Assembly: GCA_052426225.1 (NCBI GenBank)
Contig: JBNJNM010000010.1
Location: 558,001 to 622,000 of the forward strand
DNA: 64,000 bases
Direction: 5' to 3'
Source of the DNA: Zancudomyces culisetae HAW-14-8
Taxonomy: Eukaryota; Fungi; Kickxellomycota
The position numbers and the translations under genes were made by a program. Below are positions 1 through 64,000 of the stretch, piece after piece. A model generated the notes under the pieces. It saw nothing but the letters and a program-made list of their open reading frames with translations. It had not been told where the DNA came from and did not search any database. Numbering within the stretch: the first letter of the stretch is position 1; each line of letters begins with the position of its first letter.

Positions 1-944
1 TTAATTTCTACTGCAGATAGCCGTGGAGGCTGTTCTTCTGAGGCCTTCGTCGTAGGATTATTCAAGACATCACCACCACTTTCCTGTGTCTGTACATTTG
101 AAGGTGTTTCGGGACTACTACCAGGATTCAAATCGGTACTAGAGCTATTGTCGACCACACTATCACTGGCTGACGAAATCACCTCGGTTTCGCTTTTGTG
201 GCTTTTAACTATTGGTTTTAGCTCCTGGCCGTTCAAAAACGGGATATCAACAATATCCGCCTGTTTTCTTCTTTTTATCAAAACACCAGCAGCAAATCCA
301 TTAATTGAGCCGAGCGCACCACCGTTGTTTGTTGTTGACCCCAAAGAACTAGATATGCCGCGCACACGTTTAGCCTTGGCCTCTCCTTGCTGAGCGCACT
401 TTTCCCTTGCTGCCTTTAATCTTTCAATAAAATTCTTTGAAAATTCGGTAAGTTCCTTGTATTTTTGCTCATTCTTCAGTTGAGTAGGACCGAAAGACCG
501 CATTACTATTTTTTCAATCAACTTTTTTTCTTGATCATTTAAAAATTCTTTTTTCGGTAGTGCTGGATCTGCGATTTTGTCTTGAACTTGTACTTCAGGC
601 AAGTTTTTGTCTTGTTGTTGTATTTGTTGAAGCTCTTGAGACTCTTGGCGTTGATCTTCTTCGCTAATTTCTGTGACTAGCGGCACTGAGATCGTAGGCG
701 ACGCTTGTGTTGCTGCTAAATACTCATTTACCGATTCTTCACCACTTGAGATTACATAATAGTCACTATATTCACTTTCTTGTCGTTTTTGTACGTCTCT
801 GTTGACATTGTCAAGGTCGTCTTTCAGAGCTTGTGATAAAAATGGCGATTTCAACTTTGTGCTGCCAGTATGTACTGAATGGCTTATTTTGGAAGGTCGA
901 TGCTCAAAGGTTAAATTTACACCGCTTACGGAGATAACTGGCAT
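1..944 (-). CDS. Hypothetical protein, 5' part (runs off the window start)
   Basis: ATG at 944-942 opens an uninterrupted frame (MPVISVSGVNLTFEHRPSKISHSVHTGSTKLKSPFLSQALKDDLDNV...) of over 300 codons to position 1. It is Q/E/S-rich with no recognised domain, and is missing from the ORF track because no stop falls inside the window. Confidence 0.7.
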   Translation of the reverse strand, partial: MPVISVSGVNLTFEHRPSKISHSVHTGSTKLKSPFLSQALKDDLDNVNRDVQKRQESEYSDYYVISSGEESVNEYLAATQASPTISVPLVTEISEEDQRQESQELQQIQQQDKNLPEVQVQDKIADPALPKKEFLNDQEKKLIEKIVMRSFGPTQLKNEQKYKELTEFSKNFIERLKAAREKCAQQGEAKAKRVRGISSSLGSTTNNGGALGSINGFAAGVLIKRRKQADIVDIPFLNGQELKPIVKSHKSETEVISSASDSVVDNSSSTDLNPGSSPETPSNVQTQESGGDVLNNPTTKASEEQPPRLSAVEI

Positions 945-2736
945 TTTTAAAAATCGTATGTATAATTATGCGTTTATTTTATTGCTTGTATTCTTCTCGA
1001 TAATGAGACCTGATGCTAGTTCGTGCAAAATTTCCCCCTGTTATGTGTTTAGTTTGTTGAAAGTGATTAATAAAAAAAAGGATAGTTTATTTTTTACAAT
1101 GTGAATGTTTCTATGCCTTACTACCTTTACTATTCTTATTGCATGTGGAAAATTTGGAAGAAGGGATTTGAGGTTTAAGGTTACAAAAGTATGAAAATAT
1201 AAAAAGATTGACAATTGTAGGCTGAGCGGAAACGTTAATCTAGTTTTAGTGGCTGTCCCTTTTTTTCCTGAAAGTTTTTTTGGGGGGTCTTGAGTTCCAC
1301 AGAATTAACCAATTTATCAAACTTCAGGTGTTCAATTGAATTCAACCAAACTAATTAAATTTCTCTTTGGAATATCCCATTTGCTCACAGAAATTAAAAG
1401 TTATAATTAGAAAAGGTCTTGTGCTGAAATGGCCAGGGAATTGCAGGTTCGTTTTTTATTCCTTATGTAATTGAGTAGTTTTATAAGTGAGAAAGTTCAC
1501 CCAGATATTTTTAGTAGCAATTAATTATGTTATCGTGTTCTAGTTTCGTGTAAATGGTGCTAAGTAGATTTAGCTTTTTAGGAACTGGGATATTTGCCTG
1601 AACACCAATTCTGGAGAATCAAAGCAGCGGGACAAAAAGGCAATTTATGTGCAAAATCCAGTGGAAATCTCTAGAAAGTTCATGGAAAAATCCCATCATT
1701 CTGTGGAAGCTAATGTATTTCAATGGTAGAAAATCCAACCAAACAAACAAACAGGTAATTGGAAAAAGACAAACAAATACCAACACACCCTCAAGTAAAC
1801 AAACACAAGAAAACAACACAAATGCTAGCGGAATGATTTGTTCCGTAGGCAGAATATGCACTGTAAACTGCTTTTTGCGCATTCAAATGTTGATTTTGCT
1901 TCATGATGTTACTCTTCCCTTTCCCATCAACATTGTTGATTGGAAAAAGATGTTATAAACAAAGAAAAAAATGCACTGGCAGACCAGAAAAAGAACAGCA
2001 ACATAGGTTACTGCGTTGTTTACAAAGGGGTACGCACCATACATAGATTGCGAGTTAGCTCTATAGAAAAAAAGACGCCTGAAACTGGGCTACTAGCAGT
2101 TGGGGTAATGGGCATAGCACTCTAGTCAATTCTATACTACTCTTCCCCTCCTTTTTGGCCTGTAAGTGGTATAACCCCGCATACTTTGTGTTTTTTGCGA
2201 ATATTGCTCAGACATGATTTGAGGTATACCCTTCAGTCTCTGGTACTGAACATTTACTTAGTCCAGAAACTGCGTACACCAACAACAACATTACTGTAAT
2301 GAGAGATTCGTCTGGCTCAGCTCGCTTCACAAAACATCATTTCTTGGGCTTTTATTGCAAGCTGCTAAAATATCAATGGTTTTTATGATGTCAAAGTACC
2401 ATGAGAATTGGTACACAATTAAATAGTCTAGTATTGTTATTCCCTAACTCTACTTTGGTATTAGTTAAAAATATCATAGCTATTGTGACTCCCGCCTATT
2501 ACAATATGACCTTAACCTTAACCCTCACCTTGCATTTTTTCCCTCATGTTTCTCCCCTCTATCCAAAAAAAAAACCTTCATCAACAAAGTTGAAAGTATG
2601 TAAAAATAAAACAGAAATAAAGCATCAAAAGGTGAACAAATAATACATTTCGCAAACATGGGATTTCAGGTAAGAGTAGGGCTAGAGCCTGGTCAGCATA
2701 TACTCCAAATATCAGAGAGTGTGTGAAAAAAAGTAT

Positions 2737-5700
2737 TCAAAACTGCCACCATTTTTTATTTGCCTGTTTCTGGTTATAAGCCTTTATATCACCTAAAAAT
2801 GAGTGTGCAGCATTACTCATCTTATTTACAGAATCCCCAAGGTTTGCTAGCTTTTCACCCCTTTCCTTAAGTTTTTCATTAGCTTCTAAAAAGGCATTTC
2901 CGCTTAGCCTATATGAGTGCATAACTTCTCTTTCGTTGGAGTGCTGGGTATGGTCTGTAACAGCATTTAGCGATACGCTAATGGCACCACTGACACTGGA
3001 ATTTTCGCTACCTCCTGAAGTTGTGGTAGTTGATCTGCGCGTTGGCAGGGTATATCCTGGTTTTAAGAGGTTTCTCGCATCAAGCCCCACTATAGCATCA
3101 AGGAAAAAATATAAGTTATCGGCTGTGGCTATAAAACAACTTTAAATGGGATAAACAGACAGTAAAGCAGCTACTGAAAGAAAAAAACTTACATATTTCA
3201 TCAATTTTTTCAGTCTTGGCAGGTTTGTTCCAGAACCACTTGGGTTGAGCACAGTCTTGAGTAGGTGAGGTCACTGATTTTAGTTCTGGTGAAATAGCTG
3301 AAAAATCATAAACAAGACAGCCCCGAGATCCATGACTATCATTGGAAAATAATGAGTACATCACTACGTTTCCGGTATACAGCTTAAAAAAGAGTGAACC
3401 ATCACTATTCAAAGTGAGAGAATGCATATCAATCTGAGGGTGTAGAGGAATGCTGGTATTTACCAGTAAATCCAATTTCGGTAGTGAAAAGACAAATATC
3501 GCCCGATCAACATTTATGCAAATCAGCACGCTAAACCTGTTTTCGATAGTAACGATTTTTGACAAAATAATTGAAGAACTTTTGAAAGCACTGGTGCTCA
3601 GACTATATTTTACTGTACCCTTGCAGTTTTTATATATGCTGATTCCATTTTCAGATGTTACTACTATGTATACACACTCTAAGTTACTATCTATATTTGA
3701 AGATATGTTCTGTGGTGAGCCTTTCGCATTGCAGTTCGGTGATAAGCCAGCAATATCCGCACCGATTTCGTATAATTTTGGTATGCTAGTTATATCTACT
3801 ATAGGGCCCTGTCCAACGGATATTGTTTTTTCTACCCCAACCCCATCGATCATAGAAAAATAAAGTAAAGATCCATTGTTTGTTCCAGCAATTACCACTT
3901 TAGAAAATGTACCATCTTGTTTCACCTTCGCAACAGTGGTATGGAATGCTGAAAAGGTCACGCCAACACTGTTCTTGATTTTTGGATCGACCTTTTCTTT
4001 TAGACTAGTTGAATATCCGGCTATACATATAACGGCTTTAATTAATTATTTCTTACATATACTAGCCTTTCGTAAATATATTTCAGGAAACGTCAAAATA
4101 AAATAAAATAAAAAGTGGGACTTACATCCAACCCTGTGAATATATTCAAGGGCACAGCTTATTGGATTGACAATAAAAAGCAAACCTTGTGAGTTACCAG
4201 CTATAACTTTTCCATCATCAGTAACTAAAATACTGGAAATCTCAGAGCCGTGGATCCTGGCATGAAAAAAGGGTATTATATGAAACATTGACTGTGTACT
4301 TGTATCAACTTTTATAAACCTCATATTACTCTCGTAAGATTCCAAACTCGCTTCCATGTCAGATAATTTTGCCCATTCTAGTTTGCTCTGCCTTTTAAGG
4401 GATATTGAAAACCGTTTTTTGTCCGAAACGCGTGTATCCTTCAAGCAGCGTTTGGGGCTATTATCATGTGTAGTGCTACTTACTACGCTTTGTTCGAAAG
4501 TATCTTCAAAGTATTGCTTGATAGGACTTTTTTTGGCGGTAGCGGCACTTCCTTTACTTACACTGCCATCATTCTGACCGAGATTCAACATTGCTGTTTT
4601 CACAAACTTGGGGTTATTCAGCACATTTTCTGGAAGAGCTTTCCCCAAGTAACATACTAACAGATCGCCGCTAGCACACCCTAATGCAAGTATTCTACTA
4701 TTGGTGTTTATAAATACTGATGTTACAATAAATGGAACACCAAATGTTTCAAATAATACACTAAAATTTGTTTCTGTTCCCGCAATTGCATAGGGGTTAG
4801 GTGGGTACATATCCCATAGTGAAACTACACCGCCAGAATCCACAGTAACAGCAATATTTCCGTATGTGTGGCATTTTTCACGATTTTTCCGCATGCTTTC
4901 CAGGGTTTTATTATTCCCTTTATCCTCAGGTACTCCCCCCGAAATAAACTCCGAGTATTCTAGAGACTCCTTGCTTCTCTCTTCTATCATTTGCAAGAAA
5001 CCATTATTGGTGATGGGAAACACAAATTTTCCTACAGGCCTCCCCCCGTTCCATTGTAGTGAGAATGGCTTATAGATGTTTTCTACATAACTTTCTTTCT
5101 GAAATAGTGTCCCCTGGATAATCCGTAACAATTTGACCGACCCATCTCCAAAGACCACTGCCACTACCTTTTTTTCATTATACATTATTATCTCCAGTCC
5201 TATTATCTCCTGCTCAAACTGCACTAATCGTTGCTCTCCAACAACTTCTTCAAAAAATACAAGTGTATTTCTTTTCCACTGCTCTTCCCCAACAGAAGCA
5301 ACCAAAAATGTGCCCTTGGATCCTCTTACTTTAGAGCACCACATAACATCAGAGTAATATAGTTCGTTTTTGGCACATTTCTCCCGTGTACTATTTTTTG
5401 GATGTATCATACTCCTCAGGGTTCTTTTTTTCGTCGTCTTATCACTGTATGAATACAATATCATGACCCCGTTATCATACATAGAAAAAAACTTTTGGCC
5501 GCATGGACTCCATACAAGGCAAGTGAGATCTCCATCCTCGTTTTCAAACTTGTACTTGTTTTTAACCACTCTGTCTGACAAGGAATATTCCACTATTAAT
5601 CCATCTATGTATCCTACTAAAACTACAAATTTTTTAGCATCAGGGTGGGCCTTGATGTCAATTACCGTTCGACTTGATCCTTTTTCTCTATAATCCACTG

Positions 5701-6313
5701 AAAAATCCGATTTAAGCCCGTTTTCGACATTTATAAAGTATATCCTCCCTGATTCTAGCCCAAGAAAAAACCATGAACTTTTTTCAAAACATCCAACTGT
5801 TTTAATTCGCCCAGAAGCAGTATACGAAAAGCTAAGCCTTTGGTCGTGTGTATCAAATACTGTAACTGTGTCTTCAACATCCACTGCTACTATTATTGGT
5901 TTTCCGTTGCAGAACCGCAGTTGCGTTATTGTTTTTTTAGACTGGACTTGCATATTTTTATATTCACTACATATACAGTTCCTGCCGAATATCGTTATAT
6001 ATCCATTATCCGTGCCAGTAGCAAACACCTTTTGTAATGGGTCAAAGGCAATGGTTGTAACATTCCCAGGCATTCCGAGATCCATACACTACATTTATTT
6101 AATTTTACATATACTTTTTTTAAATATAAAAACTCGCTTTACATCGATAACGCAAGTATTTATACAGGGAGAAAAAAGAAAAGTAATCGAATTTATAGCC
6201 GCACACATGTTTTCTCAACTTACCTCTATGGGTTTGAACAAGGATTTCGAAAATCCTTCTGAAAAGTTGTCTTTTTCCATGATAGAATTATTTTTTACAG
6301 TTTGTTTATGCAT
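2737..6313 (-). CDS. SRO7: Tomosyn/Sro7/Lgl-family WD40 protein with C-terminal R-SNARE-like motif (about 4 exons)
   Basis: ORFs 4046-6085, 3116-3961 and 2737-3090 join through GTAAGT...AG introns (donors near 6223, 4125, 3194). The N-terminal 'TTIAFDPLQKVFATGTDNG' is Sro7/tomosyn-like, and the C-terminus is 'ANEKLKERGEKLANLGDSVNKMSNAAHSF...KKWWQF'. The start codon (6313) is tentative. Confidence 0.85.
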
Positions 6314-9300
6314 TGAATCAAGTTGCTGATTTTCCAAAATCTTATTTTTTCTGTATACTTGTCTCGAAGGCTTTAATTATACATTCCCACCTCCCTTCTA
6401 TATATATCTCTATAATTTCTTGTTGGTGAATTTTCCTCATAGAGCAAAGTCTTTTTTCTATCAATGATATAAAACTAATATTGGATGTGAATATGAATTG
6501 TATTTTGCAAGTTATGTGTCGGACAAACCAATTCAGTTGGCTGTCTTTATCCGAGCCTTTTGACCTAGCAGAATATAATATATCTTTTATTTTATGATAT
6601 AGCTTTAAAAAGCTCACAACTTTTTATTCCTTGTCTATTAATTTGAGTAGTTTTAGTCCTGTACTTGAGTAGTATATATTTTCATTAATTTGAATGTATA
6701 TACACTTTGTTAAGCTCGCACAAGTCCGGTACAAATTGAAATGCATAACATTCAACTCGTACTTACTTTTCGTTTTCTGATTTTATCAGAATTATTTTCT
6801 GTTCTCAATTTCGTTTGTTCGAAATGAAATGCCAGGATATATTTTTTTAGTCGCTTTTTGCTCTTAATAAAAACGCAGATTTCTTGCTTCCGCTTGTTCT
6901 CATCAATATTGTGCTTTTTTAACTCTTTTTTGTTTTCCCAAAGTAATACTTAGTAGGCAACACAAAGAAAACATGAACAATAGATACACCCAACAGTTTT
7001 ATTAGTATTCTTGTTGTTATTACTATTTTATCTATAATTCGCTTTATTTCCTTGTGGTTATATCACTACACCCTTTTTCATTGTATTAAGCTTTGCCCTT
7101 TTTCTCACAATTCGGTGAGCAAATAGAAATTAGAAAACAGAATAAGGTTTACACAATAATTTCGCTGTAATTTTTTTAAAAGCATATTACATTTAAAGCC
7201 CTGTAACCCCAGTTACATAAAAGAAAAAAACAAAACAATGCCATGTCCATTTGCACTATTTTTGTCTCTTGAAGGTCACAAAACGCAACCACCCCCCAAT
7301 CCACAAAGCAAATACTTTGGAAAATATGAAAGGATCCTGCTGTCCCCTTGGCTACCGCAAGTTTTTGACGCTAGAAAAACGATGATGGTGTTTAAAAGCG
7401 AGTGGACGAGGTGGTTATTCGGGTCTCTGGCTAGCTGAAATGCAGTCAACATGACCTTTCTTTTTTCACTCAGTTCTAGTCACTTCACTCAATGATATTC
7501 TCAATCTTAAACGACATTCACTCACATTCTGACCACATGTACTTTAAGTACAATATCTAGGTTGATTTACTACAATAATTTTATCCCCATCCATTTTTAC
7601 AAAACCCAATGGCTATTTAATTAGATTTCGCCAGTTTCCCTTAGTTCTCATCTTTGGTTTGCCTTTTTTTTTAGCATCCAACACAGCTTTAAGAAAAATT
7701 GCAATTGTTTGCCTTGGTAGACTTTTTACTGGATTTGGTCTATCAATGCCTCCAAAGCGATGTAACTATTTTCTAAATGCTTCACGTCTTCCATTGGTTC
7801 GTATATTTACATCAAGCCTACGCTTTGGCTCCACCTATTGTACTGTGTACAACAGTATTATTCGAAACGCTTGATTGCAGTATCAAGCTACATTCATTTC
7901 CAAAAATAAAATTGAGATCAAGCTGAATTCAGTCTCGCTATAGATTGGCTGCCTTTCATACATTCTCCTCTCTCTCATAAGTTAAAGATCATAGTAAAAG
8001 TGACTAATTCACTGCGCTCACTTTCTCTAATGAAAAAGGCTGGGGGTAATTACCAGAAATTTGCTAAAATCACAACTAGCAAAGCGTATCCTAAATATTC
8101 TAAGAGCACAAAAAGACCTGATGAAACACGTCATTCCATGTGGTGTGTGATCTCAGTATCGTAGACACGCTCATACCACTAAAATCATGGTGGCTATTGT
8201 TCAACTGGAGTGTGGCACATTGTTTTTAGTGAGACCATGAAAAATAGAATGATATTGTCACATATTGAACGTTTTTTAGTTTGTCTTATACATGTCTGCT
8301 TAAATACAGAAACCGGCATGTGTATTACCAAAAAGTATTATCATGCCTATTTTTAGACTAAATGGGGACGAACAATCTGTTTTATCGTTTTATTATTACG
8401 TCTTCTGCCTTTTTTTACCTACTGGGTTTGCATAGAGTATCTTATTGCTACAACAAAAATAGTTGGCTTGTAAAGAGGCTAAATATCACTGCCGTTATTC
8501 AAAAACACATTTTTCTTTGCTTTTATCTATGTTTGGTGTTTCGAAATGTCTTTTTATATACTCAATCTATAGCTGAATCCATTTAGCCAACAAGAAAAAG
8601 ACCATCGTATGGATGACTGGCTCAAATAATACTGTTTCAGAAAGATTCAACACAAATTTATTCCATGTTCAAGTCACACGTATAAATTATAGTCTATTTT
8701 GGGCATGCTGGTTGTTTTTGAGTGTTGGAAGGATATACATATCTGTGCTCGTCGATAGCAAATCTTACCCACTAGGCAAACAAATAAACACAATAATAGC
8801 TAAATGGAAGGCGGAAATAAACTCGGATGTTGGGTAGGACTTGCACTTTGGCATCGGTGCTTACAAAACGTAGTAGTTAGTGACTGGGAATCAACGTGTG
8901 AAAAAGTACAGTTAATATGTGAACTCTCTCCCCGCCCCCCTACGGTTTTTTATGGCTTTTTTAGATGGTGAACGTGCGATGCGTTCTAATGGGTAAATAA
9001 TGAGAAGTGAGTTTATTTATTAATTAATCTAATCCTGGAATTAAAAAAAGAATGAGACATGCTACACAATGGTAGTACGCTAACTTAGAACGTGTGTACT
9101 TTTCAAATATGTAGCGAATTGTGATGTGTACATATCATCCTCATACTTTTAACTACCAGAATACCATATATATATATATATGACCACTGATATATCGAGC
9201 TAACTAGAGGTTACGCAAAATATAGCCATATGATTGCGATGACTACTCAAATTTCCACCAAAATTTCTCCCTATTTCTTTTCTTTTCCGGAGATACCCTC

Positions 9301-10656
9301 TATACTTAAACTCAGCACTAAAAAAAATAGGCAGTATTTTGTGAGTAGATCAAGAATTGCACCAAAAAAGAGAACTTAGGATATTCATAGCTCTCCTCCT
9401 CTTCACCATTCCATTCATCAATTGATTAAAGTTATATATACATTCAACGTCTTATAGCAATAGCAATAATATTGAAATAAATAACTATACACTTTGTAAG
9501 GTGTGGAGAAATACAAGTGTATATGTAGTATCCTTATTAGCAGTATACCAACTTTGAACATAAAAATAAATAATGCTTTTCCCACAAAAGGATCGGGTGG
9601 GTGGATTTACTACAAGTAAATTGGGGTAATGGTGAATTTATGTATGGGGGGGGGGGTGAGGAAAAGTATATGAAGATGGGGTGTGTTATTCAAGCAGTCA
9701 TACATTTGTGTAATAAAGTGGGAAGTCTATTTTGCACCAATTATACCCATGTTTATCAGTGTTTGATTGTTTTCGAAAATATATTTCCAGGCTAACCCGT
9801 GACTATCATGGATGTGTAAATGTAAGTATGCGTGTGTCATCACATTGTGAAAATAGTACACTTTATTTACTCTTTTATGCATGCACGCATATATCCAGTT
9901 TGGTTGTACAAGGTACTTTTAAAGGTATATAAGTCCGTGCAATTCTTTACAATGTATAACTATCTTGCATATTATCTAAAACTCTATCGCATTCTCAATC
10001 TTTTCCTGGTCATTTAGCATTACACCATTTGAAGCAAAAAAAAAAAAAGTAAGTAAGATACGAAAAAAGCATTGAGTATGCACCGAGAAGTAGTTCAGTC
10101 ACAAGAGTTGAGTGGTTGTATCCATCTTAATGAAACGAGAAGGATTTATAACCACGAAATACCCTGTCTCATCTGCGAAAGCGCAAAAACTGGCAAATTG
10201 TTTCGTGAAATCAAAAACATTAAAGACAAATCAACACTGACCAGTATTAGCAAATTCAGATCCAAACCAATGTACTCGTCAATAAACTTGGTTAATGGAA
10301 ATGAAAAAGTTAAAAAGCATAAAAAAACCAGACGGTAGCTTCTCAGTCACACTCATTCAGCATATATCAATACAAGACTAATTATTCAAAAATAACTTAA
10401 TCGGACAAATCAAGCAATCAACACTGTATTTGTATGTTGTGTCGGACTCCGAAAAAATACTTGCAATAATCTCAAGTAAAAAGCTTAAATCAGACTATAT
10501 TTTTAATGTTAATATTATTTCGTTTAGCACGGTTCGAAAGAGTTAGAATTATTATATAAGCAGGTATTCGATATTAGGGGTTCTAAATAATAACTAGTTT
10601 AATATAAGCAACATAAATATCTTTTTTAAAAGAAAATCAAGTAAAAAAAATTTTTT

Positions 10657-12360
10657 TTAAGCGGAAATGGACGCTACCTGAGCAGCTGTGTTATCACCAT
10701 TGGGCGAGGTAATAAATTGTCGGAGTCTGGAACAGGCATCATCATCGTAATTTACAGAGAAGTCTTGATGATGAACGATAGATGACACAATGGTATGTTT
10801 CCATTTCCTAACATTGTAGTCCTCAGATTGATTTTTCGCCAACAAATACTCGAACACCGATGAGGAAAGAGATACTTCTCGTTGACCCCACCGGTACAAG
10901 CAGATATTTTTGAGTACAGAAAGACAGGCAATAGTCAACTCGGGAATACCTTGTTTGCAGTTTTTGACAAGGCTTGATAACAAACCACCATTGTCTATCT
11001 GCATGTAGATATTGAAATTAGCATCAGATGTTTCGCCTTGCGGCTCAGATTTTTCAAAGAGGCAAGAAAGAGTTCGTAAACTTTCTAGCTTTACATCACC
11101 AGCACTATATGTACATAGTTCTATCAGCTTGTCTACTGCCTTTTTATCCTCACATAATAGTTTCAGCACAGCTGGATCGGATCCAGAGATACCCATACAC
11201 ACCAACGCATTAATCTTTAAAGTAGTGTCACCCGATTGATCTAGATACTTTTCCAAATAATCCATGTACGGATAGCTTTTGCATAGATCCACAAATGCAC
11301 TCCCACTATATTCCGAAAACCTGGAAAAGGTTTTAAACGCTGACGCCTTAACAAACGATGGATGCTCCGATGCCGGATTCATGAGCTTAGAGATCTCGTC
11401 CAAGACACCTTGCTGTTCCATGTACTTGAATATCGTCAGGCTTTCCCCAAATGACGGAACAAGATCAAGCGCCGCCATGGCTGCTAAGAAATCGGTGGAT
11501 TTCAAGTCTGCGAAAAAGGTATCTATAAATCCTTGATCAATCAAAAACTGTGCCATATCTGCATCTGTGTGAGTGATAGTGTTATCTAGTATTTGATATA
11601 TCCTAAATCTATGCGATGCGTCCCGAGACAAAACATCTTTTATTGCCAAGATTGATTTTTTATCATATACAAACTCTGCACAATAGGAATATTTTGTCAG
11701 GGAAAGCAAAACTTTTAAAGCCAGATTCACGTGTTCTGCGTCTTCCTTCCCTCTTAAACACCGCCAAATGTGACCGGAGTATTCGGTGTTATACTGCCCT
11801 TCAGCCAAAACACAGCGTGTAAATTGCTCTAGCACCATACATTTGACTTCTGGGTGGGGATGCTCCAACCCGCTTGGAATGTACTCATCAAACTTTTCGT
11901 GAATCATGCTCCATGAAACTGGTGCTAAAAGCTTTCCAGTTACTTTTGCAACACTGGAAATAATTTTGTTGTCTGGGAGCGTAAGCAGTGAAAATAGCAC
12001 TGCAAACGAAATTTGGGTCAGCACTGCTTCAAACACATCTAGAAATGGTCCCTCTATTAATATGATAATTAAAGGTATTCACTTTATGTTTTGTGCTTGT
12101 TTCTCTTTTTGTTTTATATTATTTTTTTTTGTCAGGTATTGCTTCAAAACCATAAAGCAAAACGCATATAGTAAAAGAGAGATACATAAAAATGCAGCCT
12201 TACTGTTCAGATGCTCGTATAATTTATCAAACAATTCAACGATTTTTTCAACCAATTCTTCGGTAGTTACTTCCTGTAAGACATTGCAGATCTCTTGAAT
12301 TGTGATTTCGTAATCCTTGAGCTGTGTCTTTTCGTTATTTCCTAATTCGTCGCATTCCAT
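10657..12360 (-). CDS. PSMD5: 26S proteasome base assembly chaperone PSMD5/S5b/Hsm3 (2 exons)
   Basis: HEAT/ARM-like helical protein. 'GLEHPHPEVKCMVLEQF', 'HRFRIYQI' and the C-terminal 'FEYLLAKNQSEDYNVRKWKHTIV...RLRQFI' resemble S5b. Exon 1 starts at ATG 12360, with an intron at about 12203-12054. Confidence 0.75.
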
Positions 12361-13303
12361 TTCAGACTTTTGCTTAATATCATTTAATCTTTATTGCAGT
12401 GATGTTATTGTTTCCAGTATTAACTAGAGTGTTGAAAATATGAATATCATGAAGATAAATATAACATGAAAGGATTTGAATGGGGTAGGCAATAATTTAA
12501 GGTAGAATAATTCCAGCTAAAAAAAACACCAGTACGTAATCTCGCTCGTTCAGCACAGATGATCCAATTAGAAATTCATGCAATTATATTTTGGAATTTG
12601 AATTTTGCCTTTGATTTACTTTTTTTTTTGAGCAGTACAATGGTCAAACACTACAAAAACAAACGTTTTGTAGTAAAAAAAATAATGGAAAAAATGAAAA
12701 AAATGGAAACCCGGAATGAAAAGAAAGGATGTTGTAAATCTATAAATTGGTTGCAATATACAGGTTGATTAAATAGTGAAGAGAGAGGATATACTTTAGC
12801 TTACCAATTCTACAGCATAGATGAGTGGAAAAAAAGGAATCAGCGTGCTGACGAATAGTGCTTTCGCTATATCAAACTAAATACATCTAAACAATTGTAG
12901 GAAATATGTAAATATAACAATTCTATTCACTGGTATGCTGTGCTCTAATGAGGTAGCAATACAACCGAGTCTGGGTGCTGCGTAAACATGCATCCCCAGT
13001 TGTGGTTCCTTTAATTTGGCCAGGATAGGAGGCGGATGTTGTCTGATTGTGACAGCTGTAGCTGAAAATCGCAATGATTTTTTTTTTAAACTGACTTGAC
13101 TTGTGATATGATTGGCAACTAAAAAAAAAATTTTTTTTATGCTACAATATTTAAATCTAAGAAAGAAATTAAACGCAACGCTAGTAACTTGATGTAAACA
13201 ACAGAAAGACAAAGTGTATAAATGATGTATATTAGATAAAATGTGGACGGATAAAGATAGGCGGAGAAAATGAAAAGACACTGTAAAGAGTAGAGATAAA
13301 AAA

Positions 13304-16300
13304 ATGAAAGATTCTCAAGACTTTCAAAACACCGCCTTTTATAAGGAAATTGATGAACAAAGTTATATTCGGAAACAACATCAGGTTTATAAAGAAAATA
13401 CTAAGCGGAAAAGAGTAGGAATAGTCGGAAGAGGATTTGACGATGTTACAAGGACAGGAATAGTAAGCAAGCGGATAAATTCTAGGCAGTATACAAATGG
13501 AGCTGGAGCGGGCCAAGGTGGAGACAAAAAAGCAGATACACATTCCATAAGAACCGGGGTGGAATCCAGTAGAGAGGGTGGGGAGAGTGCATACAGCACC
13601 AAACATACAGGAGGGCTTGATAGCGAGGATGACTGGGATGAATTGGATATTGATTTCGATTCAGAGGTGCTGAAAAAGGTGGCGGAGACTGAAGAGCAAT
13701 ACTATGCTTCACAAATAGAAAATAGCGCAAGCGGCAGTATGAGGGATAGAAAGTCGAGTTTGCATGAAAACTTAGTAGGCGCAGAAGGACAAGGAACAGA
13801 ACATTCAACGGGCATGGAAAATAGAGCGACGGAGGCACAAGATACACCAGAAGTTGTAAAACGACAGGATGTTGGAGCTGCAAGGCACAAAGTGCTCATG
13901 GAAAAGATCTCTGTAGGGGTAGGGAAAGAAAATAGCATTGAAACCCAAACGTATGTAGATCACAGACAAGGGATACAAAGGGAATTGGTTGGTTTTAGTA
14001 AAAGAGCTGATGAACTTAAAGAAACGTGTAAAACAGTAGAGGATAAAACGAAGGAAAGGATTATAGAGGGTCTACAGCGAGAAATTGAAAAGATAGTTAA
14101 AGAGAAGGAGCAGAGCGTGCACAAGTTGGAGGAATTGAAAAAGGAGGTAGGTGTTAAAACAGGGGAGGTGGAGACTGTGAGGCGGAGGTTGTATAAAGTG
14201 GAGGAGGAAAACGTAAAACTTCAAGAGCAGTTGGCTAACAAGACGCAACAGGCAATAAGTGAAAAAAAGAGTATTGAGGAAAAGTACAATAACCAAACCC
14301 AAGCTCTAAGGACCGAATTGGAATTCCATAAACACGAAGTGGAGTTGAAAGGAATGTCAAGAAAGAGTACGAAAAAGCAAAATGTCTCTAATAATAGCAG
14401 CAACAGTACAAATTTTGGTGGTAATAATAATGGTAATGGTAATGGTAGTGGAGGTGGAGGTGGAGATGTGGATGGATTTGGGTTTGGTGGGTTTGATGGA
14501 TTCGACGGATTTGGATTTAAAGCTAGGGAAAGAAGGTTTGATATGGAGTTTAAAACAAAAACACAAACACAAACACAAACACCAAAGCCAGGAGAAAAAA
14601 ACGATAAAATTGGCCGAAAAGCGGGTGTTGGGGCTGTCACAAAGAATAGAGAATTAAGCAGAGAGTGTGAGGCGGAGGAAGTATCGATCTATGGCGAAGA
14701 GCATATAAAAAAGTATATAGACCTGGTGAAAAAGAAGACAGAAAATAAAGATAGGCGATACATGTATCTAGGGATAGCGATATGTAAAGCAGCAAAATCA
14801 ACTACAGAAGGAAAGGGTGGAGTCCAATACGATGTTGATAGTAACACTGGTATAGCTGAAGATACACGAGCGGACGGTGCGAGAAATAAGAAAGGCAAGG
14901 GTAAACTCAATACCAGTAATGAAGCAATAAAGGATTTCCAGCTAACTTATGTCAACATCATTAACGGAGAGAGTTCTTTAGAAAGTGATGAGTGTGTTTA
15001 TTTTATGCTGATAAAAGGAGTTGAGTATTTTCCAGAGACATTTCAACAAGTGATATTTCAGAACAAGGTGAGTGGACAAATACCGCAGCTTATTGTAATA
15101 GTTATACAGGAAATAATCAAGGATAAGAGCAGGGGTGTAGTGATAGAGTTTCTAGGCAGGCTGATTGGGTTATTAAACACGATGGTACCATTAGCTGAGG
15201 AAAACGGTGATGGTGAATTGAGTACGGCAGAAAAGGGTGGAGAGAGACAAGGTAGAAAAAAAGAGAGTGGGGATGATGATGTAGGCAGGGATACACTAGA
15301 AATGAGAAACACACTAATTTTTAGGTATGTGATACAACAGCTGAGCCTAAAGACAATTATAAGCAGCATTTCATCAAGTAACGTGGAATCGATACTGGGT
15401 TTAATGGCAATGCTGATAAACAGTCAAGAGTATTTTGAGCATTTCACAGAAAACAAACAGGACATAATGAAGTATTTGGTGTGTATGGAGCCATATCTTT
15501 TTGCTTTACCCGAAACCAAAGTTGACAGCAGTAGCAGCAACAAACTGTGCAAAAATAGCTGTTCAGAAAACTTTCTAAAGTTCATAGCTACAATAATTGT
15601 GAAATTTGATTCGAATATTTACAAAACTAGAATTGTTGGTAACTACGTGCTAGTCAAGATGATTATCAGGATTTTAATTACAGGCCACAACCGGTTGATG
15701 GAGCACGAAACAGTCTATAGCACCAGTAGTGAGTGCTGCATCATCTCCGACTGTATCAAGTGCTTATCTGTCATATTTGCAATAAATTGTTTACCAAACA
15801 ACGAAATGCGCCAAAACCAGTGGTCTGAACAAGGCGCAAACTTAAGCAACACACGATCCCGTGCCTTTTTGGACAATTTGTTTGATAATTATGACAACGA
15901 AGTAGCCGACGACACGAATTATGACTCTATGTATGCCAAGACGCCAAATCTAGCATTGGTACCCTCAAATCCCTCAAATCCCTCAGGTCCATCAACCCCT
16001 TCAAACCACAACTCACTCAAGCCCGAATTCGACAATCCTTTGTTCTATTCATTTTTCGTGTGCTTGACACAGATTGCCAAGTGCCCCTTATACCTAAAGC
16101 TGTATTATAAAGACCAGGCTGAGCTGACAAAAATTCTAGGTAATTGATTTTCTTACTCATTCAATATATCTTTTCTTTCTTCATGACCATCAAACTCTGA
16201 TGTTATATATATTTACTTTAAACTTGGAATATTTTTATTGCACTGAAAACATAACAACTGTAAAAAAAAAAAAACTACTATGCTTGATAGACCTAACCGA

Positions 16301-16325
16301 AGAGCTAATATCATACACCCTCTAA
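13304..16325 (+). CDS. ATRIP/Rad26/Lcd1-like ATR checkpoint kinase partner
   Basis: Acidic motif 'DDWDELDIDFDSEVLKKVAETEEQYYASQ', then a coiled coil 'KTGEVETVRRRL...LRTELEFHKHE' (ATRIP-like GEI..LR / LQSELQFK pattern), then a helical C-terminal region. A probable last intron at 16140-16290 adds the exon 'DLTEELISYTL*'. Confidence 0.65.
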
Positions 16326-16382
16326 TATGACATTATTCCACTTGGCCTTGGTCTTTTTTATTGTATTTACTTTTACCACTTG

Positions 16383-17796
16383 TTATGCTTTTCTTCTTCT
16401 ATTGTTACTGTTAGCACCGGCATTGTGGCTAGCACCATGGACTGGTCCCGCATTTCCTGGTCCTCTACGCTCCAAGATTATTAGCTTGTGGGTGCTGTCA
16501 TTGTCCCATTCAACGTGCAACTCTTTTAATTCTAATGCTTTATTTCTTGCTGCAACGTCTTCAAAGTATATTACTGCGTTTCCAGAGCCCAAAAACTCAA
16601 TTCCGTTGACAATGGCTCTAAACTTGTCCTCAAACGCCTTCTTAATGTACTCATAGTCCATCTTATATGGAATTGCCTTAACATAAACAGGGTGTCCTTG
16701 GGCCTGTTGTGGTACCTTCTTTTTCTTCTTGGCTGCTGCAATAGATGCTTGCTCGTCTACTGTGCTCGCTACAGCCTTTCCAGGCACTGATCCTACCGCT
16801 ACTTCCACTGTTGATTTGTTAGCTCCCCATTTTGCTGAGTTTGTTGCTGCCAGTGACGCCCATGTTTTTGGTCCCTTTGGTTGTGGAGGTTCTTGCTGCA
16901 CCTGCACTTGCGCTTGCACCTGCTTCGTTTGTTGTTGTTGTTGTTGTTGTTGCAATGCTGGTGTTGGTGCTGCTTTTTGCTGTTGCTCCTTCTTCTCTCC
17001 TTGTTGTTCGTGTTGTTCGCGCTTTTCTACCTGTGGCTGTTTCTTTTTTGGAACCTCTTTTTCGCTCTTTGCCTTTTTTTGTTGCTCCTCCTTTTCAACA
17101 ACAGGCTTTGCCTCTTCCTTTGGTTTCTCAACGCCGTTTACCTTTTGTTCAGCAGCCTTTTCCTTTTCCTTTTGATTTTCTGGATTTGCCTCCACTGCCG
17201 CTACTTTTTGTTCAGCTGCCGTCATCTCTGCCTGTGGCTCAGTCCCCTGAGTCACAGCTGCCTCTTCTGTCTCTCCGCTATCCTTCAGGTATCTAAACAC
17301 ATCTCCGCTACAATAATACCCTCCCTCTCCGCTCTTGAGCAGCATGAAAGAATGTACAAATCTTTTTACTGGCATATCAAGATTTCCCATTTCTCCAATA
17401 GTTTGTATCATTATGTTTCCATTTGATACTTCCACACTGTCTATGTTTGTCAAGCGCACTTTGCTCTTGTTGAAATCGCTCTTTGTATACATTTTGTGTA
17501 TATCCTATTTTGTTTTGTTTTAATTTTTTAAAAATAATTGATTAAAATGTACGTCTATGTTCACACTCCTCTGCATTCTACACCCGAAAACTCAGTATAA
17601 TCCCATCTTTGGAATCCGCTCTTACCTCATTTCCTACCGATGCTGCGACCTTTTCTCCCTCCTTTCCATGGATGCTGCTGGATGCCTCATTGTAAAAACA
17701 ATGCATCACTGTTTTGTCCTCATTCAATTGCGTGTAGAATTGTCGAACAAAGAACATGCCGATTTCCTCTGCCTTAATTTGTTGCTCCTCCATCAT
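16383..17796 (-). CDS. G3BP/Nxt3/Bre5-like NTF2 + RRM RNA-binding protein (2 exons)
   Basis: NTF2 domain split by an intron ('IGMFFVRQFYTQLNED...FY', 'KRFVHSFML...YYCSGDVFRYL'), conserved 'PKTWASLAA' motif and a C-terminal RRM-like region 'VYVKAIP...AVIYFED'. Confidence 0.9.
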
Positions 17797-18762
17797 TTTT
17801 CCCTTCTTCTTTTGGTCTGCCGTTGTATTTTATTTTATTTTATTTATTTTTACTTGGATTTGTTATTGCATTAAACAGGTTTAATGCGCTTGCGTAATTT
17901 ACCTTTTACAAAAAAAATTTCTTATTACCAAAATAAAAAAATTTTAGGCTTTATTTACGTGATAATATTGTTATTTGCCTATTTTGTTTTTGTTTTATTT
18001 ATTTTAGCATTTTAATTCAAATACCCACTGCATTACTGACACTTTATTAGCTTCTGGCTTGGAATGTAATGTGTTTATCCACTGTAATTTGCCAGATATT
18101 TTCAACACTCCGTTAAATGCCTATTTCTTTCTCATTCTGCAGAATAAAGTCACCACCCATTTTATTTTACTTGCAATTTCAAACTCAATATCTGTGTTCA
18201 CATTTTATGACTAAATCGACATTTGACAAACTAGATATCAAACAATCAAAACGAATATATTGATAATAAGTGATGAGCCTTAAAGCCCAATTAATCGAAG
18301 CAATTGTTTTAAATTTTCGACTTCAACAGCGTTCTCCATTTAATAAAGCCATGGAATGAGACTTTATCATGCTATATTTTTTGGTTTAATATCTCTACTC
18401 CATCTTTCCTAACTAATATACACACTATCATCAACTGATATTGCTCTTTTTTTGTGTGTGTGTGTGTGGAATTATTTGAGTGTATAACAAACCAAGACTA
18501 TTTTAAGGACATAACTCGATTCGTTTTTTTTTTCGAGTTTATCCTTTTCTTGTGATAATCCTGGTATGGCAATCAGTTTACCTTATTATTCCAATTATAT
18601 GATTTATATATTTCAACCTTTTATTTATGGTGAATTGACAGAGAACAAAAAAAAGTGTATTAAAAAGACTTAGGAGCCTCATAACTGCGATCATCCATCA
18701 ATTTGATACGATGGTAAAGTTGTAATAACAAAAAAAAACCAATATTATCGCAATATGTATTT

Positions 18763-20504
18763 CTATACTAAATATTGACTCTTGAGTTTTGTAATGTCTT
18801 TGTTGATACCGCTTGATTCGATTTCATCAATAATTTTGGTCAGCTCTATGTATAAATGGTTGTTTGTTAGATACAATGACAGATTTAAATAATAATAATA
18901 CGGAACAATATCTTTTGTCGCCGAAACCTACTTTGTTTGTTGGGTGTGCTCAGGAAAGTTAGTGCCAATCTGAATCTAGCAGTTATTGAGATTTCCTCAA
19001 GAACTTTACACGCAAACAAAACATTATCGCGTTTACTAGCTGGATCCCTATAAAATATAATTAATAAATTTTGTTCGTTATCTCTACTTAATGTGCAAAT
19101 AAATATTACAAATTATGTATTTTAGACTCTTTTTTTTAAAAAAAAAAAGTATAGAAGGTGAAGTGGGATAATTACGAGTTCTTGCAACACAGACTAAGTG
19201 CATCGATAATGCTGACTAAATGGCCTTCTTCAAAAGACGCTCCAAAGAGTTTGGGAAGTGATCCTTGAGGTATTTTCTATATTGTTGTTGGGTTCATTGT
19301 AAAGAATTGCTTCTGGGGGAAAAAAAAGTGAAATGGTAACGTAAAAGAGTTGGCTTGTCAAAATGGGAACAAAGCTGCAACATAGTGAACCCAAACTGAT
19401 TTCAACTCACCTTCAACAGCACAATAATATTGTTCGGGTCGTTTTTTGCCTCCTTCCAACACCTTTCAAACTCTAGTAATGATTTTGGTGGTTCTGGATC
19501 ATATACTCTCTTGATCTATATGATATAAAAATAATTTTCTTGGGTATTGAGTCAAAAGAAAGCGTAGCACACAGTTTGAGCACACAATAAATACCAAGAC
19601 TTACACTTAAAACTTTGCTCAGACTGTCTGGCTTCTCGTTCTTAACCACCTTGTTTCGAAATTCCAGTATATCCTTAGGAGTCTTGTTTATATCTAGGGT
19701 TTCTATGGGAATTTGCACCTTTTCTCTTTCTAATTCTGCCTATTTGCAACAACCACATCATATAGGTATAGTATACTAAAGGTTAAATGCTCCTCTTTTG
19801 ATATACATCGATTAAAATCAACACGGGATGTTTTAGTATAACAGATGATCAACTGTAATAACATCCTTGTTTACAAAGAAAAATCCATCAAAATACTGAA
19901 CAGCAAATACACAAGGCGTTGTCAAATAAAGGAGGAGAAGCAGCTTACAATTATGCCCTGTACTTTTTCTAGTTCCGATTTTATATTTTTGTTTCCTGGT
20001 TCGATACGCAACGCCCTTTCTAGATCAATCTGTGCTTCCTCAAAGTATTTTAAACCCTCGAGTGCCATTGCTCGCCGATATAGCGCCTTTACATTATTTC
20101 CGTCGGTTTTCAATACGGTGCTACAATCCTTCTCAGCTTGATCGTATCTAGTTTTAATAAGTATTTATCTTGTATAAATATGTTCTTTTGCATTTGCTGC
20201 TTGTGTATTGGTAATTTCCACCTACTTTTCGAGTTTCAAAAGTGACATTGCCCGATTCAAATAGTAAACATTATTTCCTGGTGCAATTTTTATACTCCTT
20301 GAGTAATGCTCTATTGCTTCTGTGTACTTTCCTTGCTTGAATTTCTCATTTCCCTATAAATTAAGCATGGAATTGTGAACTTTTAAATTGTTGCGTTTAG
20401 TATATCCTTATCTCTCACTTAAAAAAAAAACAAGAACATGAAATAACGCTAGAAAACAGTATTTTTACCAATGCTTTTTCAACCTCTGCACCTTGGTGAT
20501 CCAT
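18763..20504 (-). CDS. RPAP3/Spag1-like TPR co-chaperone with RPAP3 C-terminal domain (multi-exon)
   Basis: Assembled by eye. MDHQGAEVEKAL|GNEKFKQGKYTEAIEHYSRSIKIAPGNNVYYLNRAMSLLKLEK|YDQAEKDCSTVLKTDGNNVKALYRRA is a carboxylate-clamp TPR. Later exons 'EFERCWKEAK', 'IPQGSLPKLFGASFE' and 'ARFRLALTFLS' match the RPAP3_C pattern. Stop TAG at 18765-18763. Confidence 0.75.
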
Positions 20505-21155
20505 TTTCTATTGTACAGCTTTAATTCGTTTTACTCTTTCTCTAAAATTTGTTTATTTTTGTACCTGTATTTATATATTTTTTCACTGCTAATTTTCCAA
20601 ATTGATCTTTTAAACACAAATCCACAGCCCAAATCAGGGTTACGACTCAATGCTGCAGGTGTAAGGCTGAGCCAATAAAATACATCATACAAAAAATATT
20701 TCCACAATTTTTTGTGTTTGTTTTGTTCAAATTCAAGTATATTCAGCTTGGACTGTAGAAAGAACCTAGGTGAAGTACGAATCCCTTCCATTACAAAAGA
20801 GAGAGCTTTAGAGATGCACCATGGGAAGTTTTCTATTATCCAAAAAAGACTAGAGTTAGAATTCCACACATCCAACTTTGTGTATTCGGGCAATAGCCAT
20901 CAACACAGAACTGGTGAGTAAAAAAAGTATAAAAAATTTACACTGATGGTTGGTATTGTTGTTGGAAATTTTTATTTATTTGAAAGATCATAAGCAAACG
21001 AGTGCAGAATAATGGTTTAAAGCACATTTGGTTCGTTAGTTTTGATTAATTCTACTGATATGACATGCACTGCTATACTACTTTTGGTACGCAATTAATA
21101 AAAGGAAAAGAAATAAGAAAAACCACAAAGTAGCACTTTAGTGTTATAAAAACTA

Positions 21156-22214
21156 CTAGTAATCTGCTGGTTGTGTTGACCATAAACATATTTTTCCATC
21201 CTCTCCACCAGTAATAACCTTGTAGTTTATGAAATCACAATCTATGCAGCGAACAATATCATTATGCCCTCCCTCAAGCGACAGTACTTTCTCGTATCCT
21301 GAAACTCCAACATTAAGGAAGTGAGCTCTACCCTCAAAATCGCCAACACAGAGAAAGAGACGGGTCATTGACGAATCAAACAGACAATCAATCGAATAGT
21401 CTACGGTGGTGTTTAGAAGGTTGGCTGTAAACGGGCTTTGTTCGCCGATTCGTCCATAATCTGAAATCAAAGTCCCATCAAGCGACCATAATGATAAGTT
21501 ATCCATATCACTTAGAGAATAAATAAAGTCGTCGTTTTGCCCAAAATATGATGATTTTTGAACGGATACATTCGTGTTGCAGCTGAATTGCATCGAATCG
21601 TCTTCATTGAACTCCTTTTCAATGTCGTATGTACATATCAACCCGTCGGTTGAAGCTGATAAAAATACATTTTTGTTGGTAGAATGACATTTGACCTGCG
21701 TAATGTCGTTGCTGTGTGTATCCAGAAATATATTCATTTCTGCTGGTGTATTTCGCAGATCCCAAAACATAAGAGCCACCTGAAAATCTTCCAACCTTTT
21801 ACCAGAAAAAGCCAATGAGTTGGACCCACTAGAAGCCTTTAGGCGCTTAGTATCTACTTGTTCGGTACCTGCTATCAAGATCTGCTCGTCACAACTTGTA
21901 TCAAAGGAAAGGATAGGAAGAATCGATTTTATTTCCTGGACAGGAACGCGGTTTGCTGATCGAATATCCCAAACCCGTATACCGTCATTTCCACTGGTTA
22001 TAAATATATTGTCGTTTTGTTTTTTGACACTTGTGATTGTGCTATTTTGCGCCCCAATAAAGTTTTTCTCTGCTAGTTGTTCATAATCGTAGAGTCTAAT
22101 TTCATTCAGCGAATTTGTCGATAGGATCCCTGAACTTGTTCCATGGATAGTTTGTACATAACAAACGTTTCCCTGGGTATCCCTAGGAATTTCTATTCCA
22201 CCCACGCAGTTCAT
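21156..22214 (-). CDS. WDR89: WD repeat protein WDR89-like
   Basis: 352-aa single-exon WD40 ORF with 'HSNDITQVKCH...FLSASTDGLICTYD' and 'GGHNDIVRC...ITGGEDGKICLW'. Confidence 0.8.
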   Translation of the reverse strand: MNCVGGIEIPRDTQGNVCYVQTIHGTSSGILSTNSLNEIRLYDYEQLAEKNFIGAQNSTITSVKKQNDNIFITSGNDGIRVWDIRSANRVPVQEIKSILPILSFDTSCDEQILIAGTEQVDTKRLKASSGSNSLAFSGKRLEDFQVALMFWDLRNTPAEMNIFLDTHSNDITQVKCHSTNKNVFLSASTDGLICTYDIEKEFNEDDSMQFSCNTNVSVQKSSYFGQNDDFIYSLSDMDNLSLWSLDGTLISDYGRIGEQSPFTANLLNTTVDYSIDCLFDSSMTRLFLCVGDFEGRAHFLNVGVSGYEKVLSLEGGHNDIVRCIDCDFINYKVITGGEDGKICLWSTQPADY

Positions 22215-22606
22215 TAAAATCTATGGTTGCTTGTTTCAAATATATACTTTGGTTTTTTATAGTAACCCTCAATTGCAGCCCTGGAAGATATCATCAGGGA
22301 TTATAGGCAAACTCGGATTTTTTTTATTTTTTGTAGCAGAAAATTTTTTTTTTCGATTTGATGGCCTAATTCGCCAACATTGCCAATTACAATGATTTGT
22401 GCTTTATTTCAATTTTTGCTTTTTTTCGCTGCTATTTTTTGTGGTGAGTATTAGCGCTTTCCAAACTTGGTTGCATCGAATCGTTATCTAGCCATTATTT
22501 CAAAATACTAAAAAGCTGAAATATTTGTAGAAAATCTTGTTGACAAATTTGTTTAAATTTCTAAATATTCTGTAAAATCTAACACTAGAATTAAAAAGAC
22601 AGCAGC

Positions 22607-22996
22607 ATGTCCCTAGCAGAAAGAGTTCTAAAAATACGAAGAGTTCGGGGCTGGCAATTGGATCAGGAGGGATTGCTAGGCGGAAAAAAAATACAATTCG
22701 GAAACAACAATCCCAAATGGAAGCACAAAACTCCACGACTTTGGCTTCCGAATGTTCAATTTGTCAAATTATACTCAGAAGCACTAGATGAAGTTATGAG
22801 AATAAAAGTAACTACCAGCGTATTGAGGACAATAACCAAGAAAGGTGGGTTAGATCAGTATCTATTGACTACCAAAGACGAAAAAATCGGAAGCAAATTG
22901 GGATTAGAACTCAAAGAATCGATCAAAAAGGCTTTAGCTGTAAAAAACTCACAAAGCAAAATTTTAACTGAGCTGGCAGCCGGGAAAAACAAATGA
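22607..22996 (+). CDS. MRPL24: Mitochondrial ribosomal protein bL28m
   Basis: L28 signature 'GLLGGKKIQFGNN...KTPRLWLPNVQ...LYSEALD...IKVTTSVLRTITKKGGLDQYLL'. Confidence 0.92.
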   Translation: MSLAERVLKIRRVRGWQLDQEGLLGGKKIQFGNNNPKWKHKTPRLWLPNVQFVKLYSEALDEVMRIKVTTSVLRTITKKGGLDQYLLTTKDEKIGSKLGLELKESIKKALAVKNSQSKILTELAAGKNK

Positions 22997-23528
22997 GTCT
23001 TGTTTTACTTGTGACCGATAAATTTTCTGCCATATATAACTTTTTGTGTTTTATACCTATACTTTTTTTAATATTATATACATATCCGCTAAACAATGTT
23101 TATTGTTTTCACTGCTTACGCTGTTGTCTGTTTGATAAATAAAAATAATTAAAGGCAAATGGACATGGTTGCATATTTCCAGAATTAAGGCAGTTTGGAG
23201 AGATTTTTTATCAACATTTTTCAAGGATAAGTGAGCTCGTTGGATACTTGTATTAGTTTTTGCCTGGTAAGCCGAATGTTTTATTAGTTACTATACATGG
23301 TTTAGACGAATGTTACACCACACACTTTTTGTATTCGCTATTCACTTTGTAATCTGATTCAAATGGAAAACGGTTATACAAAAATAACTAAAACTAAAAA
23401 CTAAAAACTAAATCGGTTTATAGGGTATATGAAATTTTGTCAGGTGCACCCACTATGTTATATCTGAACGTTGGCTGACAGATTCTTACGAGTGTGTGCT
23501 CTATATGAAAAATAGCAGCTAGCCTGCA

Positions 23529-26294
23529 TTAATCGATGCAAAGCCTGAGCCTTTGAAATAGGGTTCTTCCAACACCATCATAGAACATGGCCATGATATC
23601 CACCAGCTCGGGAATTAACATACTCAACTCCTAATGTCAAAACAGGCAAATTTAGCAATAAATAAAAAATATTATACTGTAGTTGTTCTAGTTTCAAAGC
23701 AAAGAAAAAGTAACCAACCTCGATTTTGCATCTTGAATTTACGAATTCAATTTTTTTATTGCGCAGTATTAAAAGATCGTCATTATCCAAACGACTACTA
23801 TCCAACCCTGGCTTAAAATCTAAAGAATCCTCGGTCTTATCCCTGAATACTACGGCGCCAGTAGCATCAGGAATGAATGATGTAAACGATGGATGCTTCT
23901 CCATCAACTCCTGACATTTCTCAAAGTCTACCCATGTTGATGTTATCTATTATCGCAAAAATAATTCGTAAAATATAATTGTACCCGAAATAATATGATA
24001 AAGTAATGCCACCTCCTCTCCAACACCCTCATTCACTTACCACGTCAAGTAGCTCCGCTGGTCTATAACTTCCTTTGTATCGCATTTTGGTGCATGTAGG
24101 TATATAATATCCTATATATTTACTATGTAAATGAGTAAATGAATTTACAAACATCCAAATATCTAAATACTGGATATAACTGTGAGTCTTACCCATGTAA
24201 TAATATTGTAGATCAGGTAAATATTCAGAGAGTTTTTGAGTTAATCCCACCTCTCGCAAGGCGCTGAATGAGCCGAGAGAAATCATAGAATATTTGGGAT
24301 CATAAAAAAAGTATATGGATGAAACACATTTTGGAAGAATATCCAAAACACCCACAGCAATTAGCTTTTCATCAAGGTAGTATAGCTGATGGTATGCACC
24401 ATATTCTTTGACCGGACAGTCCTCTGGAACATTTTCCATCACCTTTTTCTATAAACATACCAGTAAAATCATTTAGTTTTCGGCAAATGAGGGGCCTAGC
24501 AATTAAATATTTTTTTCTATATAGCTATAGTAATATCTGTTAAAGAAAAAAAAAACAATAGAACAAAGAACAACTCCCATTACCTCAAACGGATTTAGAC
24601 ACAAAAAGTTGTGAAAACGAGATCTGTTGAGAGAGTCGTAGCTTTCTTTATGTATTTCGTGCTGGTATTCTCGAAAAATCAAGTATTTTTCTTCAGAATA
24701 GCCGGCAACCTCCAACTTCACCTATTTAATTGTACCATATACAATTTATTAGCAACCATCTGCGCCCTTTTTTTTCTACCTTGTTTTTGGTGTTTTTATT
24801 TTTTAATGGATATTGCAGTTGATTGGGGGGGAAGAGTGTTTTAATTCCCAAACTATTATTTGACTCGATGTTTTAAACAATCAATGAACATAAAACTAAT
24901 TGTTTCTTTTATTGGTATTTTTTAATGTAGATCATATCTTTGATTATTATTTTGTCCCCATTAATAGTCCAATGATTTTAAGAAAATATAAATGAATCAG
25001 AATTTTCCTGCTAACCTGTGCTGGACTTATCTTGAGCCAAAAACAGAGCCTCGAAGACTCAACTTTAATTGCAGTTAATAAACAGTTTAGATTAATGCTT
25101 ACTTTTAATTTCCTTTTTGCGTATTCGCAATTCTCTTGGTCATATGCTGATGTAATCACATCCATTTTTAGCTTGGGAATTTTTGTTCTATTTTTCATCA
25201 CAGAGATTAGATCCGTTTTTATATAAAGAGATAAATAACTATTGCTGATAAAATCCAATCCAATTCACTTTTCCACTTTTAGATATTCCATGCTTAGAAA
25301 TACAAAATTGGTACCTCAAGAGGAGCGAATGAAGCAGAAAAAAATAGAACAACTATTATAACTAGTGCAAGACTATTATCTCAATACCGAACTTACTCTT
25401 TTTCGTCAACGTTGCTAGCAGGGACTTCATCTGAATTTTCGCCATCAAGAATATATTTTTTTAGCCTTCTCATGGTTTTTTTGTGTCTCCTCGAATAATC
25501 GAAATCGTTGGCAAGGCATCTAGATTTTACAGTAATATTGTTAAAAACGTTTACACTTACTTTAAACTTTTTCAAAAATAAATGAATAAAACTCAACTAT
25601 TACTTTCTCGTATAACAATGTAAAAAATGTTGATAGTTATACAAATAAATCTTTAAAATCCACCAACCTTATAGTATAGTATGGGCAACAGCAAGCACTA
25701 AAATCAATCTTGTATATCATGGACCCCGATCTATAGTTAATAGTTCATATTCAATATTTGCTTGGTTTATCTAGCTTTTACTCTTACTCCAAAAAAGCTG
25801 TTTTATTTGTAAACAAAACACCTTAGAATACGTAACCCATTTACCTTCTCCACCCTCTGTCAATGAATACTTGGTAGTCCTAAAATTATCGTTTCATAAT
25901 TAAAGCTCAAGTTATTAGTCCAACCTTTTTTTTTCTTTAACCGACATATATAACTGTCTTTTTCCACATAAATACACAAATATTAATTCATATGTAATAG
26001 AGTTCTCATGGAGCTTGTAGTAAAGCATAATTATATTAGAAGGGTTAGTTTCATTTAGCAATCCATATAAATAAATAATATATATAGTTTTAGTACCTCG
26101 ACTGTCAAACTATTTGCCACGGTTCCAAAAAGTCCACCACGCTCAATTTTTTTACAATACCCGCACCTTGATCCCGTGTGCAGGCCTTTTACAGAAATTG
26201 TACTATAATATCCATTATTCTCTTCGATGTCACTGTCGGTATCACTGTCACCTGTACCACACCTGGTGGTATTTTCTATTGAATTGCTGTCCAT
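23529..26294 (-). CDS. ATE1: Arginyl-tRNA--protein transferase (about 9 exons)
   Basis: Exons carry 'CGYCK', 'YQVFIDRGWRR|SG..IYK...CCPYYTIR', 'FREYQHEIH', 'YGAYHQLYYLDEKLIAVGVLDILPKCVSSIYFFYDP', 'YYYMG|YYIPTCTKMRYKGSYRPAELL'. The last exon is 'ELSMLIPELVDIMAMFYDGVGRTLFQRLRLCID*', with TAA at 23531-23529. Confidence 0.93.
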
Positions 26295-27933
26295 AATTTC
26301 GAATTTTCTTTTTGAGATAGAGGGAAATGACCGGAGATAGGGAGGTGTATATAGGTAGGAAAGGATGTATGTGTACGTTTTATTTTGTTTCTATATTTCA
26401 ATTTTTCAATACTTTTAACTTTATTCGGGCTGCAGGTAGTATATTAAATCTGTAGCCAAGACTCAAAGCAATATATTTCTTGAAATTTACACACCAGTAA
26501 CCTCTTTCGCAGCGGTATAGTGTCGAATTCGAATTCGAATTTATCCAAATACTTAGTTTTATATTTTGTGAGCCTCGGTAAAATTAAAGAATGAACAACA
26601 AACCCTTTTATTCAGTATCAAAGCTGGTATTATAAGGCCAAGAAAATAGAAACCAAGATGAAATTATTATGAGGTATATTTAGATATATCCAATAGCATA
26701 CTTACATTTAATATTATTTTATTTCTTTTTATGCTTTTTTATGCTTTTTCATGCAGTGGGTTTGTCCTACGTGAACATTAAATGGACTGATTTATTTTTA
26801 CTGGAAGTGCAGTGTGGTTAACCAAACATATGGAAGATTTCGGAAAATCATTCAATAATATACTTGCCTCTCTTTCCTCTCCCTCTTCCCCACTTACTCT
26901 ACATTCCCTCCTACTTGGATTTATTAATTAATTTAAGGATTTTGGGATTTTGCAATGATGTAACTTTGTAAATTGCTGGGATTATCAACAATAACCGTTA
27001 TATAGCTCACGTTTTACGATATTCCAAAAATAAATTGGACTCCGAAAAGAGAACACAGTTTCAGAAACTTGGTAATTTTGATTTTAACTTTAAAATAAGA
27101 CAAAATATATAAACTTTAAACTTTTTTTATTATTAGTAATCTGCAATGATTACAAAGATAAACAAACAAATAAATGAATAAAACCCAACCCAACCCAACC
27201 CAACCCAATCCAATCCTACACACTAAAGCTGGATTGCTCAAATAATGATGCTTTTTATATAAGTGTATAACTAGCTTCATGTAATATTTGTTGAGCTTAT
27301 CAAAGATAAACAGGTTCATCATGTCGAGCATAAAGGATAGGCTCAAATATTATACTAGAAATGCTAATGTTTTTTCTTTCAGGTTCCTGCCCTGTCCACT
27401 GTGTATGTAGAAAAAAAGCTATAGATAAAAAAAAACAACAATACAAAACAAAACAAAATAAAATGTGCCCATTTCTTTTCTTCCAAAAGTACACCTCATT
27501 CACTTTTATATTCCCATTCTCTGTCCACCTTTTTTTTACCTATTTGGCGTACTCCAATTCCACTGCGAAATACAGTCAACTCTTAAACTATTAGAGTACA
27601 GTCATTTTTACAACCATTTGTCTTTCTCATGGGTGCTATTTCAAAAACTATTAAATATAAACGGTCGTTTTGAGCGTTTAAGGGACAATTAAATTAAATG
27701 AGGTATTTACCATTTACAGATGCGCGAGAAATACCCGGATCAATTAGAAAATGGTTATTATACCAAATTAATTTATTGCTCGTTTTTAAAGCAATATTTT
27801 TATTTGGAATGTTTTTTATTGTTTAAAAAGAAAAGGCCAAAAGAAAAGTATTCAAAATAAATAAAAAGAACCAAAGAGAAGAACCACTTAGTTGGCGAAT
27901 CAAGGTGGTTGGGTTGAAGCTCAATTCAACAGG

Positions 27934-30900
27934 CTAAAATTTATTATGAACCACTTCATACTCATTCATATCAACTTCCCATTCTGAATCTGATGATGAC
28001 GATGAGGAAGATGAAGAATGGTGGTTATAACCTTCGTCTAGGGAAACATACTGCAAGTCATCGATACCTATAGTAGCAGGCTCTGACTTTAGTAATGATG
28101 ACGATGATGGGATTGGTTTTGTATCAGTAACTGACTGCTCCTGTTCCTGCTGTTTAATAGCAACCGAGTTATTAGAAAGAGTACTAGGATGATCAGCAGT
28201 ATCTTTGTTAAGGCTATCATCGTTTGCAGATAGTACAGGGGAGAATGGATTTTTTGTAGTAGTAGTAGCAGTAGTAGTGCTATTTGAAAGACGAAAAACA
28301 ATTTTTTCAATTTCTTTGGTAGAATAATCAAACGAGTTTGGGTCATCTGATGGTTGAGCAGAATTAGTATTGTTCTCTGTAACTTGTGGTTTTTCGGTTA
28401 GCTGTGTTGATTGTCCCTGAACTGAGGTAGGAGTAGTTCGAGGCACAACACTTGTGGGTTTATCAGAAGCTGAAGGTCTTTGAAGTACAATGTCTTCAAT
28501 GATTCTAGAAGAGTACTCAAAAGGGGATGGGGAGGCATTGTTCATCAGGTTGGAGATGGTGGTGGTATTTGTAGATTCTGTTGGAGGTAATACAGGAGAA
28601 GTTATTATAAAGCTGGAAGAGCGAGAAGGAGCGGAACGAGAAGTGGATCCAGTAGGGGATGAAGAGACGGGTGTAGGTTTTTGGTCTTGTTGCTCTGATT
28701 GTGGTTGAGTTTTAGTTTCATTTACATCTTCACAAACAATAGGAACAATGGCAGGAGATGAACGAAGATTTGAATTGGTAGATTGTATAATTGGTGATAG
28801 TAAAGATGCAGATGTGTTTGCAGCTGCTGTGATTGTATTTGTGTCTGTTGTGGCATTAGATACAATGGGTTCATTGATTGGGTGATCTTCAGGTGACCTG
28901 GTTACCCAAGAATAATCAACATTTGGAACAGGCAATTGGGGGTTAGCCTGTGTTGGGACCTCTTCACTAGGGTAAAATTGGGGTTGGGGTTGGGGTTGGG
29001 GTTGAGAATTCAAAGTTTGTTCAAAGTAACCACCGGGCATTTTAACACTACTTGATGATGAGGATGTTTGGTTTGGATTTGAATTTGAATCGGAAGTATT
29101 ATCGCTTTTAGTAGCTGTAGTGGCAGAAGCGGATGAAGAAGACTGTTTTTCAGAAGGAGCTGTTTTAGAGTGAGTATGAGAACAGTATTCTGAATTCAGT
29201 TGTGTAAATATGTCTTTGTAAGAACGTCGTGCATCAACACCCTTTTTAACTAAATCATCGAAAAATTCAGATCCAGCCTTTGTTATACTATCAAGCATGG
29301 GCTGCAGACTTTCACCAAGGGAGTTCGTGTATTCACGAAGAGCATCTCTATGCTTTGAGTACAAACATTTGTTGGCAAAGGATGGGTGTGGGAAATCATA
29401 GAACCCTCTGCGTGTTGAATACCCATAGGTACAATTGTTGTCGTGAGGATTGGAAGGGTAGCTTCCAGGATGATGATGAGGAGGATGATGTGGAGGATGA
29501 TGTGGAGGATGATGTGGAGGATGATGAGGAGGATGATGAGGAGGATGATGAGGAGGGTGATGAGGAGGGTGATGAGGAGGGTGATGTGGATGGTTTTGGG
29601 GATTATCTTCAAAGAAAAAGCGGAATGGACACTGACCATTGAATGAAAATGGATGGCGGTGATGATGGTGATGGTTACGGTTATGGTGGTGATGGTGACG
29701 ATGGCGATTAGGATTACGATCCTTGTCACAAGGAGAAGAGTGTCCAAAGTGATGAGCATGTTGATTTGTTTGAGTAGATTTTGTATTAGGAGAATCTGAG
29801 GAACCAACAGCATCAAATGCAGTGGATTCGTCTTTTGTAGTTGCTGTGGAAAAGACTTGGATTTCACACCAAAGAAGAGAACCAAACAATTGGCCATCAG
29901 GAGTTGCTAATCTCCATTCGCTTTTATATTTTCCAGGTTGTGCTGGTGCAACCATATCGACTGCTACACTGACTTTTTGAAATGCTTCAGCGCTGATTAC
30001 GGGGAAATGTGTAATACTGTTACTAAACATATTGTGACCATTCACAAATACAAGGCGAGTACCATGTGGCCAGGCCCGACTGCCTACATTAGTAACTGAC
30101 CATATCTTGACAAATGGTTCCGATGCCTCCATCACAGTATTGTCTGGAATCGTTACATCTTCTACAAAATATGAACCCAGGTCTCCTAGCATATATTCGG
30201 GGTATACATGCGAAAGTGTCTGTACTGGCTTTGTTGCACCCTCAACTTTGTTACCACCTTTGTTGGATCCTCCGCCACATTCAAAATCGCACACTGTAGG
30301 TAGCGATGGGTCAGGAATACAAAAACCTCCGGGTGCGTTGGCCGCTTTCTCCTGTGTATCCACACCTACACCCATCATTGCTAGTGCCACTTTATTTATT
30401 TCCCTCATCTCTTGATCAGCAATAACCTGTTTTCCAACTTTAGGGTCGGAGCTAGACTTTGCTTTACACGACGCTGATCTAGATGATTTGGCGGCTGCTT
30501 TTTGTTCCCGTTCTACCACTTTTCGTTTAAGTTTTTCTACTTTTTGCTTCACTTTTTCTGATTTTTCCTTGAGTTTGAAGTATACTGCCACTGTTTTATC
30601 TGCCTTGTTCCCATCTTTAGATGACTCAACAGCGGCAGATACCATAATATCTCGTGGATTTTGGTTTTCAGTACCATTAAACCAAGACAAAGCACCGTCC
30701 TCATTGCTGTTCAACCGTAATGCGGATAGTCGCTTCGTATTTTCCATATTTTGTTTTGTCACAAGGAAATCCATAACATATTCCAATTTCTTTTGCTTCT
30801 CTTTCAACTTTTGCAATTTCCGAATCTCAGATTTTGTCATTGATTTGGTGATATCTTGTTCCACATTTTCCAATTTTCGTTCTTTATCTTTACCACCAAC

Positions 30901-32193
30901 ATTATCTTCATTATCGGATAGTATTATTGCTACAAAATCTTTGTGTTGAGGATGTACTTCGCTAGCGTTTTTCATACACACTTGACAAAGGTCGTATTGC
31001 TCCTCACATATATCACATGTGTATGCCCGTCCCTTGGATACTTCTGCACCACAGTTGTCACATATAACTACCGTTTCGTAAACATCTTCTAGCACAGCAC
31101 CGCCATTTGGCGATTGCGTTAGAGGCATTCCAGATCCAGTAGCCATATTTATTGCGTTATAATATGCCTTAAACTCGTGATTTTCTCCAAATTTGGTCTT
31201 GTGTTTTTCTATCTCCCCAACTCTACATTTTCCGCAATAATCAAAATCGGGACATTTGGTGCATTTCCAACGCATACCATTGACTATTCCGTCACAATTA
31301 TCACACATTACGGTTAACTGTGTATCATTATCATAACCAGCGCTGTTGCCATGGTTTCCATACAGTCTTTCACCAAAAACCAATGAAGAGTCTATATCAT
31401 GTGGTACTGCGGCAAGTGGGTGGTAGTGCAACGACCCCTTTCTCCTATTAGTATCATATCGACAACTCTGACATTCGTTATAGTCCTGACACTCGACACA
31501 TTTCCACAATCCACCAACAACCTTGTTTTTACAAAAGCTGCAATACTCTTCTTTATTTTCCTGCTCTTTCACATTGGGCATAATCGCATTTATGGGTAAC
31601 ATCATTCCACTTGGAGCACCCACAGATTGAGTAATATCGCTGTTGTTTTCATTGCTGACTGGGTCCATCGGTGCTTCAAAAGGAATGTTGATGTTTGATA
31701 CATAAGTTGGAGGCCGTTGTTCATCCAACCAGATGTGTTGTGGAGCATTTGTTCCCTCTGGAATCAATGCTCCTGCTTCAATTTCACTTCGCATCGTTGA
31801 CCTTGGCAATGGTACTGAGGCGGATGCAAGTGCAAACTCAGATACAGATGCAGCTACGGATCCCGATTTCGAAGCTTCATTAGCATCAGTACTAGCTCCT
31901 GTTGGAAGTATATTGCTTATGGTATTCATCGTATTTCTTACAGTCCCAAACAAAGTCTCCATAGCAGCTTCCGGGAGTTTACCTTGTGTAATCTCCAATT
32001 GTTTTACCTGAGTCGCAAGTAACTGTAAAGTATCATATATACTTCCAAAACCTGTATTATCGGTAGTAGCATTATTGTTGCTTACTGGAGCTGTCCTTGG
32101 TTCATTATTTTGACCTTGTGGTTGTGCTGGTACTGCTGTTGTTTCTGCTACACGGTCCTTGTGTTCATTGATTATGCTTTTGTTTTGATCCAT
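27934..32193 (-). CDS. NBR1: NBR1-like autophagy receptor (3 ZZ zinc fingers, FW domain, putative C-terminal AIM/LIR)
   Basis: Three ZZ fingers (CSFC..WKCVECQDYNEC; CDNC..RWKCTKCPDFDYC; CDNC..CDIC..YDLC), FW domain 'FVEDVTIPDNT...FVKIWSVTNVGSRAWP...GKYKSEWRL...FGSLLWCEIQV' and acidic tail 'SDSEWEVDMNEYEVV'. Confidence 0.88.
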   Translation of the reverse strand: MDQNKSIINEHKDRVAETTAVPAQPQGQNNEPRTAPVSNNNATTDNTGFGSIYDTLQLLATQVKQLEITQGKLPEAAMETLFGTVRNTMNTISNILPTGASTDANEASKSGSVAASVSEFALASASVPLPRSTMRSEIEAGALIPEGTNAPQHIWLDEQRPPTYVSNINIPFEAPMDPVSNENNSDITQSVGAPSGMMLPINAIMPNVKEQENKEEYCSFCKNKVVGGLWKCVECQDYNECQSCRYDTNRRKGSLHYHPLAAVPHDIDSSLVFGERLYGNHGNSAGYDNDTQLTVMCDNCDGIVNGMRWKCTKCPDFDYCGKCRVGEIEKHKTKFGENHEFKAYYNAINMATGSGMPLTQSPNGGAVLEDVYETVVICDNCGAEVSKGRAYTCDICEEQYDLCQVCMKNASEVHPQHKDFVAIILSDNEDNVGGKDKERKLENVEQDITKSMTKSEIRKLQKLKEKQKKLEYVMDFLVTKQNMENTKRLSALRLNSNEDGALSWFNGTENQNPRDIMVSAAVESSKDGNKADKTVAVYFKLKEKSEKVKQKVEKLKRKVVEREQKAAAKSSRSASCKAKSSSDPKVGKQVIADQEMREINKVALAMMGVGVDTQEKAANAPGGFCIPDPSLPTVCDFECGGGSNKGGNKVEGATKPVQTLSHVYPEYMLGDLGSYFVEDVTIPDNTVMEASEPFVKIWSVTNVGSRAWPHGTRLVFVNGHNMFSNSITHFPVISAEAFQKVSVAVDMVAPAQPGKYKSEWRLATPDGQLFGSLLWCEIQVFSTATTKDESTAFDAVGSSDSPNTKSTQTNQHAHHFGHSSPCDKDRNPNRHRHHHHHNRNHHHHHRHPFSFNGQCPFRFFFEDNPQNHPHHPPHHPPHHPPHHPPHHPPHHPPHHPPHHPPHHPPHHHPGSYPSNPHDNNCTYGYSTRRGFYDFPHPSFANKCLYSKHRDALREYTNSLGESLQPMLDSITKAGSEFFDDLVKKGVDARRSYKDIFTQLNSEYCSHTHSKTAPSEKQSSSSASATTATKSDNTSDSNSNPNQTSSSSSSVKMPGGYFEQTLNSQPQPQPQPQFYPSEEVPTQANPQLPVPNVDYSWVTRSPEDHPINEPIVSNATTDTNTITAAANTSASLLSPIIQSTNSNLRSSPAIVPIVCEDVNETKTQPQSEQQDQKPTPVSSSPTGSTSRSAPSRSSSFIITSPVLPPTESTNTTTISNLMNNASPSPFEYSSRIIEDIVLQRPSASDKPTSVVPRTTPTSVQGQSTQLTEKPQVTENNTNSAQPSDDPNSFDYSTKEIEKIVFRLSNSTTTATTTTKNPFSPVLSANDDSLNKDTADHPSTLSNNSVAIKQQEQEQSVTDTKPIPSSSSLLKSEPATIGIDDLQYVSLDEGYNHHSSSSSSSSSDSEWEVDMNEYEVVHNKF
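29480..29587 (-). repeat. 12-bp tandem repeat x9 encoding (HHPP)9
   Basis: Plus-strand units: GGAGGATGATGT x3, GGAGGATGATGA x3, GGAGGGTGATGA x2, GGAGGGTGATGT x1. Confidence 0.95.
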
Positions 32194-34657
32194 CTTTTGC
32201 TTGTTTTTTTTTGTTTAATTTTGTTCAGTTTTGTTTCCTAGACTTTTTTTTTTAACGTTTAGATTCCTAGTTTTAAAATACAATTCTATTCTGCTTGCGT
32301 TAATATTTTCTCTCGAGTTTTCCTGGTTTATACTACCTCTTTCTATTATATAATATCTGCTGTTCACTATTCCGTTTCTTATCTAAATATTTTCTGTTTT
32401 TATGAAAAAACGATTGTCAATTAGTATTTCTTCGAATATATTGGCTTTACTGATTACTCTGAAGTAAGTTGGTGTTGTGAATATATAATAATACCAATTA
32501 TAGAACCACAGGTTTCGACTTTATCCCTTTGATACCGTTTTAGTTTGAAAATATAATATACCAGAAAAGAACGATGCTCCTTTTATCTGCTTTTATTTAA
32601 TGTGTTTATTAGATTACTTTTTTCTATTGCTGTTAGAGTATAAAATTGTAGAACCTAAGTACAAGAATGATAAATCTGCTACAAGAGCCCGATTTTGCTT
32701 TTATATATTTTTAGCCCACCATCAGAATTTAAGAGCAGTTCAATTAAAGCCTACCCAATAATTATGGAAATAAAAAGAAATAAAAAGGCTTGGTATTTTT
32801 TTCAACTTGCTCTATAGATAGCACCTAAAAAATCACTGAAAAAATCACCCCCGCCTACTCTCCCCCCCTCCCCAGAATGTCTAGTAGGTTGTAAACATGC
32901 TGCTTTGGTACATTAATTTCCCCCCTTTCATTTTCTGAGAAAATCTTACGATATTACATAAAGTAGTCAATGCAGTAAAATTTTAGAAACGATTATGCCT
33001 ATAAAGAAAAAAATAAAGCTGGGAAATGGTCTTCTCTGTTTGGGTCATCTTTATTGGCTTACAAATCCTTCTATTTCTGTTAGTTTCCGCAACCTGAAAC
33101 AAAACAAATTGGTGCAGCTTTAGCAAATCACGATGGAATGAACTAGCCTTACAAATTTGCTTTTTTTTTTCTGAGCATTTGAGTATTTGCCAAGAAATAG
33201 ACGCACAAATCATGTGGTTTATTCTCTATTTTTATGTTTTCAAAATGTCATGACACTAAAAGAACAGAAATATCATGATGCCTGTGAAGCTGATATTTCT
33301 TTTGTTCTCGTGCTTTCTACACTGACGTTCACTCTTCATATACCTTCTCTCTCCATTCCTTTTATTTTTTTGGAAAAAATATAATCAAATGGTAAAAGTT
33401 TATCCTATTGCAAGAATCGTTTAGATTTTGGATCTCTCGAATGCCAATCAAACTCAGATCCTACAACCCATAAAACTTTCCTGTCCTCTCACCTCGGAAA
33501 AATAAAAGGAAGCGGAAACGCCACCTCCTTCCCTCCTTCCCTTCTTCCTCACCTGGTTTTATTTACTATTAACCACACGTACGCATGCACATGTTAACAT
33601 ACATATGCAAATTTTTCCAATCCCCATTTCCTGTAATTTTGTATATCTTCTATTGCTACTATCTTCTATACTTGTGTTTCTTTATACAATACCTTTCCAT
33701 TTACTATTTCCGGTTATGTTGGACAGCTTCATCAAACCATAAAACCATGCTTATTTAGAATTTTTTAAAAAAAACACTTGGGAATCCATTAAACAATGCT
33801 TGTAATGCAATGCTTGTAGACTTGGCAGAGCGGCATTTAGGCAGTTTTCACTCCCTATTTTTTCTTTACTTGGAGCTAAAAGTGATAAAAACAAGAGTAC
33901 CGGAATATCTGCACACAGATTGGGTGGAGGAAGGGAGGGAGGAAGGAAAAACTTTTCATTTTGATTATATTCCTTATAGTTCCACTCTGTTCTTTCTTGC
34001 TTCTTGGTCTATTCTACCTCACTTTTCAGTAATTATACCACACAACAAGCATTTGAACAATAATATCAACAATAACAACAGTAATAATGAGGTATTGGAC
34101 AACCGTGCCAAGTAAAATATCGAAAATCCATAAAACCCTTACCCAAAAATATACATCCACCTCTCCTTTCTCACACTTCTTATTCCCATCATTTTTACTC
34201 CGGTATTTGTCCTATAAGACAAAAATGTACAAGCAATCACATTTAGATTGTAATCCACTTTGCTTTTCCGGAATCTCTTTGTATTTCACAAATGAATATA
34301 CATAAAGACAGGTTTTATCCAATTGATTATGACCTTTAAATCATCGCTTGCATTATACAATTTTTTAGTTCAATTTCTTTTATAATTGGTGGTCGTCGAA
34401 TCCAAGTGATATATAGTCCCAACTCTATATATCCTATTTGTTTAATGCCTAAAAACACAATTACATATTAAATCCCCCCTCCCACTTCAACTAGGACGGT
34501 ATCCATAGCTCTGGGTTACTCTCAACTCTTTTGAGGTGAGTACTAGTAATAAAAAAAACAATAACACTATATTACACTAATCTTAATGTGTATCAATATT
34601 GTTAATTATTTTATTTATCAATAAAGCTGGATAAAAAATAGAAAATAGAAAGTATAA

Positions 34658-35839
34658 TTATATCCCATCATTATCGTTATCGTTATTGTTAAAGTTAATA
34701 GCCAATTTTTGATCATCAATATTGTTAACCACTGACATATTAGTTGTAATATCCCTAACATCGCTAGTCAAAATAATCTTTTTTAGTCTTCTGTTAATTC
34801 CCGGATCATCCTTAAATTCCTCCGTAGTTGAGATAAATACTCGCGGAAACATTTGGGGGATTACCACATATACATGCCCCACACTAATATCCCTACGTTG
34901 CTCAACATCTGCCAAGTGGACTTGGGTATACCTACTAAGCTGTGCTAAATCCACTTCATCAAATACAATCCCATCATGACGTTGACCATCTATATCCCTT
35001 TTTACTTTTAGTTCTTTTAGTCCCGCAATTGTTGATACCAAGAGTGGATTTTCAAACAATGACAGCGCTAACTTGGTCTTGCCAATTCCAGTTGGTCCAA
35101 CAATATACAGCGACTGTTTTTTCCGATCCCATTCATCCAATCCAGGGATTGGGTGAAATCGGTATGTCTGTCTCAACAGTACGCCCGGTGTTAGTCCCGC
35201 TGCCAGTGCTCTTTGATTTTTTTTTTCTTCCTCGATCTCTTCCTTCACCATTTTATACACATTTTCAATAAGTTTGTCCATTCTGTCCATATTTATCACA
35301 TATCTACTTAGAGACCTCATTGTGCGACCCGGATTTTGTAAATAAGCTTTTGAATACTTCTCATTATATTTTATTATCTTTGTAATTGCTTCTATTGGAT
35401 CACTTCCCTGTTCAATTATCTCGGTTACTGTTAGCTTTTTGAACTTCTTAACCTCCTCGCGCTTTACCTTTGCTGTATACTTATCTATAACCCCCTTTAA
35501 TTCATCTTTATCAATATTGGTTACATACTCCTCTCCTTTAGCAACATGTTTAATTGCATCATCTAATGATCTGGATGTTCTGTAATTTCCGTGTACTATA
35601 TCATCACCTAGCTTTAAGTCATAATACGTATTCCTCCTGATGTTAAGCTTATTTGCATATTCCAAAAACGCATAAATGTGATGACTACTATCTGTACACT
35701 TTTCTTGACAAATTACATACTTTGAGATAATATTGTTCTTTGTACGCTCCTCCAATTGCTCTAAAACTGATTCCATACTCAACTCCGTCTCAAGATATGT
35801 TAAAAATACCTTTTTAGAACTAAGCCTAAACCCAATCAT
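34658..35839 (-). mobile_element. rep: Endogenous CRESS-DNA-virus (gemini/genomovirus-like) Rep gene, HUH domain + SF3 helicase, intact 393-aa ORF with substituted catalytic residues
   Basis: Motif I 'FRLSSKKVFLTY', motif II position 'ICQEKCTDSSHHIYAFL', GRS-like 'NTYYDLKLGDDIVHGNYRTSRS', motif III position 'IKHVAKG', Walker A 'GPTGIGKT' (35098-35075), Walker B 'IVFDEVD', motif C position 'PRVFISTT' and Arg finger 'INRRL'. ATG at 35839, no introns. Confidence 0.9.
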
Positions 35840-36536
35840 TTTCAATATTCTTTATTTTATTCTTGCTTTATTTAGTTCTTCTTTTAATGTAATATACTTT
35901 AAAAACTCTTCTGTTTTTATTTATATCTTTTAAAAAAACAGGGGAAAAGTGACGTTTTCCATCTACTTTTATATGAAAATGAATATTGAATGGTATTATA
36001 CTTTAATACTAAAAAACAAATCTTTTCTTTTTGGAATATTCTTGAAAAAACCGTTTAAATGTAAGCCAAGTTGAGAATTCCTAGGATTTTTATACAAACT
36101 TTTCTTTTATTCTTTTCTTTTATTCTTTTTTTCTTATTCTTTTTTTCTTTTTTTGCCTTCTTCCACCTAAATAAGTATATTAGGAACAAGGAAAGAAATT
36201 AGAAAAAAAAAGCCCTGATATTTTTATTTTGGAATTTTGACCTTAACTACATAATTCAGGCAATAAGCTCAATGTATAATTAAAAGCTTATGGTAATATC
36301 GTACTTTCGCCCCCACCCCCACCCCCCCCAAAACTTTTTTTTTCTTGCTGCTGATTAAAATGAAGCAAGAAAATCACCAAACAACCAAGTAATAGTAAAT
36401 AATGATAGATGCTCCTTCTTGTACTCTTTTATTTTTTGAACAGAAAAGAAAAACACCACAAAACTAGGAATAATACTAAATATATTGTCAGTTATAAATA
36501 ACCAATACATAAATAAAACTAGATATTGAATATAAA

Positions 36537-39500
36537 TTAAATCGGATTGAAAATAGATAGTGGAAAGACTAAATGTGGTCCTACCAACCACAACTCGCTA
36601 CTACCATTTTCACTGCCACTCTCGTCATTATCATAGGTATCTGTACCATCTATCATATCCGATGATAATGGCGATGTTGATTCTATACCACAAACAACAT
36701 GCAAATAGACGTTAAATTTACTAGTACTATTTACACTCACATTTGCACCCGAATTTACATTAGTGTTTGGATTTGGGTTGGTATTAGAAATTGAAATTCG
36801 TGAGTTGGTTGAATTCATCACATGATAAAACGAGTCGAAATGAGGAATATTAACCGATACAGTTGAACCAAAATAAAAAGACGAATTTTGGCCATCATCA
36901 CCATCACCACCACCATCGACATCGACGTTGATACCACCACCACTACCCGATTCATAACCAAATCCGTATCCTCTAAACCCAAAATCCTTATCAAGCGTAT
37001 TGTTATTCTCACCAGTTGAGCTCAGTATAGGTGTAGAATTCTTATACACCTTGTAGAGTACATGTGAATCGGTACCAGAATCGGCATTGCCGCTATCTGA
37101 TGGTTGGTGTTGAGCGTGTGATGAAAAAGATGAGGGTGATGGTAACCAAGGAACTATAGGTTTAGGATTAGTAATTGTAGATTGTTGTAACGAATAATCA
37201 GTACGAGCATCAGTATCACTGTCACCAACACTTTTTCCATTTCCATTTCTATTTCTATTTCTACCTCCATTTCCTTTTACAGTACAATAATCATCATTAT
37301 CATTGAAAATAGAAATACTGTTTTTCAATTGCTCTAGCTTATTATACAAATCGTTCCCATCACTTTTAACGTTAATATTAGAGTTAATATTAGAGTTAGT
37401 ATTAAAGTTAGTGTTAGTGTTACTAGTATCTTTATACAAAACACAACTGTTCAAAGACGATTTTTTCTTGATTCCATATATCTGTGATAAAATATTGGCG
37501 TCAAGTTTTGTACAAGGAGTTTCAGCCAGCCATACAAAAGTCACAATTTTCTTTAATACATTTTTGGGTTGTCTCTCAATCTTCTTGTATATACCACTAC
37601 TATTATGATTATCATCATCCATAGAATTTCTGGTAAATGGGTCATGCCTATTGATGGATTTAAGATATAGTAGCTTTTCTGGTAAAATCCAGCTGGTAGA
37701 GTAATTATGAAAATAGTCATTATTATGATTATTGTCATTTTCACTGATATTTTTATTGGTATTGCGGGTTTGCATTGGTTGAAGATCTGTATCTTGTTTT
37801 CTACCACCAATTCCACTGGTATCATGTTCAGGAAATGTGTGGTATTCGGCGAAATCGTCCACCAACATTTTGTCCAAACCTCCAATTTTACTCCTTCCCT
37901 TTTCTCTTTTTCTTTTTACTTTTCTTTCTCTTTCTCTGTCCTTTTTTTCTTTATTATTCTTGTAAAGAGAGTGTGTGGAGTTATAAAAAGAGTTGTTTGT
38001 ATTTACCACAAATTTTTTATTGTGACCAGAGATGGTACTGTTTGTTCTGAACCTTTTTTCTCCTCCCTTTTCAAAAGAAGAGTGGGAAAGAGATGATAAC
38101 AATCCCGGTAGTAAACAAGAAGAACAAAACAATTCTTCACCATCAATACCAAATGCGTCATCACCATTATCACCATTATCACCATAACGACCACTGATAT
38201 TGTTACTGTTATTGTTCATACTTGATACGTTTCCTACATCTATTTGTTCGGAGTTATTATTAGCAAATCCTTGTTCACATAAATCCAATGTTATTAACAT
38301 TCGTCCTTGAATCTGTACCGAAAATACAGAAGCTGCAGGAACCTTGATATAATACGATGCCAAATCATAATTAGCCACATCGCTAAATGCCAAATTTCCA
38401 CCAGAATTGGAATAAACACCAGATAGTGTAGTGGGCTTGGGAGTCGTATGGTTTGTCGGAGGATATAACCCATCAACAACATTTCCAAGAGCACTACTGC
38501 CTGCAGTACTACTAGTAACTTTGCCTAAATTTCCATAGTTTCCATGTACACTATTACTTACAGGTGTAAAAGTGGTAGAAACATTAGTAATGTTTACTAA
38601 AGTAGGAGGCACAAATGGTGGGATTTTGGGGACAGTTTCGACTTGTAAATTTGGGGTTTCCATCTGACTAGTAAAAACATTCCCGGCTCTAAAGTGTGGA
38701 AGATACACACCATCTCCACAAAATGAAAAATACGACTCAATAGATAAAACTTTTGAAGCACAATACTCAACGCCATCAACAAGCACAAGCAATACTGACC
38801 TCCACTCATCCAACATCTCGCGTGTATCGGTATCAAGTGCCATATGCTTACTAGTCAACAACCGACACCTACACACCAATTCGTGCAAATACGCACAGTC
38901 AATAATCAATCGCTCGGGAAATGATTCCTGTAACGTGGTTGTTGCATCTCTATTTACCTTTGTTTTTTTGATCCCAATACTCAAAAGATACTTTGTGGCC
39001 TCACAATGGAATTCCAACAACTCGGTTTGAAAAGTTCTATTGACATTGTAATTTCTACACAACAAGCTGAATTCCAAGACATATTTTTGAGCATAATTTT
39101 TGTATTGACTTTTATAATCCCCATTTCCATTTTCATTTCCATTTTGACTGTCCAAATTATTATGAAGAGGTTCATAGAATTGTTCCAATACCAAAAGCTT
39201 TACAGTCTCCGCATTCGCCAATGCCTGGATTCCACGCCACCAATGCCGTGATGGCAAACTTATAAACTCATTTTCTTGATTTCGTGCTTTGGTCAATAAA
39301 AGTTTCTTTGATCGCATCAATATAACATCACAAATTTCCAAAACAAACTCCCATAAATTTACTCGAGAATGAACTGGGTCTCTAATACAATTCTTCAACA
39401 ACAACCAGATAATTTCGGCATTTGATGTCATAAATACTGATCGACACATTTCACTTTGATTGCTGTTATCGTTATTATCATTACTATCATTGATTTGTTT

Positions 39501-42029
39501 GATTTGTTTGATTTGTTTCAGTACACCAATAACTTTAGTTCCCAATGTCTCTTGTAACTCTTCGTAGTATATTTGATTAGTTTGTTTGAATTTCATCATG
39601 ACCTTCACCAACACCAACACAATAGCCCACCAATAATCAAACACACATGTCCCATACCCCAAACTTGTTTCACTCAGCTGTGATTTGATTCCGTCAATAT
39701 CAGTTACCATTTGCACGAGGTTTGGAAGAATATGTTTGATAAATCCATTGGAATCTAAATTGGCCATATATGTCAAACTCACCATACTCGCATATATAGA
39801 TATACCAGTCCCATTCCTATTTTTGGAATATCTGCTGTCTCTAGAAAGCTCTAAACACTCAAGTACTGGCCGTGCTAGTGTTTCACATATCGACAATAAT
39901 CCACAATTCGTATTAGTATGTGTATGTGTATTTGTATGTGTATTATCCCTTTTCACAGTATACTTTTGTATTTCCAAAGTCAATACCATTAGCAATTTTA
40001 CAAATCGTTTGACGACTTGTTTGGCCAATTCGACAAACTCAGAGTTATTATCGTCTATGCTACTATTAGCATTTTTCTGCCCTCCAGAACCACCAGTGTA
40101 GTTGTTATTGGTATTGGTATTGGTATTGGTATTGGTATCCAATTGTCGTATTATGTTCCATCCACATTTGGTCAATTCATTAAATCTACTGATAAATTCA
40201 GCATCTTCGTTTTGACTCTTAGTACTAGCAGTTTTGTACTTCCCAACAGATTTGATAAAAAGTAGTGCCAAATATACTTTGTACAATTGTAAAATCTTTT
40301 CGATACTACTATTCAACGATCCCTTATCACTATCACTATCAATATCACTATCATTCTTATTATTGTCAAGTATTGTATTCTTCTTATACTCTGGTAAAGT
40401 TAAAACACAATTCGATATCCACTTGTTCACATTGTCCCATACAATTCCGGTCAACGTAAATGGTGGAGAATTACGATCGTTCGAATTTACTAATCGGAAT
40501 TGACAACATTTGACCAGTACTCCAAATGCCACAACCGTACTTGGCCAACCTTGTATATCCCAAGCTAATTCTTTTGGAAATTCGGTCGTATCTAAAGATG
40601 ATAATTTGGACTTGTACTTCCTTTTTCTTTCTCTTGTTTGTAGCTGACTATTAATACCATTTTCACTTTCACTTTCACTTTCACTTGCACTTTCACTTTT
40701 ACCATCATTAATTATGATAGGGGACTGTTGCATCAACACATCATTACACACAACTATTACAACTTTTTGTAGTATTTCGATGGTTTCAGTACTCAATTCA
40801 TGGTTTTTTCTATTTTCCAGCATTGACTCTGTTCCTGCTCCTGTACCTGCTCCTGCTTTTTTTGCTGATGTTGATGTTGATAATGGATATAGTAACAATG
40901 ATACCTGTTTATATAAAATCCTCAAAAATAACCTCTGTTGTTCAGCAACCGCACTATTGAAATAGAACTGTCGATCTTTTAACTTCAATTTCAATCTAGA
41001 TTTCAATTTCGAAATATAATCCAAGACTAGTTGAATATCTAGTAAGTTTTGGTTATCACCATTTGCACTAGCAAGACCCAAATTAGTACAAGCAATCCAC
41101 GTACGCAATGCAGTTATTATTGTATGGTTTACCATGGATACCTTTTCATCATCAAACATTGTATATTCCTGTTTGGTTTCGGTACCAGAGTACAAATCAT
41201 CAATTGTTGTAAATAGCTTGATAAGTAACCGTTTGATATAGTTTACAGACCATTCTTGTATATTAACTATAGATTTTTCTTTTCCATTTGCTTGATTTTT
41301 ATCATGTAGAATCAATTGTTGTGGCTGTTGAATCGATGCATACCTCAACAAATACACAAGTCTGGATAACACCATCATACTATCCACACTACCACCACCA
41401 TTATTATTATTATTAGTATTAGTATTATCCAAGGAGTTACAAAAGAGTCGATCAAGCAATCCATCCAAAACATATACAAGCGAGGGAAAAATACTAGTAA
41501 ACGCACCAACATTAAAACCCAACAACCGCTCAATAACACCACTAGCTACCACCAACTCTTCAATATCCTTGCTAGCCATCAGTCTTGTCATAACTACATG
41601 TTGTACCTTGATGGACCAAGCAAAAATATTCATACACGCACCTAGAATTGCCAATACACAAAGTTGTGAAGATGACGGTTGATATGATAACTCGCCATCA
41701 CCCTCTATCCCTATCCCTATCCCTGCCCCTGTCGTTGTTGTTGTTGTTATTGCTGGAAAAGTCGAGGCAGAAGCAGCTAACAATCTACGTAACAATTCTT
41801 CCGGGTTTGCTAAACCAACCAAAAACCGACAAAACCTTGTAAATACACGATAGATCTGTCTACGTACCAACCCCACACTAGAACCCGTACTTACACCTAA
41901 ATGACGGTATAAATCGGCCAGTTTCAAAAATATAGTATTAAATAGCACCGATCGAGAAGAACCGGTATTATTTAAAATCATTAAATCAACACCTCTTCCC
42001 CTTCCCCTTCCCTTTCCTTTTCCTCTTCC

Positions 42030-42087
<58 letters not shown>

Positions 42088-42614
42088 GATCCTAAGCTTT
42101 CTAATAATTCTACATACCCTACAACAATAGCCTCAATTTGAGCACCAAAATTACTACTTTTACTCCCCGCTTCTAACTTTAATAGTTTGGCTATTTCAGC
42201 TTCAAATTCATTTAGTCCTGGTTGAGAAGTTGGGTTTGCAGTCGTGATTTTCGACGCAATTAATGAAGACTTTTGCGTTCCTCCCAATCCTAATCCTAAT
42301 CCTAATCCCATTCCCACTCCTGTTCCTGTTCCTGCTCCTGCTCCTGTTCCTGATACTATTCCTGTTCCTGGTATTAGCACTGGTCCTGTTCCTGCTCCTG
42401 GTCCTGGTCCTACTCCACCCATCATTGATGGAGTAGTTATTGGTACAGTCCCAGTAACAAAACCAAAAATCGGTTGTTTGTCTCTTTCAACAGTGACTTT
42501 TTCGTTGGAAGTAGGGATATTATTTGCCGAATCCGATCCAAAACCAGGTTGGATAACTTTGAATCCTTGCTGGATTTGTTTTGAAATACTTTTATATCCC
42601 GGTGGTTTATCCAT
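36537..42614 (-). CDS. INTS7: Integrator complex subunit 7-like protein, heavily expanded by low-complexity insertions (2025 aa)
   Basis: 'LLKLEAGSKSSNFGAQIEAIV...LFNTIFLKLADLYRH...VRRQIYRVF...NPEELLRRL' parallels the INTS7 N-terminus (LMELDKGLRS..LGEQCEAVV...LINSAFLKLADVFR). The C-terminal 'LWLVGP' resembles INTS7 'WKTGP'. Confidence 0.7.
42031..42087. repeat. (GTT)19 microsatellite encoding poly-Thr in the INTS7-like ORF
   Basis: Perfect trinucleotide run seen directly, followed in the protein by a GR/GK dipeptide run. Confidence 0.95.
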
Positions 42615-42933
42615 TATATTCTCAGTAACTTTTTCTCCCTCTTTCTCTCTTTCTCTTTTCTATTTTCTCTTTTCTTTTCTCTTTTCTATTTTCTTTTCTC
42701 TATGTATTTATATTATCTTTTTATTTTTTTTTGTACTTATATATTATTTAATAAAGAAAATATTGTATAAAAAAAAAAAAAGCCGAGCTTGTGGTAAATA
42801 ATGAGTTGAATAAAAATACCATTTATGAATAAATAAATAAACAAATAAATATTTAAATAACAGATATTGATATTAAATAAAATCTAAAAAAAAAGGAAAA
42901 TGGGAAGAGAAAGGGAGGGGAGAGAGGGAGGGA

Positions 42934-45570
42934 TTAATTTCCCATATCCTTTATAAGTCGTTGAGCAAGCTTTTTATGAGCCCACCAACTTCCCTTAATT
43001 CTCTTGAATTTAATGGTAAATAGATTTCCTTGAATATTGTTAATATGGATTTCAAAGCGATGCGATGGAGAAGAATTTGGAGAATTTCCAGTATCAGACC
43101 GATCCTCACAAAAGAAAAAAAACTCGGTGATTTTTCGGTAGGCTACGGAATGAGAAAGTAGTACACGGTCAAGATCTTGATGAATCTCAAACAAAGGCCG
43201 CAAAACGGTAGTTTTGATGGTAAAAATACCGGAAATTGGAGCAGCAGCAGGAGGAGTAGGAGGAAGAGGGTGATTGGGGTTTAGAGTTGAGTTTGTGTAG
43301 GAATTGGCAATTGTATTGAGATTGGTAGAAATGTTTGAAGGAGAGTTTAGGTTTGAGTTTGAAGAGAGTCTGGAATGAGGACGAGGAATAGGAGTTGAAT
43401 GGGTAGTGTAACCATTAGAAGTAGGATTGTAGGAAGAAGAAGAAGCAGTTTGATTTTGAGTTTGAGAAGGATGTATTTGGATTGGAGTGTGGTTTTGTAA
43501 AGTTTCGGTTTTCCTGCGATGAGAAGAAGGAGGATTGTTTGTAGAAGTGTGAGTACTATGAGCTCTAGAAAGAGATTTATTTGAACGAGGATTGTTGGAG
43601 TAGGGAGTAGAAGAGGGAGGAGAATGAGATGGTTTTGCAGGAAGAGGAATAGGAGGAGGAGGAGGAGGAACAGATGGGTGACGACGATCAGAAACATTTA
43701 GGTTTGTAGATTGGTTTTTGGAACGATCAAAGATACCTTTTTGTAAAGGTTTAGGATCAACAAAGGCCATAGATTTGCGGAATTTAAGGAAAGGCATAGA
43801 CTTCCGCAAGCGAGCAAATAGGCGCGAAGGATTGGCAAAGCTCTTGGACATGCGACTGGCATTTGCATCAGAACCATGAACAGATCCAATATCCCAATTG
43901 AAAGAATCGCCGGTTGTTGGTCGAACATCGCTGCCCTTTTGAGTTTTGGAAACACGTAGACCAGCACTGAGCTGGGTAGCAACTATAGACGGAGAATCAA
44001 GGAAAACAGGTGTTTTGGATCCTTCGACGTCTTTAATGTCTTGAGAGATAGAATAAGTACTCAGTCTACGATCAGCAGCAGTTTGTGGAGGAACATTATT
44101 AGATGGAGTTAATGATAAACGAGGTTGTTTTTGCTGATCCATAGCTCTGTTGTTGTTGTTGTTGTTGTTATTGTTGTCTAGAGGAACAAGATTAATTCCT
44201 TGATTACTTGCACTACCTGAATCAGATTGAACACCAGATTCCTGTTGTTGTTGTTGTTGCTGCTGTTGCTGTTGTTTTTGTAATTGAATTTGCTGTTGTT
44301 GTTTTTGTTGTTGAGCTTTTGCGGCTTGGTTTTTACGAGCCAGTTTGGCAGCTTTTCTCCGCCTCGACTCATCTACCAAATGATAAATACACACAACAGG
44401 AGTATTGGCACAGTCAGGATCAGACAAAAAACTCACCACTTGGTCACTAGTAAATCCATACAAATGCATTTTGTTGAGAGACTGTGCATTTGGATCCAAT
44501 ACTACAGTAGGCCGTGGCGGAATAAAACTATTAAACGGCTCGTCAAAATCAATATTGACCCACTCATGAGTCCTCAACTCTGTCATCGTAATCCGTTTCC
44601 GTGGATTGACTGTCAGCATCCGCTGCAACATATCACACGCCCCACTGCTCAGAAACTGTGGCATCACAAACCGGCCCCGTGAAATCTTGTCGTATATCTC
44701 CTTCAGGTTTTCTCCTTCAAATGGCGTTCGTCCACACAACATAAAAAACAATATCACCCCCATACTCCAGATATCCACTTCTGGTCCTACATACTTGATT
44801 CCATTCACCATCTCTGGTGCCGCATAAAACGGCGACCCGCAAAACGTATCCAACTGCTTGTCCCAGTAAAATGTATTTGCAAACCCAAAATCTATCAACC
44901 GCACCCGTTTGTCGCCATCCAACATCACGTTTTCCAGCTTCAGGTCCCGATGTATTATACAGTTCCGGTGGCAATAGTCCACCGCCGACAGTATCTGCCT
45001 GAAAAACATCCGCGCCTCCTTCTCCATCAGCCGTCCCCGCTTCCGGATATAATGCAACAGCTCTCCCCCTGTATTATGCTCCATCACTATCATTGTAAAC
45101 TTACTCGTCTGTACCACATCATACAGTCGCACTATATTCGGATGGTACAATAACGAAAGCAACTTGATTTCTCTCTCTATTCTCAAACTATGTTTATCGT
45201 TGCTACTATTGCTGTCCGCTGATTTCGGCTTGATAAACTTCAATGCAAATGTCTGTTTCGTCACTCGATGCTCTGCCATGCACACCTTACTAAACGTCCC
45301 CTTCCCCAACGTCGACTTGATCACAAAATCTCCTATCCTCTGCTCTTTTTTCTCTCGTAAAGTTCTCCCTCTATCCACTCGCTTATCCCATTCCCCTCCT
45401 CCTTTTTGTCCCCCCTCAACTCTACCCCCTTGTCCCTGGCCTTGACTCTGCACTTGTCCTTGACCCTGGCCTTGACCCTGTACTTGACCTTGACCCTGAA
45501 CTTGACCTTGTCCCTGCACTTGTCCTTGACTCATTCTTCGTCCCGGTACAACTTTTCCTTCGCTTGTCAT
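42934..45570 (-). CDS. KIN1: KIN1/PAR-1/MARK-family Ser/Thr kinase with C-terminal KA1 domain
   Basis: GKGTFSKV, HRDLKLEN, DFGF and 'LDTFCGSPFYAAPEMVNGIKYVGPEVDIWSMG'. KA1-like C-terminus 'RFEIHI...IKFKRIKGSWWAHKKLAQRLI'. PolyQ, polyN and N-terminal (QG)n tracts. Confidence 0.9.
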   Translation of the reverse strand: MTSEGKVVPGRRMSQGQVQGQGQVQGQGQVQGQGQGQGQVQSQGQGQGGRVEGGQKGGGEWDKRVDRGRTLREKKEQRIGDFVIKSTLGKGTFSKVCMAEHRVTKQTFALKFIKPKSADSNSSNDKHSLRIEREIKLLSLLYHPNIVRLYDVVQTSKFTMIVMEHNTGGELLHYIRKRGRLMEKEARMFFRQILSAVDYCHRNCIIHRDLKLENVMLDGDKRVRLIDFGFANTFYWDKQLDTFCGSPFYAAPEMVNGIKYVGPEVDIWSMGVILFFMLCGRTPFEGENLKEIYDKISRGRFVMPQFLSSGACDMLQRMLTVNPRKRITMTELRTHEWVNIDFDEPFNSFIPPRPTVVLDPNAQSLNKMHLYGFTSDQVVSFLSDPDCANTPVVCIYHLVDESRRRKAAKLARKNQAAKAQQQKQQQQIQLQKQQQQQQQQQQQESGVQSDSGSASNQGINLVPLDNNNNNNNNNRAMDQQKQPRLSLTPSNNVPPQTAADRRLSTYSISQDIKDVEGSKTPVFLDSPSIVATQLSAGLRVSKTQKGSDVRPTTGDSFNWDIGSVHGSDANASRMSKSFANPSRLFARLRKSMPFLKFRKSMAFVDPKPLQKGIFDRSKNQSTNLNVSDRRHPSVPPPPPPIPLPAKPSHSPPSSTPYSNNPRSNKSLSRAHSTHTSTNNPPSSHRRKTETLQNHTPIQIHPSQTQNQTASSSSYNPTSNGYTTHSTPIPRPHSRLSSNSNLNSPSNISTNLNTIANSYTNSTLNPNHPLPPTPPAAAPISGIFTIKTTVLRPLFEIHQDLDRVLLSHSVAYRKITEFFFFCEDRSDTGNSPNSSPSHRFEIHINNIQGNLFTIKFKRIKGSWWAHKKLAQRLIKDMGN

Positions 45571-48500
45571 ATTCCCACCCCCTTCTCCTCTACCATTATA
45601 TACGTTTGTATTTACATTTCTTCTATCTTGATTTTCTGTATACCCTTTTTGTTGTTGTTGCCGCTGCTGTTGTTGTTGCTGCTGTGCTATTCTTCCTCCT
45701 ATTTTATATTCTGCCGCTTGTTGCCCAAACTATTTCATTTACATTTCACATTTTTATTTTCTCTTCTCTACAACACTATCTATCTATCTATCTATCTATC
45801 ATATTCCCCATTTACTTACCCCCCTTTGTGTTGTTGTTCCTATTATTGTAGCCATTTCTCTGTTTTCTTCTTTTGTATTATCCTCTATATTTTTTCCTAT
45901 TTTTATTTTATCCCCCCCTTTTTTTTTAGAAAAAATTCCATTTTTACTATATGTTTATTTATCACTATCTTATATTTGCCTCATTCTATACGCCTACTCA
46001 ATTAAAACACCCCTATTTTTATTTCCTCTTCTCATCACTACCATATATTCATCACTACCATATATTCATCATAAACAAATTTCTAAAACATCTTTTAAAT
46101 CTTTCTCTCTCATCTAAATCCCTCCACTCAAAATAAACACTCTTTCATTCCCTCCTCTCATTTTACTATTGTTGCTTTTGCTTTTGCTTTTACATTCTTC
46201 TATGCAGCTTTTAATAAAATTTTAATTCCATCCTAAAAGTTCAGCTTATCTTACCTCTTATCTTCCCCCCTCCTCAGTCTTTTTCTTTTGGCTCTATATT
46301 TGTTTTGTTTTAATTTACCTGCTATTTTTATAATTTAAATTCTTCTTCCTAGTGAATCTTCAATCATCAAGATTATTTCCTAAAATCCCTTTTTTTCTTG
46401 TCTTGTTTATCAATCCAAGTTTTAATCCACCTTTCTTTCTTTCTTTTAATATTAATATATATTTACAATTCTTTTCCCAAGCTCTCTTTTTCGGTTATTA
46501 ATGGACCTCTTTTTATTTTCCACAAAATTTCTACTTTACATTTGCTTTTGTAAGCTTTTATTTTCCTCTCCTTTTCCTTATTTTAGAAAAGCCTCTGTCT
46601 CTTCCTTATTTTTGACCTGTGGGATTATAATGTTTAATGAATTTATGTTTGTTGAATTGCATTAACAATTGCTGTTTGTTTATTTATTCTTTTGCACAAT
46701 CCCATCTATTTCTTGCATTTGTCTCACTTGTGTTTTTCTTTTCTTTTTCTTTAAATCTCTTTTTTTTTAATCTTTCTCTTACTTTTACTCTCCAGATATA
46801 AAATAACGTATATATTAAATAAATATACTTGCTTCTAAATACATTATAAAAAGCTAATAATAATAAACAACAATAACAAAGCTTTTTTTCTATTTCTTTT
46901 TCTACTATTTACAAATTATTTATTTGGTGTTTTTTTATTAATATTAGTATTATTTTATTTTATTTTATTTTATTTTATTTTATTAATTTTTTATTTTTTT
47001 GAAATTAGACTAGTAGTGGTTTATTATTAATAATGAAAATGTAATAAATGTTTTAGAACAAAAAATTGCCGCATTTATTTCATTTACCATGCTATGTATT
47101 TCGATAATTTCTAAAAAGAAAATATAAAATAATAATTGAATTTCATTTACTACAATTGATTACAAAATTAAAGTGTTCCTTGTACGTAATATTGTCTATT
47201 TTTCCCACTATCATCAACACTATAACCAAATTTCCATACTATTTTCATTATTTTTATTTTTTTGTAAAAAAAATTTGTGCGTTTCACGTCCCAAAAAATA
47301 AAACGAAATACAATTACAAAACCACCATCCCAGGATTTTTTTGGTTTTTTTCGTTTTTTTCGTTTTGTTTTATTTTTATTTTTATTTTACTCGTATTTAA
47401 ATTCAAAAAATAATGGCTCTGTAATAGCCAACATCTTTTTACAATTGTGAACTATTGAAAAACTTGACATTTTTCACCAGTTATCACCCATTCCTTTTGC
47501 CTTCCCCCACCTCTTTTCTCCCACTCCCTTCATCACTGTCTTTTTCTTTTCCTTTTTCTCTCCTCATTTTTTTAAACCTGATTTTTTCATTTCATTTTAT
47601 TATTTTATTATATTTTATTTTATTATATTTACAATTTTCAAATCAATAGATAATGTTAAATTATTGTGGATTAAATCAGTAAATATACAGAAATATTATT
47701 ATTTTCTTTATTTGAATACAACATTACGACGTGTTTTATTATAATGGATTGCTTTTTGCACCTTATAAAACCCATCATGATATTCCTTTAATAAATCTTA
47801 ATATTCAATCTTTTTCCCTTTCCTCAATATTTACATTAATTTTTCATATTATTTAATTTTATTTTACATTCCAAATTAACCTAAATTGACAAGCATTTCT
47901 TTTGAATATTTTGAATAGCCTTTTTTTTTGTAGCTCATTACAAATTATTCTAAAAGATCGCCTCCTCTCTCGCTTTCTTTCCTCCCTCTTCTTTCCCCCC
48001 CACCCTCCTCACTAAGTTTAATTACCCTCAGTCCCTTTACATACTTTTTAGAAATAAATGATCATATTTTCATATCATTTTTTCTCACAAATCTTGTCCC
48101 ATTTGCTCTACCTCTCTCTCTCTCTCTCCCCATTATCTCTAATTCTTTTTTATTTTACGCCTTTAAAGAATGTACAACCAAATCTTTCCATTTTTTACCA
48201 ACCCTAAAACTACCCTCTTTCCTACATCTTTTTCTCTCTCCTTTCCCCCCCAGCCTAAGAACCTTTATTCATTCTTTCTTTTGTTTATTCACAATACTTT
48301 GGTCTGTATAAAAATAGCTTTTGGTTTCTTTTTCTATTTTTTTTTAATATCCCATTATTCATTATTCATTATTCATTATTCGCTATCCATTTACCGTTTG
48401 CCATTTTCTCATCGTCCTCCTCCTATATACCACAAAACTAATATATATTTCATTTTTTCTAGTCATTAAAACACTTCATTTGCCACACTTTCTTTTTCTT

Positions 48501-50494
48501 TATTTTCTAACTTTTATTTTTTCCATGTGTGAACAAATTCCCGAACTACTACCGCAACGGACCCTGAAACCATTTCATGTCAATCCATTTCCATAAACAC
48601 ATTTTAATATATTTTTAATATGCTACATTGCCAATACCCTCTCATTTCATTTCATTTATATTTCATTATTCCTCTAACCCTGATTTTTTTTTACCAATCT
48701 CTGGATTGTTACATTCATTCTTGTATCTAAACATGTTACTATCACTTTACTAATTCCATTTTTTCTTTTTCTTTTTCTTTTAATCGTTTTGGTTTTCTTG
48801 TGGTTTTTTTTTAAACATATTGCAGTTATTTTTAATTGCTCCCAATCTTGTTTACTAAAAGATTCTGAACCAATTTATATTTCCTCAACTTTTTGGCCCA
48901 ATTACATTGATTATGGGCTAATTATTCTAATACAAAGAGTTTACTTATTCATTCACTCGTTTTTTTTTTCACGCATTGTTGTCCAATTTCATAATTGAAA
49001 TCATTGATACTACAATTTACTCTAAAATAAAATAATATAATAATAAAATAAAACATTCACACCCACACCCACACCCACACACAAATATAAATATAAATAT
49101 AAATATAACTATATACACATTACCAGATTCATCTAACCTATAAACCAGTTAATTATTTTATTTCATCCCTTGTATTCTCCGTGAATCATTTTTGTTTTTT
49201 CTTCTCGAATATCTTGAACATTACTAATATTAATAACCATAATTTCAATAACATTAGCATTGATAAAAATAATCATTAATTAGCATACTAGACTTATTGG
49301 GCAATTAATTCAAGATCCCAACATCCTCAAAACACATCCCCCTTTTTTTTTTTTATTTTTCTCGTAAACTAAATGTATCTGTCTGTCTAGTTAAAGTAAC
49401 AGTTCTGTCACCAAGGTTCATTAAAAATATTATCCGTTTTTAGTTGTATTTTGATTTTTTGGTTTTTTGCGATTTAAAGCCACAAAGCAATTCTTTTTAT
49501 TTTTTTCACGCTCTTATTGTACATCTCTGTGGATTATCATTAATTCACTCATCTCTCCAGCTCACACCCCTCACCCCCTACAACTCGCCTTCTCCATCTC
49601 TTTCCCCCTCCCTCAATCTCCTTTTATTATAGTTTTCTTTGTTTGTACACTTTTATCTTGACTTTTTGCATTTATTTTATTCTGTTGGATTATAAAAAAC
49701 TTTAAAAATTAATTTATCCTCCCCTCCCTCTCTCCCTCTCTCTTTCTCTTTCTCTTTCTCTTCCTACGTGAAGTTCATATGATAACTATCCTTCTTCTTC
49801 ACCTACCTCTTCTTGATTCTCACACTAACAGGGATCACCAAGTCTCATAAAAACGGTTTATACAAGAACCTAAAAGTACACCAAGTTGTAGTGTACAAAC
49901 TCGCCGCAATAGACGCCGAAACTACCATCCATTTACATTTTACATAGATTGCATAAAACGTCGACCCAATAAAGTACAATTTTTGCATCAATTAGGATCA
50001 TTTCATAACAGAAATATATCAAAAAATACTTTAAATCGAGTTTATCTGGATTGAATTCCATTCAATTGAATTGAATCGGCAAGGAGAAATGTCAATTCAT
50101 TTCCTTTCCCTTGATCTTTTATTCACTTGCTATCCACTTTTATCATTTTGCTTCACCATCCAATTTTTATTTGGAAAGAAAATCAAATTATCTTTTTTTT
50201 TTTAACATCAAGTGGGAAAGTATTTGCTTGTGTGTATAAATCATGGACATGAATCCGCTTACATTATAATTTCATTGATGAATATGCAAAATAAAAATAA
50301 AAAAATAAACAGTAATAATAATAAATCCAATGAAAAACAAGTTTCTTGGCTTGTAAAATACATTTCTTGGAGATAAAACTACAAAGCTAGAGGGGCGGAA
50401 GAGAAGTGTAGCATTTATAGTGGAAAAATACTATTATTAATAGAATATAGGCAGAAATTTAAACACAGTATAGAGCCATTAGATATAAAACAAA

Positions 50495-52301
50495 ATGCTT
50501 CGAATCAAAATACTCAAAAGAGTGGCCCGGAACTCCACTGCCTTTATCCATCAAAGATCAGTAAGTATGATCACTGTTTCAACCAAAAAGGACTATGTTA
50601 ACGATTCTGACAAAATCAAAAAGAATTATGTGGCAGTAGTTGGCTCTGGTCCTGCAGGATACTACACCGCTCTGAAGCTGCTAGAAAACAAAGACATCTT
50701 TGGTGTGGATATCTTTGAGAAAATGCCTGTCCCATTCGGACTTGTTAGATACGGTGTAGCCCCAGATCATCCAGAAGTTAAGGTAAATAACTTTATTGCC
50801 AGCTTAAACACTTGTTTGAGTTATTTTTTAATAAATAAGTAAATAAATAAAACAGATTTCGTCTTATTATATCAAAGCCTATATAATACAAGAGAAAAAG
50901 AAAATGAAGGTAATACTACAATAAACAAAGAAATATTAGGTATGTACAAATAGGTTTAACCATGTAAATCAGGATGAGCGAGTAAGGTTCTTTGGAAATA
51001 TAGGTGTTGGGAAGGATAAAGATATATGCGTTGAAGATTTGAAGAATCTTTACCATGCAGTTGTTCTATCTTATGGCGCAGAAACCAGTAGAAACCTAAA
51101 TATCCCAGGCGAAGAAGGAATAATTATTCAGGATAGCACATCCAAGCAAGAAAAAAGGATAGGAGGTGTATATAGAGCCCGAGATTTCGTCAACTACTAC
51201 AACGGATACCCAGAGGCACAAACCAAATTTCCAGTGGATTTTCTAAGTGGTTCAAAAAACAAAAAAGTGGCTATCTTTGGTATGGGTAATGTTTCTTTGG
51301 ATGTGGCAAGAATTTTGTTGAAGGATCCAGAATCCTTAGCGACCACGGATATCAGTAAAAATGCACTTGAAATGCTGCATCAAAGCAAAGTCAGTCATGT
51401 AGATATTATTGCTAGGAGAGGACCACTAAACATAGCATTCACTACAAAAGAAGTAAGAGAGCTTTTAAAACTGCCCAATGTAAAGTTGGATATGGATAAG
51501 CGAGATATTATGGACAGTTTAAATAACGAGATATCACAACAAGAACTGAAAAGTAATAGACCTCTAGGACGGATGCTGGGAGTTATTACCAAGTATCTTG
51601 ACAGCCAAGTTGCCAAAAGCCCCGCTGAAAGGGTGTCTGATACCTTGGCGGATGTTGATAAAAGAACAAAAACATGGGCCCTCAAGTTTATGCTAAGCCC
51701 AAAACGTATCACCTTTCCAAATTCAGATCCGAACCAAAATCCTTTAGACTTTTCTCAGTCAATTGAACTGGAGAAAAACGCGTTTGTGGGTGCGCCAACC
51801 TTGAGATCTAGACCTGTTGGCACAAATCAGTTTATTAACTTGGACTACAACATTGCTTTCCAGAGTATCGGGTATAAATCCATTGGTATTTCTGGTGTTC
51901 CATTCAATAGCAAGAAAAATATAATTCCTAATGTGTCCGGAAGGGTTATCGAATACACTGAAGAAAAAGGTGAGGGTCAGATATTGCCCGGTCTCTACGT
52001 CTCTGGCTGGATCAAAACCGGTCCTACTGGTATTCTTGCAAATACCATGTATGATTCATTTGATACTGCATCTGCAATCATAAAGGATCTGGATCTTGGC
52101 TTACTGGAGAAAGAACATGTATTCGATAGAAAAGTCTTGATAGATCAACGCCTCAAGGCTCTTGGTGTCTTTGACAAATGTGTCGATTATAACATGTACC
52201 TAAAGATAAACGAGTCTGAGCTTGAAACGGGTAGAGAATTGGGAAAAGCGAGTGAAAAGATATCTTCAATTGATGAAATGCTTAGAGTAGCCAGAAGTTG
52301 A
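50495..52301 (+). CDS. ARH1: Mitochondrial NADPH:adrenodoxin oxidoreductase (2 exons, intron 50783-50939)
   Basis: 'VVGSGPAG', 'PFGLVRYGVAPDHPEVK', 'GMGNVSLDVARIL' and 'GWIKTGPTG'. Confidence 0.95.
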
Positions 52302-52645
52302 TGTGCTTGTATATACTGGGTTCATACTGTTTGGTTCATATCCTTATCCACAAAGCAAGCAGTTATTTTACACTTTACATCCTACTTTTTTCCCTTCTCT
52401 CTTCCCTCCCCCACCCCTTCCCCCAAGTGCACTAACAAGATCGAAAAATTAGATATTCATTTGCTTTAATTATTAGATTTTAACATTTGATCCGTTAACT
52501 TTTTTATATAAATCATTTGCTTGCTAGAAAAAGAAAATGAGGTAAAGGAATACTGTTAACTCAAAAGAAAACAATAAAATAGAATATACAATATCAAGCG
52601 ATGCAAGTCAGCTCGTATCTCGGTACACCTTATTCGCTTTCGTAA

Positions 52646-53706
52646 TTATCCCAAAGGTCGAATCTATTAATTAATAATTATAGTGTCATGTTAAAGCAAA
52701 ACTATAAACCGCTGAAATTATTCATCGTTGTCCTTGTTCACAATGCTGCCCATCCCCTAACTTGTAGAGCTAATAGTTATCTATACAAAAATATATACCT
52801 TAAAGTTCAGTGAAATCAAAGAAAAAACAAAACACTTGAGATCTTGGACCAGGTAATAAAGACACTTTAAACCCTCAGGATCTTTGCTTTCCTGTACTTC
52901 AACTAGCGAGCTTATTTTAGATGTCTATCGAAATATTTTATTCAATTAATTTCACCAACCCGTCGTTTAATCTAGTAAAAATATGGTTAGCACACGAGAT
53001 AGTAGAGGAAAGGTACCTCGAAAAGAATTTGTTCATTTCCTAATCTGACTTCTAATTCTTGACGACCGGCATTGTCACTCTTTGGCCAGCTGTTGTCGTC
53101 TTCCCTATTCAACATTTGTATCAAAGATTTTGCATGTAAAAGTAATTGTATACTGTGTTGTGTTATTCTTTTACTTTTTTTATATTATTTTTACAAATGA
53201 ACGATATACGGAAACACCTACTTTACAATTTCGCTGTCTTGGATTATTCTGATGAATTCATCTATTACTGCTTGGCTCACTTTCACTATATGTTTAGGTA
53301 GAAATGTAAGTACAAGATATTTCGCGCAACATCAAATGCAGATAGAATGAACAACGCATATTACTTTTCTTTCTAATCATGTTGTCCCTCCTATAATTCG
53401 AATTGTTGGCATATCGAATGGTACCATCCCCCTTAATTTCGAATTCGAGAAATTCGTGGCCGAATTTTCCTTTGTGCCCCGTACTATAAAAATGACGATT
53501 AAAACGTTTTAACAATTGAAAGACTAGTAAAGTTTGATCGTAACTCGCAAAAGTAGGTACAAATATGTATTTTTCCAGTGCGCTATAATAATTAGTTGCC
53601 TCACAATCTTGCGAAATGCTAAGCTGCGTGAGTGAGTACACGTAAAGATATATCCAAGCTGTAAAAATACTTACTAGTACCTAAGGTAAAAGTTTTCTCT
53701 GTCCAT
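52646..53706 (-). CDS. MAGOH: Mago nashi, exon junction complex core (about 6 exons)
   Basis: [11 protein letters not shown]|[15 protein letters not shown]...[16 protein letters not shown], then later exons '[23 protein letters not shown]' and '[30 protein letters not shown]', and a probable last exon 'IRPLG*' (tentative). Confidence 0.92.
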
Positions 53707-54170
53707 TTGCGTATGTTATTGGTATTTTACAACGCTGTTGCTAACTCTCCTTTTGTATTACAAGTCGGCCTTTACAACTTTTACACCTAAAATCAAAAAA
53801 TCTCTAATAAAATAATAAATATAAAATTTCTTTATTATTCGAGCATAATCGAAGCTACAGTCAAGGCCAAAGGACCAAAAAAAAAAATCCCTTCCATACT
53901 GCCAAATTGCAAACGGTGATTTAAACAAAAATTAAATTGAGCTGAAATTTATTGGCCTACTGAACAAATAACCACTAAATAATAAAATAATAAAGTAATA
54001 AAATAATAAAGTAATAAAAAAATTGGACTGAAATCATTTAGTGCTGAAACTTCCTTTCGTCCATCTGACTTTGTTTTTTTTCTCGGATTTTAGTAATATG
54101 AACTTTCAGAAACGCCAATATCTGATAAAAAGTACTAACATATTTACAGTACCAGATCGTCAAGTACAAA

Positions 54171-55622
54171 ATGTTTGCAAGGAAATTTAGAGCAAATAGA
54201 CTAACTAAATCTCAACGTAGAGGATATGGACTCTTGGATTTTGTGTTACGAACCCCGGAATCCAAAGATCCCATCACCAAAAATATGTATGGCCAGGCTA
54301 TGCACAAAACCAACCCTGGGCTTATTTCACAACAGGAACTAGCTCCTGGTTTTACCAAAAACGAGTTTCACACGCGTAGAGTAAACTTAATGAAACCGTT
54401 GAACGAAAAAGACGTTGTTGTAGTTTTCGGTGCAGACAAACAATACCATTCACCACATATATTTTATCCATTTAGACAGGATGCGAATTTTTACTATTTA
54501 ACTGGGTGGGCTGAGCCAAATTCCGCACTTGTATTACAAAAGGATTCCAATGTTACTGGCGGCTACAAATCAATGCTTTTTTGCTTGGAAAAGGATCATA
54601 ATCGCGAAATATGGGAAGGTAGTAGAAATGGGATAGAAAGTGCAGTTGCGGACTTTGGCTTTGACGAGGCCTTTCCTGTTTCCAATTTAACTGTACATTT
54701 AAGGGATCTGGTTAGAGAAAGGAATGGCTTGAAGCTGTACGCAGGTAAGAACAACATTCCTGGTAAAATCAAGAGCCAGCTTAATTTCAATGATTTCATT
54801 GATGTGAATTCCAAAATCCAGAAACTACGGCTTATAAAATCAGATTCAGAAATCAAAATGCTTCAAAAAGCCAACGATATATCGTTGACAGGGTATTTAG
54901 AGCTACTTAAGGCTATACGGGAGGGGGTTAATGAAGACAGCTTGGCAAACCTGTTTGAGTTTACTTGTAAGAAGAGTTTGGGTGAAAAATCCTCACTAAC
55001 AAGATCTGGCTATGTTCCGGTGTTTGCAGGTGGAGACAATTCACTACTCCTACATTACACACTGAATAATTGCAATTTGAATGCGGGGGATTTACTGTTG
55101 ATAGATGCGGGTATGGAGTATGCCTATTATAACTCAGATATTTCGAGAACATATCCAGTTAACAAAACCTACACTCCTGCGCAAAAGGATTTGTACAATG
55201 CTGTGCTGCATGTACAAGAATCTACTATTGATTACATTGCTAAGTGCAGGACCAAAAAGGAATCATTAACGCTGAATAATATTCATTCATACTCGTCAAA
55301 ACTTCTTTCTACAAATTTGCGTGATCTAGGCTTTGTAGATGTGAATATTGATAGAATATACCCACACCACGTTTCACACTATTTGGGTATTCAACTTCAC
55401 GATACGGTTGATGTTTCTTTGAATACACCTATTCAAAACAACATGGTTTTCACAATTGAACCTGGGCTTTATATCCCATATGATGACAATTATCCCAAGC
55501 ATTTCCACGGAATGGGCATCAGGATTGAGGATAACATCGTGACTAAAGAGGATGGAATAGTCAACTTAAGTAAGAGCATTCCCAAAAAAATCGAGGACAT
55601 TGAACGAATAATGAATGAATAA
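54171..55622 (+). CDS. ICP55: Mitochondrial Xaa-Pro aminopeptidase (intermediate cleaving peptidase 55 / XPNPEP3)
   Basis: 'FYPFRQDANFYYLTG', 'LLIDAG..Y.SDISRTYP', 'PHHVSHYLG..LHD', 'TIEPGLY' and 'GIRIED', with an Arg-rich presequence-like N-terminus. Confidence 0.92.
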   Translation: MFARKFRANRLTKSQRRGYGLLDFVLRTPESKDPITKNMYGQAMHKTNPGLISQQELAPGFTKNEFHTRRVNLMKPLNEKDVVVVFGADKQYHSPHIFYPFRQDANFYYLTGWAEPNSALVLQKDSNVTGGYKSMLFCLEKDHNREIWEGSRNGIESAVADFGFDEAFPVSNLTVHLRDLVRERNGLKLYAGKNNIPGKIKSQLNFNDFIDVNSKIQKLRLIKSDSEIKMLQKANDISLTGYLELLKAIREGVNEDSLANLFEFTCKKSLGEKSSLTRSGYVPVFAGGDNSLLLHYTLNNCNLNAGDLLLIDAGMEYAYYNSDISRTYPVNKTYTPAQKDLYNAVLHVQESTIDYIAKCRTKKESLTLNNIHSYSSKLLSTNLRDLGFVDVNIDRIYPHHVSHYLGIQLHDTVDVSLNTPIQNNMVFTIEPGLYIPYDDNYPKHFHGMGIRIEDNIVTKEDGIVNLSKSIPKKIEDIERIMNE

Positions 55623-56496
55623 GATCTATGATACTAGAAGAAAGACATGACTTTGTTATTTTATTTATTGGTTATGGTACAGTGGAAATAGTTTTCATAT
55701 TCCTGTATCAACCCTTGTTTAAATTGCTATTTTATCAACATGATCAGTCATTTGCAATTATTATTAGTATTATCTACCTTTATAGTAAGGATGGAGGTTT
55801 TTTAGAGGGGACACTCAGAGTTTTTTACAAAGTCTTTACACTTTTATTATTATTAGTACACCAAAATCAGATAAAAGTTATTGAAAAACAAAAGCAGAAT
55901 AAGATAAAAAAGATTATTAACTTTAAACCGATATCCAGAGTGACCAACGACTGGTACAAGCCCTCAATAAATTTATGATATTTCCAAACTTTTATAGTCT
56001 TAACATATACACCATCACTGTTTTATTCTTCTAGAATGCACTTTTTAGTACTAATTAAAATCGTAGGACAATAACAGTAGGAAATATATCATAGGAGGGT
56101 ACTAATAATACTGAACATTAGCACTCATGTTAATATATCAAAATGATATTTGCCTTTGTCAGCTTTAAATCGGAAAAGACTCAAAAAAAAATTTCAACTT
56201 TGGTAGAGTTTAAGGGTGCAAGCTGATTTGTGGCATTTACGCTAGTTTGAACCCAATATAATTTGATTGATAAAATCAAAAATTAAACACCACAAAATAA
56301 AATTCAAAATAAATTAAAAAAATCTAAAAAGCGAAAAATCTAAAAAGCGAAAAAGCAAAAGCAAAAGCAAAAGAAAAAGAAAAAGAAAAAGAAAAAGAAA
56401 AAAAAATCAGACTTGATAAAACAAGTGTATTGTACTTTTTTTTTCCTGTTCATTTGTTCCTATATAAAGTAACGATTAATACAGCAGTTCACAGCA

Positions 56497-56907
56497 ATGT
56501 TGCATTTACTAGGTGTAAATTTACCCGATCAAAAGGTGGTCTCTGTAGCACTTAGCTACTTTTACGGTATTGGAAGATCACAGGCGGAAAGAATATGTTC
56601 ACAAATGTCGATTCACAAGCAATGTAGATTACACGAGCTCAATGAAACACAAATTAATCAGCTTTCCGGAATCTTGTCAAAAATGACTTTGGAAAACGAT
56701 CTCCAACGTCAGATCAGCAATAACGTCAAGCGACTGCGAAGAATAGGAACATACGTAGGAATGCGACATGCTGTTGGTTTGCCGGTACATGGCCAAAACA
56801 CCAGAAACAATTGCAAAACCGCCAAAAAACTGAATGGAAGATTCTTGAAAAAATACTCTACTGTTGTTGAAAGGCATAGTTCCCTGACTCAGTATTTGAA
56901 TAAATAA
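56497..56907 (+). CDS. SWS2: Mitochondrial ribosomal protein uS13m
   Basis: 'LLGVNLPDQKVVSVALSYFYGIG...IGTYVGMRHAVGLPVHGQNTRNN'. Confidence 0.93.
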   Translation: MLHLLGVNLPDQKVVSVALSYFYGIGRSQAERICSQMSIHKQCRLHELNETQINQLSGILSKMTLENDLQRQISNNVKRLRRIGTYVGMRHAVGLPVHGQNTRNNCKTAKKLNGRFLKKYSTVVERHSSLTQYLNK

Positions 56908-57501
56908 TCCTTTCCTTTTTGTTTTTGATCAAGTAGAAGAGGAGGAGGATAAGGGAGTAGGGTTGTTCTCTATTTTAATCTGTGGTGTTTGATCAAGATA
57001 TTACACCACATCATCTTTTTATATCTTTTCGTTTTAGCCTTTCTTTCAAGTACGAGTATAGATAATACATATTTTACACTTATCGATGTATCAGTGAATA
57101 AATAACTTGTGCTGGTACATGTAACTCAGTGCTGGTTACCTTGTTTATTATTCTGTTTTGTTTTGCTTAATGGATTTGTAAAGAAAATATCACATAAAAT
57201 TCTATCGAAAAAAAAAAGAATCCTAACAAAATATCTACACAATAAATCCATCCCCCTCACCCCTTCAAGCTAGTCAATCCTAGCTTCACCTTCCTATTCC
57301 TACTCTCCAAATAGACACCAAATAACAGCCCTTAGAACTGCCACAAATAATCCAGAATTGGTTAGGGACAACTTTTGCAAGGAAAAAAAACGGACCATGT
57401 AATCAAAAGTGACGATAGTATAGCAATTTATTTTTGCTAAATTACAAAATTGAACAACATACTAAATGTGAGGAGGGAAAAAAAATGAAAAATGAAAAAG
57501 A

Positions 57502-59592
57502 TTAATCTACTTCTTCCATGTTTGTCTCAGCAACCTCCTCAAGAGCAGGAGCATCAGGGACGGCAACATCATCGGCTTCGTCATCATTGATGTTGAGACC
57601 GTGCTCAATCATGCGGTAAATTCTATTTGCAAATACAGTTGGGTCATCAAGGGAGAAGCCGGAAGAAAGAAGAGCAGACTCGTACATGATGTTGGTGAGA
57701 TCCTTGACGGTCTTGTCGTTCTGGTCTTGGGAAACCTTGTCCTTAAGAGCCTTAATGATTGGGTGGTTGGGGTTGATTTCCATAGTCTTCTTGGACATCA
57801 TGTAGGAAGACATGGTGGAGTCACGGAGAGCTTGAGCCTTCATGATACGCTCCATGTTGGCGGTCCATCCAAATTGGCCAGTGACGAGCACACATGGGGA
57901 GTTGTGGATGCGGTTGGAGACTGTGGCCTTCTCGATCCTGTCACCCAAGATTTCCTTGATCTGGGCACAGAGTGGCTCAAGTTCTTTCTTTTGTTCCTCA
58001 AGAGTCTTCTTTTCATCCTCAGATTCCAAGAGTTCAAGACCCTCTTTGGTTACAGAAACGAGTTTCTTGCCCTCGTATTCTCTGAGTTGTTGGACAGAGT
58101 ATTCGTCAATGGCTTCAACCATATACAAGACCTCAAAGCCCTTGCGTTTGAGAACTTCAAGGAATGGTGAGTCCTCAACAGCCTTCTTAGACTCACCAGT
58201 AATGTAGTAGATGTCCTTTTGACCCTCTGGCATTCTGGTGACGTAGTCCTTGAATGAGGTGTATTCGTCTGGGGACTTGGTGGAGTGGAAGCGCAAGAGC
58301 TCAGCAAGCTTGGTTCTGTTCTGGGAGTCTTCGTGGATACCCAACTTGATGTTCTTGCTGAAGGCTTCGTAGAACTTGGCAAAGTTCTCCTTGTCCTCGG
58401 CAATTTCGTTGAACATCTCAAGACACTTCTTGACAATGTTCTTCTTGATTACCTTAAGAATGTTGTTTTGTTGGAGAATTTCTCTGGAAATGTTGAGTGG
58501 AAGATCCTCAGAGTCTACTACACCCTTGACAAATCCAAGCCATTCTGGGATAAGATCCTCACAGTCATCCATGATAAACACACGGCGGACGTACAATTTG
58601 ATGTTGTTTCTCTTGCGCTTGGATTCAAACAAGTCGAATGGTGCTCTGGATGGGATGTACAAAATGGCCTTGAATTCCAATTGACCCTCTACTGAGAAGT
58701 GCTTGACGGACAATGGATCCTCCCAGTCGTTAGTCAATGACTTGTAGAAAGCATTGTACTCATCTGGTTGGATATCATCTGGGTTCTTGGTCCAGATTGG
58801 CTTGGTCTTGTTGAGTTCTTCCAATTCTTGCTTAACTTCCTTGACGGTCTTGGTCTTCTTTTTCTTGTCCTCCTCATCCTCAACTTCTTCGACCTTTGAG
58901 GCGTTGTCCTCTGTCTTGGCCTCCTCTTCTTCAGGAACCTCAACGTCTACCTCCTTCTCTACCAACAATTTGATTGGGTAGGAAATGAATTCACTGTGCT
59001 TCTTGACAATCTCCTTAATTTTCTTCTCTTCCAAGTATTCCAATTGGTCTTCCTTGAGGAAAAGTTTGATTTCTGTACCACGTCCCAATCTGGGGTTTAC
59101 ATCGTCCAAAGTGATGGTAAAAGAGCCTCCTGCTGATGACTCCCAAATGTATTGCTCGTCATCGTTGTGCTTGGTGACTACTTGGACTCTATCAGCTACC
59201 AAGTATGCTGAGTAGAAACCCACACCAAACTGTCCAATCATAGAAATATCTGCTCCTTGTGACAAAGCTTCCATAAATGATTTGGTTCCGGACTTGGCAA
59301 TGGTACCCAAGTTGTTGACCAGGTCAGCCTTGGTCATACCAATACCAGTATCCCTAATGCACAAGATCTTGTTTGTTTTGTCGGCTGAAATTTGGATGTA
59401 CAACTCCTTCTCTGAATCAAGAACTGATGGGTTTGTCAAGGACTCGTATCTAATCTTATCCAAAGCATCAGAGGAGTTGGAGATGAGTTCTCTCAAGAAA
59501 ATCTCCTTGTTTGAGTAGAAGGTGTTGATGATCAAACTCATCAACTGGCTGATCTCAGCCTGGAATGAGAATGTTTCTGCTTTTCCTGTCAT
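57502..59592 (-). CDS. HSP90: Cytosolic heat shock protein 90
   Basis: '[30 protein letters not shown]', '[12 protein letters not shown]' and C-terminal MEEVD. Intronless, with strong codon bias. Confidence 0.99.
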
Positions 59593-59649
59593 TTTGCCTA
59601 TCGCCTGTTTTTATTTTATTTACTAAGACTATTCTAATACAATTGCTAT

Positions 59650-59664
59650 GTTCAAGAATATTAC
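59650..59664. promoter_or_regulatory. Possible heat-shock element upstream of HSP90
   Basis: gTTCaaGAAtaTTAc gives two perfect and one imperfect inverted nGAAn units about 60 bp from the ATG. It may lie in the 5' UTR. Confidence 0.3.
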
Positions 59665-60998
59665 TTGGGAATAAAACCTATTTATACCAGATTTTCGTAT
59701 TCTGGTTTATGCTTCTATAGAAGTTTGCATATTTTACAACTTTCCTAAATTTACTTTGTAAATCTTTTCTCCCCCATTTCTTTTCCTTTTTTTTCCTTAC
59801 TTTTCCTTTCCTTTCCTTTTCTTTCTTTTCCTTCATCATCTCTCCCCCGCTGATGAAAAGAAAAATGGGCAAAAATGGGGAACATACCAAAAAGCAGATG
59901 AATAGTTTGCATTGTGGAATTTTTTTGCTTCTCCTCTTCCTTCCTCTCCACCCCCTTACCAGCTCATCTAATAATCCCACATCCTTATTTGCCAATGAAC
60001 CAAAAAAAAAAATTTTTTTTCGTTAAATGTTGGTAAAATTTCCATCGGCTTCTACTAGAAAAACGCAAATAGCAAAGTACTTGAATAAACAAATTATGCA
60101 AATAGTATTATGGATTCAGTTTTCCGCATTATTTCATTTCGATTTATTCCATTTACACCAAATATGCAGCCCTAGATTTTTTTTTCTACACTGTAACTAA
60201 ATAAACTTGAAAGGAGCATTAAAATGTCAAATTCAAAAATAAACACAAAAAAAGTTTTATAAAACGATTTGCAAATGCAAATACTAAAACACATTTTTGT
60301 TTATTTATTCTTTGATGTTCTCTGTTTTTCGATCTTTAGCTTTCTTATACTTAAAATATAGCCTACATAGAAATTAAATAAAAAGGAAAAAGGTTGAGGA
60401 GATGAGTGAAAGGAACAAAAAAATGTGATTGGCAACTTGGATTGTCGTGTTGGTGATGTAAACAAAAGCTTTTTTTATTGGGTATACAAAAGTGCACCCA
60501 ATTGGCTTATACAACTCCTCTTATCCCTTCCCCCCCCCTACTAGCATTCCCTGTTCTCCAGTTAGCCAGATTATCAAAAGATAAATAAATGTGAATGCTT
60601 TTTTTTTTGAGGAGGTCCAAGTAATGGGATAAGATTCGGGTTCTAATATTCTTAGAATATAGGGCCTTGCTTTTGGTCAAGTGGCAGATACTGGAACTCT
60701 TATCCGATTTTAGTTTTTGGATGGGTTTCAGTGGAGAGGCCAAAGTGCAAATACACAGTAACACAAAAACTCCCACACTCTTGCCCTGCCACAGCGGGAA
60801 GAGTCATAAAGCAACAGTAAACATTTTTTTCCCACACAAACACGTTCTCATGCTTATTTTGTACCCTTAATACATGTCGAAAAAAACCTTCAATTTGTCC
60901 TGAATTTTTATTAAAAAATATCCAAACATCCGAGTAGGTAAGATGACCACTCAAATTGAATCAAAAGCTATATATATTAGTAAATAAGTAAAAACAAA

Positions 60999-62439
60999 TT
61001 AGGCACGAGCAACTTGCCATACACGGATGGCGTTGTCAGTGTATCCTGAGAACAAAACTGAACCATCAGCAGACCATGCAAGGGAGATGCACTCTGGGGT
61101 CAATGACTTCTTACCAGCCAATGCAAACTCTGGTGAAAGTTCGCATACTGGTGACTTGGACTCGAGGTCCCAGACCTTAATGCACTTGGATGTGGCTGCG
61201 CACAACCAGTATCTGTTTGGTGAGAAGCAGAGTGCGTTGATGCAGTCTCCAGCCTCCAAAGAGTACAAGTGCTTGCCATCGTTCAAGTCCCAGAGCATTG
61301 TAACTCCGTCCTTACCACCTGAAGCACAGAGTGAGCCGTCTGGTGAGATGGTGATTGAGCTGATGTATCCGGTGTGACCGTAGTGGTTGGTTACAAGCTT
61401 GAACTTGTTGGAGTCCCAGACCTAACACATTCATATTATCATATGTTGTTATATCCGTAGGATAAATTATTGAATACATTTAGCACACCCTCTTTGAAAA
61501 CAAGCGGTTAAAATATTTAATCAGAGATCTTGGTGATAAAAATTGTCTCATAGGCCAACGTTGCCTCTGAAGTAGCAAGTATGTTAATCATCATAAAACA
61601 CTTTCCCACGCCCATTAATGCAAAAGAAATACAACAAGTGCATATGCAAAAATAAATAAAAAAGGAATACTCACCTTAACAACCTTGTCCCATCCAGCAG
61701 AGACAACAATTGGTGTTGATGGGTTTGGTGAAAATACAACGTTTGAGACCCAGTCGCCGTGACCCTCATCTACAATGTCGTACTTGCACTCTCCGAGTGT
61801 GTTCCATAGCTTGATGGTCTTGTCGCGTGATCCAGAAACAATTTGACGGTTGTCTGGTGAGAATGATACAGAGAGGACATCACTGGTGTGTCCAACAAAT
61901 CTTCTGGTTGTGGTTCCAGTGTTCAAGTCCCACAATCTCAAAGTCTTGTCCCATGATGCTGACAATGCGAATTGTCCATCAGAGGATAGAGCTATAGCTT
62001 GGACAAAGTGGTTGTGTCCGTGCAATGATCTTCTTGGAACTCCGTAGTTGGTCTCGTCACGTGTAAGATTCCATACAATCAAGGTCTTATCACGGGATGC
62101 TGATACGAGCATGTTAGGGTTCTCTGGGGTTGTTGCCAAAGCAGTGACCCATCCAGAATGTCCTATTTTTCAGATAATTTGTATTTGCATTTGTTTAGTA
62201 TTTAAATCCTTGTAATTAATCAAAATCGAGTACATATACAGGCCCCTCCTTTTTGAATCGCTTATCTCTACCGACTTTATAAATCAGAATCCGTTTATGA
62301 AAGACAAATCACAAAAATATATCATAACTAGTTTTTGTTAAGATGAGCCACTCGCTCTAATCTAAAATTTAAAAAAATAAAGTGCCAGTTAGCCATGATA
62401 CTTACCCTTAAGAATACCACGGTGAATTAGAGTGTCCAT
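60999..62439 (-). CDS. RACK1: RACK1/Asc1/Cpc2 40S ribosomal WD40 protein (3 exons)
   Basis: Exons 62439-62406, 62162-61675 and 61421-60999. '[22 protein letters not shown]...[34 protein letters not shown]'. Confidence 0.98.
61518..61598 (-). ncRNA. snR24: Box C/D snoRNA U24 (snR24) in RACK1 intron 2
   Basis: Minus strand reads ATGATGA (box C, 61594-61588) TTAACATACTTGCTACTT-CAGA (D') ... ATGAGA (C') ... TATCACCAAGATCT-CTGA (D, ending 61521). Guides are complementary to LSU rRNA AGATCTTGGTGGTAGTAGCAA, and the host gene is the same as for yeast U24. Confidence 0.93.
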
Positions 62440-62881
62440 TTTAGTTGCTATATCTACCTAACTTTTGACTGAGAAAACAAAAGAGATATATGCAAGATTT
62501 TGCCCTTTTGTTCTTTAAGGATTCAACAAAAATTACACTATTTTCTTAATTTGGCAAATTCATACTAGTTTTTCGGTAGGGTTGATTGGTGAACTTAATC
62601 TTGTATTAAACTATTTTCCTTTGGTTTATTGGTCTACTCAAAAAAAATTTTCAAGTGCAAAAGTATGAGGGAATAAAAAATAAAAAGCATACTGATTTTC
62701 ATCGATTTGCCCTTAACAAAAACATCGATTCACAAAGCTGTAAACAATGAACTTTGGCCATTTCGTCTCGGAAAAGAAAGAAAAAACTCAGATAAACACA
62801 ATTAGCTTGACCAAAAATACGAATACTTTAGATGTATTTGTATTCATCGAGTGATATGAGCTTTTTTTATTATTATTGAAA

Positions 62882-64000
62882 CTAATGAAACGTATCCATT
62901 TCTAGCACTTCCTTATCATAGTGTCTAAACAAAATATAAAAGACAACAGCAAAAACTCCCAAGAGAACTGTTTGTCCTGCAAAGCTATATAAAATAGTCG
63001 GATTCCCTGACCAAATAGCTAGAACCATTCCTATAAGAGAACCAAAACAGTTTGTAAGCAAAAATAAGGAAGTAAGAAAGGATTTGAGCTCTGAGGGTGC
63101 CTGAGAAAATGCGTATTCTAACCCGGTAACTGACGAAAAGATTTCAGAGATACCTATTGCTACATATGCAGGAAGCTGCCACCAAACACTAATGTTGTTA
63201 GATGCATTTTTTGGTACATTTGGGCCTGTGAAATCATAATATGGACCCGTATTGTATATGGCTCTCTGTAGTATCGTTACATACACAAACGCCACTACCA
63301 CAATTATAAAACCTATAAAGATCCTTAATATTGGACCAAGGTTGATTTTTTTCTTTTTAAGAAATGGAAATAACAAAGAATCGAATATTGGAATAAATAT
63401 AATAAGTGCCAATGAGTTGAAGAGGTTTAGTTGCTCCGACTGAAGCCAGCTCGGAAGCTTCATTGTTTTACCCTGAAATATAAAGTTGTCTGACATATTT
63501 CCATACAAAGCCCAATAGATTGGATAAAAACAAAACACTTTGCATGCACGGATAGATCTCTTCAATCCATCCACAAATGCATCATCCCATTCACTCACCT
63601 CTGCCCCCTTAGCATAGTCTAACCAGTGTTCACAGTTTTTATTTCTGTCCTCCTTTTTACATTTTTTTGCATACTTGACACATCTTATTACTTTGCCCAT
63701 TACCGAACCTGATACCTTTTTATAAAAATATAACTTATATCCAGAAAAAAAAATAGTGATGCACACTGCCATTAGAACTGCTGGTAAGGCGTATGCATAC
63801 GTATACCCAGCCTTTTCCTTTATATATGGACAAATTAACATTCCAAAAAACGCACCGATATTTATCGCCCAGTAGAAATATCTGAAAAGTCGCTCTGTGG
63901 TTGCTCTGGAATCAATGTATACCCCAGGTGTATCCGTTTTTTTAAACCCTACGTATATCTGCTCTGCCGCAAACGATGAAACGTTTGCTTTTATCCCGCC
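62882..64000 (-). CDS. PTR2: POT/PTR2-family proton-dependent oligopeptide transporter, 3' part
   Basis: The frame continues to the window end ('GGIKANVSSFAAEQI', 'FRYFYWAINIGA'). Also 'ISVWWQLPAYVAIGISEIFSSVTGLEYAFSQAP' and multiple TM helices. Confidence 0.93.
   Translation of the reverse strand, partial: GGIKANVSSFAAEQIYVGFKKTDTPGVYIDSRATTERLFRYFYWAINIGAFFGMLICPYIKEKAGYTYAYALPAVLMAVCITIFFSGYKLYFYKKVSGSVMGKVIRCVKYAKKCKKEDRNKNCEHWLDYAKGAEVSEWDDAFVDGLKRSIRACKVFCFYPIYWALYGNMSDNFIFQGKTMKLPSWLQSEQLNLFNSLALIIFIPIFDSLLFPFLKKKKINLGPILRIFIGFIIVVVAFVYVTILQRAIYNTGPYYDFTGPNVPKNASNNISVWWQLPAYVAIGISEIFSSVTGLEYAFSQAPSELKSFLTSLFLLTNCFGSLIGMVLAIWSGNPTILYSFAGQTVLLGVFAVVFYILFRHYDKEVLEMDTFH

Follow-up and report, generated by a model that had tools for sequence, protein, structure and literature searches.

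The window analysed here, a 64-kb stretch of Zancudomyces culisetae DNA, contains a reverse-strand open reading frame derived from a CRESS-virus replication initiator (Rep), lying between two host genes (Table 1). When the frame was re-read we recovered the coordinates given in an earlier note on this DNA and zero internal stops over all 393 codons; stop-free runs in 2000 shuffled versions of the region reached 204 codons at most. The gene had also been called intronless, a status deduced from the open frame. Both GC content and codon usage are host-like, the latter at 0.77 lying inside the host range of 0.64-0.81, a measure that does not separate the hypotheses weighed below. The exact protein is absent from a collection of 15 billion sequences in which two other genes of the window are present, and is therefore not annotated there.

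Of the names previously given to the neighbours, NBR1 stands on its PF16158 match and ZZ fingers, while INTS7, a match below the cut-off, is only suggested. Several ZZ fingers occur in the NBR1-like protein, along with a long His/Pro repeat, (HHPP)n, around residues 870-910, and the upstream gene is a single frame rich in low-complexity inserts whose weak INTS7 match is N-terminal. The 2.4-kb gap separating the Rep frame from the NBR1-like gene (32194-34657) contains no ORF longer than 118 codons and no recognised feature; a 9-bp hairpin lies within it at 34408-34433. Elsewhere in the window, positions 46001-50000 have a low GC content (25-31%) and a strong C- and T-skew without long ORFs, and a host peptidase finds its best matches in Coemansia, the top identity among broad-coverage matches being 44%, to Smittium mucronatum. 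These matches point to a host in the Kickxellomycotina, probably of the Harpellales.

The locus does not look like an integrated whole CRESS virus, neither a capsid gene nor a nonanucleotide stem-loop having been found beside Rep. When the flanks were compared with 110 ORFs from 43 related loci, no match beyond the Rep frame itself had an E-value under 0.99, and no perfect stem of at least 7 bp surrounds a nonamer; the count of NANTATTAC is 18, against 15 expected. The window holds no second Rep copy, and no terminal repeats beyond low-complexity matches were found around the frame. One Rfam match in the flanks, to a miRNA, was sub-threshold and of low complexity and was rejected.

Table 1. 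Positions in the window of the Rep-derived frame, its predicted parts and its neighbours
Feature	Position	Strand	Remark
Upstream host ORF, 2025 aa	36537..42614	-	INTS7 only suggested: PF24436 E 0.072, below cut-off
TATA-like TATAAAT	35919..35925	-	86 nt upstream of Rep ATG; weak signal, AT-rich DNA
Rep-derived ORF	34658..35839	-	ATG 35839 to stop 34658; 393 aa plus stop
HUH nuclease-fold domain, aa 4-109	35513..35830	-	Pfam PF00799; predicted intact fold (AF2)
Motif I, F12-L-T-Y15	35795..35806	-	kept (alignment of relatives)
E46-K-C48	35696..35704	-	Glu kept, conserved His column replaced by C48
Motif II, H54-I-Y56	35672..35680	-	second metal-binding His column replaced
ssDNA-bridging-motif-like segment, H83-G-N-Y-R-T-S-R-S91	35567..35593	-	largely kept
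Motif III, H98-V-A-K101	35537..35548	-	substitution at the catalytic Tyr column; Lys retained
Helical linker / oligomerisation region, aa 111-214	35198..35509	-	extended compared with most relatives; modelled with lower confidence
SF3 ATPase/helicase domain, aa 240-362	34754..35122	-	structure match to PCV2 Rep ATPase
Walker A, G248-PTGIG-K254-T255	35075..35098	-	intact
Walker B, D294-E295	34955..34960	-	D294 kept; Glu probably tolerated, as 5 further rows have it
G321 at DNA-tracking beta-hairpin Lys/Arg column	34877..34879	-	alignment of relatives
T338 at sensor-1 (motif C) Asn column	34826..34828	-	effect uncertain
Arginine finger, R350-R351	34787..34792	-	intact
Asn/Asp-rich disordered tail, aa 380-393	34661..34702	-	pLDDT < 50
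AATAAA	34610..34615	-	42 nt past Rep stop; weak signal, AT-rich DNA
NBR1-like host gene downstream (ZZ fingers, N_BRCA1_IG)	27934..32193	-	PF16158 E 7e-31

The nuclease and helicase halves

Judged from its sequence and predicted structure, the frame is a CRESS-virus Rep by descent, with an HUH nuclease joined to an SF3 helicase. Pfam Gemini_AL1 (PF00799) matches residues 4-103 with an E-value of 5.5e-9 (36.5 bits, cut-off 24), and a domain search finds the P-loop. An AlphaFold2 model built from a 132-row alignment has a mean pLDDT of 84.5, with 83-98 per block of ten residues in the nuclease domain. The predicted nuclease superimposes on the TYLCV Rep (7vg8) with Z 17.1 and rmsd 1.8 over 105 residues, and the predicted ATPase domain on that of PCV2 Rep (8xms) with Z 9.8 and rmsd 2.7 over 112 residues. 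The Rep fold proposed earlier is thus matched in both halves, with the reservation that a model built from an alignment leans to the family fold and so speaks for compatibility with an HUH fold rather than for stability.

Within this predicted fold the residues that cut DNA are replaced. The three altered motifs had been read before as H54-I55-Y56, H98-V-A-K and E-K-C-T-D-S, and all were found again, Y56 as codon TAT at 35674-35672, H98 as codon CAT at 35548-35546, and E46-K-C48-T-D-S51 with its codons as described. In an alignment to TYLCV/TYLCSV Rep structures, Y56 coincides with the second HUH His and H98 with the catalytic Tyr, the positions of His61 (metal ligand) and Tyr106 (nucleophile) in the wheat dwarf virus Rep as given in PMC7826260, which also defines the ssDNA-bridging motif. 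Among the matches listed, these columns are nearly invariant, with His at column 56 in 131 of 136 relatives and Tyr at column 98 in 134; column 48, where the frame has Cys, is His in 121 of 136. The catalytic Tyr column is replaced in 0 of the 132 non-Smittium relatives among those matches. The predicted protein lacks the HUH/HUQ metal pair and the motif III Tyr of active rolling-circle initiators, and the previously proposed loss of canonical nicking is well supported at sequence level. Y105, earlier named as a possible source of catalysis, was rejected as a substitute nucleophile, its column being variable (Tyr in 63, Phe in 48 and Trp in 6 of 132 Tyr-keeping relatives). The acidic third ligand column holds G102; we did not count this residue or E295 as a firm lesion because both also occur in motif-intact relatives.

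The list of lesions drawn up previously was right for the nuclease sites but overlooked three changes in the helicase, G321, T338 and E295. Among the matches listed, the corresponding columns are Lys or Arg in 116, Asn in 130 and Asp in 131 of 136 relatives, respectively. The beta-hairpin Lys/Arg is described as contacting ssDNA during translocation (PMC8780604, PMC8406172). At sensor 1, an Asn-to-Ala change is reported to abolish the ATPase of PCV2 (PMC8406172), and Thr is given as a natural CRESSV6 variant that can hold water (PMC8780604).

The earlier label of gemini/genomovirus-type Rep fits the Gemini_AL1 nuclease and fails for the helicase half. According to section 3.2.3 of PMC8780604, gemini- and genomovirus Reps lack an arginine finger, with Asn at the second position; the double Arg R350-R351 therefore excludes Geminiviridae and Genomoviridae as described there. 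By features alone, the predicted protein fits the CRESSV6-type Reps on the Geplafuvirales side, which PMC8780604 describes with a geminivirus-like nuclease, a double-Arg finger, a small residue in the beta2-beta3 loop and a branched residue in alpha3. The loop trait is a small or acidic residue, and the mapping of the loop column was made in the present analysis. A Replitron or Helitron transposase was rejected on the SF3 helicase fused to Rep and the lack of terminal repeats; as outlined in the Replitron preprint, Replitrons have Rep alone without a helicase and Helitrons a Y2 Rep with an SF1 helicase, with terminal repeats or hairpins. Further context is found in PMC13499601.

Relatives in Smittium and in viral sequences

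A search of 1.84 billion representatives gave 1741 matches at E <= 0.001, and the best 150 of these 1741 were used; 137 of 153 rows were kept by length, the query included, which leaves 136 relatives. The best identity in this search is 42% over the matched stretches, and no orthologue above about 50% identity was found among the representatives. The nearest known Rep among the matches listed is 32% identical, so that no target virus is in hand. Word-based protein searches returned 4 relatives each, a single-protein scan of viral contigs returned no relative and a plasmid search no match to the Rep protein. Scans with the alignment recovered loci of viral (40) and metagenome (16) origin. Their best segments reach 22-41% identity, and none of them could be assigned to the Smittium group. 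In 10 of the 13 loci inspected out of these 56, all distant relatives, an ORF of at least 240 residues runs on the opposite strand, and by eye we judged these ORFs capsid-like from their basic N-termini.

Ten of the 20 matches whose names were checked, the top match included, are proteins annotated in the genomes of Smittium megazygosporum, S. culicis and S. mucronatum, the second ten having been picked because they grouped with Smittium in the first tree. The Smittium genomic Reps (PVV03168, PVV01280, OMJ11002, OLY81937, OLY85352, OLY79699, OLY79389, OMJ22025 and PVV01092), already auto-labelled as Rep in the databases, are at most about 34% identical to the protein from the window, and near-identical pairs occur. 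Of the 9 Smittium clusters that include a nuclease domain, 4 lack the Tyr together with one or both of the His residues, one of these 4 having a Tyr one column off. These nuclease-dead, full-length Reps (P0115, P0145, P0105 and P0027; OMJ11002, OLY81937, OLY85352 and OLY79699) come from two species and keep 10 of 39 nuclease invariants against 35 of 40 in the helicase, with motif I partly misaligned in two; they were found by helicase similarity, and the comparison is therefore biased towards a kept helicase. The model of OMJ11002, the sole one of the four modelled, is still HUH-folded (Z 15.3, rmsd 2.4 over 103 residues). The remaining five clusters keep the HUH and Tyr columns and, taken with the Smittium branch in the trees, suggest that related active elements reached such hosts; PVV01280 is a motif-intact Smittium Rep. 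The gene models of the motif-keeping copies (P0006, P0032, P0164, P0107 and P0161) look damaged or partial, with a missing segment, an unclear motif I or truncation. No large gaps interrupt the alignment of the nuclease-dead ones.

The query and the Smittium Reps fall together on one side of a branch with support of 93/97 in a tree of 46 rows and 85/92 in a tree of 22 rows under a mixture model; the grouping was not recovered in the tree without the nuclease domain. The four nuclease-dead Smittium Reps cluster together in two trees (100/98 and 95/98). The query falls outside their group in every tree, though a union was not rejected (AU p 0.17 and 0.26). The query keeps the first His, and two of the four keep the second, differing lesions that suggest separate inactivation. 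In a FastTree tree the query joined P0126, a pairing flagged as long-branch attraction, and later trees were built without P0126. As a group of full-length, nuclease-dead proteins that have a largely intact helicase and long N-terminal extensions, the four Smittium Reps are a stronger candidate for domestication than the gene in the window.

Selection, decay and the role of the protein

At columns at least 90% invariant among the 136 relatives in the matches listed, the query differs at 5 of 20 (C48, Y56, H98, E295 and T338), compared to 97% retention in the relatives (P 0.0003). Retention is 22 of 25 at moderately conserved columns and 58 of 62 at hydrophobic ones, a pattern that uniform decay fits poorly (binomial P 0.003, likelihood ratio test P 0.028); because the relatives were gathered for their similarity to the query, its score at the moderately conserved columns is inflated. 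Nuclease and helicase have lost invariants about equally, 7 of 10 being kept in the former and 8 of 10 in the latter (P 1.0). Under an analytic neutral model, with the divergence taken from the lesions at about 0.09-0.12, the probability that decay leaves the frame open is 0.0004-0.02 for five lesions, 0.002-0.03 per copy for four, and 0.02-0.13 if only the two core lesions are considered. Selection is favoured on the open-frame probability at the four-lesion estimate, a value that depends on the model and on ascertainment and rises if many copies exist. On this calculation, the kept structural columns and the recurrence of dead copies in Smittium, the claim of co-option over decay made in the earlier note is favoured, with copy-number ascertainment counting against it, and we regard co-option of any kind as somewhat the more probable course.

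As the best reading we tentatively propose that selection in the host may be maintaining the frame, which would serve as a dominant-negative decoy for related viruses with circular ssDNA. A dominant-negative role is suggested by the predicted anatomy of the protein and by precedent. The donor would have been a CRESSV6-like virus of Harpellales-type fungi, and the loss of nicking would have removed a risk to host DNA. The disarmed Rep would keep its hold on origin ssDNA and would join Rep hexamers as before; the parts that such a decoy would use (motif I, the ssDNA-bridging segment, the helical linker, Walker A and B and the arginine finger) are retained. Such a subunit could neither cut nor pull DNA and would therefore occupy origins or stall mixed rings. 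A bolder form of the proposal, which we consider unlikely, is that Harpellales repeatedly domesticated their own CRESS-lineage Reps as a nuclease-dead restriction of ssDNA viruses, this gene being an independent, less eroded case that acts as a poison subunit without DNA tracking.

The frame could instead be a moderately recent viral insert, neutral or nearly so, in which early hits perhaps removed harmful nicking and no stop or frameshift has yet arisen. The core replacements themselves would suit such a history, as His-to-Tyr makes up 27-39% and Tyr-to-His 20-28% of single-step outcomes under transition bias, among the commonest. Smittium genomes carry several copies each, some with broken-looking gene models, so an intact frame may be a survivor met by ascertainment: with 20 decaying copies, an event of probability 0.03 is expected in 46% of genomes. 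E295 and T338 are possibly natural variants, which lowers the estimate of decay. Against this stand the open-frame probability for four lesions, the kept structural columns, and the lack of any capsid or origin remnant next to a Rep whose inspected viral relatives mostly carry a long opposite-strand ORF. Taken together, these points leave a neutral insert somewhat unlikely. A part of a non-autonomous mobile element would agree with the multi-copy Rep elements reported from Tuber (PMC3198968) and with the near-identical Smittium pairs. That reading, or a stray viral contig brought in by misassembly, is very improbable beside host-like composition, host genes on both sides, and a window with neither terminal repeats nor a second copy.

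Other readings concern what the protein might still do. It may have been co-opted as a cellular factor, for instance an ssDNA-binding ATPase that helps to repair DNA or to control telomeres or transposons, in the manner of HHV-6 U94. Intact Walker motifs and arginine finger, together with a sensor-1 Thr that is natural in CRESSV6, would allow this, and the grouping of the four dead Smittium Reps across two species fits an old domestication. The query, however, lies outside that group in all trees (with the union unrejected) and has no close orthologue among the representatives searched; its DNA-tracking Lys is lost, and sensor-1 replacement by Ala kills the PCV2 ATPase. We regard a cellular role of this kind as quite unlikely. 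A rewired active site, in which Tyr and His have exchanged places so that Y56 is the nucleophile, H54 and H98 hold the metal and nicking persists, would account for reciprocal replacements at two active-site positions and for the retention of E46, H54 and K101. Chance alone yields a reciprocal pair in 5-11% of double hits, the one relative with Tyr at column 56 retains its own Tyr at 98, the acidic third ligand is Gly here, and the arrangement occurs in 0 of 132 non-Smittium relatives among the matches listed, which makes rewiring highly doubtful.

Precedent for the decoy comes from several captured Reps. The apvRep of avipoxviruses is a CRESS Rep with the HUH motif and usually the Tyr inactivated and Walker A/B kept, for which PMC10193959 likewise proposes a dominant-negative defence; it differs in its carrier, a DNA virus, in its donor from the circovirus side, and in having expression and purifying selection demonstrated there, whereas the frame described here keeps the arginine finger and sits in a cellular host. 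HHV-6 U94 also has dead nuclease motifs and kept helicase motifs, with a parvovirus origin and a herpesvirus host (PMC10193959). DeRep, an endogenous parvoviral Rep of the degu, is an intact frame in a cellular genome whose product attaches to viral DNA and lowers the replication of a related virus; it is parvoviral and mammalian, and the part of PMC10384997 used here describes no catalytic loss. Endogenous geminivirus-like Reps, some intact and transcribed, were reported from fungal genomes in 2011, with motifs still recognisable and no selective catalytic loss described in the portion of PMC3198968 consulted. Closest are the Smittium genomic Reps, of the same lineage in two of three careful trees; the four dead ones differ in having lost most nuclease motif residues while mostly keeping the helicase, and in extensions absent from the query. 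We found no paper on nuclease-dead fungal Reps, or on Harpellales or Smittium Reps, in the literature searched, most subscription papers lying outside it. Smittium inserts may be listed in the survey of endogenous CRESS sequences that Zhao, Lavington and Duffy made in 2021, or in its supplements.

Endogenous CRESS Reps in fungi are already known, as are nuclease-dead captured Reps in large DNA viruses, whose function is an open question. That question would become testable in a culturable cellular host that carries several disarmed copies with two or more distinct lesion patterns, related genomes having catalytically intact relatives. Such a host would also be a sign that insect-gut fungi have an ssDNA virus lineage not yet described and, should the decoy model prove right, of virus-derived protein immunity in fungi.

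Altered Reps were also seen among JGI sequences. P0097, P0162 and P0163, from a metagenome, have lost the HUH motif and have eroded helicase motifs, and lie outside the Smittium side of the trees. P0009, of 967 residues, consists of seven tandem Rep nuclease domains with several altered HUH motifs and no helicase, and members of its cluster sit on contigs of up to 42 kb.
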